Under the pieces are notes generated by a model. That model made no database searches. It was not told where the DNA came from and saw only the letters and a program-made list of their open reading frames with translations. 64,000 nt of DNA from an uncultured bacterium (GTDB lineage Bacteria; Krumholzibacteriota; Krumholzibacteriia; JACNKJ01): contig CAVOFT010000001.1 in NCBI GenBank assembly GCA_963695095.1, forward strand, positions 2,592,001-2,656,000, given 5' to 3'. Below, piece by piece: positions 1 to 64,000 of this stretch. Position numbers and translations under genes: made by a program. The number at the start of each line of letters is the position of its first letter. The stretch's first letter is position 1.

Positions 1-89
1 TAGACCTTGGTCACGCCGGCGAGGCGGATGATCGGCCCCTCGCCCGGCGCCGCGGGGCCCAGGCCGCTATCCAGTCCTTGCTCGCTCAT
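1..89 (-). CDS. ABC transporter ATP-binding protein (MacB/LolD-like), N-terminus only; runs off window
   Basis: Manual translation from ATG at 89 gives MSEQGLDSGLGPAAPGEGPIIRLAGVTKVY, a typical ABC ATPase start; lies directly downstream of a MacA-like adaptor. Confidence 0.65.
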   Translation of the reverse strand, partial: MSEQGLDSGLGPAAPGEGPIIRLAGVTKV

Positions 90-98
90 GGCGGCGCC

Positions 99-1361
99 TC
101 AGTCCTGCGCCACGCGCACGCGCTGGCCGTTGCGGGGCGCGCGCAGGCCGGCCAGCAGCACCTGATCGCCCTCGCTCAGCCCGGCGAGCACGGCCACCTC
201 GTCGCCCGCGGTTTCGCCGAGGGTGACGACATTGGCGAGCAGCCGCCCCTCGCGCAGCACCCAGACGATCTGCTCGCCGTCCCGCTCGCGCAGCGCGGCC
301 TGCGGCACGCGCAGGGTCTTCGGGATGACGCGGATGCCGCCGGCTACCTCGCGCTCGAGGAAGGTGACCTTGGCGCCGAGATCGGGGCGGATGCGCGCAT
401 CGGTCTCGGCGAAGGCCACGCGCACCGGGATGGTGGCGCGATCGCGGTCCGCCGAGGGATAGATGGTGCGGATCGCCGCCGGGAAGTGCACTTCCGGATG
501 CGCGTCGAGCACGACGTCGGCGGGGCCGCCCACCGCGAGCCGGGCAATGTAGGACTCGTTCACATCCACGCCCACTTCGAGCGTGCCGAGGTCGGCGATG
601 GTGACCACGGCGCCGGCGCGGGCCGTGCTGCTCGTCATGATGGGGCCGACGATCTCGCCGATCTCGGCGTCCTTGCGCAGCACGACGCCGGCGAAGGGCG
701 CGGTGATCTTCGTCTTGTCCAGCTCGAGGCGGGCCACCTCGCGGCCGGCCTCGGCCACGCGCAGGGCCGCCGCGGCGGCGGCGCGCTCGGCGCGGGCCAG
801 GGTGGCTGCGGTCTCGGCGGCCTCGGCCTCTTCGGCGCTCTCCGCCCGCTGCGCGAGCAGGGCGCTGCGCCGCTCGGCGCGCCGGACGGCCTCGGTCTCC
901 TTCGCCGCGGCCTGATCGAGACGGGCGCGGGCCAGGCCCACGTTCGCCTCGGCCTGGAGGAGGAGCACGCGCTGGTCGTCGTCGATGAGACGGGCCACCA
1001 CCTGGCCCGCCTCCACCCGATCGCCCTCCTCGACGAAGACCTCGGCCAGGCGGCCGGTCGCGCGCGCGGCCACGGAGGCCGCGTGGCGGGCCTCGACGTA
1101 GCCGTTGGCCGTGAGCAGGGCGCCCCCCGCCTCGGCCGGCGTGCCGCCGCCGGCGCGGGCCGTGGCCACCCGCACTTCGGCCGGGCGCAGGAGGAAGGAC
1201 AGCGCGACGGCGAGCAGGACGAGGCCGCCGAGGACGAAGGGCCAGCGCGGACGCCGGCGGCGGGCGCGACGGCGCTCGGCCTCGGGAATGCGCAGGCGCG
1301 CGAGATCGGCGCCGCGCGCGCTCGCGGAGGACGGACTCTCGGGACCGCGAGCGTCGCTCAT
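99..1361 (-). CDS. Efflux periplasmic adaptor subunit (MacA/HlyD-like)
   Basis: N-terminal TM, 'LTANGYVEA', 'VEEGDRVEAGQVVARL', 'ITAPFAGVV', 'LAGLSEGDQV' biotinyl-lipoyl/alpha-hairpin pattern. Confidence 0.9.
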   Translation of the reverse strand: MSDARGPESPSSASARGADLARLRIPEAERRRARRRRPRWPFVLGGLVLLAVALSFLLRPAEVRVATARAGGGTPAEAGGALLTANGYVEARHAASVAARATGRLAEVFVEEGDRVEAGQVVARLIDDDQRVLLLQAEANVGLARARLDQAAAKETEAVRRAERRSALLAQRAESAEEAEAAETAATLARAERAAAAAALRVAEAGREVARLELDKTKITAPFAGVVLRKDAEIGEIVGPIMTSSTARAGAVVTIADLGTLEVGVDVNESYIARLAVGGPADVVLDAHPEVHFPAAIRTIYPSADRDRATIPVRVAFAETDARIRPDLGAKVTFLEREVAGGIRVIPKTLRVPQAALRERDGEQIVWVLREGRLLANVVTLGETAGDEVAVLAGLSEGDQVLLAGLRAPRNGQRVRVAQD

Positions 1362-1406
1362 GGTGGCGCATCTCCCTGGGCGGGCGGGGGGAGCCGTGAG
1401 GATAAT

Positions 1407-1441
1407 GAAACGCCCCTGCGGGAATCAAGCCCGCAGGGGCG
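1407..1441 (-). terminator. Intrinsic terminator downstream of ssrA
   Basis: Perfect 12-bp stem cgcccctgcggg/cccgcaggggcg followed on the minus strand by TTTC. Confidence 0.7.
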
Positions 1442-1453
1442 TCGCTACCGGTC

Positions 1454-1816
1454 GGTGGAGGCGGCGGGAATCGAACCCGCGTCCGAAGAAACGTCCACCA
1501 GTGCATCTACATGCTTAGTCCACAGCTTTGTTTCTCGCCGCGCGCGAGGACGGCGGACGATCCGTCGCGCAGCCAGTCCGGTGTTTCTCGCCCCCTGTCT
1601 CCGGACGCGACAGGAAACCAGCCAGCGGATTATGATACCCGACCCCCACTCCCGCGGCGCAGGTGGGGCGGGCAGGTCACCTAACTAAGTTAGGCGGCCA
1701 GGGCCAAGTTATCGTTGGCAATTGTGTTTTCTCGATCTTGGTAACGGGGCTGAATCGAGAAGTCCCCGGCATGCAGCTCCAGCTTCTTGGATCCCCGTCG
1801 AAACCTGGTCGCCCCC
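1454..1816 (-). ncRNA. ssrA: tmRNA; tag peptide ANDNLALAA* at 1719..1690
   Basis: 5' GGGGGCGACCAGGTTTCGACGGGG, 3' T-arm GCGGGTTCGATTCCCGCCGCCTCCACC, internal tag frame GCC AAC GAT AAC TTG GCC CTG GCC GCC TAA. Confidence 0.97.
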
Positions 1817-1836
1817 GGTTCCTGGATCACCCCCTC

Positions 1837-1865
1837 AATCTAGCCGCGCTTTGGCCCCCTGTCAA
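1837..1865 (-). promoter_or_regulatory. sigma70 promoter of ssrA
   Basis: TTGACA-17 nt-TAGATT about 20 nt upstream of the tmRNA 5' end. Confidence 0.75.
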
Positions 1866-1874
1866 CGCGGGGGC

Positions 1875-4800
1875 TCATTTGAGCAAGACCAACTTCTCGC
1901 TGGCGGTGAAATCCCCCGCCACCATGCGGACGAAATAGACACCGCTGGCCACGCGGGCGCCGGCATCGTCGGTGCCGTTCCAGACCACCTCGTGCTCGGC
2001 GGCCGGCAGCGGCATGTCCACCAGCGTGCGCACGCGGCGGCCGGCGAGGTCGTAGACCACCAGGCGCACCTGCTCCGGCGTGGCGATCGCGAAGTGCAGG
2101 GTGGTCTTCGGGTTAAAGGGGTTCGGGTAGGCGCCGGCAAGTGCGGTGTGCGCGGGCACCGCGTCCGCACCGTCTGGCAAGTAGTTGGGATCGAAGCCGC
2201 AGAGGTAGGCCAGCACATCGCCCACCAGGCGGCGCGGGTAGTCGTAGCCGTCGCCGAGACCAAAGCCCGCGTTCCGGACGTCCTCGTAGTTGAAGGGGTT
2301 GAAGAGCGTCCGGTTGGTGAAGCCAAGGGCGCTGGTGGCGAGGCCGTCGCCATCGGGATCCATGTTGTAGATGCCCGCCTTGGCCTCGCTGCCGCCGGTG
2401 ACCGCCCAGGCGAAGGCCTCCACCGCGAGCGGGTTGGCCGGGTTCGGCTTCACGAGATCGAGGTTCTCGATCGTGGGGCAGCCCGCGGCCACCTCGACGT
2501 AGGGCGTCCGGCCACCGATCGCCAGCGCCGGATGCGTGGCGTAGACGCGCGGCACCTTGATGCCGGTCAGGTCGTCGTAGTAGGTGCCGCTGAGGATGCG
2601 CCAGGCTCCCAGGGTCTCCCGGAGGAAGCTCGGCTCGTCCTCGAGGTCGGTCGCGACCTCGTTGCCCATCACCCAGAGCGCGGTGTTGTGGGCGCTGTTC
2701 GCGAGCCAGTCGTCCAGCAGGACATCGTCGAAGGCGATGTCGTCCGGCAACCCGTTCTGGATCGTGTAGGTGGGCAGGTCGCCGCTGTCCCAGACGATCA
2801 TCTCGTACTGGTCGATGTCGCCGATCTCGGCGCGGCCGCCGAGGCCGTTGTGCAGGCCCGAGCTCGGCGCCTGCGTGGTGTAGACGTCATAGTCCGCGAA
2901 GCCGTTGTAGGCGAAGGCCTCGCGCCAGGGGGCGATCAGGCTGCCGCTGCCCGCATCGGGGTGGCTGGCGTCGTCCACGAAGAGCAGCGTGGCGCCGGCC
3001 GTGGGCAAGCAGCGGAGGATGTAGGTAGCTGCGCAGCAGCGGGTCCGCGCTCTCGGCCCAGAGCGGCTGCGTGTGCCGGCCGCCCGCCGCCGAGTGGGCA
3101 CGGTAGTAGAACTCGATGATGTCCCCCGGCTCGAAGTAGTCGTCCGCGAAGTCGAAGGCGAACTGCGCCCGGCTCGCAGACGCCCTGCTCGCGCGCCGTG
3201 TCGGCGATGGCCACGTTCCAGGTCTCGCCGTTCAGCACCGCGGTGCCGATCCAGGGCGACCAGATGCCGTCGCTGGCGTCGGGGTCGCCCATCGCCGGGT
3301 CGGTGGAGCCCGCGTGCGGCCCGGCCGTCACGCGGGCGTGCAGGTAGAGGCTCGGCCGCACTTCGCCCGGCACGCCGGCGAGATCGGGCGCGATGCCGCC
3401 CTCGGCGTCCATGTTGAGGTCGATCTTGGTCGAGTCGCCGATCACGAGCGTCGTGCTGGTCGTCGGCTGCACGTCGATGGCGCTGTCGATGCGCACCTTG
3501 CCGCTGGCCTCGGGGAAGTTGTCCTGGAAGCGGCGGAAGACGTCCACGTTCCAGGCGACTGAGGTGTTGCCGTTGACGATCATCGCCGAGATCGTGTCGA
3601 AGTAGGGTGCCGGCGTGTGGGGCTCCTCCCCCCCGAAACACCACGCCTCGCACATGTCGATTGCGGTGAAGGCGATGGAGAGTCCCTGCACGTTGCCGCC
3701 GTGCGCCGCTGTCGCCATGCGCAGCGTGTAGTCGAGGAAGGAGTCGCGCCAATCGTCTTCACCGTAGTAGACGGTGTTGTTGTTAACCCAGGAGCTGAGA
3801 CAGGGCGTGCCCTCGACCTGTGCGGCGACGTGCAGCATGTAGAAGACCAAGGTGCTGATCGGCAGGTCGCAGTAGACCATGGCGCGCACGAGGAACGTGC
3901 TGTTCCCGTCAAGCGCGTCGTCGACACTCTGCCCCACCGGATCCCCCAGACCGTGCGCCCGCTCGAAGAGCGGGCTCTGGATGCCGTTGTCGAAGTAGGG
4001 CGGGCCGTAGGGCGTCACGGGGATCGGGTAGTCGGGGTTCGTCGTGTACAGATCGAAGAAGGCCCAGGCGTAGGTGGAGTTGATGATGCAGGGGTCCTCG
4101 GCGAAGAGGTTCTTGTACAGGGCGCCGTAGATGCCGGCGCCTTCCGGATAGGTCGCCGCCAGCGCGGGGAAGTCGGCCTCGACGCCGCTCTCGAAGTCCC
4201 AGGCGACGTCCGGCGCGCCCTCGTAGTCGACGACGAGGTTGTCGATCCACACCGCGCCGATGTCCGTGAGGAAGGAGCCGTCCTCGTCCGACCAGCCGCC
4301 GTCCGACTTGAAGGCGAAGATCAGCTCGTCGACGGCGCCGAAGGCGATGGGACCGTAGTGGATGACGGTGCGCTCGCCGTTCGAGTGATGTTGTAGGCCG
4401 ACTCGATCGGATCGGCGTCGCCGGTGCTTCGCGTAGAGCGTGAAGTAGTCGTAGTCGTCTGCCCTCGAAGTCGCCGATGTAGTCGAACTCCATCGTGCCG
4501 CCGTGGCCGCGGCCGGAACCGTGAGCACCAGCCACTGGCTCCAGTCGGTGCCGTAGCCGTTGGAGTTGAACCAGCCGCAGGCGTTCTCGCGTCCGCACCA
4601 CCAGGCGTAGTCGTTGCCGGCCGTGGGGCCGCCATCGGCGAAGTCATCCACCGACGAGAAGTCCGTGCCGTGCCCGTTGCTCAGGGTGAGCGCCTGCAGG
4701 TGCCAGTAGGTGCCGAGCTGGGCGGTGGCGTCGTAGGTGGTCCAGCCGGCCGTGGTCGGGCCGCCGGCGCCGTTGTCGAAGGTGTAGCCGCGCGCGTTGG

Positions 4801-5008
4801 TGCCCGTCATGCCCCAGGCGCCGGGTCCCGAGGCGGCAAAGAGGAAGAGCGTGTCCGCCCGCGGCGTTGCCGTGCTCACGGGATCCGGCACCGGCGCGAA
4901 GGCGTCGATCATCGGGCGTTCCGCCTGCCCGACCTCTCGCGCCAACCCGAAACCCGCTGTGAGGGTCGCCAGTGCGACAAGCAGAGTCGTCAGGATCCTG
5001 CGCTTCAC
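1875..5008 (-). CDS. Large secreted protein with C-terminal FlgD-Ig/T9SS-CTD-like domain, paralogue A (apparent frameshifts near 3020-3180 and 4390-4500)
   Basis: GTG start with RBS and signal peptide (VKRRILTTLLVALATLTAGFGLA); ORF pieces 2936..5083 and 1875..3752 align collinearly with paralogue B; ends AYPNPFNPKT...SGVYFVRMVAGDFTASEKLVLLK. Confidence 0.8.
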
Positions 5009-5110
5009 GATTCCCCCCTCGGCATCCCCGCCGCACCCAGCGCTCGCGGGTGGTATGTTCGGACCTGTCGCGCGCGTCCGCACCTGCGAGAGTGCTCGCG
5101 CCCGAGCGCC

Positions 5111-8100
5111 TTACTTGAGCATGACCAACTTTTCACTCGCGCGGAAGTCTCCCGCCACCAGACGCGCGAAGTAGACGCCGCTGGCCACGCGGAGGCCGGC
5201 GTCGTCGGTGCCGTCCCAGACCGCTTCGTGCTCGGCCGCCGACAGCGGCATGTCCACCAGCGTGCGCACGCGGCGGCCGGCGAGGTCGTAGACCACCAGG
5301 CGCACCTGAGCCGGCGCGGCCAGCGCGAAGTGCAGGGTTGTCTTCGGGTTGAAGGGATTCGGCGCCGCTCCCGCGAACGCAAAGCGCGCGGGCACCGTGT
5401 CCGCGGCGTCCGGGCTCGCATTGGGCTCGAAGCCGCAGAGCGCCGAAAGCACGTCGCCCACCATCCGCCGCGCATAGTCATAGCCATTGCCAAGGCCGAA
5501 GCCCGCGTCCCAGACCTCGGCATAGCTGAACGGATTGAAGAGCGTGCGGTTCGTCCAGCCGCCGGGACTGGTGGCCAGGCCATTGCCATCCGGATCCTGG
5601 TTGTAGATGCCCGCCTTGGCCTGACTGCCGCCAGTCGCTGCCCAGGCGAAAGCCTCCACCGCGAGCGGGTTGGCCGAGTTCAGCACGACCAGGTCCAGGT
5701 TCTCGATCGACGGGCAGCCCGCGTCCACGGTGAAGTAGGGATCGAGGCCGCCGATCTCCAGGGCGGGGTGCGTCGCGTACACCCTGCGGCATCTTGACGC
5801 CGGTCAGGTCGTCGTAGTAGGTGCCGTTGAGGATGCGCACAGCCCCGAGGGCCTCGTTCAGGAAGCTGGGCTCGTCCGCCAGGTCGGTGGCCACCTCGTT
5901 GCCCATCACCCAGAGGCAGGTGTTGTGGGCGCTGTTCGCAAGCCAGTCGTCCAGCAGGACATCGTCGAAGGCGATGTCGTCCGGCAGCGCGTTCTGGATC
6001 GTGTAGGTGGGCAGGTCGCCGCTGTCCCAGATGATCAGCTCGTACTGGTCGATGTCGCCGATCTCGGCGCGCCCGCCGAGCCCGTTGTGCAGGCCCGAGC
6101 TGGGCGCCTGCGTCGCGTAGATGTCGAAGTCCGTATAACCGTTGTAGGTGAAGGCCTCCTGCCACCAGGGCAAGGTGGTGTTGGCGTCGTCGCAGAAGAG
6201 CATCGTCACCCCGGCCGTGGGCAAGCAGCGCAGGAGGTAGTGCTCGCGCAGCAGCGGGTCCGCGCTCGCAGCCCACAGCGGCCGCGTCGAGACGGTGCCC
6301 AGGGCAGAGATCGCCCGGTAGTAGAACTCCAGGACGTCCCCGGGCTCGAAGTAGTCGTCCGCGAAGTCGAAGGCCCAGGAACCGGGGCTCGGCGTGCCCT
6401 GGTAGCGGGCCGTGTCGGCGATGGCCACATTCCAGGTCTCGCCGTTCACCACCGCCGTGCCGATGTGCGGCGACCAGATGCCGTCGCTGGCGTCGGGATC
6501 ACCCATGGCTGGATCCGTGGAGCCCGCATGCGGGCCGGCCACCACCCGCGCGAGCAGGTAGACGCTGGCCCGCCGCTCGCCGGGCACGCTGACGAGGTCG
6601 GGCTGGATGCCGCCCTCGCCGTTCATGTTCAGGTCGACCCGGGTCGAGTCGCCGATGACGAGCGTGGTGCTGTTGGTGGGCTCGACGTCGATGGCGCTGT
6701 CGATGCGCACCTTGCCGGAGGCCTCGGGGAAGTTGTCCTGGAAGCGGCGGAACTGGTCGATGTTCCAGGCGATCGAGGAGCTGTTCACCAGCATCATGGA
6801 GATCATGTCGAAGTAGGGCGCCGGCGTGTGGTAGGTGCCGTCGCCGTAGGTGTTGCACCAGACGGCGCACTGATCGACCACGCCCAGCCGCACGCCGACA
6901 CCGGTGACGTTGCCGCCCCCGGCCGACATGTTGAGCCGGAGTGTGTAATCGAGAAACCAGTCCTGCCAGCCGTCCTCCCCGTAGAAGAGCGTGTTGTTCG
7001 TGTACCACTGCCCGTAGCAGGGCTGGCCCTCCACCTGCGCAGCCACGTGCAGCTCGTAGAAGACCAGCGTATTCAAAGGCAGGTCGCGATAGACCATGTA
7101 GCGCACGAGGAATTGCGAGTTGGCATCGTGGGCCTCATCCACGCTGAGGCCCACGGGATCGCCGAGCGCGTGCGCACTTCTCGCAGCACCGGACTCAGGA
7201 TGCCGTTGTCGAAGTAGGGCGGGCCGTAGGGCGTCACCGGAATCGGGTACTCGGGGTTGGTCGTGTTGAGATCGAAGAAGGCCCAGGCGTAGGTGGAGTT
7301 GACGATGCACTGATCCTCGGCATACAGGTTCGCGTAGAGCGCGCCGTACATGCCGGCGCCGGGCGCGAAGCTGGCCGCCAGCTCCGGGTAGTTGGCCTCC
7401 ACGCCGTCCTCGAAGTCCCAGGCCACATCCGGCGCACCCGTGTAGTCGATCTCGACGTTGTCCAGCCACACCGCGCCGATGTCCGAGGTGTAGGAGCCGT
7501 CCTCGTCCGACCAGCCGCCGTCGGAGCGGAACTCGAAGATCAGCTCGTCGACGGCGCCGAAGGCGATCGGGCCGTAGTGGCGCACGAGCTGCTCGCCCTC
7601 GACGTTGTTGCTCAACAGCTCGACGGGCTCGTCGCCGCCGGTCTTGGCGTAGAGGGTGAAGGTGTCGTAGCTGTCGCCCTCGAAATCGCCGATGTAGTCG
7701 AACTCGAGCGCGCCCGCCGTAGCCGCCGCGGGCACGGTGAGCACCAGCCACTGGTCCCAGCTATTGCCATAGCCGGTGGGATTCGTCCAGCCACAGGCTT
7801 CCTCGCGGCCGCACCACCAGGCGTAGTCGTTGCCTGCCGTGGGCCCGCCATCGGCGAAGTCATCCGGCGCTGGAGAAGTCCGTGGGATGCCCATCGCTCA
7901 GGGTGAGCGCCTGCAGGTGCCAGTAGGCGGCGTTGTCCGCGGTGCCATCGTAGGGCGTCCAGCCGGCCGGGGCCGAGCCCCCGTTGCCGTCATCGAAGGT
8001 GTAGCCGCGTTCGTTGGTGCCCGGCATGCCCCAGGCGCCGGGGCCCGAGGCGGCGAAGAGAAAGAGCGTGTCGGCCCGCAGCGCCGACGTCGTCACAGTA

Positions 8101-8222
8101 GTGGGCGGCGGGGCGCTGGCGGCGAAGTCCGGACGCGCGTCGGTAAGGACCTCGCGGGCCAAAGCGGCGACGGCGATCAGGACGAGCAGGGAGAACGCAA
8201 GGGTCAGGGAGAGCGTGCGCAT
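5111..8222 (-). CDS. Large secreted protein with C-terminal FlgD-Ig/T9SS-CTD-like domain, paralogue B (apparent frameshifts near 5785, 7175, 7880)
   Basis: Signal peptide MRTLSLTLAFSLLVLIAVAALA; pieces 7860..8237, 7073..7894, 5478..7751 and 5111..5782 join into one protein homologous to paralogue A; ends APNPFNPKT...KLVMLK. Confidence 0.8.
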
Positions 8223-8368
8223 CGTCTTACCCCCCAATCAGGCAGCAGAGGTTCCGAGACGGATCGGCCGAGCGAAGCCGATCCTGTCCGCCGCCGGCCC
8301 CCCGGCGATAGGGGGCCTGGAGCGCCGGCACGGACTCGTGTGGGGCAAGCTACTCAACTATAGCTGCT

Positions 8369-10157
8369 TCAGGACTGCCTGTCCACCAGGCGCTCCCAGC
8401 GGAGGTAGAGCGCCGCCAGCTCGGCCCCGAGCGCCTCGAGCCGGGCGCGATCCTGGGCCACTTGAGCGCCGGCCCGCTGGTAGTGGGCAGGATCGGCGAG
8501 CCGCGCGTGCAGGTCCCCCTGCTCGGCCTCCAGGCTCTCGATGCGCCCGGGCAGCGCCTCCAGCTCCCGCTCCTCGCCCCAGCTCAGGCGCTTCGCGGGC
8601 GCGGGGCGCGCTTGCTCTCGCGGGCGGCTGGCGGCCGCCTTGGCGCGCGCGGGCGCCGAGCGCCGGGTGCGGGCCCAGTCCGAGTAGCCCCCCACCGTCT
8701 CGGCCACCGCGCCCGCTCCCTCCAGCACCAGCGTGCTGGTGGTGACGTTGTCCAGGAACTCGCGGTCGTGGCTCACGAGCAGCAGCGTGCCCGGCCAGGC
8801 GACGAGCTGCTCCTCGAGCAGCTCGACCGTCTCCAGGTCCAGGTCGTTGGTGGGCTCGTCGAGCACCAGCAGGTTGGCCGGACGCGCCAGGAGCCGGGCC
8901 AGGAGCAGGCGGTTGCGCTCGCCGCCGGAGAGACGGCTGAGCGGCGAACGCAGCTGCTCCGGGGCGAAGAGGAACTGCTGGAGATAGCGAGGTCACGTGC
9001 ACGCTGCGGCCGCCGACCGTCAGCATCTCGCCGCCCTCGGTCACGTTGTCCTGCACGCTGCGGGCTTCATCCAGCTGGTTGCGCTGCTGGTCGAAGTAGG
9101 CCACCTGGAGGCCCGCGCCCAGCTCCACCGTGCCGCCCTGCGGGGCCAGCTCGCCCAGGATGAGGCGGAGCAGGGTGGTCTTGCCCGAGCCGTTCGGGCC
9201 CAGGATGCCCACCTTGTCGCCGCGCGTGATCACCGTGCTGAAGCCGCGCAGGATCACCTGCTCGCCCCAGGCGAAGTCCACGCCGCGGGCGCGCAGGACC
9301 AGGCGGCCCGAGCGCTCGGCATTCTGCAAGCCCAGCTGCGCGCCGCCGGTTCGCTCGCGGCGGGCCTGGCGTTCAGCCCGCAAGCGCTCCAGCGCCCGCA
9401 CGCGCCCCTCGTTGCGCGTGCGCCGGGCGCGGATGCCCTGGCGCAGCCAGACCTCCTCGGCCGCCAGCTTGCGGTCGAACTCGGCGTTCTGCGCCAGCTC
9501 GACCGCGGAGAGCGCCTCGCGGCGCTCGAGATAGGCGGCGTAGTCGCAGGCCCAGCTGCGCAGGCGCCCGCGATCCAGCTCCAGGATGCGCCCGGCCAGA
9601 GCGCGCAGGAAGGCGCGGTCGTGGGTGACGAAGAAGAGCGCGCCCGGGAAGCGCCGCAGCTCGCCTTCGAGCCAGGCGATGGCGTCGATGTCCAGGTGGT
9701 TGGTGGGCTCGTCGAGGAGGAGCAGGTCCGGCGCCACCACCAGGGCGCGGGCGAGCAGGGCCCGCCGCTTGCCGCCGGTGGAGAGCGTGGCCAGGTCGGC
9801 GTCACCGTCCAGACCGGCCCGCGTGAGGGCCTGCTCCACCAGGTGGGCCTGTTCGGGTCCGGCCGGCGGCAGGCCGGCCGCGGCGAAGCCCGCGGCCACC
9901 GTCTCGCGCACGCCGCCGGCGAGCGGCTCCGGCAGCTCCTGGGGCAAGAGGGCCACGCGCAGGCCCGGGGCGCGGGCGATCTCGCCGGCGTCGGGGGCCA
10001 GCGCGCCCTGGAGGAGGCGAAGCAGGGTGGTCTTGCCGGCGCCGTTGCGCCCCAGCAGGCAGATGCGCTCGCCGCGCTCGATCTGCAGCTGGACGCCGTC
10101 AAGGAGGAGCGGCCCGCCCAGGGCGAGGGAGACGTGCTTGAGGTCGACGAGGGCCAT
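8369..10157 (-). CDS. uup: ABC-F family ATPase Uup (one extra base near 8990)
   Basis: Two NBDs (GRNGAGKTT, GPNGSGKTT, LLLDEPTNHLD, LDEPTNDLD), linker 'WLRQGIRARRTRNEGRVRAL', C-terminal coiled coil ending 'LYLRWERL'. Confidence 0.88.
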
Positions 10158-10277
10158 GGCGGCAGAAGGTAGAGCAGCGCGCCGGACGGGGCAAGCGACC
10201 CCTCGGGTGGAATGTAGCCGGCACCGCAGTCCAGCCGCTTGCGGACGCTGCGCTCGCGGCACTCGCCAATGCAGCCC

Positions 10278-11540
10278 TCAACGAAGCAGGAGCAGCTTCT
10301 GGTTCGCCTGCAGGCCCGCACCCTCCAGCCGCGCGAGGTAGAGCCCCGTTGGCTGCGCGCGGCCGCTGTCATCCTCGCCGCGCCAGATCAGCTCGTGGTG
10401 CCCTGCGCCGCGGGCCTCGTCGAGCAAGGTCGCGACGCGCCGCCCCGCCGCATCGTGGATGCTCAAGCGCACCCACGCGCCCTCGACGAGCGTGAAGCTC
10501 AGCGTGCTGGCCGGATTGGCCGGATTCGGCCAGGGCGCTTCCAGCCGCAGCCTTGCCGCCGCGAGCGACGGGGCCGCCACCGCGTTCGGCAGGCCAATGA
10601 ACAGGTGCACCAGGCCCTGGTTCGAGCCGACGAGCAGATCCTGGCGGCCATCCCCGTCCCAGTCCCAGGCGAAGGGGCGGGACCGGCCCTGGTCGCCGAG
10701 GTCGATGGGCTGGCTGAGGCTCTCGCAGTGCCCGCCCGCGCCGAAGGCCGGCGCCGCGTGGCTGCCGAGATTGCGATAGAAGTACAGCTCGCCTTCGGAG
10801 TTGCCGCAGATGAGATCCTTGGCGCCGTCGCCGTCGAAATCGGCCACGGAGGGACTCGAATAGCCCAGCGGCACGACGAGCTGGCCGTCGCCGTCCGCGA
10901 TGTAGAGCGTGTGCCGGAAGTCCGGCGGCAGGCCGCCGCCCTCGTTGTAGTAGAGGCGCAGCTTGCCGTCGATGGAGCCCACGAGCAGGTCGAAGCGGCC
11001 GTCCTCGTTCCAGTCCACGATGCAGGGGGTTGCCCGGCCACCCACCGAGATGTCGAACTTGCCTCCGGACGGCCCCACCTGCACGCGGGCGCCGGTGTCG
11101 AAGAGCGGCGCCTCGGCCGTGCCCACGTTGAGGTGGATGTAGACGAAGCCGTCGCTCGTGCCCAGGATCAGATCGGGGAGTTCATCGTCGTTCCACCGCG
11201 CGACGCGCGGCGCCAGGCCCAGGCATCAGCCGCCGGGGTAGTTCAGTTCCCCGGCCGTGGTCTGGAGAAAGCTGAAGTCGCCGAAGCTCGGCGGTCCCGC
11301 CAGACCCTCATTGAGGTAGAGGCGCACCTTGCCGGGGATGAGCCCGCTCCCCTCGCCGACGAGCAGGTCGACGAAGCCGTCGCCATCGAGATCCGCGAGG
11401 CAGGGCACCGAGTGACCGTCGACGATGAGCGTCTCGCCGTGGGCGGGCAGGTCCTGCTCGGCAGCAAACTGGATGAAAGCCGCTGCGGGAGCGGCTGCCA
11501 CCAGGACTGCCAGCGTCAGGAGTGCACGAACTCCAATCAT
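10278..11540 (-). CDS. Secreted FG-GAP/VCBS-repeat protein with C-terminal FlgD-Ig domain; in-frame TGA at 11228..11226 (candidate selenocysteine, residue 105)
   Basis: ORFs 11226..11540 and 10278..11126 are in the same frame; read-through gives ...LNYPGG*CLGLAPRVARWNDDELPDLILGTSDGFVYIHLN...; repeated DxDGDGxxDLLVG motifs; signal peptide; PWPNPANP...QKLLLLR tail. Confidence 0.85.
11194..11212 (-). promoter_or_regulatory. Candidate bacterial SECIS hairpin
   Basis: CGCCGCGC-GUC-GCGCGGUG 8-bp stem (one G-U) starting 14 nt after the UGA; apical loop begins with GU at +22. Confidence 0.55.
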
Positions 11541-11696
11541 TCCTCAGCCTCCTTTCGCCGATCCGCCGATCGACCGACCGAGTATAGCATCTGACGAATG
11601 GCTGAGGCTTCCCCAGGTTCAGAAATGTGCTAGACTGCCTGGCGGGGATGGCGGACCGGCGCTTGCAGCCCCGGGTCCGCCGCGGAGGGGAAGCCG

Positions 11697-13667
11697 ATGC
11701 GCGAGAGGCTGCTGCTTGGTCTGCTCTGGCTGGTCGCCGCGACGGCGGCCCTCGCCCAGGCCCCGCTCCCCTCTGCCCTGCTCGACGCGCCGCTGGCCCG
11801 CCTCGGCCATGCCGACAGGGCCAGCCTGCGCGAATTCCTGGGCCCCGATTCGACCCTCGTCCTGATTCTCTGGAACACGGACTGTCCCGATTGTCTCGAG
11901 AATGTCGCCGAGGCCGGAGCCCTCGCGGCCACGCTCCCCTCGCTCCGCGTGCTCGGGGTGATGGACGACGCCGATCCCTGGGATGCGCTGGCTTTCGCCG
12001 AAGCGCGCGGCCTCGACTTCCCGAACCTCCACGATCCCGGCGGGCTCTTCGCCACCGCCCTCGGCACCGAGGGCAGCAGCTTCTCCTTCGCCCTGCTGGA
12101 TGGCGCTGGCGGCCTGCTCGCGCTCGCCGTCGACAAGCAGCCCGATGCGGCCGCCGCCCTTCGCGCCGCGCTGGCCGCCCTGCCCGCTGCGGCGCCGGTC
12201 GGAACCGCGCCCAGACCGGGCGAAGCTGCGGCGCAGGCGCCCGCGGCCGCACACTTCCCGCTCGTGAGCGGCAGCGGGCAACTCCGTCTCGCCGCCCTGG
12301 CCGTGGGCCTCGAGGACCGCCTTGGCGAGGGCCCCTGCCCTGGCGAGCCCGCGCTCTGCGCCTGCAGCCTGGGCGGCGCCTACGGAGAGGACCTGCGGCC
12401 GCTGGCCGATGTCCTCTTCCGGCTGCGCTACGAGCTCGTCGCCCAGCTCTCGCCCCGCCTGCGCGCCGGCGCCTTCCTGCGCCTCAGCAACGAGCCCGTC
12501 GCGCTGCTCGCCCAGGGCCCCGAGTACCTCTCGAGCGAGCGCGGCAGCGCCTTCGCGGAGTATGCGACCGGCGCCTGGTCGGCGCGCCTGGGCTGGACGG
12601 CCCTGCACTTCAGTCCGCTCACCCTCCAGCGCTGGGACTTCGCGGACAATCCGCCCGTCGCCGGCACCGGCGGGGCCGGCGGCTGCGGCGCTTGCGGCGC
12701 CACCAGCCACGCCCTGGCGCTCGAGGCCCTGGACGAGCTGGGCCCCGAGCTCACGGTCGAGGGCCTGCGCCTGCAGGGCTCACCGCGTCCCTGGCTGAGC
12801 GCCACCCTCGCCTATGCCCGCCCGCGCCGCGCGCAGGCCTTCGACGCCAATGCCGATCCACCCTTCGCCTATCGCCAGGATCTGCTCGCGGGCCGGCTCG
12901 CGCTGCGGCCCCCGCTGGGCCGCGGCCGGCGCGCGACGCTCGCGCTCCACTACGTCGCCGCCAACGAGGACGGCGGCTCCGCGCGCTGGCCGCTCTACGC
13001 GGGCGACGCGCGCAGCTTCGTCCGCCATGGCGAGGTCTACGGCGCGCTGCTCACCGCCCCCTTGCCCGGCGGCCTCGAACTCGAGCAGGAGGCCACGCGC
13101 AGCACGACGCGCGTGGACCGCATCGACGCTCGCGGCGAGGCCGTCGAGGACTGGGCCTATCGCGGCGAGCTGAGGGCCGCGCTGCCGGGCTCGCTGCATC
13201 TCGCCGCCGCCCGGCTGCGTCTGGGCCCGGACTATGGCGGCGAGTACCGCGCGCTCTCCTACCTGCCCAACACGGAGGGCTGGCGCTTCGCCGCCGGCAT
13301 GCGCAGAGAACGCTGGGGACTGGCCCTCTTTCACAAGCGGCTGACGCGCTGCGAAGGGCCCGAGCTGGGCACGAGCCTGGCCGAAGCGCGCAGCAGCGGG
13401 GTTCTGCTCAGCCTCGTCCCCGGGGCCGGCAGCGGACTCGAGCTGGGCGGCACCTGGATTCGCGAGCGGCTCGAAGGCGCAGCCCTCATCGGCGACTGCC
13501 GCTGCGCGCGCGATTGCGACAAGCGCATCCTCACGCTGGCCGGGCATCACGGCCTGGGCCCGCGCACCCGGCTCAGCCTCGAGCTGAGCCGGATCGACAG
13601 CGAGGACGGCAGGGGCGGCGAGGCCGAGTCCGATCTGGCCCGCCTCCTGCTCTCGACGGCGTTCTGA
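11697..13667 (+). CDS. Secreted TlpA/redoxin-like CxxC domain fused to a probable outer-membrane beta-barrel with Cys-rich loops
   Basis: Signal peptide; 'LILWNTDCPDC' and 'LDFPNLHDPGG' thioredoxin-fold motifs; C-terminal alternating beta-strands ending in Phe (LLSTAF); CPGEPALCAC, GCGACG, CRCARDC. Confidence 0.7.
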   Translation: MRERLLLGLLWLVAATAALAQAPLPSALLDAPLARLGHADRASLREFLGPDSTLVLILWNTDCPDCLENVAEAGALAATLPSLRVLGVMDDADPWDALAFAEARGLDFPNLHDPGGLFATALGTEGSSFSFALLDGAGGLLALAVDKQPDAAAALRAALAALPAAAPVGTAPRPGEAAAQAPAAAHFPLVSGSGQLRLAALAVGLEDRLGEGPCPGEPALCACSLGGAYGEDLRPLADVLFRLRYELVAQLSPRLRAGAFLRLSNEPVALLAQGPEYLSSERGSAFAEYATGAWSARLGWTALHFSPLTLQRWDFADNPPVAGTGGAGGCGACGATSHALALEALDELGPELTVEGLRLQGSPRPWLSATLAYARPRRAQAFDANADPPFAYRQDLLAGRLALRPPLGRGRRATLALHYVAANEDGGSARWPLYAGDARSFVRHGEVYGALLTAPLPGGLELEQEATRSTTRVDRIDARGEAVEDWAYRGELRAALPGSLHLAAARLRLGPDYGGEYRALSYLPNTEGWRFAAGMRRERWGLALFHKRLTRCEGPELGTSLAEARSSGVLLSLVPGAGSGLELGGTWIRERLEGAALIGDCRCARDCDKRILTLAGHHGLGPRTRLSLELSRIDSEDGRGGEAESDLARLLLSTAF

Positions 13668-13716
13668 GCGCGGCCTGCCCACCGGCCGGCTGCGCCTGGA
13701 CAGGGAGGTGAAGGCG

Positions 13717-14280
13717 ATGACAGCGCGCATCGGCATGGCGGTCCTGGCCTTGGCCCTCGCGGCGAGTCCGCTTGGCGCCGATCAGGATCCCAGCGACCCG
13801 CAGCTCATCAGGATCGAAGGCGAGACCTTCGTGGCCAGCCACAACACCGGTGGCTTCAACATCGGGGTGGCCTTCTGCGGGAGTGCCAGCGGCTACTACG
13901 TGGCCGACGGCATCGATCAGCCCGGCGAGTGGATCGAGCTGGCCCTGACGCTCCCCGCGAACACGATCTACACGGCGCGCCTGGCGGTGCAGGGCTGGCC
14001 GGGCGAATTCAACATCCTGCAGCTCGAGTTCCTCCCCGCCGCGGGCGCTGGTTCACGCTCGAGCACGGAGTTCCGATTCACGGGCATCGGGGTGGGCTGC
14101 GATGTGCCCTACCTCTGGGTCGCGGGCGAGCTGCCGCTCTGCGCGAGCGCCGGCAGTTACCGGGCGCGCATCAGCCTGACGAGCGGCACGCTCGCGCGCA
14201 TCGACCTGCTGGAACTGAGCTACGAGAACACGCCGACGGCCGCGCACTCCTGGAGTCGCATCAAGTCGCTCTATCCCTAG
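13717..14280 (+). CDS. Small secreted protein, CBM6/35-like beta-sandwich, C-terminal SWSRIKSLYP motif
   Basis: GGAGG RBS, signal peptide, 'IRIEGE...PGEWIEL...IDLLEL' jelly-roll-like pattern. Confidence 0.7.
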   Translation: MTARIGMAVLALALAASPLGADQDPSDPQLIRIEGETFVASHNTGGFNIGVAFCGSASGYYVADGIDQPGEWIELALTLPANTIYTARLAVQGWPGEFNILQLEFLPAAGAGSRSSTEFRFTGIGVGCDVPYLWVAGELPLCASAGSYRARISLTSGTLARIDLLELSYENTPTAAHSWSRIKSLYP

Positions 14281-14319
14281 TGGATGAGCCCTCGGCCGCG
14301 CGGGCCCGGCCGCACGGCA

Positions 14320-16383
14320 TCAGGCGACCGGCAGCGCCTGCAGCAGCAGCACGCTGCGATCGCCCACGCGATAGCTGCCGCCCGGCAGCGCGGGCGCGGC
14401 GGCCGGCAGGCGCAGGTCCTCGCCGGGCGCGAGGCTGGTGTCGAGCACGCGGTGCCAGGCGCGCCCGGGCGGCGGCGGCGGCAGCTCGAAGTCCAGCGGC
14501 TCCGTCCAGGCGTTCAGGCACAGGTGCACCCACTCGCCCTCGCCGGGCCGGCTCAGCGTGCAGGCCAGGCTCGAGGAGCTGGCGGTCCAGTCCGGCGTGC
14601 CCAGCTTGACCCCGTGCCACTGCAGCAGCGTGCCGCCGGCGCCGTCCTCGCGCCAGAAGCGCTCGTCCTTGAAGATGGCCAGGGCGCGGATGTAGGCGGC
14701 GAGATCGCGGACGAAGCCGTGCAGGGCGCAGCGGGCCGCCAGGGGCGACCAGTCCAGCCAGGCCAGCGCGTTGTCCTGGCAGTAGACGTTGTTGTTGCCC
14801 TGCTGGCTGCGGCCCAGCTCGTCGCCCATCGAAAGCATCGGCGCGCCCTGGGCGATGAGCAGCAGGGCCAGGAAGTTGCGCTGCTGCCGCGCGCGCAGGG
14901 CGAGCAGGCGCGCGTCGTCGGTCGGTCCCTCGACGCCGTAGTTGGCGCTGTAGTTGTCGTCCGAGCCGTCGCGGTTGTCCTCGCCGTTCGCCTCGTTGTG
15001 CTTCTGGGCGTAGCTGACCAGATCGGCCAGCGTGAAGCCGTCGTGGCAGGTGACGAAGTTGATGCTGCGGTTGGCCTCCAGCGCCGGGTTCGCGTAGAGG
15101 TCCGGGCTGCCGGCCAGGCGCAGGGCGACCGCGGGCACCAGCCCCTCATCCCCGCGCAGGAAGCGGCGCAGGTCGTCGCGGAAGGGGCCGTTCCACTCGG
15201 CGAAGCGCTCGCCGGTGAAGGAGCCCACCTGGTAGAGGCCCGCCGCGTCCCAGGCCTCGGCGATCAGCTTGCTGCCGGCCAGCACCGGGTCCGAGTCGAT
15301 GGACCACAGGATGGGCGCGTTCTCGCGCGGCTTGCCCTTGCCGTCGCGGCTGAGCACCGAGGCGAGGTCGAAGCGGAAGCCGTCCACGTGCATCTCGGCC
15401 ACCCAGTAGCGCAGGCAGTCGAGGATGAGATGCCGCATCACCGAGTGGTTGGCGTTGACCGTGTTGCCGCAGCCCGTGAAGTTCGCGTAGCGCGAGGGCT
15501 CCTCGCCCGCGATGTAGTAGGCGCCGTTGTCCAGCCCCTTGAAGGAGAGCGTGGGGCCGCGCTCGTCGCCCTCGGCCGTGTGGTTGAAGACGACATCGAG
15601 GATCACCTCGATACCGGCCCTGTGCAGGGCCTTGACCATGTCGCGAAACTCGTCCACCGGTCCCAGCGGGTCGCGCCGCGAGCTGTAGGGACCGTGCGGG
15701 GCGAAGAAGGCCAGCGGACTGTAGCCCCAGTAGTTCACCCTCCCCAGCGGCGCGTCCAGAGGATCGAAGTGCTGGACGGGCAGGAGCTCCACCGCCGTGA
15801 CCCCGAGGTCCACGAGGTAGGGGATCTTCTCGATGAGGCCGGCATAGCTGCCGCGCAGGGCGGGCGCCAGGCCCGAGCTCTCGTGGCGCGTGAAGCCCCC
15901 CACGTGCAGCTCGTAGATGAGCGTCTCGCCATAGGGCCGGCACAGCGGCCGGTCGCCCTCCCAGTCGTAGTCCCGCGTGTCCACCACCACCGAGCGCAGC
16001 GCCTGGGCGCAGTTGTCGCCGGGGCGGATGGCGGCCACGCGGTCGTAGGCGGCGCCCATCACGACGGCGCGGGCATAGGGGTCCAGCAGCAGCTTCTCGC
16101 CGTCGAAGCGCAGTCCCCGCGAGGGCGCGAAGGGCCCGTGCGCCCGCCAGCCGTAGACCTGCCCCGCGCCCAGGCCCTTGACCAGCACGTGCCAGTAGTC
16201 GGCGGTGCGGTGGCGGCGGGCGTCCAGCCTGATCACGCGCGCGGGGGCCGGATCCTCGGGGCCGGCAAAGAGGATCAGCTCCAGGCACTGGGCATGCCGG
16301 GAGTAGATCGCGAAGTTGACGCCGCCCGCCTGCAGGCTCGCGCCGAGGGGATGGCTGATGCCGGGATGGATGTCGCTGAGCAC
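14320..16383 (-). CDS. glgX: Glycogen debranching enzyme (isoamylase, GH13)
   Basis: IYELHVGGFT, NYWGYSP, DVVFNHTAEG, DGFRFDLAS, LIAEAWD, INFVTCHDGFTL, GNNNVYCQDN. Confidence 0.96.
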   Translation of the reverse strand: MLSDIHPGISHPLGASLQAGGVNFAIYSRHAQCLELILFAGPEDPAPARVIRLDARRHRTADYWHVLVKGLGAGQVYGWRAHGPFAPSRGLRFDGEKLLLDPYARAVVMGAAYDRVAAIRPGDNCAQALRSVVVDTRDYDWEGDRPLCRPYGETLIYELHVGGFTRHESSGLAPALRGSYAGLIEKIPYLVDLGVTAVELLPVQHFDPLDAPLGRVNYWGYSPLAFFAPHGPYSSRRDPLGPVDEFRDMVKALHRAGIEVILDVVFNHTAEGDERGPTLSFKGLDNGAYYIAGEEPSRYANFTGCGNTVNANHSVMRHLILDCLRYWVAEMHVDGFRFDLASVLSRDGKGKPRENAPILWSIDSDPVLAGSKLIAEAWDAAGLYQVGSFTGERFAEWNGPFRDDLRRFLRGDEGLVPAVALRLAGSPDLYANPALEANRSINFVTCHDGFTLADLVSYAQKHNEANGEDNRDGSDDNYSANYGVEGPTDDARLLALRARQQRNFLALLLIAQGAPMLSMGDELGRSQQGNNNVYCQDNALAWLDWSPLAARCALHGFVRDLAAYIRALAIFKDERFWREDGAGGTLLQWHGVKLGTPDWTASSSSLACTLSRPGEGEWVHLCLNAWTEPLDFELPPPPPGRAWHRVLDTSLAPGEDLRLPAAAPALPGGSYRVGDRSVLLLQALPVA

Positions 16384-16472
16384 GCCGCCTCCACCGTGTC
16401 GACTCGAGGCGGGAGCCTAGCAGGTAGCGGCGAGCTTGGCGAGCCCGATGGCGCCCGGCGCGGCAGCTCGGC

Positions 16473-17117
16473 TCAGGGGACGCGCTCCACGGCGCAGCGA
16501 GCGCGGGCCTGGCGGCTGCCGAGGCCGGCCATGCGGCGCAGGAGGCGCTCGGAGCCGCCGCGCAGTCCGCCCAGCAATCCCGGCGCGCCGCGCGCATCGC
16601 CGCCGGCCAGCCACTGCTCCAGCTCGCGCAGCTCGGCCGCCGTCAGCGGCTCCAGGCGCGCCTCGATCTCCAGCTCGACGGCGACACCGGCGGGCAGGCC
16701 GGCGGGCAGCAGCAAGGTCTGCGCGCGCGGCTTGCCGAGTTCGGCGGCCAGCGCCCCGGCATCGGCGCACTGCGCCAGCCGGCGGCCGCGCGCGTCGAAG
16801 AGCGTGTAGCGCGCCTCGAGCACGTCGTAGAAGAGACGCTGGCGCAGGACGCCGTTCGCCACTTCGCGGTCCCACCAGCCCTGCCGCCGCTCGAACAGGC
16901 GCCAGCGCAGCAGGAGCGCCGCGGGCAGTCCGGCGTCGAGGCTCTCCTGCAAGTCCGCGTCGACGAAACCCGCGAGCGCCACCTCGACCTCGAGGGCGGC
17001 GCCCGCCAGCCGCGCCGGCCCGAGTTGCAGGGTCGGCTCGCCGACCGCGGGCCGGGCCCCGCCCAGGGCGAGGCCCGCCACCACGAGAACGAGCGCCCAT
17101 CCTCCCCGGCGCGGCAT
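16473..17117 (-). CDS. DUF4390-like exported protein
   Basis: Signal peptide, 'ESLDAGLPAALLLRWRL...WWD...LFYDVLEARY'; NtrY/NtrX-type neighbourhood typical of the family; TGATG coupling to upstream gene. Confidence 0.6.
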   Translation of the reverse strand: MPRRGGWALVLVVAGLALGGARPAVGEPTLQLGPARLAGAALEVEVALAGFVDADLQESLDAGLPAALLLRWRLFERRQGWWDREVANGVLRQRLFYDVLEARYTLFDARGRRLAQCADAGALAAELGKPRAQTLLLPAGLPAGVAVELEIEARLEPLTAAELRELEQWLAGGDARGAPGLLGGLRGGSERLLRRMAGLGSRQARARCAVERVP

Positions 17118-18745
17118 CAGAAGGCCCGCTCCAGGCGCAGTTCCAGCACGGTCTGGTCGCTGCCGTCCAGGGTGCGCATCAGGTTCAGGCGCAGGCCGGC
17201 GTCGTCGCTGCCCAGGCCGATGCCGGCGCTGTCCTTGAGATCGGCGGCGGCCATCTCGGCGTCCCGGTCCGCCCAGGCCATGCCGGCGTCGTAGAGGCCG
17301 TAGATGTCGAGCTCGTCAAAGATGCCCAGGCGGTACTCGAGGTTGGCCAGCAGCATCCGCTCGCCGCCGTAGGCAGCCTGGAGGCCGGAGGGGTCCGCGA
17401 CCAGCAGCGACTGGTAATCGTAGCCGCGCACGCTGCCGAAGCCGCCGAGGAGGAAGCGCCGCTGCAGGGGCAGGGCGCCGCGCAGGTTGCTGGCGCCCTT
17501 CACGCGCAGGTCCAGGTGCTGCGCCTCGCCCAGGGGCAGGCGGCTGCGCAGCATTGCTTCTGCGAGGGAATAGTCGAAGTCGCCGCCGAGGACGTCCTCG
17601 CCCGCCCGCTCCCAGGCCAGGGCGATGTGATTGAGCGGCGTGCCCAGGCGCAGGCTCCCGTAGACGCTGCGCAGGGTGCCCTCGTCGATGGGCAGGTTCG
17701 TGCGGAAGCGGCCGCTGTGAAAGGACCAGGTGGCCGTGTTGCGCATGTAGGCGTGGTCCTCGCTGCGCAAGCCCGCCTCCACCCGCAGCCAGTCGGGCGC
17801 CAGGGCGACGAGGCTGAAGGCCGCGCCCTCGCGACGATAGTAGTCGCGGTAGTCCTCGCGGAAGAAGACGGCGGCGAGCGAGTTCTCGGTGTCGCCGACA
17901 CCCGTGCGCGGCGCGTAGGCGGTGCCGCCCAGGCCCTCGAACTTGAGCCAGAGGCGCTGCCCCGGCACCAGCGGCTGAAGCAGCGTCAGGCCCAGGCTCC
18001 AGCGCTCGCTCTCGAAACCATAGGCGACGAGCCCCTGCGCGGAGGGCTCGAAGTCGGCCTCGGCCACGTGCTCGGGTCGCAGGCCGAGCAGGAGGCCGTC
18101 CACGCGCTGGTAGTCGATGGTGAGATCCTCGCCATCCTCGCGGTGGCCCAGCTCCGCGCGCAGGCGCCGCCAGGTGGCCTTCTCCCGGCGCCAGTGGCCG
18201 CGCTCGAGATCGCCGGTGACGAGCACCGAGACCCAGCCGCCGTCATCCAGACGCTGGGCCTGCGTGTTGGCGGGGTCGATGGCCTCCCACTCGCCCTCCT
18301 CGTCCCTGACGATGAAGCGGTAGTGGTGCCGGCCGGGCGCAAGCTCGAGGCTCAGGGTCCAGCACCGCTCCTCGGGCAGGTAGTCCATGGGCAGGCGGTC
18401 CCAGTCCAGCCAGTCGCCGGTGAGCGCCACCGCGCGATAGCCCTCGTCGGCGTAGCGGAAGCGCAGGCGGCCGTCTTCATCGGGCGCCCAGAGCCCCTCG
18501 CTCTCGTCATCGTCCGGCCAGTCCGCGTCGGCGGTCTCGGCAGAGCGCCCCTCGCGCGACCAGGCGCGCTCCCAGGCCTCGTCCCAGTCGTCCTTGACCG
18601 TGAGCCACCAGCTGGGAGCCGTGTCGGGCTCTCGGTCGAGGGTGCTCAGCGCGGCGGCCGGCAGCGGCGGGGCGAGCAAGAGGCAGAGCAGCCCGGCCAG
18701 GGAAAGGCGACGGGCCAGCGGGCGGGGATTCGGCTTCGTCTTCAT
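17117..18745 (-). CDS. Omp85/BamA-TamA-like outer membrane protein with N-terminal CBM48/AMPK-type glycogen-binding domain
   Basis: 'VALTGDWLDW...LELAPGRHHYRFIV...DPAN' (AMPK1_CBM-like); 'RFLLGGFGSVRGY' Omp85 loop-6 motif, 'YGGERMLLANLEYR', C-terminal Phe. Confidence 0.8.
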   Translation of the reverse strand: MKTKPNPRPLARRLSLAGLLCLLLAPPLPAAALSTLDREPDTAPSWWLTVKDDWDEAWERAWSREGRSAETADADWPDDDESEGLWAPDEDGRLRFRYADEGYRAVALTGDWLDWDRLPMDYLPEERCWTLSLELAPGRHHYRFIVRDEEGEWEAIDPANTQAQRLDDGGWVSVLVTGDLERGHWRREKATWRRLRAELGHREDGEDLTIDYQRVDGLLLGLRPEHVAEADFEPSAQGLVAYGFESERWSLGLTLLQPLVPGQRLWLKFEGLGGTAYAPRTGVGDTENSLAAVFFREDYRDYYRREGAAFSLVALAPDWLRVEAGLRSEDHAYMRNTATWSFHSGRFRTNLPIDEGTLRSVYGSLRLGTPLNHIALAWERAGEDVLGGDFDYSLAEAMLRSRLPLGEAQHLDLRVKGASNLRGALPLQRRFLLGGFGSVRGYDYQSLLVADPSGLQAAYGGERMLLANLEYRLGIFDELDIYGLYDAGMAWADRDAEMAAADLKDSAGIGLGSDDAGLRLNLMRTLDGSDQTVLELRLERAF

Positions 18746-18783
18746 GGCGACACTCCGTAGGCGAGGGCTCTGCCCCGCCTACC

Positions 18784-18798
18784 GCAAGCGGCGCGCCC
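18784..18798 (-). promoter_or_regulatory. Candidate sigma54 (-24/-12) promoter for the Omp85-DUF4390 operon
   Basis: GGGCGC-GCCGC-TTGC (GG-N10-GC) about 40 nt upstream of ATG; palindromic UAS-like sites at 18897-18934. Confidence 0.55.
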
Positions 18799-18945
18799 GC
18801 CCGCGCCGGCGCGCCATCGCTTCCCTTTCCCTCCATTCGACAAGACTTTAGCTCCACCACTTCGAGATACTTCCAGCCGACTTAGCCCGCGCGGCGTGTC
18901 GCCCGCACATGCCGGCGTTGTGCCGGACACAACGGGCCGGGCCCC

Positions 18946-20287
<1,342 letters not shown>

Positions 20288-20295
<8 letters not shown>

Positions 20296-21745
20296 GCTCG
20301 CCTCCTCTGTCGCCGGCGGCTCGGGGCACCGCGGCCGGCAGGGCAAGGGACAGCCGCGCGCCGCCCTGCGGCCGGTTGGTCGCATCGAGGCGTCCCCCGT
20401 GATCCTCGGCGATGCGGCGCGCGATGGCCAGGCCGAGCCCGGTGCCCGCGGCCTTGCTCGTGGTGTAGGGCTCGAAGACCGCCTCGGGATCGCCGGCGAA
20501 GCCCGGGCCCTCGTCCTCGACGTCGAGACGGTGCCAGCCGGCCTCGGCCTGGTAGCGCAGGGTGAGCGCGCCGGCCTCCCCCATGGCCTCGGCCGCGTTC
20601 TTGATCAGGTTGGCCAGCAGCTGGCGGAGCTGGCCGGGATCGGCAGTCAGCGGCAGGGTCTCCGGCCAGCCCTCCCAGGAGACCCGGTAGCGCTCGGCCG
20701 GCAGGTAGAGCTCGAGCACCCCGGCCAGGAGCTCGCGCAGCTCCAGGGGCTCGGGCTCCGGCGCCGGCAGTCGCGCGAAGAGCGAGAACTCGTCGGCGAG
20801 CCGCTGCAAGTTGGCCGCCTCTTCGAGCACGGCGGCGGTGCTCTCGCGCACGGCCGGATCTTCGCTGCGGCGCTCGATGCGGTGCATGGCCAGCGTGATC
20901 GGGGTCAGCGGATTCTTGATCTCATGGGCGAGGCGCCGGGCGATGCCCTGCCAGGCGGCCAGGCGCTCCGCGCGCAGACGGCGCTGGCGGCTGTCGGCGA
21001 GCTGGGCGCCCATGCGATTGAAGGCGCTGACCAGCTCCCCCAGCTCGTCGCGCGCGGCGACCTCGACGCGATGCTCGAGATCGCCGGCGGCGATGCGCTC
21101 GGTGCCCCGCACGAGTTCCGCCAGCGGCGCGGCCAGTTGCCGGGCCAGGGCGCGCGAGCACCAGAGCGAGAGCAGCACGAGCACGAGGCCGAGCAGGAGC
21201 AGGCTGAGCAGGGTCTCGCTGCGCAGCAGCGACTGGTAGGCGCCTGCGAGCTGGCGCTGGCGCCGGCTGCCCTCGACCACCGTGCCCAGGGCGGCGTCGA
21301 GCAGGGAGTCGAGCGGAACGGCCACGAGCAGCGCACCCGTCGGCCCGCCGGCCGCCACGAGCACGCTGCGGCCGCCAAGCTGCTCGACCTCCACCTCGCC
21401 CGGCGGGGGCAGTTCGGCGAGCCCCGCGAGCAGGGCGAGCAGGGAATCGGGGCCGGCAGCGGCGGCGCCGTCCCGCTGACGCCAGGCGAAGTCCGCACCG
21501 GCGGCGGTCGGGTCCTGCCCGGCCGCCTGCTCGGCGGCCAGGACGTCGGCGCGCGCGAGCACGGCGGCCTTCTCCTGTTCGAGGGCGCCGCGCGCGAGCG
21601 CGAGCGAGCTTTCCATGGCCGCGCTGAGGCCGGGGCTCTCCAGATAGGCGAGCAGGCGCTGGCTCATGCGCCAGTTCAGCGCGAGCAGCGCGAGGGCGGG
21701 CAGAAGCGAGAAGAGCAGAAAAAGCAGGAACAGGCGGCGCTGCAC
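20288..21745 (-). CDS. HAMP-domain sensor histidine kinase (NtrY-like)
   Basis: 'ERLAAWQGIARRLAHEIKNPLTPI', NLIKNA, GTGLGLAI; two TMs. Confidence 0.93.
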
Positions 21746-21883
21746 GCGGACCCCCCAGGCGCGGCGGCGCGCGCCGCGGCGGCGAGCAGCCTAGCACAGG
21801 AATCGGCGGGCTGCCAGAGCGGGACTTGACGCCGCCGGGCGCGCGCAGCACATTGGCAGTTTCCCCCCACCCCCGAGATCGGC

Positions 21884-23698
21884 ATGAACATCCGCAACAT
21901 CGCCATCATCGCGCACGTCGATCACGGCAAGACCACGCTCGTCGACCAGGTGCTGCGGCAGTGCCACGTCTTTCGCGAGGGTCAGCAGGTGGCCGAGCGC
22001 CTGCTCGACTCGGGCGACCTCGAGCGCGAGCGGGGCATCACCATCCGCTCCAAGAACATCGCGGTCAACTACGGCGATCTGCGCATCAACATCATCGACA
22101 CGCCGGGCCACTCGGATTTCGGCGGCGAGGTGGAGCGAGTGCTCAAGATGGCGGACGGGGTGCTGCTGCTGGTGGACGCCTTCGAGGGCCCGATGCCCCA
22201 GACCCGCTTCGTGCTGCAGAAGGCGCTGGAGCTGCGCCTGCAGCCGATCGTCGTCATCAACAAGGTGGACCGGCCCAACGCCCGGCCGCTGGAGGTGCAC
22301 GACGAGGTGCTCGAGCTCTTCATCGAGCTGAACGCCACCGAAGCCCAGCTCGACTTTCCCGCCATCTACGCGGCCGGCCGCGATGGCTGGGCCGTGCTCG
22401 AGCTCGACGATGCCCGCCGCGATCTCACGCCCCTGCTCGACATGATCGCCGCCGAGATTCCGGCGCCGCCCACGGTGGCGGGGCCGGTGCAGATGCTGGT
22501 CACGGCCCTCGACCACAGCGACTACGTCGGCCGCATCGGCATCGGCCGCATCTTCCGCGGCGCCATGGTGGCCGACAAGCCGCTGGCCGTGATCAAGCGG
22601 GACGGCAGCTCGCGCAGCGCCATGGTCAAGGAGCTCTACGTGTTCGACGGCCTCGGCCGCCGGCGCGTCGAGAAGGTCGAGTGCGGGGACATCTGCGCCG
22701 TCGTCGGCCTGCCCGACGTGGAGATCGGCGACACCCTCGCCGATCCCGAGCACAAGGAGCCGCTGCCGCTGATCGCCGTCGACGAGCCGACGCTGACGAT
22801 GAGCTTCCAGGTCAACACGAGTCCCGGCTACGGCCAGGAGGGCCGCTACGCCAGCAGCCGACAGCTGCGCGAGCGGCTCTACAAGGAGACCGAGCGGGAC
22901 ATGGCCCTGCGCGTGGAGGACACGCCGAGTCCCGACACCTTCCGCGTGGCGGGCCGGGGCATCCTCCACCTGTCCATTCTCATGGAGAACATGCGCCGCG
23001 AGGGCTTCGAGTTCATGGTCGGCCAGCCGCGCGTGATCTACAAGGAGATCAACGGGCGCAAGGCCGAGCCGGTGGAGGTGCTCACGGTGGACGTGGCGGC
23101 CGAGCACGCCGGCACCGTGATCGAGTACCTGGGCACGCGCCGGGCCGAGATGGTGAGCATGGATCAGCGCGAGGGCCGCAGCCTGCTCGAGTTCCACGTG
23201 CCCAGCCGCGGCCTGATCGGCTTCCGCAGCCGCATGCTCAAGGCGACCTCCGGGGAGATCGTCCTCAATCACCGCTTCTTCCAGTACGAGTACTTCAAGG
23301 GGTCCATCCCGCAGCGCTCGACCGGGAGCATCATCTCCCAGAGCGCCGGTCAGGCGGAGGCCTACGCCCTCGACGCTCTGCAGGATCGCGGGCGCTTCTT
23401 CGTCGATCCGGGCGAACGGCTCTACATCGGCCAGATCGTCGGCGAATCGGTCAAGGAAGGCGACCTGCTGGTGAACGCGCAGAAATCGAAGAAGCTGACG
23501 AACATGCGCGCGGCCGCCTCGGACCGCAACCTCAAGGTGGCTCCCGCCGTGAAGCTGAGCCTCGAGGAGTGCCTCGAGTACCTGAACGCGGACGAACTGG
23601 TGGAGATCACGCCGCGCAGCATCCGGATGCGCAAGACGCTGCTGGACGAGAACGACCGCCGGCGCGCCTTCAAGGTCGCGACGGCCGACGAGGCCTAG
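21884..23698 (+). CDS. typA: Translational GTPase TypA/BipA
   Basis: [58 protein letters not shown]; upstream TTGACG-17-CACATT at 21826-21854. Confidence 0.98.
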
Positions 23699-24876
23699 AT
23701 CACCACGTCGGGCACTTCCATCAGCCCGCGCTGGAAGGCGGAGCGGAAGGCCGCCACCACGGTGGGATCGAAATCGCTGCCCGCCCCCTTCTCGATGATC
23801 GCCTTCGCCTCATAGGGCGACATCGCCTTGCGGTAGGGACGGTCGCTGGTCAGCGAGTCGTAGACGTCCGCCACCGCGATGATGCGCGCCTCCAGCGGAA
23901 TCTCGGTTTCCTTCGTCGGCCGGTAGCCCGAGCCGTCGAAGCGATCGTGATGGGCGAGGATGATCGGGATCACCCGCTGCAGCGAGCCGCCCACCGGGCG
24001 CAGCATGTCCACGCCGCGCGCGAGGTGCGTCTTCATCTCTTCGTACTCGCCCACCGTCAGCTTGCTGGCCTTGTAGAGCAGATCCCGGCTCAGCTCCAGC
24101 TTGCCGATGTCGTGCAGGAGCGCGGCGGCGCGCAGGTCCTCGATGCGATCGTTGTTCAAGCCCATCAGGGTGGCGATCTTGGCCGCGTAGACCGAGACCC
24201 GGTAGCAGTGGTTCTCGGTGAACTTGTCCTTGGCGATGAACTGCCTGAGGATGAGGAGCAGGCCCTGGTAGGTCTCGCGCAGCTCGGCGATGCGCGCGGC
24301 GTGCTTCTCGTGCAGGGTGCCCATCGCGTAGGCCGTGAGCACGAGGATGCCGCCCCAGGAAACAAGCTGCAGGAACTCGGCGCTGACGGCCAGCGAGGAG
24401 GGCGTCTCGGCGAAGAGCTGCGGGTTGAGATGGGCCATCAGGCCGACCAGGAAGGCGCTGGCAAAGGCCGTCAGCACCGCGTGCCGGCGGCCGAAGTGAT
24501 AGGCCGAGAAGAGCGTGGGCAGCGTGTACAGACCCAGCATCATCTGCTGCGCCGTGAGCAGGTAGTTGATCGCGCCAGCCAGGCCGAGCAGGGTGAGCAG
24601 GATCCAGAGCTCCTTGTTCACCTGCTCCAGACCGCGGCGCAGGCTGCGCCGCCGGTTGCGCTGGCGCCGATCCGCATCGAGCTGGGCGTCTCCCGCATCC
24701 AGCTCGGGCCTGGGCAGGACGAAATCGAGGTCCGGGGCCGTCGCGGGCTCGGCGAGTTCATCCACGGCGGCGCGGATTTCCAGGTCGACACTGGCGCCAT
24801 CCCGCGCGAGCACGCCGACGGCGCTGTCGCTCGGGCCTTCGCGCTCGGAGCCCTGCTTCCGGCTCGGATCGGACAT
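23695..24876 (-). CDS. Membrane-bound HD-GYP domain phosphodiesterase
   Basis: TM segment, HCYRV, LLHDIGK, HHDRFDGSGYRP, IAVADVYDSLTSDRPYR. Confidence 0.9.
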   Translation of the reverse strand: MSDPSRKQGSEREGPSDSAVGVLARDGASVDLEIRAAVDELAEPATAPDLDFVLPRPELDAGDAQLDADRRQRNRRRSLRRGLEQVNKELWILLTLLGLAGAINYLLTAQQMMLGLYTLPTLFSAYHFGRRHAVLTAFASAFLVGLMAHLNPQLFAETPSSLAVSAEFLQLVSWGGILVLTAYAMGTLHEKHAARIAELRETYQGLLLILRQFIAKDKFTENHCYRVSVYAAKIATLMGLNNDRIEDLRAAALLHDIGKLELSRDLLYKASKLTVGEYEEMKTHLARGVDMLRPVGGSLQRVIPIILAHHDRFDGSGYRPTKETEIPLEARIIAVADVYDSLTSDRPYRKAMSPYEAKAIIEKGAGSDFDPTVVAAFRSAFQRGLMEVPDVVI

Positions 24877-24925
24877 GCGAATCCTCCTGGCTCCGGCGGC
24901 CAGAGGCGCCGCCCTACAGAAGAGG

Positions 24926-24953
24926 ATTTCGGCTCTAAGGGCCCCCGGCTTGA
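24926..24953 (-). promoter_or_regulatory. Candidate sigma28-type promoter of the HD-GYP gene
   Basis: TCAA-16 nt-GCCGAAAT. Confidence 0.45.
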
Positions 24954-25196
24954 GAGGGATCTCATTGATCTTACTTATGATATAGAGGCTTCTGGTCCGA
25001 AATCGGGCTTTGCTCGGGTCGCCACGCGGGTCCTCGGGAGGTGGATGCTGCGGAGAATCCGGAAGCGCCGGGCCGGCGGCGGCTCGCGGCGTCTACTCGG
25101 CGAGGGCTTGCCTGCGACCCCACCTGCCGTTACCATCGGGCCGAACGCGCGGGACGCGCCGCGCCCATCCGCCAGCCGCAACCCGGGAAGGGCCCG

Positions 25197-25565
25197 ATGA
25201 GCAACCGACCGCTGATTCGCTACACGAGCACCCGCATCGAGAGCAGCCAGGCGGGCATCTACTCCCTGAGCGGCAAGCTGACCGGCGACCGCGACAGCTA
25301 TGCGCTGCTCGAGGCGGTCACCGAGGCTGTGGATTCCGGACTGCGCCACGTGGTGCTGGATCTCAGCGCCCTCGAGTTCAGCAACAGCAGCGGCCTGGGC
25401 ATCTTCGCCTCGATCTACAATCTCGTGCACGGCAAGGGGGGCATGCTCGTCATCGTCGGCGCCGGCGATCGCGTGCGCATGGCGATGGAGATCATCCGCC
25501 TGTGGGATCTCGTCGCCCATGCCAAGAACGCGGAGGAAGCGCTGCTGCTCCTGCCGGACGCCTAG
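25197..25565 (+). CDS. STAS-domain anti-sigma factor antagonist
   Basis: 'VVLDLSALEFSNSSGLGIF' STAS phosphoserine motif. Confidence 0.85.
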   Translation: MSNRPLIRYTSTRIESSQAGIYSLSGKLTGDRDSYALLEAVTEAVDSGLRHVVLDLSALEFSNSSGLGIFASIYNLVHGKGGMLVIVGAGDRVRMAMEIIRLWDLVAHAKNAEEALLLLPDA

Positions 25566-25608
25566 CCGCCCGCCCGGCGGCCCTCAGGCGCTCGCGGCGG
25601 GAACGAAG

Positions 25609-25636
25609 AAGGCGGCCCCGCCGGGGGCCGCCTTTT
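25609..25636. terminator. Probably bidirectional intrinsic terminator between convergent genes
   Basis: aaggcggcccc-gccg-ggggccgcctt stem, T-run on + strand, A-rich flank. Confidence 0.75.
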
Positions 25637-25662
25637 CAATACCGACCGGATCGGACGCTCAT

Positions 25663-26352
25663 CTAGTAGAGCGACTTCACCTTGCTGAAGGAGCTCTCCT
25701 CCACGCCGGTGGTCTGCCACACCAGGGTGATGTCGTCCCAGTAGACCGTGGTGCCGCCGTTGCTGAACAGGTCCAGGCAGGCGATGTTGAGCACGCCCGT
25801 GCCGTCGTTGTTCACGCCGGAGGTCCAGGCCTTGTTCAGGAACACGGCCCCGTTGTAGGAGACCTCCATGTCGTCGCTGTCGAGGTCGATGGTCACCAGG
25901 AGCTCGGCCCACTGATCCGTGACCGTCGTGGCGAAGACGTTGTCGAACTGGCTCTCCAGGAGGCCGCCCGCGAAGTTGAGCTGCAGGGCCCAGTGGTTCG
26001 TGGTGCCGCCGTGGTCGTAGGCGTCGAGCAGGATGAAGTACTGCTCGCCCGTGGACCCGCTGGGAATGTAGAGCCAGGCCGAGATCGTGACGATGCCCGA
26101 AGTGTAGATGCTGAACTGCTGGATGACGTCGCTCGTCGGCAGAATGCTCACCGAATTCGGCGCGCTTAGCGAGTAGTCGCCGCTGACGATGGCATCCGTG
26201 GCGCCGCCGCCCCAGCCTTCCCAACCACCCTGCCCGATCAGTCCGCTGCCTGTCCCATAGGTGTCGAAATCGTCGGACCAATTCGCACTGGCAGTCGTAG
26301 CGAAAAGGCTCAGGGCGAGGAGCATGAGAACAAAGTTCGCGATGCGATTCAT
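25663..26352 (-). CDS. Secreted beta-sandwich (concanavalin/LamG-like) protein with C-terminal SFSKVKSLY motif
   Basis: AAGGAGG RBS, signal peptide MNRIANFVLMLLALSLFATTASA, 'WSDDFDTY', 'VYWDDITL'. Confidence 0.75.
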   Translation of the reverse strand: MNRIANFVLMLLALSLFATTASANWSDDFDTYGTGSGLIGQGGWEGWGGGATDAIVSGDYSLSAPNSVSILPTSDVIQQFSIYTSGIVTISAWLYIPSGSTGEQYFILLDAYDHGGTTNHWALQLNFAGGLLESQFDNVFATTVTDQWAELLVTIDLDSDDMEVSYNGAVFLNKAWTSGVNNDGTGVLNIACLDLFSNGGTTVYWDDITLVWQTTGVEESSFSKVKSLY

Positions 26353-26418
26353 GGTCCCCTCCTTGAGGATTGTGCGGGCCAAGGATAGCACAGGAATGGA
26401 CCGGAAGCCACGCCGAAG

Positions 26419-27183
26419 CTAGGCGAAATAGCTGCGCCAGAGGACGCGGGCGAGGGTGGCGGCCACCACGGCAAGAAAGAAGAGACGCACGAAGCGCACG
26501 CCGCGCCGGATGACCAGCCGTGAGCCCAGGGTAGCGCCGAGCAGCTGGCCGGCGCCCATCGCCAAACCCGGTAGTAGCAGCACCTTGCCGCCGATCGTGA
26601 AGGCGACGAGGGCGACGGCGTTGCTGGTGAAGTTCATCACCTTGGTGTGGGCGGTGGCGCGGCGCAGGTCCAGGCCGGCGAGCGCGACGAAGGCGATGGC
26701 CCAGAAGGAGCCGGTGCCCGGGCCGAAGAAGCCGTCCCAAAAGCCGATGCCGAGGCCGCAGAGGGCGTAGAAGCCGAGCTTCGGCAGTCGCGCCTGGCGG
26801 GCTCCCTCCCCCACCCGCGGTGACACCAGCAGGTAGATGAAGACGGCCACGAGCAGGGCGGGCAGCGCGCGCTCGAGGAAGCTGCTCGGCAGGCGCTGGA
26901 TCACGGTGGTGCCGATGGCGGCCCCCGCGGCCGTGAAGGCAATGCCGGGCAGGGTCTCGCGCAGGCGGACGAGGCCGCTCGCGCGGTAGTGCAGCAGGGC
27001 CGTGAGGCTGCCGAAGCTGGACTGCAGCTTGTTCGTGCCGAGGGCCAGCGGCGCCGGCAGGCCGGCCGCGAGCAGGGCGGGAATGGTGATGATGCCGCCG
27101 CCGCCGGCAATGGAATCGACGAAGCCGGCGAGGAAGCCCGCGGCGGCGAGGAGGAGGTAGGTCGTGGTGCTCAGCGGGTCCAT
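26419..27183 (-). CDS. TSUP (TauE/SafE, YfcA-like) transporter
   Basis: AGFVDSIAGGGG, ALGTNKLQS, GFWDGFFGPGTGSF, KVMNFTSN. Confidence 0.92.
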   Translation of the reverse strand: MDPLSTTTYLLLAAAGFLAGFVDSIAGGGGIITIPALLAAGLPAPLALGTNKLQSSFGSLTALLHYRASGLVRLRETLPGIAFTAAGAAIGTTVIQRLPSSFLERALPALLVAVFIYLLVSPRVGEGARQARLPKLGFYALCGLGIGFWDGFFGPGTGSFWAIAFVALAGLDLRRATAHTKVMNFTSNAVALVAFTIGGKVLLLPGLAMGAGQLLGATLGSRLVIRRGVRFVRLFFLAVVAATLARVLWRSYFA

Positions 27184-27391
27184 GCGCGTCGCGGCCGCCG
27201 GTCGGGGTTCGGCGCCGGCAGGGCGCGCGGCAGTGTAGCGGGTTCGGGCGGGAATGCCAGGGATTCCCGGACCTCGGGGCTCGCTTCTCTTGGCTGCGCG
27301 AGGGACAGCCCGTCGGGCGGCCGCCAGTCAGCTCTTGGGGAGGGGCTCAACGTCCGCGAGCCTCCCGGGGCGTCTGTCCCGAATGAGGGAG

Positions 27392-28564
27392 CTATGCTTC
27401 TCCTGTGAGGGGACCGGCTCTGGAACGGAGGACTCGGGCCAGGCTCGGCGGTGATGCCCCCTCGAAGGACTGCGATTCGAGCCAGAGCGGGGCACCGGCC
27501 GGGAGGCCGAGGTAGAGGGCACTGGCCACTCCCAGGCTGCGATCCGGGCGATAGTCCCAGGAGCGATCCGCCGCGATCTCCACCAGGGCCCCCGCCGCAC
27601 CCAAGCGCTCGAGCCAGTTCTCCAGGTGCCGCTCAGTGGCCAGGTGGTCCCGCTTGGCCGCGTTGCACTTGCGGTGCGCGAGGACGAGGTTGCTCAGTCC
27701 GTTGTCCGGATAGCGCGCCCAGGGAATGAAGTGGTCCACCTCGGCGCTGTCTTCCCCGCGAATCCGGCGCTTGCAGTAGAAGCACTGCCCCCGCTGCAGC
27801 CCGCGCAGGGGTTCCCGAACCGGCGCCAGGGAGATGCGATCGGCGCCGAAGAGGAAGTCCTCGAGCCGGGAGTCCTCCAGCCTGTTCAGGCGCGCGACCA
27901 TGGCCGCCCACCGCCGATGGATCAGGGGACGGAGGAGTCCGTTCAGCAGCACGAGATCCTCGCTCGCGCCTGCATGCAAGAGCAGCCGGTTGTCGAAGTT
28001 GCTGGCAAGGCCGGCCTGATAGTCGCGCACCTCGCGGCGGAATCCGCGGCCCTGGCCGCCTTCGGTGTCGGCGCGCTGCCAGCCGATCCGGTACAGGAAA
28101 TCGTGATCGCGCCCCGCGTAGAACTGCAGCCTGGCGAGCGGCATCTCGATGAGCTTCCACTCGATCGCCTTGACCATGCCCTCGAATGGACCTCTTGCAG
28201 CATTGCGGGCCCGGACCAGCGGCGCGGAGGGATCGGGAGCGTGACGGCCGCGAAACTGCTGGATGCGCCTGACGATCTCGGCCTGCGAGCCCGCGTGGCT
28301 GGCATTCTGCTTCAGGACCCGACTCGGGCGCCGATCGCCGAAGGGCGCGGTGTGCGGCCAGTAGAGTTCGACCACCTTCTCGGCAAGCTGCCGGGTCGTG
28401 ATCGAGGTCACCGGCATGCCGTTCGTCGCCGTGCCTTCCATGCAGAGGTCCAGCAGCGCGAGCAGGACGGCGTACTTGTAGGTGGCGGTGAAGGTGCCCT
28501 CTTCCAGGATCGCCAGGACCTGTTCGGCGCGGCGGATCGTCCGGCTCGTGGACTCCGCGATCAT
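27392..28564 (-). CDS. HNH endonuclease with N-terminal 'TYKYAVLLAL' domain
   Basis: CFYC...EVDHFIPW...NLVLAHRKCNAAKRD. Confidence 0.88.
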   Translation of the reverse strand: MIAESTSRTIRRAEQVLAILEEGTFTATYKYAVLLALLDLCMEGTATNGMPVTSITTRQLAEKVVELYWPHTAPFGDRRPSRVLKQNASHAGSQAEIVRRIQQFRGRHAPDPSAPLVRARNAARGPFEGMVKAIEWKLIEMPLARLQFYAGRDHDFLYRIGWQRADTEGGQGRGFRREVRDYQAGLASNFDNRLLLHAGASEDLVLLNGLLRPLIHRRWAAMVARLNRLEDSRLEDFLFGADRISLAPVREPLRGLQRGQCFYCKRRIRGEDSAEVDHFIPWARYPDNGLSNLVLAHRKCNAAKRDHLATERHLENWLERLGAAGALVEIAADRSWDYRPDRSLGVASALYLGLPAGAPLWLESQSFEGASPPSLARVLRSRAGPLTGEA

Positions 28565-28953
28565 CTCCGATCGTCCCAGTAACGGGCGCGGTCGGGAAAG
28601 ATGAGCCGGATGCCGCCGCGCGGGTCTTCCTGGTCCCCCGCTTGTCGCGGGATGACGTGCAGGTGGAAGTGCATCACCGTCTGGCCGGCGGCGGCGCCGT
28701 CGTTGAAGCCGACGTTGTAGCCGGCGGGGGCGGACTCCGCGTCGAGCGCGGAGCGCACGGCGTCGAGAAGGCGTAGCAGATCCGTGCGCTCCTCGCCGGT
28801 CAGGTCCGCGAAGCCGGCGACGTGGCGCCGAGGAACGATCAGCGTGTGACCAGGCGCCACCGGATAGGCGTCGCGAAACGCGCGCATGCTTGCGCTGATG
28901 GACGAACAGGCGCTATCCGGGAGTCCGCAGAAGGGGCAGTCCTCGAATGTCAA
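28561..28953 (-). CDS. HIT family nucleotide hydrolase
   Basis: CPFC, YPVAPGHTLIVPRRH, GQTVMHFHLHVIPR; ATGA overlap with the HNH gene. Confidence 0.92.
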   Translation of the reverse strand: MTFEDCPFCGLPDSACSSISASMRAFRDAYPVAPGHTLIVPRRHVAGFADLTGEERTDLLRLLDAVRSALDAESAPAGYNVGFNDGAAAGQTVMHFHLHVIPRQAGDQEDPRGGIRLIFPDRARYWDDRR

Positions 28954-29147
28954 CGGCTCTCTCCCTTGCCCAGGAGCCGGGCGATTGGCCCGGCGCCTGG
29001 CCCCCTGAGCCAGGCCAGCAGTGCCTGCGCAGCACTCAGGCTCTCCTGCAGCACTGGCTCGAGTTCCTCGGCCCTGTCCCGACTTCTGTGGAAAAGCAAG
29101 ATGGCGTAGTCTCCGGGTGATTTACCACCCAGCGCCGGACGGCGCAA
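28950..29147 (-). pseudogene. Probable 3' remnant of a truncated gene upstream of HIT
   Basis: Its TGA overlaps the HIT TTG start (TTGA); frame closed by TAG at 29162..29160 next to an inverted repeat and an IS remnant. Confidence 0.35.
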
Positions 29148-29223
29148 AGTCCCGGAGGACTACGCCATGTCGAACGATAGCACACACGCCGATGTCGTTG
29201 CATTCCCACGTGATCTGACCGGG

Positions 29224-29545
29224 TGGAGTTGACCCGGTTTCCCGGACACTTCGCTACACTGGTAGCGAAAGGAGTCCGCGATGCCACGGTCCCGTCCTCA
29301 CTACCCTCCTGAGTTCAAGCATGAACTGGTGGAGCTAGCTCGATCCGGCCGCGCGATCGCCAGCTTGGCCCGCGAGTTAGGACCCCATGTCCAGACGACC
29401 GCGGCTTGGGTCAAGCAGGCTGACATGGATGAAGGCGGCCGCTCAGACAGCCTCACCCTCGTGACGGCGGAACCAGGCCGATTACCCGATACGGATGCTC
29501 TGCTGTGCGCAGGGTGTCTCCCCCAGCGGCTATCACGGAGTCAGT
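29224..29545 (+). mobile_element. Internally deleted IS3-family remnant (IRL, OrfA N-terminus, OrfB N-terminus)
   Basis: IRL-like TGGAGTTGACCCGGTTTCCCGGACAC; OrfA MPRSRPHYPPEFKHELVELARSGRAIASLARELG...WVKQAD from 29281; then in a shifted frame QADYPIRMLCCAQGVSPSGYH, resembling an OrfB start; no DDE domain. Confidence 0.75.
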
Positions 29546-29809
29546 GCTGGGAATCAAGTCGCCGGTGGGCTTTGGGGCAATGAGCCTATGGCGAGGGATC
29601 TAGACGGAGGTCTTTTCCGTCAGGCGGGACGGATAAACTCCAAGGGGTAGTACGTTTAAAGGATTTGGTGACAAGAGCTTGGCCCTAGGTGCGAACATCC
29701 ATACGTCGTTAAACTCGAGCATTGACACGGCACCAATAGCGAGCGATTATACAGCAGCAAGAGCGAGCATCCATCCGAAGGGCAGGAGCCGAAACAGGCT
29801 GGCAGCGCG

Positions 29810-31331
29810 ATGACGAAAGACCAAGCAAAGCTAGCCGATGCCCTGAGCGCCCTGCGCGATCTCCAGCAGGGGGGGCGCAGCGTTTTCCGCTCCAGCGAGT
29901 TCTCGCGATTGCACCGAGAGCGCCTCGTCAGGCAGGGATACTTGCGCAGCATCATGCGTGGCTGGCTGCTCTCGACCAGCCCAGGCACCAGCGCGGGCGA
30001 CAGCACGCCCTGGTTCGCGTCGTTCTGGGAATTCATCGCTGCGTACTGCGAGGATCGATTCGGCGCGGCCTGGCATCTGGCCCCCGAACCCTCACTGCTC
30101 CTTCATCTGGAGGACTGGACGATCCCGCGCCAGTTGCTCGTCCACAGCCACGAGGGCGGGAAACAATCCCATCGATCTGCCTTTCGAGAGCTCTCTACTG
30201 GCCATCAAGCCGAAGCGCCAGACGCGTGATGATGAGCTGGTTCAGCGGAGCGGCCTGCGTCTACTGAGGGTGGAAGCCACGCTCGCCCGCCTGCCCGAAT
30301 CCCACTTCGCGATCCGCCCGCGCGAGATTCAGGCGGCGCTGGCAACCTTGGTGAACGTTCCCCGTCTCCTGCAGACCTTGCTGGAAAGCAGCCAGCCCGT
30401 CGTTGCCGGACGCCTGGCTGGAGCTTTGAGGCAACTCGACCGCGGTGATGCCGCCGACGAGATCGTCAAGACCATGCGGGCCGCGGGCCACGATACCCGC
30501 GAGACGAGACCGTTTGCGGAAGTCCGGCAGTTCACGGCTGCGAGAGTCGGCACCTCGCCGCTTGTGACGAGGGTGAATGCTCTGTGGACAGAGCTGCGCG
30601 AACCCGTGTTGCGCAACTTCCCCACTCCGCCGGGCCGCCCCCGAGATATCGACGCCTATCTTGCCCACGTTGATGAGAGCTACACTGCGGACGCTTACCA
30701 TTCGCTTTCGATCGAGGGCTACCGCGTTAGCGAGGAGCTGATCGAGAAGGTTCGCGCGGGACACTGGGATGCTGATGGCGCCGACAGGGACAGCCGCGAT
30801 GCGATGGCCGCCAAGGGCTACGCGCAAGCTTTCGCCGCAGTGCGCGCTTCGGTGGAGAAGATCCTGCGAGGAGAGAGCGCCGGGGCGGTCGCAGAGGCTG
30901 ACCACCGAACCTGGTACCGCGAACTGTTTGCGCCGTCTGTCACGGCCGGTCTCCTCGAATCCCGCGACCTGGCCGGCTATCGCCGTGAGCCGGTTTTCAT
31001 TCGCGCGTCACGTCATGTTCCGCCGCGCGCCGAGACGCTGCCTGAAGTGATGCCTGCCCTCTTCGACCTGCTGGAGACTGAGGCCGAGCCCGCTGTGTCG
31101 GCAGTGCTGGGCCACTGGCTCTTTGGCTTCATCCACCCCTACCGCGATGGCAACGGCCGCATGGCCCGCTTCCTGATGAATGCCATGTTCGCGGCGGGGG
31201 GATACCCATGGACAGTCATCCGTGTCGAGGACCGCAACGAATACATGGCGGCCCTGGACGCCGCCAGCGTCGGTCGCGACATCGTGCCCTTCGCGAAGTT
31301 CCTTGGGGCGCGCGTGCTAGGTGGCGGCTAG
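29810..31331 (+). CDS. Fic-domain protein (one extra base near 30148)
   Basis: Canonical HPYRDGNGRMAR; ORFs 29810..30229 and 29958..31331 join as ...HS-TRAGNNPIDLP; 'AYHSLSIEGY' motif. Confidence 0.88.
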
Positions 31332-31530
31332 CCCCCTGTTCCCGCCGCTGCGCTCTTCACTGAGAGCTGGACCGCACTAGAATGGACAGGACTACCGGGC
31401 GCAGCCGGCGACCGCCGCGTACTACTCCGCTCCTGCCTCAGCAGAGCCCAGCAGTGGCACCGGACGCGAGAATCGAAAACACGAAGGGCTCGCCTCTCGG
31501 CAAGCCCTTCATTTTGTCGTATCTTCCAGG

Positions 31531-31603
31531 TACGCCAGCAGGGACTTGAACCCCGAACCACCTGATTAAGAGTCAGATGCTCTACCAGTTGAGCTACTGG
31601 CGC
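31531..31603 (-). tRNA. tRNA-Lys(CTT)
   Basis: GCGCCAGTAGCTCAACTGGTAGAGCATCTGACTCTTAATCAGGTGGTTCGGGGTTCAAGTCCCTGCTGGCGTA; promoter TTGACA-17-TACCCT at 31643..31615. Confidence 0.97.
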
Positions 31604-31719
31604 GAAACGCGTGCAGGGTAGTCTGCCCACCCTCCGCTGTCAAGCCCGCACGGCGCTTGGACTTGCGCGATGACCCGCCCCCGGGGGCGGGTCGTCGGCC
31701 CGGCCGCGCGGCGCCTGCC

Positions 31720-32232
31720 CTAGAAGGGCAGATCGTCCTCGTCGTCGCCGCTGTAGGCGCCGCCGGCATCGTCGCCGCTGGCGCCGGCCGCGGCCGCGTT
31801 CGTCTTCTCCTTGCCGCGGCCCTGCGGGCGGTCCTGGTTGTGGTCGTCCCCGTCGCTCTCCTGGGAGCCGCCCCAGTCGCCGCTACCGGCGCCCTCGCCG
31901 GCCCGGCCCAGCATGACCATCTGGTTCACGCGCACCTCGGTCATGTAGCGCTTCTGGCCGCTCTCCTTGTCCTCCCAGTCGCGGGTCTGCAGGCTGCCCT
32001 CGATGTAGAGCTGCTTGCCCTTCTTGCAGTAGCGCGACAGGGTCTCCGCCGTCTTGCCGAAGAAGACCAGCCGGTGCCACTCGGTGTGATCGCCCCAGTT
32101 GCCATCGCGGTCCTTGCGCCGCTCGCTGGTGGCCAGGGTCGCCGTCGCGATCGCCGTGCCGCTCTGCGCGTAGCGCAGCTCGGGGTCGCGCCCCAGATGC
32201 CCCACCAGAATCACCTTGTTGACGCCTGCCAT
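31720..32232 (-). CDS. ssb: Single-stranded DNA-binding protein
   Basis: [32 protein letters not shown], acidic tail DDEDDLPF. Confidence 0.97.
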
Positions 32233-32417
32233 GCTCTCTCCTTTCGGCCCGCCAGGGGCGTGGTCCCCTACCTCAAGCAGGGGCGGTGCCGCCGCACGCA
32301 GTTCCCGAGGCCCTCGCTGCGCAAGCACTTGCCTCGGGACGCCTGCCGCCGGCCTCCGCGGCCGACAGCGGCGGTTGACGAAAACGGGGCCAGGCGCAAC
32401 CGCCGGCCCCGCTCAGG

Positions 32418-32491
32418 GGTGGAAGACGGGGCTCGAACCCGCGACCACTGGATCCACAATCCAGTGCTCTGCCAACTGAGCTACTCCCACC
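32418..32491 (-). tRNA. tRNA-His(GTG) with encoded G-1
   Basis: GGTGGGAGTAGCTCAGTTGGCAGAGCACTGGATTGTGGATCCAGTGGTCGCGGGTTCGAGCCCCGTCTTCCACC; promoter TTGACA-17-TAGCTT at 32549..32521. Confidence 0.97.
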
Positions 32492-32930
32492 ATGCATGCC
32501 TCACCGGAGCGAGGCGACTCAAGCTAGCGCCGCCGCCGGGGCCTGTCAAGACGGCTGGCGCTCCGCGGAGACAGCCGCGCGGACGGCCGTCGCGCGACCC
32601 CTGGGGAACTGCGAGAAAGCGATCGCTTACCGCGCGCCCCCAGGCGGCTTGCTTCCTTTCGCAATTGATGCGAATTCTCGGATCCAACAACGCAATACCA
32701 GCGGTTGTATCACTTAGAAAACGCCCCACCCTGCAAACGATCGCTCACCCCATCGCTCTCCTTGGCCCTATTATCTAAGGATAGATGGCAACCATGCCGG
32801 ATTGCACTTGCGCAATCGGAGCTTAGGATTTTCTTTGTCAATTGCTTTCAATACAGGTTCCTCCAGTAGTTGTCGAGCTGACGGACCCCAGGGCGAAGAC
32901 GGCTGGGGCCCAGAACCGGGACCGAGGACG

Positions 32931-33887
32931 ATGATGAACTGCGACCGACGCGACTTCCTGAGGACGATGGCTCTGGGCAGCGGCGGGGCGCTCGCCGCGC
33001 CGGCAGCGCTGGCCTCCGCACCTGTCCCCACCGACGGCTACGGCGTCCTCGTCGACCTCACCAAGTGCAACGGCTGCCGCCGCTGCGAGGCCGCCTGCCG
33101 GGAGGCCAACGGCAATCCGCTCCTGGAAGCCGCCGCTCTCGACGATCCCGCCGCCTTCGCCACCCGCCGGCGGCCGGACACCGATGATTTCACCGTCGTC
33201 AACCGCTTCGCGGACGAGCACGCAGGCGGCGGTGACCTACCCGTCTTCGTCAAATCCAACTGCCTGCACTGCCTGGATCCGGCCTGCGTCTCGGCCTGCC
33301 TGGTGGGCGCGCTCACGCGGCAGCCCGATGGAGCCGTCACCTATGACGCCGCCAAGTGCATCGGCTGTCGCTACTGCATGGTGGCCTGTCCCTTCGAAGT
33401 GCCGGCCTACGAGTACGCCAGCGTGATGACGCCGCGCGTCCGCAAGTGCGAGTTCTGCGCGAGCCTTCGCGCCGCCGACCCCACCGATGCCCCGGCCTGC
33501 GTCCGCGCCTGCCCACGCGAGGCGCTCACCTTTGCCCGGCGCTCGGATCTGATCGCGCATGCCCACGCCAAGATCGCCGCTCGGCCTCACCACTACATCG
33601 ACCATGTCTACGGCGAACACGAAGCCGGCGGCACGGCCTGGCTCTACCTCTCGGCGGTGCCCTTCGCCGCCCTGGGCTTCCCCGCTTTGAGCGGCGCGGC
33701 GCCCCCCCGCCTCAGCGAGGCCATCCAGCACGGCGTCTTCGCGCGCTTCGTGCCGCCCTTGGCCTGGCTCGGCATTCTCAGCCTGACGATGTGGCTCACG
33801 CGCCCGCAGCCGCCGCGAATGGCGCAGATCGCCGGCGGCGCTCGGCCCGCCGCGCCGGAAGATACGGCTCGCGGAGAGGTGGCCTGA
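32931..33887 (+). CDS. Tat-exported 4x[4Fe-4S] electron-transfer subunit (HybA/HmcB-like)
   Basis: DRRDFL Tat signal; CNGCRRCEAAC, CLHCLDPACVSAC, CIGCRYCMVACP, KCEFC...PACVRACP; C-terminal TM. Confidence 0.92.
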   Translation: MMNCDRRDFLRTMALGSGGALAAPAALASAPVPTDGYGVLVDLTKCNGCRRCEAACREANGNPLLEAAALDDPAAFATRRRPDTDDFTVVNRFADEHAGGGDLPVFVKSNCLHCLDPACVSACLVGALTRQPDGAVTYDAAKCIGCRYCMVACPFEVPAYEYASVMTPRVRKCEFCASLRAADPTDAPACVRACPREALTFARRSDLIAHAHAKIAARPHHYIDHVYGEHEAGGTAWLYLSAVPFAALGFPALSGAAPPRLSEAIQHGVFARFVPPLAWLGILSLTMWLTRPQPPRMAQIAGGARPAAPEDTARGEVA

Positions 33888-33888
33888 G

Positions 33889-35088
33889 ATGAGCACCACC
33901 CAACTCCCCACTCCCCTTCGGGTCCCCTTCTTTTCGCGCAGCACCTGGCCGCTGATGGTCCTGGCCGCGATCGGCTTCATCGCCGGCGCCTATCGCTTCG
34001 GCTTCGGCCTGCAGGCGAGCACCAACCTGAACCACTTCTACCCTTGGGGCCTGTGGATCATCGCCGACGTTTCGCTGATCGCCCTCGCGGCCGGCGGCTT
34101 CGTCACCGCCTTCCTCGTCCACGTGATCCATCGCGAGGACTACCACTTCCTATCCCGGCCGGCGCTGCTGACGGCCTTGCTCGGCTACACCTTCGCCTTC
34201 TTCCTCCTCGCCGCGGACCTGGGCCGCTACTGGGCGGTCTGGCATCCGCTGCTGCCGAGCATGTGGCAGGGCAACTCGGCGCTCTTCGAGGTGGGCCTGT
34301 GCGTCATGGCCTACCTGATGGTGCTCTACACCGAGTTCGTCCCCGTCGTCTGCGAGCGCTTCGCGGGCGACCGCCGCCGGCCGCGCCTCGCCGGCTTCTG
34401 CCGCGGCCTGGGCGCCCTCCTGGCCCGCGTGATGCCCCTGTTCCTGGCCCTGGGCGTCGCCATCTCCTGCCTGCACCAGTCCTCGCTGGGGCACATCTTC
34501 GTGCTCACGCCCACCAAGCTCCATCCGCTCTGGTGGTCGCCCGCCCTGGCCCTGCTCTTCCTGCTCTCGGCCATCGTCACCGGCCTGCCCACGGTCATCT
34601 TCGTCTACCTCTGGGCCGCCAAGCTGGCCAAGGCGAGGCCGCCGATGGCCGCCCTCGCCCGCCTGGCCACATTCATCCCCATCTCCTTGGCCTTCTACCT
34701 GGCCGCCAAGCTGGCCGACCTCGTGATTCGGCGCAGCTACGTCTACTTGCTCGAGCCCAACCTGCAGACCGCGGCCTGGCTTTGCGAGGTGGTCCTGGGC
34801 GTCGTCGTGCCGCTCACATTGCTGCTTCCGGCGCGCCTGCGCGAGTCCCCGCGCGGGCTGATGGCGGCCACGGGGCTGGTCATGCTCGGCATCGTCCTCA
34901 ACCGGACGAACGTCTACTGGATCGGCTTTCAGCCCGCCGGCGCCCCGCAGATGTATCGGCCTTCGCTCGCCGAGTGGCTCTTCACTCTCGGCATCCTGGC
35001 GATGATCGTCCTCGCCTGGCGCTTTCTCGCCATCCACCTGCCCGTCCTGACCCCATTGGCGACGCGGAGGTCGAAATGCGAAGCGTGA
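33889..35088 (+). CDS. NrfD/PsrC-family membrane subunit (HybB/HmcC-like)
   Basis: YPWGLWI, DLGRYW, SALFEV, LHQSSLG, KLHPLW; multiple TMs. Confidence 0.92.
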   Translation: MSTTQLPTPLRVPFFSRSTWPLMVLAAIGFIAGAYRFGFGLQASTNLNHFYPWGLWIIADVSLIALAAGGFVTAFLVHVIHREDYHFLSRPALLTALLGYTFAFFLLAADLGRYWAVWHPLLPSMWQGNSALFEVGLCVMAYLMVLYTEFVPVVCERFAGDRRRPRLAGFCRGLGALLARVMPLFLALGVAISCLHQSSLGHIFVLTPTKLHPLWWSPALALLFLLSAIVTGLPTVIFVYLWAAKLAKARPPMAALARLATFIPISLAFYLAAKLADLVIRRSYVYLLEPNLQTAAWLCEVVLGVVVPLTLLLPARLRESPRGLMAATGLVMLGIVLNRTNVYWIGFQPAGAPQMYRPSLAEWLFTLGILAMIVLAWRFLAIHLPVLTPLATRRSKCEA

Positions 35089-36329
35089 ACTGGCGCTGGA
35101 CCGCAGTCGGCCTCCGGCCGGCTTGGTTCCGGCCGCTCTCCATCGCGGCGGCGTTCGTGCTCGGAGCCGCTCCCGCCCTCGCCCAGCGCGGGCAGACCGC
35201 CGGAGCGGCCCGGAGCGACCTGGCGGCCGATCGCGATTGCGGCCTCTGCCATCTCTGCGCCCAGCCCAGTCCTCACGACCCCTGCCTGCGCAAGCCCTGC
35301 ACGCGGGGTGCCCTGAGCCGGACCACGAGCGGCGCCGGACCCGATGCCGGCCACGGCGCCGTACCGGACTCCATGCTCCTGGACGCGCTTGCCAAGGACT
35401 ACGAGCCCGTGCCCTTTAGCCACAAGGCCCACGCCGACATGGCCAGCATGGCCCTGGGCTGTGCGACCTGCCACCACCACAGCGAGCCCGGCGCGCCACC
35501 GCCGGCCTGCATCACCTGTCACGATCCGGCGGTAGCGGGCACGGACCCGCGCATGCCAGGCCTCAAGGGTGCCTATCACCAGCAGTGCCTGAACTGCCAT
35601 CGCGAGTGGATGGACGGAAGCGCCTGCACCGTCTGCCACCTGCCGCGCCCGCGCGGCGGTGATGGGAGTGCGGCCACCCATCAGCCCACTTCGGACGACA
35701 TCCTCGGCCGCATGCATCCGCCGATTCCAGCGCCCGCGGGCGACTACTACAGCCGCCGCGGCGCCGCGGGCGACCTTGTGCTCTTCCGCCACAGCGACCA
35801 CGTAGATCGCTTCGGGTTGGCTTGCGTCGACTGCCACCACGAGCCGAGCTGCGCACGCTGCCACGCCGAGGCCAACCCGGCCCGCGTCACGCGCACGGTG
35901 CATGAGCATCACCGTCCCTGCCTCAGTTGCCACGCCAAGGAGATGGAGCTGAACGGCCGCAGCAAGCACAAGGGCGACTGCGCGCGCTGCCATCTGGGTA
36001 AGAGCGGCCGCGCGCCGGCCCGCTTCCGGCACGAGGGCGTGGGCTGGCCGCTCGCGAGCTACCACCGCCGCGCGGCCTGCCGCGACTGCCATGTCGAGTT
36101 GCCCTACACCCGGCTGGACACCGGCTGCACCAGCTGTCACTCGGGATGGGAATCGGGGCGCTTCGACCACCGCGTCACCGGGCAGAGCATGGACGAGAAT
36201 CACGCGGATCTGGTCTGCGGGGACTGCCACAAGGAGGCGCGCTACGAGTTGCCGCCCGTCTGCACGGACTGCCACGATCCGGCGGACGTGGCCTTCCCGG
36301 CCCAGCGCCCCGGACCGCTGGCGCCCTGA
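35076..36329 (+). CDS. Periplasmic multihaem cytochrome c, 13 CxxCH, with cytochrome c3-like modules
   Basis: GGAGG RBS, signal peptide; PVPFSHKAH...CATCHH, LKGAYHQQCLNCH, FRHSDH...CVDCHH; 13 CxxCH counted by hand. Confidence 0.9.
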   Translation: MRSVNWRWTAVGLRPAWFRPLSIAAAFVLGAAPALAQRGQTAGAARSDLAADRDCGLCHLCAQPSPHDPCLRKPCTRGALSRTTSGAGPDAGHGAVPDSMLLDALAKDYEPVPFSHKAHADMASMALGCATCHHHSEPGAPPPACITCHDPAVAGTDPRMPGLKGAYHQQCLNCHREWMDGSACTVCHLPRPRGGDGSAATHQPTSDDILGRMHPPIPAPAGDYYSRRGAAGDLVLFRHSDHVDRFGLACVDCHHEPSCARCHAEANPARVTRTVHEHHRPCLSCHAKEMELNGRSKHKGDCARCHLGKSGRAPARFRHEGVGWPLASYHRRAACRDCHVELPYTRLDTGCTSCHSGWESGRFDHRVTGQSMDENHADLVCGDCHKEARYELPPVCTDCHDPADVAFPAQRPGPLAP

Positions 36330-36549
36330 GGACGGGGGCTGCGCGCTGCCCTAGCGGCTTTGCCCTTTTGTGCGCTCGAACTGGTCCTTGCTGAAGACGA
36401 GGAACTGCCCGGATCGGTACTCGAAAGCCGACAGGAGGGCTAGACTCCTGCTCACGAAGGAGCTACCTCCCCACTTCAGCAGACCATGCTCGCGAGGTAA
36501 CTCGTCCCGATTCCGTAGACTGCGGGCCCAATCGGGCACAGAAACAGGG

Positions 36550-36623
36550 CGACCCCGGTAGGGCTCGAACCTACAACTTCCGGCTTAGAAGGCCGGTGCT
36601 CTATCCGGTTGAGCTACGGGGTC
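36550..36623 (-). tRNA. tRNA-Arg(TCT)
   Basis: GACCCCGTAGCTCAACCGGATAGAGCACCGGCCTTCTAAGCCGGAAGTTGTAGGTTCGAGCCCTACCGGGGTCG. Confidence 0.97.
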
Positions 36624-36628
36624 GAAAA

Positions 36629-36702
36629 TCGGGGCGGCCGGATTCGAACCGGCGACCACCGGCACCCAAAGCCGATGCGCTACCGGACTGCGCTACGCCC
36701 CG
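36629..36702 (-). tRNA. tRNA-Pro(TGG)
   Basis: CGGGGCGTAGCGCAGTCCGGTAGCGCATCGGCTTTGGGTGCCGGTGGTCGCCGGTTCGAATCCGGCCGCCCCGA; 5-nt spacer to tRNA-Arg. Confidence 0.96.
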
Positions 36703-36709
36703 CGCGGCC

Positions 36710-36738
36710 AGCATAGGCAAGGCCCGCGGGGCTGTCAA
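36710..36738 (-). promoter_or_regulatory. sigma70 promoter of the tRNA-Pro/Arg pair
   Basis: TTGACA-17 nt-TATGCT with GC-rich discriminator. Confidence 0.8.
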
Positions 36739-36812
36739 CGCGGCAACCGGCGGTCCCCCGCCGCCGCGGCAGGCGCCCAAAGGCAGGCGCCCGGCGGCAG
36801 GCCAGGCCCCAT

Positions 36813-36836
36813 AAAAAAGCCCCGCGAAGCGGGGCT
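36813..36836 (-). terminator. Intrinsic terminator of the RRM gene
   Basis: AGCCCCGC-TTC-GCGGGGCT followed by a T-run on the minus strand. Confidence 0.85.
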
Positions 36837-36890
36837 CGTAGGCTCTGGCCGGTCCGGCAAGCGCCGGCCGGCCTCGATTCGACGCTGGAC

Positions 36891-37175
36891 TTACCAGCGG
36901 CCACCGCCGCCGCCACCGCCGCCGCCGCCGGAAGAGCGCTTCTCCTCGGCATCGTTGACGCGCAGGGCGCGGCCGTCCATCTCGTGACCGTCCAGGTGCT
37001 GCTTGGCAGCCGACGTGTCCTCCATCTCCACGAAGCCGAAGCCCCGGGGCTGGCCCGTGCTGCGGTCCGTGATGAGATTCACCGAGACGATGGTGCCGTG
37101 CTGTGCGAACAGCGTGCGGATCTCCTGCTCGGTAGCGGTGAACGGTAGATTGCCGACGTAGAGTTTCTTGGCCAT
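36891..37175 (-). CDS. RRM-domain RNA-binding protein with Gly-rich tail
   Basis: KKLYVGNL (RNP2), RGFGFVEM (RNP1), poly-Gly C-terminus. Confidence 0.95.
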   Translation of the reverse strand: MAKKLYVGNLPFTATEQEIRTLFAQHGTIVSVNLITDRSTGQPRGFGFVEMEDTSAAKQHLDGHEMDGRALRVNDAEEKRSSGGGGGGGGGGRW

Positions 37176-37421
37176 CGAAGGCTCCTTCATATCGCCCACG
37201 GATAAAATGACACCGGAAGGCCGGCCGCGATCACTTCGCGGCTGGGGCCTTCCCGTTTCTCATGGCCGGAGCTTGCGATGAATGTCGCGCGGTTCGCGCG
37301 GAGGCAGGCATCGATCAACGGACTTCGAATCGACGAGGGCGATACGGCGAATCGAACCAGAATGAGAAGTCACCATTGGGGGCCAATGTAGTCAACATTG
37401 GGAGAAAGCGCAAAGGTTCTT

Positions 37422-38009
37422 TCAGCGCGCCAGCCGCCGGCCCAGATCGGCCAGGGCGCGCTGGCGATGGCTGAGGGCGTTCTTCTCGGCTTCGGGCAGC
37501 TCCGCCAGCGTGCAACTCCGCTCCGGCAGCCAGAATACGGGATCGTAGCCGAAGCCGCCGCCCCCGCTGGACGCCTCCGCGATGAGCCCCTCCACGCGCC
37601 CCTCGCCCAGCAGCGGCTCGCCGCGGGGATCGACCACCAGGGCCATCACGCAGCGGAAGCGCGCCGTCCGCCGCGCTGCCGGCACGCCCGCCAGGGCCGC
37701 CAGCAGCTTGGCCACGTTCTTGACCGCATCGCACTCGGGGCCCGCGTAGCGCGCGGCGTGGTGCCCGGGGGCGCCGCCCAGGGCATCCACTTCCAGGCCC
37801 GTGTCGTCGGCCAGGGCCGGCAGGCCCAGCGCCAGCGCCACCGTGCGCGCCTTCTTGACGGCGTTGGCCGCGAGCGTGTCGCCGTCCTCCTCCACCTCCG
37901 GCAGCGGCACGCCGGGATCCACCAGCTCCAGCGGCAGGCCGAGCGCGGCGACGATGGCCCCGATCTCCCGCCGCTTGTGCGCGTTGCCCGTGGCGAGGAC
38001 GAGCTTCAC
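37422..38009 (-). CDS. rdgB: Non-canonical purine NTP pyrophosphatase (RdgB/HAM1)
   Basis: LATGNAHKRRE, ADDTGLEVDALGGAPG, GFGYDPVF, EKNALSHR. Confidence 0.95.
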   Translation of the reverse strand: MKLVLATGNAHKRREIGAIVAALGLPLELVDPGVPLPEVEEDGDTLAANAVKKARTVALALGLPALADDTGLEVDALGGAPGHHAARYAGPECDAVKNVAKLLAALAGVPAARRTARFRCVMALVVDPRGEPLLGEGRVEGLIAEASSGGGGFGYDPVFWLPERSCTLAELPEAEKNALSHRQRALADLGRRLAR

Positions 38010-38713
38010 AGGCCCAGGGCCTCCCGCTGCAGCGCCGTGAACTCCGCGCAGCCCTTGGCGCCGAGGGCGAGCAGCTGATCCAGCTCCTCGCGGCTGAAGG
38101 TGCCGCCTTCGGCCGTGCCCTGCACCTCGACGAAGCGCCCGCGCTCGTCGATGACCAGGTTCATGTCCACGTCCGCGCCGCTGTCCTCGCGGTAGTCGAG
38201 GTCCAGCACCGGATGGCCGTCGACGATGCCCACGCTCACCGCGCTCAGCAGGCGCCGCATCGGCTGCTCGGCCAGGCGCAGCCGCTCGCAGGCCCGCCAG
38301 AGCGCCACCGCCGCGCCGGTGATCGCCGCCGTGCGGGTGCCGCCGTCGGCGTCGATGACGTCGCAGTCCACGGTGAGCGTGCGATCGCCGAGCAGCTCCC
38401 GCCGCGTCACCGCGCGCAGGCTGCGGCCGATGAGCCGCTGGATCTCCTGGCTGCGGCCGCCGGCGCCGTCCCGCTCGCGGCGCACGCGCTCGGCGCCCGC
38501 GCCGGGCAGCATGGCGTACTCGGCCGTCACCCAGCCGCCGCCGCCGGGGCGGATCCAGGGCGGCAGGCGCTCCTCCACGCTCACGGCGCAGAGCACGCGC
38601 GTCCCGCCCAGGCTGACCAGCACCGAGGCCAGGCTCGCGCGCTGGAAGTCGAGCTCGAAGCTGAGCGGGCGATGCCTGTCGTGCATCCGTCCGTCGCGGC
38701 GGGTGATGGCCAT
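38006..38713 (-). CDS. rph: Ribonuclease PH
   Basis: GWVTAEYAMLP, GRSQEIQRLIGRSLR, ADGGTRTAAITG, EVQGTAEG. Confidence 0.97.
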   Translation of the reverse strand: MAITRRDGRMHDRHRPLSFELDFQRASLASVLVSLGGTRVLCAVSVEERLPPWIRPGGGGWVTAEYAMLPGAGAERVRRERDGAGGRSQEIQRLIGRSLRAVTRRELLGDRTLTVDCDVIDADGGTRTAAITGAAVALWRACERLRLAEQPMRRLLSAVSVGIVDGHPVLDLDYREDSGADVDMNLVIDERGRFVEVQGTAEGGTFSREELDQLLALGAKGCAEFTALQREALGL

Positions 38714-38722
38714 GCTTCCTCC

Positions 38723-39532
38723 CTAGACGCCGAAGTCCACGAGCTCGATCGATTCGATCTTGCGGCCGAGGAAGAGCTCGCCCACCTGCCGAAAGCGCAG
38801 GGGCAGATCCGAGACGTAGCAGGCCAGCGAGCCCGGCCCGTCCTGTGGCGCGAGCAGCTCCCGCGCGCGAAGCAGCTCGGCCACGGCCCGCGCGGTCTCC
38901 TCGGCCGAGTCCACCAGGCGCACGCCCTCGCCCATCAGCTCGGCGAGCAGGGGCCTGAGCAGCGGATAGTGCGTGCAGCCGAGCACGAGCGTGTCCACGC
39001 CGGCGGCCTTGAGCGGCGCCAGGTACTCGGCCGCCACCAGGCGCGTGGCGGCGTGGTCGAGCCAGCCCTCCTCCACCAGCGGCACGAAGAGCGGACAGGC
39101 GCGGCTCTCGATCGAGAGTCCGCCCCGCTTCGCCTGCAGGGCCGCCGGGTAGGCGCCGCTGGTGACCGTGGCCGGGGTGCCGATCACGCCCACGATGCCC
39201 GAGCGCGTGGCCGCCGCGGCGGCCTGCGCGCCCGGCTCGATCACGCCGATCACGGGCACGGGCAGCTCGGCCGCCAGCACGTCCAGGGCCAGGGCCGTCG
39301 CCGTGTTGCAGGCCACCACCATCAGCTTGACGCCCTGATCGAGCAGGAAGCGCGAGTTCTGGCGCGCGAAGCGGCGCACCGTCTCGGCGCCCTTCGTGCC
39401 GTAGGGGACCCGCGCCGTGTCGCCGAAGTAGAGCAGCCGTTCGCCGGGCAGCCGCTCGCTCACCGCCCGCACGACGGTGAGGCCGCCGAGGCCGGAGTCC
39501 CAGATGCCCAGGGGCCGTGCGTCCATGCTCAC
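38723..39532 (-). CDS. murI: Glutamate racemase
   Basis: DSGLGGLTV, PYGTK, VVACNTATA, LVLGCTHYP. Confidence 0.97.
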   Translation of the reverse strand: MSMDARPLGIWDSGLGGLTVVRAVSERLPGERLLYFGDTARVPYGTKGAETVRRFARQNSRFLLDQGVKLMVVACNTATALALDVLAAELPVPVIGVIEPGAQAAAAATRSGIVGVIGTPATVTSGAYPAALQAKRGGLSIESRACPLFVPLVEEGWLDHAATRLVAAEYLAPLKAAGVDTLVLGCTHYPLLRPLLAELMGEGVRLVDSAEETARAVAELLRARELLAPQDGPGSLACYVSDLPLRFRQVGELFLGRKIESIELVDFGV

Positions 39533-40140
39533 TCCTCGTCGCGATCGGGGTCGGGCGCGGGCGCTGGAGCGCTAGGGGGCGCCGCCAGGCCGGGCACCGT
39601 CTCGTCCAGGCGCAGGGGCTCGCTGAGGCTGAGGTGCCCGCCCAGGCTCTCGGTCGCTTCGCCGCCGACGAGGACGCGCAGGCGCCGCACGGCGGGGAAG
39701 TTCACGCGCAGGCAGCGGCGCAGGGCCTCCAGGGCGATGCGCTCCTCCAGGCTCCCGGCCCGCGTGAGCAGCGCGGCGCTGGCCACGCTGAAGTTCAGGG
39801 TCAGCATTCCCTGCCGCTCTTCGAGGAAGACATGTTCCAGTTCCATCCCGGGCGGGAAGGCGCGTCCCGCGCCCTCCTCGGGTCCCCGCAGCAGTTCGAC
39901 CAGGGTCCGCTCGATGCGGTCGACGGGATCGTCCTTCAGCTCGACCGCGCGCAGCTCCTCCCGCCAGATGGGATCGAGCCCGCCCGTGGCGAAGAAGAGC
40001 ACGGCGGTCTGCGAGCCGTAGCCCTCCCAGGTTTCCGCCGACTCGACGGGCGGCGGCGCCGGCCCCTCGCTGCGATCGCAGGCGCCGCTGGCGAGCGCGA
40101 GGCCGAGCCCGAGCAGGACGAGCAGCGGGCGGCGGCTCAT
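39529..40140 (-). CDS. GerMN-domain lipoprotein
   Basis: Lipobox LASGAC; 'LVELLRGP', 'NFPAVRRLRVLVGG...SLGGHL'; usual amidase-GerMN-murI-rph context. Confidence 0.8.
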   Translation of the reverse strand: MSRRPLLVLLGLGLALASGACDRSEGPAPPPVESAETWEGYGSQTAVLFFATGGLDPIWREELRAVELKDDPVDRIERTLVELLRGPEEGAGRAFPPGMELEHVFLEERQGMLTLNFSVASAALLTRAGSLEERIALEALRRCLRVNFPAVRRLRVLVGGEATESLGGHLSLSEPLRLDETVPGLAAPPSAPAPAPDPDRDEE

Positions 40141-41633
40141 CGGCTCCCCTCCTGCCAGCGCCGCGCGCGATGCGCCAGCGCCCGCGCCAGCACGCTGAGC
40201 CGCTGGTCCCGCCGTGGACGGATCCTCCCAGTCGGCGCGCTCGCCGGCGCTGTCCAGATTGCCGATCTCGAGCATCAGCGCCGGCATGTCCAGTCCTTCC
40301 AGGATGGCCGTGCGCTCGCGCCGGATGCCGAGCTGGGGCCAGTCCGTGAGGACGCTGAAGGCCTGCTCGAGCCCGGTGGCCAGCTCCAGGCTGCTCTCGC
40401 TGTGGGCCGCCTGCACGGAGGCCCAGGGCCTGAGGCGCCTCGGCAGTCGGCGGCGGGTCCGCCGGCGCCTCGAGGATCATCTCCAGGCCGTCTTCGCCGC
40501 TCGCGCCGCGCCGCGTGAAGTGCAGGGAGAGGTAGAGATCCCCGCCCCCCACGTTGGCCGTCTGCACGCGGGCGCTGGGCGCGCGCTCGCGGTCGTCGCG
40601 CCGCGTCCAGAGGATCTCGAAGCCCTCGCGGCGCAGGTGAGGCTCCAGCCAGCCCGCCAGGCGCAGCGTCCAGTCCTTCTCGATCTGGCTGCCGCTCACC
40701 GCTCCCGTGTCCGGTCCGCCATGGCCGGGGTCCAGGATGATGCGCTCCAGGCGCTGCGCGCCGAGGGCCGAGCCGCGCCGCTCGGGCAGGGCGCCCGCAA
40801 AATCGGGCGCGATGAGTCCCGGCGCCAGCGGGGCATCCGCCGTCATCGCCCAGGTGAGGGCCACCGGGTCGCCGGCGCTGCGCAGCTCGCTCACCGGCCG
40901 GCGAAAGTAGAGCGTCAGGGTGGCGCCCTCGTCTCCCTCCTCGAGGCGGAGAGAATCCACCGGCGCCCGCGTCGGCAGGCGCTGCCAGTCGAAGGGCGCC
41001 AGGCGCCCGCCCGGGAAGCGCAGACGCAGGACGCTGTCCCCCGCGCGCTCGAGGCGGGGACTCAGGGGCTCCGAGAACTGGAAGACGCCGCGCAGGCGCT
41101 CCCCGCTGTAGACCCACTCGACGCTGAGCATGTTGACGTTGCGCAGGCCGCCGATCAGGCGCAGGGCCTGCTCGTCGCGGCGCAGGGGCAGATCGGGCAG
41201 CTCCTCGAGCAGGAGCGGCCAGAAGCTCAGCGGCAAGTAGAAGTGGCCGGCCGCGATCCGGCAGGGCGCGCCCAAGCGGCGCGGGCGGCTGTCCACGAAG
41301 ACCCAGGCCGAGCCGTCGGTGAGCTTGACGCGGTGGCCCGCCACGGCGAGCGAGACCTTGCGCGTCACGGGATCGAAGTAGCGATTGGCCTGCAGGATCT
41401 GCGTCGCATCCCAGAGATCGAGGTAGGCCTCCGCCTCGCCGGGCAGGCTGTAGAGCAGGAAGCTGCGGGCAGCGCGGCCCTGGCCGGGCAGGAACTCCAG
41501 GGTCTCGACGCTGAGAGCCGGGCGCCGCGTCGGGGGCCCCACCGCCGCGTCCTCGGCGAGCGCCGGGGCAGCCGCCAGCCAGCCGGCAAGCGCGAAGGCC
41601 GCAGGCGCGCAACCACCGAGTCCGCCCGCCCAT
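40137..41633 (-). CDS. N-acetylmuramoyl-L-alanine amidase (Amidase_3); apparent frameshifts near 41610, 40430 and 40190
   Basis: IILDPGHGG, EKDWTL, YLSLH, LMLEIG motifs spread over ORFs 39572..41542 and 39529..40416. Confidence 0.78.
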
Positions 41634-42094
41634 CACTCGCGCTCCCCCCGCCGCGCGCGGGCCAGCGAGCGCTCGGCGTCGCGCGTGGCGATGGTCTCGC
41701 GCTTGTCGTGCTTGCGCTTGCCGCGGGCCAGGGCCAGCTCCACCTTGGCCCAGCCGCCCTTGAAGTAGAGGCGCGTGGGAATCAGGGTGAGGCCCTTCTC
41801 CTGGATCTTGACCAGCAGCCGGCGGCGCTCCTTGGCATTCATCAGCAGCTTGCGCCGCCGCTCGGGCTCGTGCGCGGCCGTGCTCCCCTGCGCGTAGGGA
41901 CTGATGTGCAGGCCGATCAGCCAGAGCTCGCCCTCCTCGATGCCGGCATAGGCGTCCTTGATGGTCGCCTTGCCCGCGCGCAGGCTCTTCACCTCCGTGC
42001 CGACCAGGACCATGCCGGCCTCGAAGGTCTCGAGCAGCTCGTAGTCGAAGCGAGCCTTGCGGTTGACCGCGATGATTTTGATGTTTTCGCTCAT
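41633..42094 (-). CDS. smpB: SsrA-binding protein
   Basis: NRKARFDY, EAGMVLVGTEVKSLR, RRRKLL, LARGKRKHDKR. Confidence 0.98.
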   Translation of the reverse strand: MSENIKIIAVNRKARFDYELLETFEAGMVLVGTEVKSLRAGKATIKDAYAGIEEGELWLIGLHISPYAQGSTAAHEPERRRKLLMNAKERRRLLVKIQEKGLTLIPTRLYFKGGWAKVELALARGKRKHDKRETIATRDAERSLARARRGERE

Positions 42095-42236
42095 GGGTGG
42101 GATCTCGATCGTGCACCGGGGCGCACCGGGACCGGCAGGCTAGCACTGCCCCTCGGGAGGCGCAAGGAAAAGGGCTGCGCGCGCGACCGCGGGCCCTTGA
42201 CAGGGCGCGGGCGCGGACCTAATCTGCTTGCCGAGC

Positions 42237-42320
42237 GCCGAAGTGGTGGAATTGGTAGACGCGCTACGTTCAGGTCGTAGTGGGGGCAACCTCATGGGAG
42301 TTCGAGTCTCCCCTTCGGCA
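42237..42320 (+). tRNA. tRNA-Leu(CAG)
   Basis: GCCGAAGTGGTGGAATTGGTAGACGCGCTACGTTCAGGTCGTAG...GGGAGTTCGAGTCTCCCCTTCGGCA with long variable arm; promoter TTGACA-17-TAATCT at 42197-42225. Confidence 0.97.
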
Positions 42321-42421
42321 CCGTCCAGGGCGGCTTCTCCGGGCAGAGAGGCCGCCTTCTTCATTGCCGCGAGCCGACGCCGGCTCGCCCGCCGGCCCGC
42401 CCAGCTCGGAGCGATGCCCTG

Positions 42422-43267
42422 ATGGCCCTCAGCCAGGTTCTCCCCTTCGCCCTTCCCGGCGCCGACGGCTTCCCGCTGCGCGGCGACCTCCACTTGCCGG
42501 CCGGGCCCGCCGGGCCGCCCCTGCTCATCGTCCATGGCTTCAAGGGCTTCAAGGACTGGGGCTTCATGCCCCTGCTCGCGGCGCGCCTGGCCGAGGCGGG
42601 CTTTCCCGCCTGTCGCTTCAATCTCTCGGGCAGCGGGCTGGGCGAGGATCCCGAGCGCTTCAGCGAGCCGGTGCGCTTCGAGCGCAACACCTACAGCCAG
42701 GAGCAGCGGGATATCGCCCGTCTGCTGGACGCGCTGGCGGCGGGCGAGCTGGCCGGTCTCGCCGGCCCGGCGCCGCGCCTGGGACTCCTCGGCCACAGCC
42801 GGGGCGGCGGCGGCGCCATCCTCGCCGCGGCCCGCGACCCGCGCGTGGCCGCCCTGGTCACCTGGGCGGCCATCGCCCACGTGGATCGCTACGACGTGGC
42901 CACGGTCGCCGCCTGGCGCCGCCGCGGCTCCCTGCGCGTGGAGAATGCCCGCACCGGGGACGTCTTCGCGCTCAGCACGGACTTGCTGGATGACATCCTC
43001 GCCAACGCGGCGGCCCTGGACATCCTCGCCGCCGCCGGCCGGCTGGCCATCCCCACCCTCGTCGTGCATGGCGAGGAGGACGAGTCCGTGCCCGTCGCCG
43101 AAGGCGAGGCGCTCGCCGCGGCGCTGGGCGCGCGCGGCCGCTTCCTGCGCGTGGCGGGGACCGGACATACCTTCGGGGCCGTGCATCCGCCGCAGCCGCA
43201 GCCGCCCGCGGCCCTGGCGACCGTGCTCGAGGCCACCGTCGCCCACTTCGCATCAGCGCTGGCCTGA
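42422..43267 (+). CDS. Alpha/beta hydrolase
   Basis: HGFKGFKDWG, GHSRGG nucleophile, HGEEDESV, GHTF. Confidence 0.9.
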   Translation: MALSQVLPFALPGADGFPLRGDLHLPAGPAGPPLLIVHGFKGFKDWGFMPLLAARLAEAGFPACRFNLSGSGLGEDPERFSEPVRFERNTYSQEQRDIARLLDALAAGELAGLAGPAPRLGLLGHSRGGGGAILAAARDPRVAALVTWAAIAHVDRYDVATVAAWRRRGSLRVENARTGDVFALSTDLLDDILANAAALDILAAAGRLAIPTLVVHGEEDESVPVAEGEALAAALGARGRFLRVAGTGHTFGAVHPPQPQPPAALATVLEATVAHFASALA

Positions 43268-43285
43268 GACTCCGCCCCGCGGCCT

Positions 43286-44260
43286 CTAGGCCTGGGGCTC
43301 GCGGTTGGCGAGCGCTGCGCGCGCATTGCGGGCGAGCCGCGTTTCGCCGGCGCGCATGAGGGCCGTCCCCGCGAAGCGGGCGAGGAAGGCGGCGCGGTCC
43401 AGGCTCAGCAGCTCGGCGAGCAGGGGCCGCTGCAGGCCCGGGCGCGGAGCGAAGTCGGCCTCGCGCGTCGGCGGGGCCTCGCGATTCCAGGGGCAGACCT
43501 CCTGGCAGATGTCGCAGCCGAAGACATGCTCGCCCAGCAGCGCCGCCTCGCCGGGGGCGAACTCCCCCTTCGTCTCGATCGTGAGCGTGCTGATGCAGAG
43601 CCTCGCGTCCAGCCAGCCCGGGCGCTCGGGCGCGAGCGCGCCCGTGGGGCAGGCCTCCAGGCAGGCCGTGCAGCGGCCGCAGCGCTCGGCGACGGGACCG
43701 TCCGGCGGCAGCGCGAGGTCGGTGATCAGCGCGCCCAGGAAGGTGTAGGAGCCCAGGCGCTCGTCGATGAGCAGGGTGTTCTTGCCGATCCAGCCCAGGC
43801 CCGCCCCCGCCGCCAGCGAGCGCTCGAGCAGGGGCGCCGAGTCGACGCAGACGCGGCTGCGCTGCGCCCCCCAGTCCCGCGCCAGCAGGGCGGCCGCTTG
43901 CTTCAGCTTGCCCCGCAGCACCTTGTGGTAGTCCCGGCCCCAGGCATAGCGGCTCACCCAGCCGCGGCCCGCCTCGCGCGGGGCCAGGCTGCCGGGATCC
44001 GGCACGTGGTAGTTCAGCGAGACGAGAACGAGGCTGCGCGCTTCCGGGAGCAAGGCGGCCGGATCGCGCCTCGCCTCGCGCTGCCGCTCGAGGTAGGCCA
44101 TGGGCCCGGCATGGCCGCGCGCCAGCCACTCGTCGTAGCGGGCGTGGTCGGCGACGGGACCGGCGCGGGCAAAGCCCACGCGCTCGAAGCCGAGGGCGAG
44201 CAGGGCGCTCCTCAGGCGCGCTGCGGCCTGGGGATCGAGAGCGGCGGCTTCAGCGGCCAT
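43286..44260 (-). CDS. queG: tRNA epoxyqueuosine reductase
   Basis: SRYAWGRDYH, GLGWIGKN, CGRCTACLEACPT, FGCDICQEVCPWN. Confidence 0.96.
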   Translation of the reverse strand: MAAEAAALDPQAAARLRSALLALGFERVGFARAGPVADHARYDEWLARGHAGPMAYLERQREARRDPAALLPEARSLVLVSLNYHVPDPGSLAPREAGRGWVSRYAWGRDYHKVLRGKLKQAAALLARDWGAQRSRVCVDSAPLLERSLAAGAGLGWIGKNTLLIDERLGSYTFLGALITDLALPPDGPVAERCGRCTACLEACPTGALAPERPGWLDARLCISTLTIETKGEFAPGEAALLGEHVFGCDICQEVCPWNREAPPTREADFAPRPGLQRPLLAELLSLDRAAFLARFAGTALMRAGETRLARNARAALANREPQA

Positions 44261-44298
44261 GGAGGCTCCAGGGCGCCGGACCGGCGCCGCCCCGCCAG

Positions 44299-45141
44299 CT
44301 AGAGGCGGAGGGCGAGGCCGGCCTCCGGCACGAGGGCGCGATAGAGCGCCTTGATGTCGTCTCGCGGCAGCCGCAGCGTGATCACCGTCTCGTGCGGGGG
44401 CAGCTCGCGCTGCACGAGAGCCGTGAAGGCCGCCCAGGCCTCGTCCTTGCGCGCCTGCCGGCGCTGGTCCTGCTCGGCCTTCAGGGCCGCCGGCGCCGGC
44501 GTTTCGAGCTGGCGCAGGTCCAGGGTCAGCCCGCCGTCGATGCGCAGGACATAGTGCAGGTCCGGCTCCTCGGGCTCGAGCTTGCGCGGCCCCGCCTGCT
44601 GCGCTTCGAGCGTGTCTTTGGGCGCGATCTCGATGCGGATCGGCTCCTTCGGCAGGGTGGCCACTTCGCCGAGGATGCCGAAGGGGCGCGCCAGCCGCTC
44701 GCGGAACTCGCGCCGCTGGAGCCGCCGGCCGACGAGAGCGCCGCGCTCGATGCCCGCCAGCTTGCAGCGCCTGACGGCGACGCCGCGAATCTCGAGGATG
44801 GCCAGGCTGTCCACCAGGTCCACGGCCAGACAGGGCACGCCCCGTCCGGACAGCTCCACGCGGGCCTTCCAGAAGGCCTCGTCGAGGATCAGCCGCAGGG
44901 CTTCGCCGCGGGGGGCGGCGGCGTCGGGCGCTTCCGGGCTCCCGGCCGCCAGGATGGCCGCCACGGGCTTGCGCACGGCGAGCAGGTAGGCCGCCGCCGT
45001 CGGGATGGCTGCGATGAGGAGCATCAGGAGCAGCGCGGCCAGCCAGCGCCAGCGGCGCCGCGGCCGCCGCGGCGGGGCAGCGCCACCGCCTCTCGGCTCG
45101 GCCATCGGGCGGGTCGCCTTGTGCACGCGCTCGTCCCCCAT
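44299..45141 (-). CDS. Membrane-anchored hypothetical protein, possibly a degenerate YkuD-fold (non-catalytic L,D-transpeptidase-like) protein
   Basis: TGATG coupling to upstream LDT; N-terminal TM; C-terminus 'ITLRLPRDDIKALYRAL' parallels the LDT 'CIRLGDADLEVIYESL' but lacks His/Cys. Confidence 0.55.
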   Translation of the reverse strand: MGDERVHKATRPMAEPRGGGAAPPRRPRRRWRWLAALLLMLLIAAIPTAAAYLLAVRKPVAAILAAGSPEAPDAAAPRGEALRLILDEAFWKARVELSGRGVPCLAVDLVDSLAILEIRGVAVRRCKLAGIERGALVGRRLQRREFRERLARPFGILGEVATLPKEPIRIEIAPKDTLEAQQAGPRKLEPEEPDLHYVLRIDGGLTLDLRQLETPAPAALKAEQDQRRQARKDEAWAAFTALVQRELPPHETVITLRLPRDDIKALYRALVPEAGLALRL

Positions 45142-45803
45142 CAGTAGATGTAGACCGGCGAGCCCACGGCGAGGCTCTCGTAGATGACTTCCAGGTCGGC
45201 GTCGCCCAGGCGGATGCAGCCGTGGGTAACCGGCTGGCCGAGCAGGCGCTGGTAGAGCGTGCCGTGAATGAGATAGCCGTCGCCGATGCTCATGGCGTAG
45301 TCGCCCAGCACGTTGGGCTCGTAGCGCTCGCGCGCCCCGGGCCCGGGCACCGGCAGGCCCTCCTCGATGAAGGCCCAGTCGGGCTTGACCCACACGGGGC
45401 TGGTCTTCTTCAACTGGATGAAGTAGCGACCGCGCGGCGTGCGGAAGATCCACTGCCGATCGTCCTTGGCCTTGAGCATCACGTAGCTGCCCGTCGAGCA
45501 GACGCCGTCGCGCAGGACCCGCGTGCCCGTCATCAGGGCGAAGCGATTGCCCGGCGTGTCGATGACGAGGTAGTTGCGCCGCGGCGTGAGCGCGGCGTGC
45601 CGGCGCTCGAGGTCGCGGATGCGCGCGGCGCGTTGCTTCAATTCGGATGCCCTGGCTTCCTGCGCCGGCACCTCGCTGCGGGCGACGCCCCGCGCCAGCA
45701 GCCGCTCGCGAAGGGAGGGCGCCCAGAGCAGGATGGCGGCGGCGGCGGCGAGGCCGAGCAGGGCCGCGATGAGCACGGTGAAGGTTCTAAGACCAGGCCC
45801 CAT
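45141..45803 (-). CDS. L,D-transpeptidase (YkuD family)
   Basis: FRTPRG, YLIHGT...GQPVTHGCIRL. Confidence 0.92.
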   Translation of the reverse strand: MGPGLRTFTVLIAALLGLAAAAAILLWAPSLRERLLARGVARSEVPAQEARASELKQRAARIRDLERRHAALTPRRNYLVIDTPGNRFALMTGTRVLRDGVCSTGSYVMLKAKDDRQWIFRTPRGRYFIQLKKTSPVWVKPDWAFIEEGLPVPGPGARERYEPNVLGDYAMSIGDGYLIHGTLYQRLLGQPVTHGCIRLGDADLEVIYESLAVGSPVYIY

Positions 45804-45814
45804 GTGCGCCGTCC

Positions 45815-47011
45815 TCAGCGGGAGGCGGAGCTGCGGGCCTTCGCCGCGCGGGACTCCGCCCCGTTGGCGGGGGGCGCCAGGGCGCCGACGATGAGCACGG
45901 GCGTGCCCACCTGGGCGAGGGCGAACACCTTGTCCATGTGCTCGTTGCGCAGGGCAACGCAGCCCTCGGTCCAATCGGCGCCGCGGCCGCCGTGCCCGTG
46001 GATTTCGATGAGACTGCCGGGAGAGGCCCCGGCGGGAATCTCGCCGCGCTTCTTGGCGGCCCGCAAGCGCGCCAGGTCCGCCTCGTTCGGGTAGTCGATG
46101 TCCAGCGCCTTGTAGTACTTCGTGCTGCCGGGGCCGCGCTTGCGCTTGACCTTGTAGCGGCCCTCGGGCGTCGCCTTGTCGCCCCGCATGCGCTTGGTGC
46201 CGACCCAGTTGGTGCTCAGCTCCACGGGATAGCTGGCCGCCAGCCGGCCGCCCTGGTAGACGCGGCAGGAGCGGCCGAGCTTGTCGACGATGATGGCCGT
46301 GGCCTGGCTGCGCTTGGACCAGGCGATGGTCTCGGCGGCCTCGGCCTGCCAGCGGGGCAGCGCGTCGAGGTAGCCACCGAACTCCCGATGCGCCGACTTG
46401 GCGGCCCCGCCGATCGAGGCCTCCGCCTCGGCACCCAGCTTGGCGGCCTCGGCGAGATCGCCGCGCTCGAGCGCGCGCTGGCTGCGGCCGAGGAGCACGC
46501 GGCCCTCGGCGGCGCGCCGGCGCAGGGAACTGCGCAGGGGCAGCTCTCCGAACTCGGCCTGATAACCTCCCAGCAGCTCCTGGCTCCTCGCGATGCGCCG
46601 GTCGGCCAGGGCGCGCAGGGAGTCCTGCACAGCGAGCGAGTGCGTGCTGGCCTGGCCGGCCAGCCGCAAGGCGTCGAGGGCGTTCGTACGCGCGGCCTCG
46701 AAGTCCCGCAGGGGACGCCAGCGAGTGTTCTCCATTTGCCAGGAGATCTTGGCCGTGGCGAGGGCCGATTCGGCGCTGGCCAGGGGCACCGGCGCGTAGC
46801 GCTCCGCGCGGTCCTCGTGCGCCTGCCCCACCGCCTGCGCCGCCCGCTCCACGAGGGCAAGGGGCGGACGCTCGGCGGTGAAGTAGGCCACGCAAACGAC
46901 AATGGCCCCGAGGACGCCGAAGATGGCGGCGACGAGGCCAAGAAGTCGCCCGACGCGGCGATGTCCGCCCCCGGCCTTGCGGCCGGGGGTTCGATCACCG
47001 CGACCAATCAA
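45815..47011 (-). CDS. L,D-transpeptidase family protein (YafK/DpaA-like catalytic domain) with helical N-terminal region
   Basis: KRMRGDKATPEGRY, IDYPN, IEIHGHGG...DWTEGCVAL. Confidence 0.88.
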   Translation of the reverse strand: MIGRGDRTPGRKAGGGHRRVGRLLGLVAAIFGVLGAIVVCVAYFTAERPPLALVERAAQAVGQAHEDRAERYAPVPLASAESALATAKISWQMENTRWRPLRDFEAARTNALDALRLAGQASTHSLAVQDSLRALADRRIARSQELLGGYQAEFGELPLRSSLRRRAAEGRVLLGRSQRALERGDLAEAAKLGAEAEASIGGAAKSAHREFGGYLDALPRWQAEAAETIAWSKRSQATAIIVDKLGRSCRVYQGGRLAASYPVELSTNWVGTKRMRGDKATPEGRYKVKRKRGPGSTKYYKALDIDYPNEADLARLRAAKKRGEIPAGASPGSLIEIHGHGGRGADWTEGCVALRNEHMDKVFALAQVGTPVLIVGALAPPANGAESRAAKARSSASR

Positions 47012-47616
47012 CGCTTGCCCATCGTCTTCTTTTCGATGGCCGCGGTCAGCTCGGCGCTGATGGCCTTGACCGTCTCGGTGGCCGCCCGCGCGGTGTCCCG
47101 AGCGCCGAAGTAATCAGCCGCGGCCCGCGAGGCCTGCGCCGTCACCAGCGCCTGCTCCACGGCCGCGATCTCGCCCTTCATCGCCTCGAGGACGGCAGCG
47201 CCATCCTTGCCGCGGGGGGCCTTCTCGATCAGGGCCTTCGCCTCGGCGATGGCCGCTTCGAGCATGGTGATCGACTCGGCGGACTCCGCCATCACGCGCG
47301 CCTTGTTCTCGGCCGCCATGCGCACCGAGGACTCGGCCATGCCGCGCGCGCTGATCAGCCGCTGCTCGGCGAGATCGTACTTGCGCGTGAACATGTTCTT
47401 GGAATTCTGCTTCTCGATCTCGGTCATCGCGGCCTCGAGCGAATCGCTGGCAGCGCGGAACTGCTCGGGCGCATACAGAGGCGCCTCGGCCACGCGTGCC
47501 GAATCAACGGCAGAGCGCGCGGCAGTGACTGCCTCCTGGGGAACCTTGGCGCAGCCAAGGGCCAGCAGGCCCAGCGCCATGCTCAGGCCCCAGACGCGCA
47601 GTAGGTTCTTGGACAT
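47008..47616 (-). CDS. DUF4398-like helical lipoprotein
   Basis: GGAGG RBS; lipobox LALGC; 'CAKVPQEAVTAARSAVDSARVAEAPLYAP'. Confidence 0.75.
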   Translation of the reverse strand: MSKNLLRVWGLSMALGLLALGCAKVPQEAVTAARSAVDSARVAEAPLYAPEQFRAASDSLEAAMTEIEKQNSKNMFTRKYDLAEQRLISARGMAESSVRMAAENKARVMAESAESITMLEAAIAEAKALIEKAPRGKDGAAVLEAMKGEIAAVEQALVTAQASRAAADYFGARDTARAATETVKAISAELTAAIEKKTMGKR

Positions 47617-47657
47617 CTGCACACCTCCCTGGACCCGGGTTCTGAGGTGCCCGGGCC

Positions 47658-47687
47658 AAAAAAAAAGCACAGCCGCAGTGGCTACGC
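47658..47687 (-). terminator. Terminator/attenuator within the leader of the DUF4398-LDT operon
   Basis: GCGTAGCC-ACTGC-GGCTGTGC stem followed by T9; lies between a candidate promoter (TTGCAT-16-TACCAT, 47763..47736) and the RBS. Confidence 0.6.
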
Positions 47688-48131
47688 CTGAGAATTATGC
47701 CTCCCGCCGGAAGCGGCGGCGTTTGAATGGTGGGCATGGTATAGCGGATTCCCAGAAATGCAAGATGTTCCTTTTCGCCTTCCGCCAGAGACCCACCGTC
47801 GACGATCCATCACGAGGGACATCCTAGCGGGGATCCGCAGCTTCGACCAGAAGAAATGCTCAGGCCGAGAAGCGCTGAGGGGAGCGCTGGGAAGCGTCGA
47901 CCCGACGCCGGGAAGAGCGGCGCCTGGAACCTCGATTCCTATATATCATGCGTGTATCAATCATGGCGGACAGCCGCAACTCGCAGCCACGCCAGCCCTT
48001 CGCCGCCCAGCACCGAGTTGAAGGTGACTGCGTGGCTGTGCCCGGTGCCGTCGGGCTGCAGGTGGCGAGGAGCCCCGCCTTGGCCAGGAATCCACATCTG
48101 TCCAAGCTCGCCTCCCGCCGGACTCGCCCGG

Positions 48132-51100
48132 CTAGCTGGCGCTGGGGCGGCCGCCGGGCAGGGCCAGCGCCTGCTCCCCGCCCGCTGCCGCCAGGGATGC
48201 CGGCGCCGCCGGCTTCTCCTCGATGCCGATCGCCTCGGCCCGCGTGAAGCGCGCGAGCAGGCTGTAGACCACCGGCACCACGACCAGCGTGAGGAAGGTC
48301 GAGAAGAGGATGCCGCCGACGATGGCGATGCCCAGCGGCTGGCGCGATTCGGCGCCTGCGCCCAGGCCCAGCGCGATGGGCAGGATGCCGAAGACGGTCG
48401 ACAGGCTGGTCATCAGGATCGGGCGCAGGCGGATCCGCGCCGCCTCCTGCACCGCCGCGAGGATCGACTCCCCCCGCCCGCGCAGCTGGTTGCTGAACTC
48501 GACGATGAGGATGGCGTTCTTCGTCACCAGGCCGATCAGCATGACGAGACCGATCTGCGAGAAGATGTTCAGGCTCTGGCGCAGCACGAAGAGCGAGACG
48601 ACGGCGCCGACCAGGGCCAGCGGCACGGAGAGCAGGATCGTGAAGGGGTGCACGAAGCTCTCGAACTGCGCCGCGAGGACGAGGAAGATGAAGACGAGCG
48701 CCAGCAGGAACATGAAGGCGAGACTGCCGCTGCTCTCGCGGTACTCGCGCGACTGCCCGGCCAGCTCGGTGCGGATTCCGGCCGGCAGCTCCGTGCGCGC
48801 GATCTCGTCGAGCGCGCCCAGGGCGCTGCCGAGATCGACGCCGGGGGCGAGGTTGGCGGTGATCGTCGCCGAGCGCTCGCGGTTGTAGTGGTTGAGCGAC
48901 TTGGGCGCCGGCGTCTCCTCCACGCTGACCAGGTTCGCCAGCGGAATCAGCTCGCCGCCGGCCGCGCGCAGGTGGATCTCGCGGATGACATCCGGAGTTG
49001 CGCGCTGACTCGCGCGCAGCTGGGCGATGACGTCGTACTGCTCGGTGCCCTGCTTGAAGTCGCCGATCACCCGGCCGCCGAGGAAGGTCTCCAGGGTGCC
49101 GCCGATGTCGGCGACGGAGACGCCGAGGGCCGCCGCCCGCTCGCGCTCGATGTTGATCTCCAGCTGGGGCTTGTTCAGGCGCAGGTCGCTGTCCAGGTTG
49201 ACGAGGTAGCCGAGCCCCTGGGCCTTGGCCATGAAGCTCTGCACCGCGGTGTTCAGCTCATCGTAGCTGTCCGCCTTGAGCACGTAGCTGATGGCCGAGG
49301 AGCTGCCGCGCCCGGCGAGGCTCGGCGGATTGACGACGAAGGCCAGCACGCCGGGGATGCCCATCAGGCGCGGAAAGAGCGAGGCGACGATCTCCTGCTG
49401 CGAGCGCTCGCGCTCCGCGCGCGGCTTGAGCGAGAGGAAGAGGAAGCCGTTCGTCACGCTGCCCGGCCCGCCGAAGCCCAGGCCCGTGGCGCTGAAGAGG
49501 CCGCGGCGTTCGGGCAGATCCAGGAGCACCGCTTCGATCTGGCGCATGTTGCGGTCCGAGTACTCGAGCGTGGCGCCTTCCGGCGCGATGACGATGCCGA
49601 AGCCGACGCCGCGATCCTCGACGGGCACCAGCTCGCGGGGCAGCCGCTGCCAGAGCCAGCCGGTGCCGGCGAGCAGGAGCAGCGCCAGGGCGAGCACCAG
49701 CGGCCGGTGCGCCAGCGCGAAGCGCAGCGTCGCGGCGTAGGCCCCGTCCAGCCAGCGGAAGAAGGCCTCGAAGGAGCGGTCGCTCCACTTGCGGCGCCCG
49801 TCGCGCTCGGCGCGACGGAGCATCACCGAGCAGAGCATCGGCGTCAGGGTCAGCGCCACGAAGGTGGAAATGGCCACGGCGACGGCCAGGGTAAGGCCGA
49901 ACTCGCGGAAGAGGCGGCCCACCGAGCCGGTCAGGAAGGCCACCGGGATGAAGACGGCGACGAGCACCACCGAGGTGGCGATGACGGCGAAGACGATCTC
50001 GTCCATCGCATCGCGCGCAGCCACGCGCCGCGGCTTGCCCATCTCGAGGTGGCGGAAGCTGTTCTCGAGCACGACGATGGCGTCGTCGACCACCAGGCCG
50101 ATCGCCAGCACCAGCGCGAGCAGGGTGATGATGTTGATCGAGAAGCCGAGGGCGAAGGCCACCGTGAAGGCGCCGATGATGGCGATCGGGATGGCCACGA
50201 TCGGGATCAGCGTCGCGCGCAGGCTCTTGAGGAAGAGCAGCACGATGAGCACCACGAGGCCCGTGGCCAGCAGCAGCGTGCTGCCGATCTCGTTGATCGA
50301 CTCCTCGATGAAGGTGGCGGAGTTGTAGGCCGTCTCCAGCTGCATCCCCGCCGGCAGGCTCGCCTGCAGCTCGGGCAGCGCTGACTGCACGGCCTTGCCG
50401 ACGGCGACCGTGCTCGCCTCCTTCTGCTTGACGATGCCCAGGCCGACGGCGGGCTGCCCGTTGAAGCGCGTGATCGTGCGCTCGTCCTCGGGGCCGATCT
50501 CGATCTCGGCCACGTCGCCCAGGCGGACGAGATTGTCGCCTTGCTGGCGGACGATGATCGCCGCGAATTCCTCGGGGCTGTGCAGCTCGCCGCGCGTGCG
50601 CAGGGGGAACTCCCGGCCTGTGCCCTCGATGCGGCCGGCCGGCGTCTCGATGTTCTCGGTGCGGATCGCGCGCTCCACGTCCTGGCTGGTGAGCCCGCGC
50701 GCCATCATGCGCTGCGGATCCAGCCAGATGCGCATCGCGTAGCGCCGCTCGCCGCCGATGAACACGGTGCCGACGCCCGGCACCCGCTGCAGGCGCTCCT
50801 TGAGCACGCGATCGGCCACTTCCGAGAGCTCGAGCGTGGAATGGCGGTCGCTGAGGAAGGCCAGCCAGATGATGGGCTGCGCGTCGACGTCCACCTTGGC
50901 GACGACGGGGTCGTCCGCCTCGCGCGGCAGGCGGCCGCTCGCGCGCGAAACGCGGTCGCGCACGTCGTTGGCGGCCACGTCGACATCGCGATTCAGCTCG
51001 AACTCGATCGTGATGCGCGAGCCCTGCTCGAGGCTGGAGCTGGTCAGGCTCTTGACGCCCTCGATCGTGGAGAACTGCTCCTCGAGGACGTTCGTGATCT

Positions 51101-51284
51101 CCGTCTCGACGACGCTCGGGCTGGCGCCGCGGTAGAGCGTGGTGACGGAGACGACCGGCGGCTCGATGTCCGGATACTCGCGCACCGGCAAGCGCAGGAA
51201 GGCGATCACGCCGAGCAGCGTGATCGTCAGGCTCATGACGACCGCGAGCACCGGCCGCCGGATGCTGAGCTCGCTGAGCTTCAT
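48132..51284 (-). CDS. RND efflux permease (AcrB/MexW-like)
   Basis: SIRRPVLA, LPVREYPDIEPP, AIGLVVDDAIVVLEN, RLRPILMTS. Confidence 0.96.
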   Translation of the reverse strand: MKLSELSIRRPVLAVVMSLTITLLGVIAFLRLPVREYPDIEPPVVSVTTLYRGASPSVVETEITNVLEEQFSTIEGVKSLTSSSLEQGSRITIEFELNRDVDVAANDVRDRVSRASGRLPREADDPVVAKVDVDAQPIIWLAFLSDRHSTLELSEVADRVLKERLQRVPGVGTVFIGGERRYAMRIWLDPQRMMARGLTSQDVERAIRTENIETPAGRIEGTGREFPLRTRGELHSPEEFAAIIVRQQGDNLVRLGDVAEIEIGPEDERTITRFNGQPAVGLGIVKQKEASTVAVGKAVQSALPELQASLPAGMQLETAYNSATFIEESINEIGSTLLLATGLVVLIVLLFLKSLRATLIPIVAIPIAIIGAFTVAFALGFSINIITLLALVLAIGLVVDDAIVVLENSFRHLEMGKPRRVAARDAMDEIVFAVIATSVVLVAVFIPVAFLTGSVGRLFREFGLTLAVAVAISTFVALTLTPMLCSVMLRRAERDGRRKWSDRSFEAFFRWLDGAYAATLRFALAHRPLVLALALLLLAGTGWLWQRLPRELVPVEDRGVGFGIVIAPEGATLEYSDRNMRQIEAVLLDLPERRGLFSATGLGFGGPGSVTNGFLFLSLKPRAERERSQQEIVASLFPRLMGIPGVLAFVVNPPSLAGRGSSSAISYVLKADSYDELNTAVQSFMAKAQGLGYLVNLDSDLRLNKPQLEINIERERAAALGVSVADIGGTLETFLGGRVIGDFKQGTEQYDVIAQLRASQRATPDVIREIHLRAAGGELIPLANLVSVEETPAPKSLNHYNRERSATITANLAPGVDLGSALGALDEIARTELPAGIRTELAGQSREYRESSGSLAFMFLLALVFIFLVLAAQFESFVHPFTILLSVPLALVGAVVSLFVLRQSLNIFSQIGLVMLIGLVTKNAILIVEFSNQLRGRGESILAAVQEAARIRLRPILMTSLSTVFGILPIALGLGAGAESRQPLGIAIVGGILFSTFLTLVVVPVVYSLLARFTRAEAIGIEEKPAAPASLAAAGGEQALALPGGRPSAS

Positions 51285-52409
51285 GCGCCGCCTCCCGGCC
51301 CGGCGGCCGCGGCCGGCGGGCCGCCCGGCGCGCCGGCGGCGATCGGCAGCACCTTCGCGCCGGGAAAGACCTTCTGGTGGCCCGCGCGCACGACCTGCTC
51401 CCCGGCCGCCAGGCCGCTGAGGATCTCCACGGTCTCCGCCTGGCGCAGGCCGAGGGTCACCGGGCGCGGGCTGATCGTGCTGTCCGCACCGATCACGTAG
51501 ACCATCATCTGACCGCCCTGGATGAAGACGGCTTCGCTGGGCAGGGTGAGGGCGTCCTCGCGGCTGTCCAGCACCACGGACACCGCGGCCGACATGCCGG
51601 GCCTGAGCAGGCGGTCGGGATTGGCGAGGCGGGCGATGACGCGCGCGCTGCGCGTGGCGGCATCGAGCTCCGGTTCGATGATGTCCACCGTGCCGGTCAG
51701 CGCGCTGTCCGGATAGGCGATCGTCGTCACGGCGACCGCGGCGCCGCGCGCGAGCTGGCCGAGCAGGCGCTCGGGCGCGCTGAAGTTGACGCGCAGCTCG
51801 TCGTAACGCGAGAGCTCGGTGATGGCCGTGCCCGCGCGCAGATAGGCGCCCGGGCTCACCCGCCGGGCGCCGAGAACGCCGGCGAAGGGGGCCGTGATGC
51901 GCGCCTTGGCCAGGCGGGTCTCGGCCAGCGCGAGCTCGGCCTCGGCCACCTTGAGGGCCGCCGCCGCGTCGTCGAGATCCTGGGCCGAGCCCGCCCCGGC
52001 CGCCACCACCGCCGCGATGCGGACGTGGCTCGCCTGCCGCTGATCGCGCAGGGCGGCGGCCCGCGCGGCCTGGGCGCGCAGCTCCGCGTCGTCGAGCTGG
52101 GCGATGAGAGCGCCCGCCGCGATCGGCTGGCCCTCCCGGAAGGGCAGGGCGACGACGGCGGCGTCGATCTCGCTGACGACGGTGATCGCCTCGCTGGCCG
52201 CCAGCGTGCCGACGACCGTGAAGCGGTCGATCAGGGTGCCGGCCGTGGCCGCCGCGGTCTCGACCGGCAGGGGCGGCATGCTGAAGCCGCCGCCGCCGGC
52301 TTCGCTGCTTGCCGCCGCAGCCGGCGATCAGGGCGAGCGCCGGCAGCGCGAGTCCGAACAGGGCGCCGGCCAGCGGCCACCGGCGGGACAGGGCAGAGGA
52401 CGGGTTCAC
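51281..52409 (-). CDS. RND periplasmic adaptor lipoprotein (frameshift near 52305)
   Basis: GTG start, lipobox LIAGC; ORF 51281..52279 has ITAPFAG, LRPGM, GLAAGEQVV. Confidence 0.88.
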
Positions 52410-54038
52410 GGTGTGCTCTCCTGGGTGGCGGTGGATGCGGTGACCGGGCCGGGGTAGGCGCCGCCGGTGAGGCGACGCAGCTCGGCCGCGGCCCGGGCCC
52501 TGCGGTAGAGCGCCGCCGAGTAGCGGCGCTGGGCGTCGGCGAGATCGGCGCCCAGGCGAACGAGTTCGAAGGCCGTGCTGCGCCCGCTGCTGAACTCGGC
52601 CAGCCCGATGCGCAGCTGCTCGAAGGAGGCGGCGACGCCGACGCCGGCCAGGGTCTGCCGCGTTTCGCTGCGGACGAGCTCGCGATGCTGCGCGCGCACG
52701 GCCTCGCCGAGGGCGCGCTGCGCGGCGGTGAACTGCGCCTCGGCCCGCGCGAGCTCGGCGCGCAGGCGGTCCCGCTCGCCGCGGTCCCTGCCGCCCAGGG
52801 GCAGGCTCAGGCGCAGGCCCCAGCGCCAGGTCGGATAATCCCTGCCCGTCACCTGATCGAAGGTGTCGCCGAAGCCGGTGTCCAGTGCGCTGCGCAGGGT
52901 GTCGGGCCCGCTGCCGAAATCGACGATGACCTCCCGGCCGGCGCCGCCCAGGCCACGCCCCCCCAGCGCTCCGAAGAGATCCAGCTGCGGCAGGGCGTCC
53001 CAGCTCGCCGCGCGGCTGCGGGCGCGCGCGGCGGCGACTGCCTTCGTCTCCGCGGCCAGGGCGAGATTGCGCTCGCCGGCCAAGGCCACCAGCTCCTCCT
53101 CGTCGATGGCGGGGAAGGCGGCCGGCGGCTGGCCGACCGCGCGAAAGCGCGCCGTGGCCTGGGGACGGCGCCCGATGAGCGTGGCCAGCCGGTCGGAGAC
53201 GCGATCGAGCTGCTCCTCGCCGTCGAGCACGGCCTGGGCCTGCTGGGCGAGGAAGGCGCGGGCGCTGGCAGGCGCCCCGGGTCCGACGAGCCCGGCCTCG
53301 GCGCGGAGCTCGGCTTCGCTGAGAAAGACGCGGGCCTGCTCCTCGACGAGGAGTTGCACCGCGTAGTCCCGCTCGGCCGCGTAGAGCGCCCAGTAGGTGG
53401 ACTCCAGTTCGGCGATCACCGCCAGGCGCGCATCGGCGTAGAGCGCTTCCGCCTGCGCCTGCTGTTCGCCGCTGGCGTCCAGCGCTCCCCGCGCGGCCGG
53501 ACCGAAACCCCTTGAGCAGGGGCTGGGTGAGCGCCAGCTCGCCGAAGCTGTCGATCTGGGGGGAGAGCAGCGCGAAGCTCGAGTTGCTGCTCGAGCGGAC
53601 GGTGTTGAGGCTGGCCGAGAGCTCGGTGCCCGTGGGCAGGCGCAGGCGGGCGCCGCCGCTCAGCTGCCGGCTCTCGCTCTCGAGCACGTCGGCGCCGGCG
53701 AAGAAGGAAGCCGTCGGCTGCTCGTCGCCGGCCCAGCTCGCCTCGCCGAAGAGCTCGGGCCAGAAGGCGCCGCGCTCGCGGCGGGCCGCGCCGGCCGCTG
53801 CGGCGCGCTGGGCCGCGGCGATGCGAATCGCGCTGCCCTGGTCGAGCGCCTCGGCCAGGGCTTGCTCCAGCTCGAGCGGCTCGCCGGCCAGGCCGGCCAG
53901 GGTCAGGGCCAGGGCGCTGTCCGGACTGGCGCCGAGTCCGCGCGCGGAGGCCGCGCTCGGCGCCGGCGGATCGAAGGCGATCAGCAGGCCGCTGAGGGCG
54001 ATGAGAACGGGTAGACGAGGACGCAGGGTTCTGCGCAT
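52406..54038 (-). CDS. TolC-family outer membrane efflux protein (frameshifts near 53420-53510)
   Basis: Signal peptide, 'LTQPLLKGF', 'LPQLDL', 'GLRLSLPLG'; first gene of the RND operon. Confidence 0.85.
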
Positions 54039-54193
54039 TCCACACCAACTCCCGGTGATCATGAACAGCGCGCGGAGACGCGCGAAGGGCGGGTGAGCGA
54101 TCCTTGTCACCCGCGGACAAGCTAACATGCGCAGGGCTTCGCGTCACCCCGAATTCGGCATCGCGCTTGCGCCAGCCAAGGCCCAGAATCCAC

Positions 54194-54220
54194 TCAAAGC
54201 CGACCAAGAGCTGCCGATAA
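54194..54220 (+). promoter_or_regulatory. Candidate sigma28-type promoter of the PAS kinase
   Basis: TCAA-15 nt-GCCGATAA. Confidence 0.55.
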
Positions 54221-54271
54221 TCCCATACAGGAGCTGCCGCCCTTCCCGGCGGGAGCCAGAGGAAATTGCCG

Positions 54272-56359
54272 ATGGAAGGCCCCGCAAGCCGCGGCTCGTC
54301 GAACTCCGCCCTGGCGATCCTCCATGTCGAGGACTGCCGGATCCAGCGGCATCTCATCTCGCGCCTGGCAGCGGCCCTCGATGCGGATATCACGCTCCAG
54401 ACTGCGGGGAATCTGGCGGACGCGCTGGTCCTCTGCGCCGAAGGCAGTTTCGACGCGGTGCTGCTGGACCTGATGCTGCCCGACTCCAGCGGCGTGGAGA
54501 CCCTGCGGCGCCTGCACGACGCGCTGCCCCGGGTGCCCATCATCGTGCTCACCGCAACCGATGACCGCGCGCTGGCCCTGGAGCTCCTCGCCCGCGGCGC
54601 CCAGGACTACCTGCTCAAGAACCAGGTGGACGGCAGCAGCCTGCTGAGGTCGATCCGCTACGCCATCGAGCGCCAGCGGACGGCCCTCCAGCTCGAGCAG
54701 GAGACGGCGCGCCTGCGCGAGAGCGAGGCGCGCCTGAGCTGGCTCTTCGAGCACTCGCCCGTCCCCCTCATCGAACTCGACATCGGCCCGGGCCTCTCCT
54801 TCCTGTCGGTGACCGCCGAGGGCATCAGCGCAGCCGCAGCGCAGGCGTTCCTCGCCGCAATCCGCCTCGCCGCCGCCAACCGGGCCGCCCTGGGCCTCGT
54901 CGGCGCCGACTCGATGGCGGATCTGACCTGCGTCGGCGATCTGGTGCCCGCCGCGTCGCTGCCCGCCTTCGGCCGCGCGCTCGCCCAGCTCGGCCGCGGC
55001 GACACGCCGGCCGAGCACGAGGCGCTCATCCGCCGGCTGGACGGAGATGACCGCAGCGTGCGCCTGGGCTACGCCCTGACCGCCGACCCCGGCGCACGGG
55101 GCATCCGGGTGATGGTCTCCGCCATGGACCTCACCGCGGCCAGGAAGGCCGAGCTGCAGATCCGGCTGCAGGCCGTCGCGCTCGAGGCCACGTCCTATGC
55201 GGTGGTGATCACCGATGTCGAGGGCTGCATCCTCTGGGTGAACCCCGCCTTCACGGACCTCACCGGCTATGCGCGCGAGGAGGCGATCGGCGCCAACCCG
55301 CGCATCCTCAAGTCGGGCACTCACGATCCCGCCTTCTACCGGAGCATGTGGCAGGACCTGCGGGCGGGGCGGCTGTGGGAGGGCGAGGTCGTCAACCGGC
55401 GCAAGGACGGCTCGTTCTACTCCGAGCACATGACGATCACGCCCGTGCGCGCCGACGGCGGCGAGATCACCCACTACATCGCGATCAAGTTCGACATCAG
55501 CGAGCGCAAGGCGCTCGAGGCCAAGCTGATGCAGTCGCAGAAGCTGGAGTCCATCGGCCAACTTGCAGCGGGAGTGGCCCATGAAATCAACACGCCCATC
55601 CAGTTCATCGGCGACAACCTGCGCTTCGTCAAGGACGCCTTCGCAGAGCTCCTGCCACCCCTGGCGAAGCTGGCGCATGACGCGCACATCGCCGCGGCGG
55701 CGCGGCAGGACGCGGAAGCGCCGCTCGGCGATCTGGATCTGAACTACTTCCGCGACGAGGTGCCGCGCGCCATCGCGGATTCGCTCGAGGGCGTGGAGCA
55801 CGTGGCCAAGATCGTCCGCTCGATGAAGGCCTTCGCCCATCCCGGCGTGAACGAGATGACGAGCGTCGACATCAACGGCATCGTCGAAAACGCCGTGACG
55901 ATCTCGCGCAACGAGTGGAAGTACATCGCCGAACTCGAGCTGCAGCTGGCGGCGAACCTGCCGCCCGTGCCCTGCCTGCCCGGCGAGCTGGGCCAGGTGC
56001 TGCTCAACATGATCGTCAATGCCACCCACGCGATCGAGACGGCGCTGGGCAAGGACCCGCCGGTGAAGGGCAGCATCACGATCAGCACCCTGCTCAGGGA
56101 GAGCAGCATCGAGATCCGCATCGCCGACAGCGGCTGCGGCATCCCGCCCGAGCATCGCGCAAAGGTCTTCGACCTCTTCTTCACGACCAAGGACGTGGGC
56201 AAGGGCTCGGGCCAGGGACTGGCCATCGCCTATTCGGTCGTCACCGAGCAGCATGGCGGCTCGCTCAGCTTCGAATCGGAAGCTGGGCAAGGGAACGACC
56301 TTCATCGTCAAGTCTGCCCCTGGTCCGCCAGACGGCAAGTGTGGAGGCGGATCCGCTGA
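54272..56359 (+). CDS. Hybrid REC-PAS-PAS histidine kinase (extreme C-terminus probably frameshifted near 56290)
   Basis: LLDLMLPD REC; NPRILKSG/WEGEVVNRRKDG PAS; SQKLESIGQLAAGVAHEINTP; FFTTKDVGKGSGQGL. Confidence 0.92.
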   Translation: MEGPASRGSSNSALAILHVEDCRIQRHLISRLAAALDADITLQTAGNLADALVLCAEGSFDAVLLDLMLPDSSGVETLRRLHDALPRVPIIVLTATDDRALALELLARGAQDYLLKNQVDGSSLLRSIRYAIERQRTALQLEQETARLRESEARLSWLFEHSPVPLIELDIGPGLSFLSVTAEGISAAAAQAFLAAIRLAAANRAALGLVGADSMADLTCVGDLVPAASLPAFGRALAQLGRGDTPAEHEALIRRLDGDDRSVRLGYALTADPGARGIRVMVSAMDLTAARKAELQIRLQAVALEATSYAVVITDVEGCILWVNPAFTDLTGYAREEAIGANPRILKSGTHDPAFYRSMWQDLRAGRLWEGEVVNRRKDGSFYSEHMTITPVRADGGEITHYIAIKFDISERKALEAKLMQSQKLESIGQLAAGVAHEINTPIQFIGDNLRFVKDAFAELLPPLAKLAHDAHIAAAARQDAEAPLGDLDLNYFRDEVPRAIADSLEGVEHVAKIVRSMKAFAHPGVNEMTSVDINGIVENAVTISRNEWKYIAELELQLAANLPPVPCLPGELGQVLLNMIVNATHAIETALGKDPPVKGSITISTLLRESSIEIRIADSGCGIPPEHRAKVFDLFFTTKDVGKGSGQGLAIAYSVVTEQHGGSLSFESEAGQGNDLHRQVCPWSARRQVWRRIR

Positions 56360-56382
56360 CGGTGGCCTGAGCCCGAGCGCCC

Positions 56383-57588
56383 CTAGGGCGCGGGCTGGAG
56401 TTCGCCGGGGAGCAACGCCTCGGCGGCGGCCTTGGGCGGCAGGAGCACCCGCACGGGCTCGCGGACGCCGCGGTTCTTGCCGAAGTTCTGCAGACGCTCG
56501 ACCAGGGCCAGGGTCACCCGGCTGCCCTTGGCGACGATCAGCAGCCCGCTGGTGGCCACCACGTCCTCGACGAAGGTCATGCCCGGCCGCAGGTCCGCCA
56601 GGCGCAGCTCGCGAACCTCGCGCACCCGCTGCTCCTCGCAGACGATGCGCCCGAAGAGGGCAAGCAGTTCCTCGTCGTAGGCGCCGTGGCGGCCGATCAG
56701 GGAGCCGACGGCGAGCTCGGCCGTGAGGCCCTGCACCTCGAGCACGTGGAAGTCCACGGCGATCTTGATCAGGCGGGCGCCCAGCGGCAGCTCGGCGCCG
56801 CGGGGGCTCTCGGCCGCTTGGCCACCGCCGTCGAAGCGCCTGCCCTGGTAGCGCAGCACCTCGCGCACCGGCTCCAGGCGCGGAATGCTGGCGAGCAGCC
56901 GCTCCACCACCGCGGGCATCCGATCGACCATCGCCTGATCGCCGGCGTCGAGCGCTTGGCCACGGTAGACCTGCTCGGCCACCTCGGCGGGCAAGATGAC
57001 GGAGCCGATCTGGGAGAGCATCGCCGCGACTTCGATGTGCCAGCGCTCCGTGACGGACAGGGCGTCCAGCACCTGGGCAATCAGGTCCTTGGCGCGGCTG
57101 GCCCGGCTGAAGGCGGCCGGATTGGCCAGCGCGAGGATCTCCGTCAGCGCCTTGATGCTGCCGTGGAGGGTTTCGCTGAGCAGCACGCGCTCGGCGCCGA
57201 TCAGCTCGTACTGCCGCACGCCGTCCTTGAGCGCGGCCAGCAGGTCCTCCGCCGGACAGGGCTTCTGCAGGAAGCGGAAGATGCCGCCCTTGTTGACGGC
57301 GGTGGCGGCATCGTTGAGGTCGGCCTGACCGGTGAGCAGGATGCGCACGGTGTCCGGCGCCTGCTGACGCGCCGCGGCGAGGAAGGCAGCGCCGTCCATG
57401 ATGGGCATGCGCATGTCCGAGATGAGAACGGTGAAGGGCTCCTCGGCGGCCAGGCGCTCCAGACCAGCGGCGCCGCTCTCGGCCGTCACCACGGTGAAGG
57501 ACTGATGGAGCTGCCGGGCGAGGGCCGCCAGCACGCGCGGCTCGTCGTCGACGCAAAGGATGCGCGGGCGCGGCGGCGCGGTCCCCAT
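56383..57588 (-). CDS. Response regulator with degenerate HD-GYP-like output domain
   Basis: ILCVDDE, ISDMRMP; 'AAMLSQIG' in place of HDIG and 'RFDGGG' in place of DGxGYP. Confidence 0.85.
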   Translation of the reverse strand: MGTAPPRPRILCVDDEPRVLAALARQLHQSFTVVTAESGAAGLERLAAEEPFTVLISDMRMPIMDGAAFLAAARQQAPDTVRILLTGQADLNDAATAVNKGGIFRFLQKPCPAEDLLAALKDGVRQYELIGAERVLLSETLHGSIKALTEILALANPAAFSRASRAKDLIAQVLDALSVTERWHIEVAAMLSQIGSVILPAEVAEQVYRGQALDAGDQAMVDRMPAVVERLLASIPRLEPVREVLRYQGRRFDGGGQAAESPRGAELPLGARLIKIAVDFHVLEVQGLTAELAVGSLIGRHGAYDEELLALFGRIVCEEQRVREVRELRLADLRPGMTFVEDVVATSGLLIVAKGSRVTLALVERLQNFGKNRGVREPVRVLLPPKAAAEALLPGELQPAP

Positions 57589-58803
57589 CAGGTCTGGGCC
57601 TCCGCGAGGTCCCCCGCCAGCTCGGCCGCCAGCGCGCGCCAGCCCGGCAGCCGCGCGGCGAGCTCGAACTGCTCGCCGTAGCCGCCGGGGGCCAGCGCCG
57701 CCGTCAGGGCGGAGCTCGGCCTGCCATCGCTCAGCTCATGGTCGAGCTGATCCGCGACGAAGACGGCGGCGATGAGGCCGAACTGCGTCTGGGGCACGCT
57801 CTCCGGCCGGTGGTGATTGGCCACCGCTTCCATCACGGGGTAGGCCACGCCCCAGAGACCGAGCAGGTAGGCGCCGATCTCGGCGTGGCCGACGCCGAGC
57901 AGCTCGCGCTCCAGCTCGTGACCGGGCCGCCCCTGCCGCGCGGCCTCGCTCCTGGATCCTCGCGTACTCCGCGGGCTCCTCGAGCATCAGCAGCAGCTTG
58001 CCGAAATCGTGGAGCAGGCCGGCGATGTAGGCCTTGTCGGCCTGCTCGCCCGGCGCGCACATCTTGGCGGCGAGCGCGGCCACGCGGAGGGCGTGGCGCT
58101 GCTCCGTCGCCAGAGCCTCGGGCGAGATGCCCTGCTTGCCCTGGAAGCCGCCGTAGACCTCCATGGCCAGCACGAGGTTCTTGACCATCTGCATGCCGAG
58201 GTAGCTCACGGCATCCTGCGTGCTGGCGATCTGCCGGCGCAGGCTGAAGAAGCCCGAGTTGACGACCTGCAGCAGGCGGGTGGTCACGCCGAGATCCTCC
58301 TCGACGATGGCCGCCACCTTGGCCACGTCCACCTCGGGATCGGCCAGGGCCTTGAGGAGCTGCCCGTGCACCTTCGGCATCGCGGGCAGGGTCTTGAACT
58401 TGCCCACCAGGCGCCGCGTAGCCTCGATGCTGAGCAGGTCCTGCAGGCTGCAGGCGCGCTCGACCACTTCCTTGATCGTGTCGGCGTCGCAGGGCTTGCT
58501 CAGGAACTGGTGGGAGATCGGAATCGCCTGCAGGGCCGCCTCCATGTCCGCGTGCCCGGACAGCACGATGCGCACCGTCTGCGGGTGGCGCTCCTGCACG
58601 CGCGCGAGCAGCGTCGCCCCGTCCATGCCCGGCATGCGCATGTCGGTGATGACGACGTCGAAGGCCTGCTCGGCCATCAGGGCCAGGGCCTCTTCACCGC
58701 CCCCGGCGAAAGCGAGCTGCCAGCCCTGGGTCTTGCTGTGCAGCATGCGGCGCAGGCCGTCCAGGATGCGCTGCTCGTCGTCCACGAAGAGAATGTGCTT
58801 CAT
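57588..58803 (-). CDS. REC-HDOD domain response regulator (frameshift near 57930)
   Basis: ILFVDDE, TDMRMPG; LPAMPKV, VNSGFF, GLLHDFGKL; continues HAEIGAYLLGLWG...AVANHH in ORF 57588..57848. Confidence 0.88.
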
Positions 58804-58874
58804 GACTCTCCTTGCTCGGGACCGCAGGCAGCCGTCGGCCGCGCGGGCGCCGCCTGGCGAGCGCCGTTCATGGA

Positions 58875-58902
58875 CTATCGGCAGGCAATGCATCAGACTT
58901 GA
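58875..58902 (-). promoter_or_regulatory. Candidate sigma28-type promoter of the REC-HDOD operon
   Basis: TCAA-16 nt-GCCGATAG. Confidence 0.5.
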
Positions 58903-58931
58903 AAAGATTTGTGGCGCCAGGGAGTGGGTTT

Positions 58932-59480
58932 TCAGCGGGCGCGCCGGAGCCGGCGCAGGCCCAGGCCGAGCAGGAGCAGCACCAGGAGCCCGGCCAGGAG
59001 GGGCAGCAGCACCGCGAGCACACCGAGCAGGGCCGCGCCGCCGGATTCGCCCGCGGCCAGCACGGGATTGCCGAGGCCGCCGGTGCCGGCCGTGGAGGCG
59101 AGGCGCAGCCCCACCGTGCCCGCCTGCACCAGCCCGGCGGCGCCCCCACCGGCGACGAGGGCCAGGGCCCAGCGCCAGGCCGGCGGCAGCTCCAGCAGGA
59201 AGGCGGCCATGAGCAGGGTGCCGGCCACGACGGCCAGGGGCGTGGCCACCGTGTCGAGCAGGTGATCCAGCCAGGGGATCTGGTAGGCGAGCACTTCGAT
59301 CAGCGTGGCGAGACCGAGTCCCAGCAGCACCGGCGTCGCGCTCAGCCAGGCGAAGCTCTCGATCAGCTCGACGTGGCCGAAGCGGGCGGCGAGGCCGGCG
59401 ATGAGCAGGGGAACGAAGACGCGCAGGCCGGCCGCCGCCGCGAGGCCGAGGCCGAGCAGGAAGCCGAGCAGCAGATCCAT
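58932..59480 (-). CDS. DUF4126 family membrane protein
   Basis: GLAAAAGLRVFVPLL, IPWLDHLLD, TGGLGNPV. Confidence 0.85.
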   Translation of the reverse strand: MDLLLGFLLGLGLAAAAGLRVFVPLLIAGLAARFGHVELIESFAWLSATPVLLGLGLATLIEVLAYQIPWLDHLLDTVATPLAVVAGTLLMAAFLLELPPAWRWALALVAGGGAAGLVQAGTVGLRLASTAGTGGLGNPVLAAGESGGAALLGVLAVLLPLLAGLLVLLLLGLGLRRLRRAR

Positions 59481-59498
59481 GGTCGCCCCCAGCCCGGG

Positions 59499-60557
59499 CT
59501 AGAGAACCGACAGCACCTCGTAGCGCTGATTGCGCAGGACGGGCGTGAAGCCGGCGTCGCGGATGAGCCGCTCGATCTCGCTGCGCTCCATGAGGAAGCT
59601 GGCGCCGGCCTGGCTGACCACGTTCTCCTCCAGCATCAGGCTGCCGAAGTCGTTGGCGCCGAAGCGCATGGCGATCTGGCCGATCTTGGCGCCCATCGTG
59701 ACGTAGCTGAGCTGCAGGTTCTCGAAGTTGTCCAGGTAGAGCCGGCTCAGGGCGAGCACGCGCAGGTACTCCACGGCCGTGGCCCGCGGCGTGTGCAGGT
59801 GCGTGTTGTCGGGCTGGAAGGTCCAGGGGATGAAGGCCGTGAAGCCGCCGGTGTCGTCCTGCAGCCGGCGCAGGCGCTCGAGGTGCTCGACGATCTCGGC
59901 CGGCGTCTCGACGTGGCCGAACATCATCGTCGCCGTGGTGCGCAGGCCGAGGCCGTGGGCGATCGCCATCACCTCGAGCCACTCGCTCGCGCTGTCCTTG
60001 AGCGGCGAGATCCGCTGGCGCACCCGGTCGACGAGGATCTCCGCCCCGCCGCCGGGGATGGAGTCCAGGCCCGCGAGGGCGAGGCGGCGAAGGGTGGGCT
60101 CCAGACCCAGGCCCGAGAACTCGGCGATGCGGCGGATCTCGATCGGGCTGAAGCCGTGCACGTGGATGCGGTAGCTGGCCTTGATCCAGGCGAGCAGCTC
60201 CTCGTACCAGTCGATCTTGAGGTCGGGATGCACGCCGCCCTGCATGAGGATCTGCGTGCCCCCCACGGCGAGGGTCTCCTCGATCTTCCGGGCCAGCTCC
60301 TCGCGCGTGAGCACGTAGCCGTCCGGCTTGCCCGGCGCGCGGTAGAAGGCGCAGAACTTGCAGTACACGTTGCAGACGTTCGTGTAGTTGATGTTGCGAT
60401 CGAGGATGAAGGTAACCTGCCGCTCGGGATGGAGCGCCTGGCGGCGCCGATCTGCCGCGGCGCCGAGCTCGAGCAGGTCGGCCTCTTCGAAGAGCTTGAG
60501 GCCCTCGGCGGGGCTGAGGCGACCGCCGGCCGCGGCGCGCGCGAGCAGGGCCGCCAC
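59499..60557 (-). CDS. mqnC: Cyclic dehypoxanthinyl futalosine synthase (radical SAM)
   Basis: DRNINYTNVCNVYCKFCAF, LMQGG, PGGGAEIL, FIPWTFQP, GANDFGSLMLEENVV. Confidence 0.95.
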   Translation of the reverse strand: MAALLARAAAGGRLSPAEGLKLFEEADLLELGAAADRRRQALHPERQVTFILDRNINYTNVCNVYCKFCAFYRAPGKPDGYVLTREELARKIEETLAVGGTQILMQGGVHPDLKIDWYEELLAWIKASYRIHVHGFSPIEIRRIAEFSGLGLEPTLRRLALAGLDSIPGGGAEILVDRVRQRISPLKDSASEWLEVMAIAHGLGLRTTATMMFGHVETPAEIVEHLERLRRLQDDTGGFTAFIPWTFQPDNTHLHTPRATAVEYLRVLALSRLYLDNFENLQLSYVTMGAKIGQIAMRFGANDFGSLMLEENVVSQAGASFLMERSEIERLIRDAGFTPVLRNQRYEVLSVL

Positions 60558-60575
60558 CGGACTCCTGCGCCTGGC

Positions 60576-61658
60576 TCACTGCCATGCCCGGATCTCCTCG
60601 TAGGTGGTGCTGCGCTCGATCGGAGTGCGCCCTGCCTTGCTGATGAGGCGCACCAGCTCGTCCTGGGGAATGTGCTCGGGCGTGGCGCCGCCGGCGTCGT
60701 GCGTGATGCGCTCGCGCACCACCGTGCCGTCGATGTCGTTGGCGCCGAAGCAGAGGCCGAGCTGCGAGAGCTTCTCGCTGACCATGATCCAGTAGGTCTT
60801 GATGTTCGCGAAGTTGTCGAGGAAGAGCCGCGCCACGGCGAGCGTGCGCAGGTCGTCCAGGCCCGTGGTGAAGCTGTCAACTGGCAGGGGATTGTTCTCT
60901 GGGTGATACGCGAGCGGGATGAAGGCCATGAAGCCGCCGGTGCGGTCTTGCAGATCGCGCAGGCGGGCCATGTGGTCCACGCGGTCGGCCAGCGACTCGA
61001 TGTGCCCGTAGAGCATGGTGGCGTTGGAGCGCAGGCCGAGGCCGTGGGCGGTCTCGTGGACCTCGAGCCAGCGGCCCGTCCAGGACTTGCGGCCGCAGAG
61101 CTCCTCGCGGATCTCCTCCTGGAAGATCTCGGCGCCGCCGCCGGGCAGGCTGCCGAGGCCGGCGGCACGCATGTCCTCGAGCACCTCGGTCACGCTCCAG
61201 CCCGTGAGCTTCGTGAAGTGGTCGATCTCGACGGCGGTCCAGGCCTTCAGGTGCACGGCCGGGTGCGCCGCGTGCAGGGTGGCGATGATGCCGCGGTACC
61301 AGTCGTACTTCAGGTGCGGGTGGATGCCGCCCACGATGTGGATCTCGGTGGCGCCCTGGGCCTCCATGCCGGCCACGGCCGCCAGCATCTCCTCCGTGCT
61401 CATCGTGTAGCCGCGCGGGTCCTTCGCCGTGGCGGCGAAGGAGCAGAACTTGCAGTTCATCGCGTAGATGCAGAGGTTGGTCGGGTTGAGGTGCCGGTTG
61501 ATGTTGAAGTAGACCTTGTCGCCGTTCCGCGCGCGGTTCGCCCGGTCGGCGAGACGCCCGAGGGCGAACAGATCCTCGCTGGCATAGAGCGCCAGCGCGT
61601 CGTCGCGCGTGAGGCGCTCGCCGGCCTCGAGCTTGGCTTGGATGGCAGCTAGCGACAT
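60576..61658 (-). CDS. mqnE: Aminofutalosine synthase (radical SAM)
   Basis: NRHLNPTNLC, EIHIVGG, KAWTAVEI, SNATMLYGHIE, IKTYWIM, GANDIDGTV. Confidence 0.93.
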   Translation of the reverse strand: MSLAAIQAKLEAGERLTRDDALALYASEDLFALGRLADRANRARNGDKVYFNINRHLNPTNLCIYAMNCKFCSFAATAKDPRGYTMSTEEMLAAVAGMEAQGATEIHIVGGIHPHLKYDWYRGIIATLHAAHPAVHLKAWTAVEIDHFTKLTGWSVTEVLEDMRAAGLGSLPGGGAEIFQEEIREELCGRKSWTGRWLEVHETAHGLGLRSNATMLYGHIESLADRVDHMARLRDLQDRTGGFMAFIPLAYHPENNPLPVDSFTTGLDDLRTLAVARLFLDNFANIKTYWIMVSEKLSQLGLCFGANDIDGTVVRERITHDAGGATPEHIPQDELVRLISKAGRTPIERSTTYEEIRAWQ

Positions 61659-61803
61659 CGCTTCCCCCCGGCAGGTCCGCCGAATATAGACGGGCCGGCG
61701 GCGCGCGACAAGCCTCAGTGCGGCATTGCGCTTGGGGATATCGGAGCCGTTACTCCGCGAAGCCGCGCTTGACCGCGTCGCTGCGCGGCACTAGCCTGCC
61801 GGC

Positions 61804-62760
61804 ATGCGCAGCTCACTCGCTCTCTTCGCGCTCATTCTTCTTGTCGCCTGCGCCGGCGGCTGCGCCTCCGATGCCGCGGGTGTTGGGACGGGCGAGGCCC
61901 AGGTGGGCCATGTCGCCGCGGGCGAGGCCGGGCCGGGCGAAGCCGGGCCGCGCGGCAAGCCGGCGCCCGTGCCGCTGCCCGCGGCGCTGCTCGCGCGCAA
62001 TGCACCCGGGGCGCTCTTCGCGCCCGCGGCCCTGGACTCCATCCTCGCCGCCGAGCAGGGCCTGCCCACGGCGCTTCGCATCGGGCGCTGGGCGCGGCGC
62101 TTCCTCGCCGACCCGGCCAGCGAGTACCGCTTCGGCCTCCTCGCGGGCGGCTACGTGGCGGAGGGACTGCTGGTCAGCGACCATCGCCAGGACTGCGTGA
62201 GTTTGCTCTATCGCGCGACCGAGCTGGCGCGGGCCCGGGACCACGAGGATGCCCTGCGCGTGGCCCTGGCCACGCGCTTCACCAATGCGCCCTGGGATTC
62301 GCTCGTCGATGCCGCCGGCGGCGTGGACTACGAGCGCCCCGAGCACCTCGACTACAGCCTCGACATGGTGCGCAGCGGCCACTGGGGCGAGGACATCACG
62401 GCGCGGCTGACGGGCGCGCGGCCGGATCCCATTGGCTCGAGCCGCTACGCGGCGGGCAGCTTCGTCGTCGTGCCCGAGTCGGCCCTGGTCGTGGGCGAAC
62501 TCGCCGAGGGCGACCTCGTCTGGTTCGTGCTGGACCCGGCCAATGCCGGCGCGCGCAAGCTGCGCGAGGAGCATGGCCTCGTGATCGGGCACATCGGGAT
62601 CATCGTTGTGGAGAATGGCGAGCGGAGGCTGATCCACGCCGCGAGCAGCCCGCTGCCGGGCGAGTACGCCGGCGGGCGGGTGGTCTCCGTGCCCTTGGCA
62701 ACTTACCTGGCTCGGGTCGAGCGCTACGGGGCGGTGGTTGTTACTCGGTTCGCGGACTAG
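61804..62760 (+). CDS. DUF1460/AmiA-like (NlpC/P60 superfamily) lipoprotein
   Basis: Lipobox LLVAC; QDCVS, IGHIGII, IHAAS catalytic-type Cys/His pattern. Confidence 0.65.
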   Translation: MRSSLALFALILLVACAGGCASDAAGVGTGEAQVGHVAAGEAGPGEAGPRGKPAPVPLPAALLARNAPGALFAPAALDSILAAEQGLPTALRIGRWARRFLADPASEYRFGLLAGGYVAEGLLVSDHRQDCVSLLYRATELARARDHEDALRVALATRFTNAPWDSLVDAAGGVDYERPEHLDYSLDMVRSGHWGEDITARLTGARPDPIGSSRYAAGSFVVVPESALVVGELAEGDLVWFVLDPANAGARKLREEHGLVIGHIGIIVVENGERRLIHAASSPLPGEYAGGRVVSVPLATYLARVERYGAVVVTRFAD

Positions 62761-63454
62761 GCGCGATTCGGGTCGGCGCCTGGCCTGTCCCCGCTGCCAC
62801 CCAGGCCCGCCCCGCCGGCGAGGCGAACCACCTCTCGATCTCGGCGAAGCTCGAGAAGGGCCGATGCGCGATGCCTCGCACCTCCAACCACTCGGCGAGG
62901 GCTCCCTTCGCGAAGACGAGATCCGCCCGCCCGGCCGGGCAACGGTCCGTGGTGCCGTCGCCGATGTAGACCGTGCGCGTCCCGATCGCCGCAATCTGTG
63001 CCAGGTGCCAGCTCTTGCAGTGATTGCAGAGCGCGTTGATGCGCGGCGTGGTCGCGGGCACGACGCGCCAGCGGCCGTCCGCCTCGAAGGCGAGACCGTT
63101 GGCCGCGAAGGGCAGATCGGCCAGGCCCTCCCGCTCGAGCACGGCCTGGATCAAAGGCGCGAGCCCCCCCGAGAGGATGGTCAGCGGCCAGCCGCGCTCC
63201 CGGCAGAAGGCCACGAAGCCTGCGAAGCCGGGATCCACGGGCACGGCCGCCAGCACCTGCCCCAGCGCCTCCGCCCAGGGCGCGCGGAGCAGGGCTACCT
63301 CATCGCGCAAACCCTGCTCTTCGCTGAGCGTGCCCGCCTCCACCCGGCGCTCGATCTCGAGCCACGACGAGCCCGCGTAGTGATCGAGCAGGTGGACGAG
63401 CGTGTCCTCGGCCGTGATCGTGCCGTCGAAATCCGTGAAGACGTTGACCTTCAT
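62741..63454 (-). CDS. HAD-IB family phosphatase (MtnX-like)
   Basis: DFDGTIT, ILSGG, YIGDGTTD, ADLVFAK. Confidence 0.88.
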   Translation of the reverse strand: MKVNVFTDFDGTITAEDTLVHLLDHYAGSSWLEIERRVEAGTLSEEQGLRDEVALLRAPWAEALGQVLAAVPVDPGFAGFVAFCRERGWPLTILSGGLAPLIQAVLEREGLADLPFAANGLAFEADGRWRVVPATTPRINALCNHCKSWHLAQIAAIGTRTVYIGDGTTDRCPAGRADLVFAKGALAEWLEVRGIAHRPFSSFAEIERWFASPAGRAWVAAGTGQAPTRIAPSPRTE

Positions 63455-63623
63455 TTATTCCTGCTCGCTCGTGCCGTGGCCGTGGGCCGGGGCCAGCCGC
63501 GGCCGGTCAGGCGCTTGCGCCGCCTCTCCGGCCGCGCTAGACTTGCCGGTTCCGGCCTCGCACCTGGCGTGGAGGCCTATCCATAGCCCAGCCGATTCGC
63601 CGTGGCAAGCCCAGGAGTCCAGC

Positions 63624-64000
63624 ATGGCCGACGCCAAGCCCCAGCCCAAGTACCTCAAGGACTATCGTCCCAGCGCCTGGCTCATCGACACCGCCGAGCT
63701 GCGGGTCGAACTCGGTGAGGAGGGCACGCTCGTCCACGCCAGGCTCGCCCTGCGGCCCAATCCCGACCCGAAGGCCGAGCGCGGTCCGCTGGTGCTCCAC
63801 GGCCGCGAGCTGGAACCCGTGTCGCTGGCCCTGAACGGCAAGGCGCTCGCGCCCGCCGACTACCGCATCGAGGACGGCCGCCTCCACCTGCCCAGCGCCA
63901 AGGGCGACTGCGTCCTCGAGAGCACGGTGCGCATCCACCCCGAGACGAACACCAGCCTCGAGGGCATCTATCGCTCCGGCGGCAACTTCTGCAGCCAGTG
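63624..64000 (+). CDS. pepN: Aminopeptidase N, N-terminal part; runs off window
   Basis: Manual translation MADAKPQPKYLKDYRP...LVLHGREL...IHPETNTSLEGIYRSGGNFCSQ; AGGAG RBS. Confidence 0.9.
   Translation, partial: MADAKPQPKYLKDYRPSAWLIDTAELRVELGEEGTLVHARLALRPNPDPKAERGPLVLHGRELEPVSLALNGKALAPADYRIEDGRLHLPSAKGDCVLESTVRIHPETNTSLEGIYRSGGNFCSQ

Follow-up and report, generated by a model that had tools for sequence, protein, structure and literature searches.

A predicted family of exported FG-GAP propeller selenoproteins with an in-frame UGA and a downstream SECIS-like hairpin

To our knowledge, almost every bacterial selenoprotein described so far is a redox enzyme of the cytoplasm or periplasm that has a thioredoxin-like or metal-cofactor fold, and we know of no integrin alpha or BBSome propeller that carries selenocysteine (Sec). 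Enzymes of the thioredoxin reductase type use a vicinal Cys-Sec redox centre, which lies in a Gly-Cys-Sec-Gly motif. The text of a 2026 catalogue of selenoproteins gives as criteria for a bacterial SECIS element (bSECIS) an apical loop of 3–9 nt with a G within its first two nucleotides, an upper stem of 4–16 bp, a location 16–37 nt after the UGA and an MFE ≤ –7.5 (PMC13188914). Here we describe a gene from a member of the Krumholzibacteriota, situated in a stretch of 64,000 nucleotides that we refer to as a whole as the window. An in-frame TGA divides its coding sequence, and the best explanation, to which we assign a probability of roughly 85%, is that the two parts constitute one intact gene for a predicted exported, Sec-containing propeller protein.

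A 104-residue ORF (11226..11540, minus strand) and a 282-residue ORF (10278..11126, minus strand) share the same frame and are separated only by a single stop, TGA 11228..11226, and 33 further sense codons. Reading through this TGA yields a product of 420 residues with the sequence ...NYPGG-U-CLGLAPRVARWNDDELPDLILG... (U105, C106) around the junction. The continuity of the frame goes beyond chance because Cys-containing homologues pass this point uninterrupted. The proposal in the initial annotation that one in-frame TGA joins the two ORFs into a 420-residue protein is thus borne out both by the frame and by these homologues. The features of the gene and of its divergently encoded neighbor are as follows.

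10278..11540, minus strand: entire gene of 420 codons, containing a single internal TGA and closed by a terminal TGA (10280..10278); full-length homologues at 40–69% identity
11478..11540, minus strand: predicted signal peptide, approximately residues 1–21 (one Arg, a hydrophobic run, AAA-F), read from the sequence
11226..11228, minus strand: in-frame TGA, U105, predicted to be read as selenocysteine from TGA conservation and the Sec machinery
11223..11225, minus strand: TGC, encoding Cys106; this column is the family's invariant Cys/Sec position (34/34 hold one or the other)
11194..11212, minus strand: SECIS-like hairpin with an 8-bp stem and loop GUC, formed by Pro-Arg-Val-Ala-Arg codons, 21 nt after the UGA
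10581..11474, minus strand: predicted five-bladed FG-GAP propeller, residues 23–320, with five D-x-[DN]-x-D-G-type loops (Pfam, AF2 model, fold matches)
10281..10550, minus strand: predicted C-terminal beta-sandwich sorting domain of the type IX secretion system (T9SS) type, residues 331–420 (FlgD_ig and copies in the genome)
11697..13667, plus strand: divergent partner with a signal peptide, a redoxin domain (residues 40–140) and a C-terminal domain of about 500 residues ending in Phe (Pfam AhpC-TSA/Redoxin)
11883..11894, plus strand: C63-P-D-C66 of the partner's redoxin domain, from the sequence

Querying the phylum's 208 species genomes with residues 1–314 (E ≤ 1e-40) gives 36 matches in 29 genomes. 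The aligned set comprises 34 of these; two fragments at contig ends that have no stop (G001:C315 and G011:C207) were excluded. Exactly one in-frame TGA is present in 21 of the 34 homologues and none in the other 13, and the column of Cys106 holds Cys or Sec in all 34. Three states of the site can be distinguished: G-U-C-[LM]-G, the type found in the window, in eight genes from genera g1 and g3; G-U-[LMVP]-G, with U inside the Cys column, in 13 genes; and G-C-[LM]-G, also in 13. The initial annotation anticipated a conserved TGA or an aligned Cys at position 105. TGA or Cys does occur at the site in every homologue (21 and 13, respectively), but the Cys/Sec column is that of C106, and U105 itself faces the Gly of the Cys forms, one residue before the invariant column. 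This movement of Sec between two adjacent positions inside one family is unusual.

In a quick maximum-likelihood tree of 31 rows, from which three truncated rows were dropped, the eight U-C genes form one clade (support 93). The tree implies at least four label changes overall, and one Cys form (G057) falls within a U clade. U-C genes occur alongside Cys paralogues in three genomes (G001, G004 and G009). In G001, which is of the same genus as the source of the window, a U-C-type gene and a Cys paralogue are found 2.5 kb apart on one contig (L062, G001:C31:3500-12800), and a near-identical U-C gene on another contig, C247, reflects either strain heterogeneity or duplication. In 29 of the 34 homologues the column of W292, on the inner strand of blade 5, holds a further Cys (R-P-F-x-C-D-W); the window's protein has Trp and G001 has Leu at this position. 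As a candidate resolving Cys this residue was set aside, since the topology of the model would place it at the far end of the inner strand.

If the TGA were a nonsense mutation, translation would end there and the gene would be a pseudogene producing a 104-residue fragment or nothing useful. Gene callers do split or truncate such genes, as the initial annotation expected of standard annotation, and the public proteins of the Sec form measure only 282–314 residues. In addition, the ABC-F ATPase gene next door, located downstream at 8358..10262 (minus strand), is frameshifted, with a break near 8950..9000. Its homology in one frame stops at ...GGRSVHVTS and resumes in another; the break is either an indel of the assembly or genuine, so that some faults exist in the assembly or the genome. 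A pseudogene is nevertheless highly improbable. In 21 of the 34 homologues (40–69% identity) and in 16 distant genes described below, a TGA stands at this column or the one beside it, conservation of the protein is equal on either side of the TGA, and the U-C genes represent one old clade across two genera. The same frameshift could also be taken as a sign that the TGA is a sequencing or assembly error in this genome, and contigs from four read runs leave 11162..11231 uncovered, the best run containing 0.11 of the sampled words. Such an error is scarcely credible, as 19 further species of the phylum, assembled independently, have the TGA.

The case for a single intact gene with a recoded UGA also draws on the decoding machinery. 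The genome (3.64 Mb in two contigs) encodes all four of selA, selB, selC and selD, which the initial annotation had proposed to look for, with a tRNA-Sec at 71.9 bits (anticodon TCA), selA at 430 bits, selB at 337 bits and selD at 342 bits. The selD gene is itself of the Sec type, with one in-frame TGA in ...AGG-U-SAK... and a hairpin with a 3-nt G-first loop about 17 nt downstream. Of the phylum's 208 species genomes, 200 contain selA, among them every one of the 20 carriers of a TGA form, and so do 125 of 125 high-quality genomes. Selenocysteine use therefore appears universal in the phylum, and the co-occurrence of selA with the TGA form inside it is uninformative for the same reason. Among genomes of other phyla, selA was present in five of five TGA-bearing genomes tested; among Cys-form genomes it was present in three of five tested, the other two being without it.

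One could argue that read-through of the UGA occurs without insertion of Sec, either by near-cognate insertion of Cys or Trp or in a different genetic code. The alignment of U105 with the Gly, not the Cys, of the Cys forms would fit such a mechanism. Four observations speak against it and make it very unlikely. Of the propeller family's 31 complete genes, 15 terminate with TGA, so the codon also serves as a stop in these organisms, and the full Sec machinery is present in the genome. Furthermore, in 13 relatives the TGA lies exactly at the invariant Cys, a classic Sec/Cys pair, and a hairpin at SECIS distance is present in Sec forms and rare in Cys forms, as detailed below. Overall, the selenoprotein reading of the internal TGA is strongly supported by these sequence comparisons.

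The family also occurs in other phyla. Scanning one genome per species and aligning against residues 41–200 gave 79 loci, of which 31 have TGA at one of the two columns. These 31 consist of 12 U-type genes, three U-C genes of the window's own type and 16 more distant U-C genes. Cys is present at the site in 27 loci (one of them a weak alignment), including all close Planctomycetota relatives, and the remaining 21 have another residue at the site or no alignment. The 16 distant U-C genes have the pattern [GWY]-U-C-[VTI]-G..P-[QR], show 27–37% identity and come from WOR-3, Aegiribacteria, Planctomycetota, Vicinamibacteraceae and Verrucomicrobiales. Removal of duplicates and weak alignments leaves a distinct set of 74 sequences (24 U-C, 15 U and 35 Cys).

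Downstream of the UGA, the 8-bp hairpin with a GU-initiated loop that was initially annotated at 11212..11194 is present as described. It has the sequence CGCCGCGC-GUC-GCGCGGUG, with 8 bp including one G.U and 21 nt between the UGA and the loop. Its stem of 8 bp, loop GUC, spacing of 21 nt and energy of –13.4 kcal/mol all fall within the bSECIS ranges quoted above from the catalogue text. Compared with dinucleotide shuffles, however, its MFE is not above chance (–16.6 vs –18.1 ± 2.3, z = +0.64). The hairpin alone is thus no better than chance, and the case for a SECIS element rests on comparison. In a strict test, a contiguous-stem version of the published bSECIS model, 25 of 39 Sec forms pass (17/24 U-C and 8/15 U) compared to 2 of 35 Cys forms. 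By this measure, derived from the criteria in the catalogue text, Sec forms mostly keep a downstream hairpin and Cys forms are mostly without one, which favors the selenoprotein reading of the initial annotation. Random places of this G+C-rich genome pass the strict test in 510 of 3000 cases, and only 3.9% of such places reach –12 kcal/mol, against –13.4 kcal/mol for the hairpin itself. A bulge-tolerant version of the test does not discriminate, as it is passed by 37/39 Sec forms, 21/35 Cys forms and 173/300 random places of the genome.

The codons that make up the stem point in the same direction as the strict test. CCG CGC GTN GCG (Pro-Arg-Val-Ala) is kept in all Sec forms of the window's type and in the related Sec forms. 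In the Cys forms, the Pro and Arg codons vary and Val replaces Ala, and the Arg codon is CGC in 22 of 23 Sec forms versus 16 of 35 Cys forms. The U forms of family f4 have a different hairpin, CCGCGU-GGUCG-ACGCGG, and altogether three clades have three different hairpin solutions. Covariation of the hairpin, proposed in the initial annotation as a check, was found in one part of the family and not in another. Among the eight sequences of the window's own type the stem never varies, and RNAalifold picks another fold and gives no compensatory pairs. For the 16 distant U-C genes, RNAalifold gives one hairpin in the same place. In its 7-pair version 93.8% of cells are paired and three pairs are changed on both sides, one of the covarying pairs being formed by the third base of the Pro codon and the second base of the Val/Ala codon. 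The covariation score of this hairpin is reached by 0 of 500 shuffles, and slid registers pair at 28–41%, but kinship and G+C content could partly account for the A/U–G/C covariation in this clade.

The read-through protein is recognized by the Pfam models FG-GAP_3 (76.8 bits, gathering threshold 26.9) and FG-GAP (53.8 bits, threshold 22.1). Among the NCBIfam matches there is no family-level model and no selenoprotein model. An AF2 model built from the 34-row alignment (pLDDT 86.7, pTM 0.72) predicts an N-terminal helix, five four-stranded blades in residues 23–320 and a beta-sandwich in residues 331–418. Within the signal-peptide region, the helix spans residues 2–14 and pLDDT is low at residues 16–21. 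The description of the protein in the initial annotation as a beta-propeller-type repeat protein is supported by this model, which specifies five blades. A wide fold search places five-bladed propeller enzymes at the top, led by 3nqh_A (Z 18.2, rmsd 3.5 over 249 residues, 10% identity). Foldseek against the PDB returned only low-TM integrin and BBSome matches, and the seven-bladed architecture of an integrin-type propeller is not seen in the five-bladed model.

In the model, U105 and C106 are located in the loop of residues 102–109, which enters the inner strand of blade 2 (residues 110–114); the Asp-rich loop follows that strand. Propeller topology would put Sec close to the central opening, on the face away from the Asp loops. 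In the other blades, the corresponding loops contain near-invariant R169, S229/P230 and R286/R288/P289, and the invariant pairs S44/P46 and P111/R112 are also among the loop residues. The predicted Arg-lined pocket suggests an anionic substrate.

The U-C-type gene is accompanied by the divergent redoxin gene in six genomes of two genera (G000, G002, G004, G009, G010 and G011), in each case as an orthologue with CPDC and a C-terminal Phe. The C-terminal part of this partner resembles DUF6029 clusters (Atlas score 0.95), which we regard as a lead only. This partner gene was not found in the examined flanks of U-type, Cys-type or distant U-C genes. Likewise, 41 flanking ORFs at 20 loci, chosen from 95 candidates in 22 loci, contain no shared partner of these three types; the flanks include TamB twice and Peptidase_C25 with DUF362 twice. 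The latter arrangement is found in Aegiribacteria (L146 5195-8581 and L149 5321-8722, both minus strand), where a distant U-C gene adjoins a Peptidase_C25 gene with Por_Secre_tail and a DUF362 gene. Elsewhere in the window we observe a tmRNA gene at 1454..1816 (minus strand) with the tag peptide ANDNLALAA, and, at 17117..18745 (minus strand), the gene for an Omp85-family protein in which an AMPK1_CBM-like domain and a match to DUF5686 are recognized.

The protein could be a genuine selenoprotein in which the Sec/Cys site serves as a soft-metal ligand, for binding, sensing or a cofactor, instead of as a redox or nucleophilic catalyst. Metal- and cluster-binding selenoproteins with vicinal U-C or C-U are described in the catalogue text, such as the GxUC or CU of the CopZ family (PMC13188914), and just one Cys/Sec is invariant in the present family. 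On the other hand, pairing with the CPDC redoxin gene is suggestive of thiol-disulfide chemistry, no conserved His/Cys cluster is seen near the site and no His is found among the invariant residues. We consider a metal-binding role the less probable alternative, although one to be taken seriously, and infer instead that the function would be that of an extracytoplasmic redox or nucleophilic catalyst.

The C-terminal domain matches FlgD_ig with 33.4 bits (cut-off 27), whereas TIGR04183 gives 14.9 against a cut-off of 23; some relatives carry PF18962. Searching the genome with the whole protein gives 153 matches, nearly all of them to residues 300–420. The genome also encodes T9SS machinery, with the sortase PorU (438 bits) and the translocon protein SprA (424 bits, or 532.5 when summed with a neighboring match in frame) both above their cut-offs. 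The many copies of the C-terminal domain, together with PorU and SprA, imply that the protein is most likely a T9SS cargo, as predicted from these sequence matches. The "FlgD-Ig" tail, which the initial annotation took for a secretion-type CTD, is more specifically the predicted T9SS-type sorting domain of this genome. Two further ORFs in the window, 1875..3752 and 5111..5782 (both minus strand), end in the same sorting domain (genome positions 2593878-2594162 and 2597114-2597425), and the neighborhood of the gene is rich in T9SS-type cargo.

The following mechanism is consistent with the intact-gene reading. At UGA 11228..11226, SelB and Sec-tRNA(Sec) would insert selenocysteine under the direction of the short, G+C-rich hairpin that lies about 21 nt downstream, and the ribosome would continue past the UGA to complete the 420-residue protein. 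The signal peptide would then mediate passage through the inner membrane, after which the C-terminal sorting domain would direct the protein through the type IX secretion system to the cell surface or the outside of the cell. Judging from the topology of the model, the pocket in the blade-2 loop with Sec105 and Cys106 may be the catalytic site, in which Sec or Cys would be redox-active or nucleophilic. In the subtype found in the window, Sec105 and Cys106 may form a vicinal selenenylsulfide, and gene order suggests that the divergently encoded protein with the CPDC redoxin domain could re-reduce it.

The public entries for the Sec form are named "hypothetical", "T9SS type A sorting domain-containing", "FG-GAP-like repeat" or "VCBS repeat". 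The text of the 2026 catalogue (PMC13188914) contains none of the words FG-GAP, VCBS, propeller, repeat, T9SS or sorting, although its supplementary tables could hold unnamed entries. FG-GAP, VCBS and propeller are likewise absent from the texts, supplementary tables aside, of the deep-Sep paper (PMC12013277), a 2022 review (PMC9312934) and the GOS paper (PMC2398784). Full-text literature searches for FG-GAP, VCBS or beta-propeller selenoproteins gave nothing relevant. Thus the view that this selenoprotein family is without a name agrees with the texts of the published catalogues, in which we found no match; supplementary tables aside, this appears to be a widespread selenoprotein family that is absent from them. 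Its range extends from the phylum of the window to Planctomycetota, WOR-3, Aegiribacteria, Acidobacteriota and Verrucomicrobiota.

A more far-reaching proposal is that this multi-phylum family provides the first examples both of beta-propeller selenoenzymes and of selenoproteins that type IX secretion delivers to the cell surface. In the propeller's central pocket, Sec, or Sec with Cys, would act in extracellular redox reactions of an anionic substrate, and in the window's subtype an outer-membrane-tethered CPDC redoxin would re-reduce this centre. We put this forward tentatively, and as a whole it is rather doubtful. An exported propeller family with a conserved Sec/Cys site would in itself provide a functional handle, in the form of a single catalytic residue, on the very large "VCBS/FG-GAP repeat" class of proteins that is without an assigned function. 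The comparison also exposes a systematic annotation error, as public databases split or truncate these propeller genes.

The window's protein shares features with several known systems. Like the FG-GAP/VCBS propellers of integrin alpha and the BBSome, which are its best PDB matches by Foldseek, it belongs to the same repeat sequence family, but those propellers have seven blades compared to five in the present model, and the TM score is only about 0.3. The overall fold of the model is that of the five-bladed enzymes of GH43, GH32, GH62 and GH130, among them 3nqh_A (Z 18.2); identities to these enzymes are 7–15%, however, and the common fold shows no function. With T9SS cargo proteins it shares a predicted signal peptide and a C-terminal beta-sandwich of about 90 residues that is common to about 150 proteins of the genome, although its TIGR04183 score is under the cut-off and Pfam FlgD_ig fits better.

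The closest parallel for the site itself is thioredoxin reductase, which also has adjacent Sec and Cys flanked by Gly, where a selenenylsulfide would in principle be reducible by a thiol partner. The propeller protein differs in the order U-C, in the location of the site in an internal propeller loop and not a flexible C-terminus, and in having no flavin domain; moreover, most of its relatives hold only one of the two residues. In its gene organization, it resembles the bacterial genes with a SECIS element inside the ORF that are described in the catalogue text, with an in-frame UGA, Cys homologues and a small G-first loop 16–37 nt further on (PMC13188914), and the selD of the same genome has the same kind of hairpin. 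The difference lies in the host, which here is a predicted exported FG-GAP propeller and not a protein with a thioredoxin-like, dehydrogenase or reductase fold. If this assignment is true, an exported Sec/Cys propeller family would broaden the use of selenium in terms of protein structure as well as of location in the cell.
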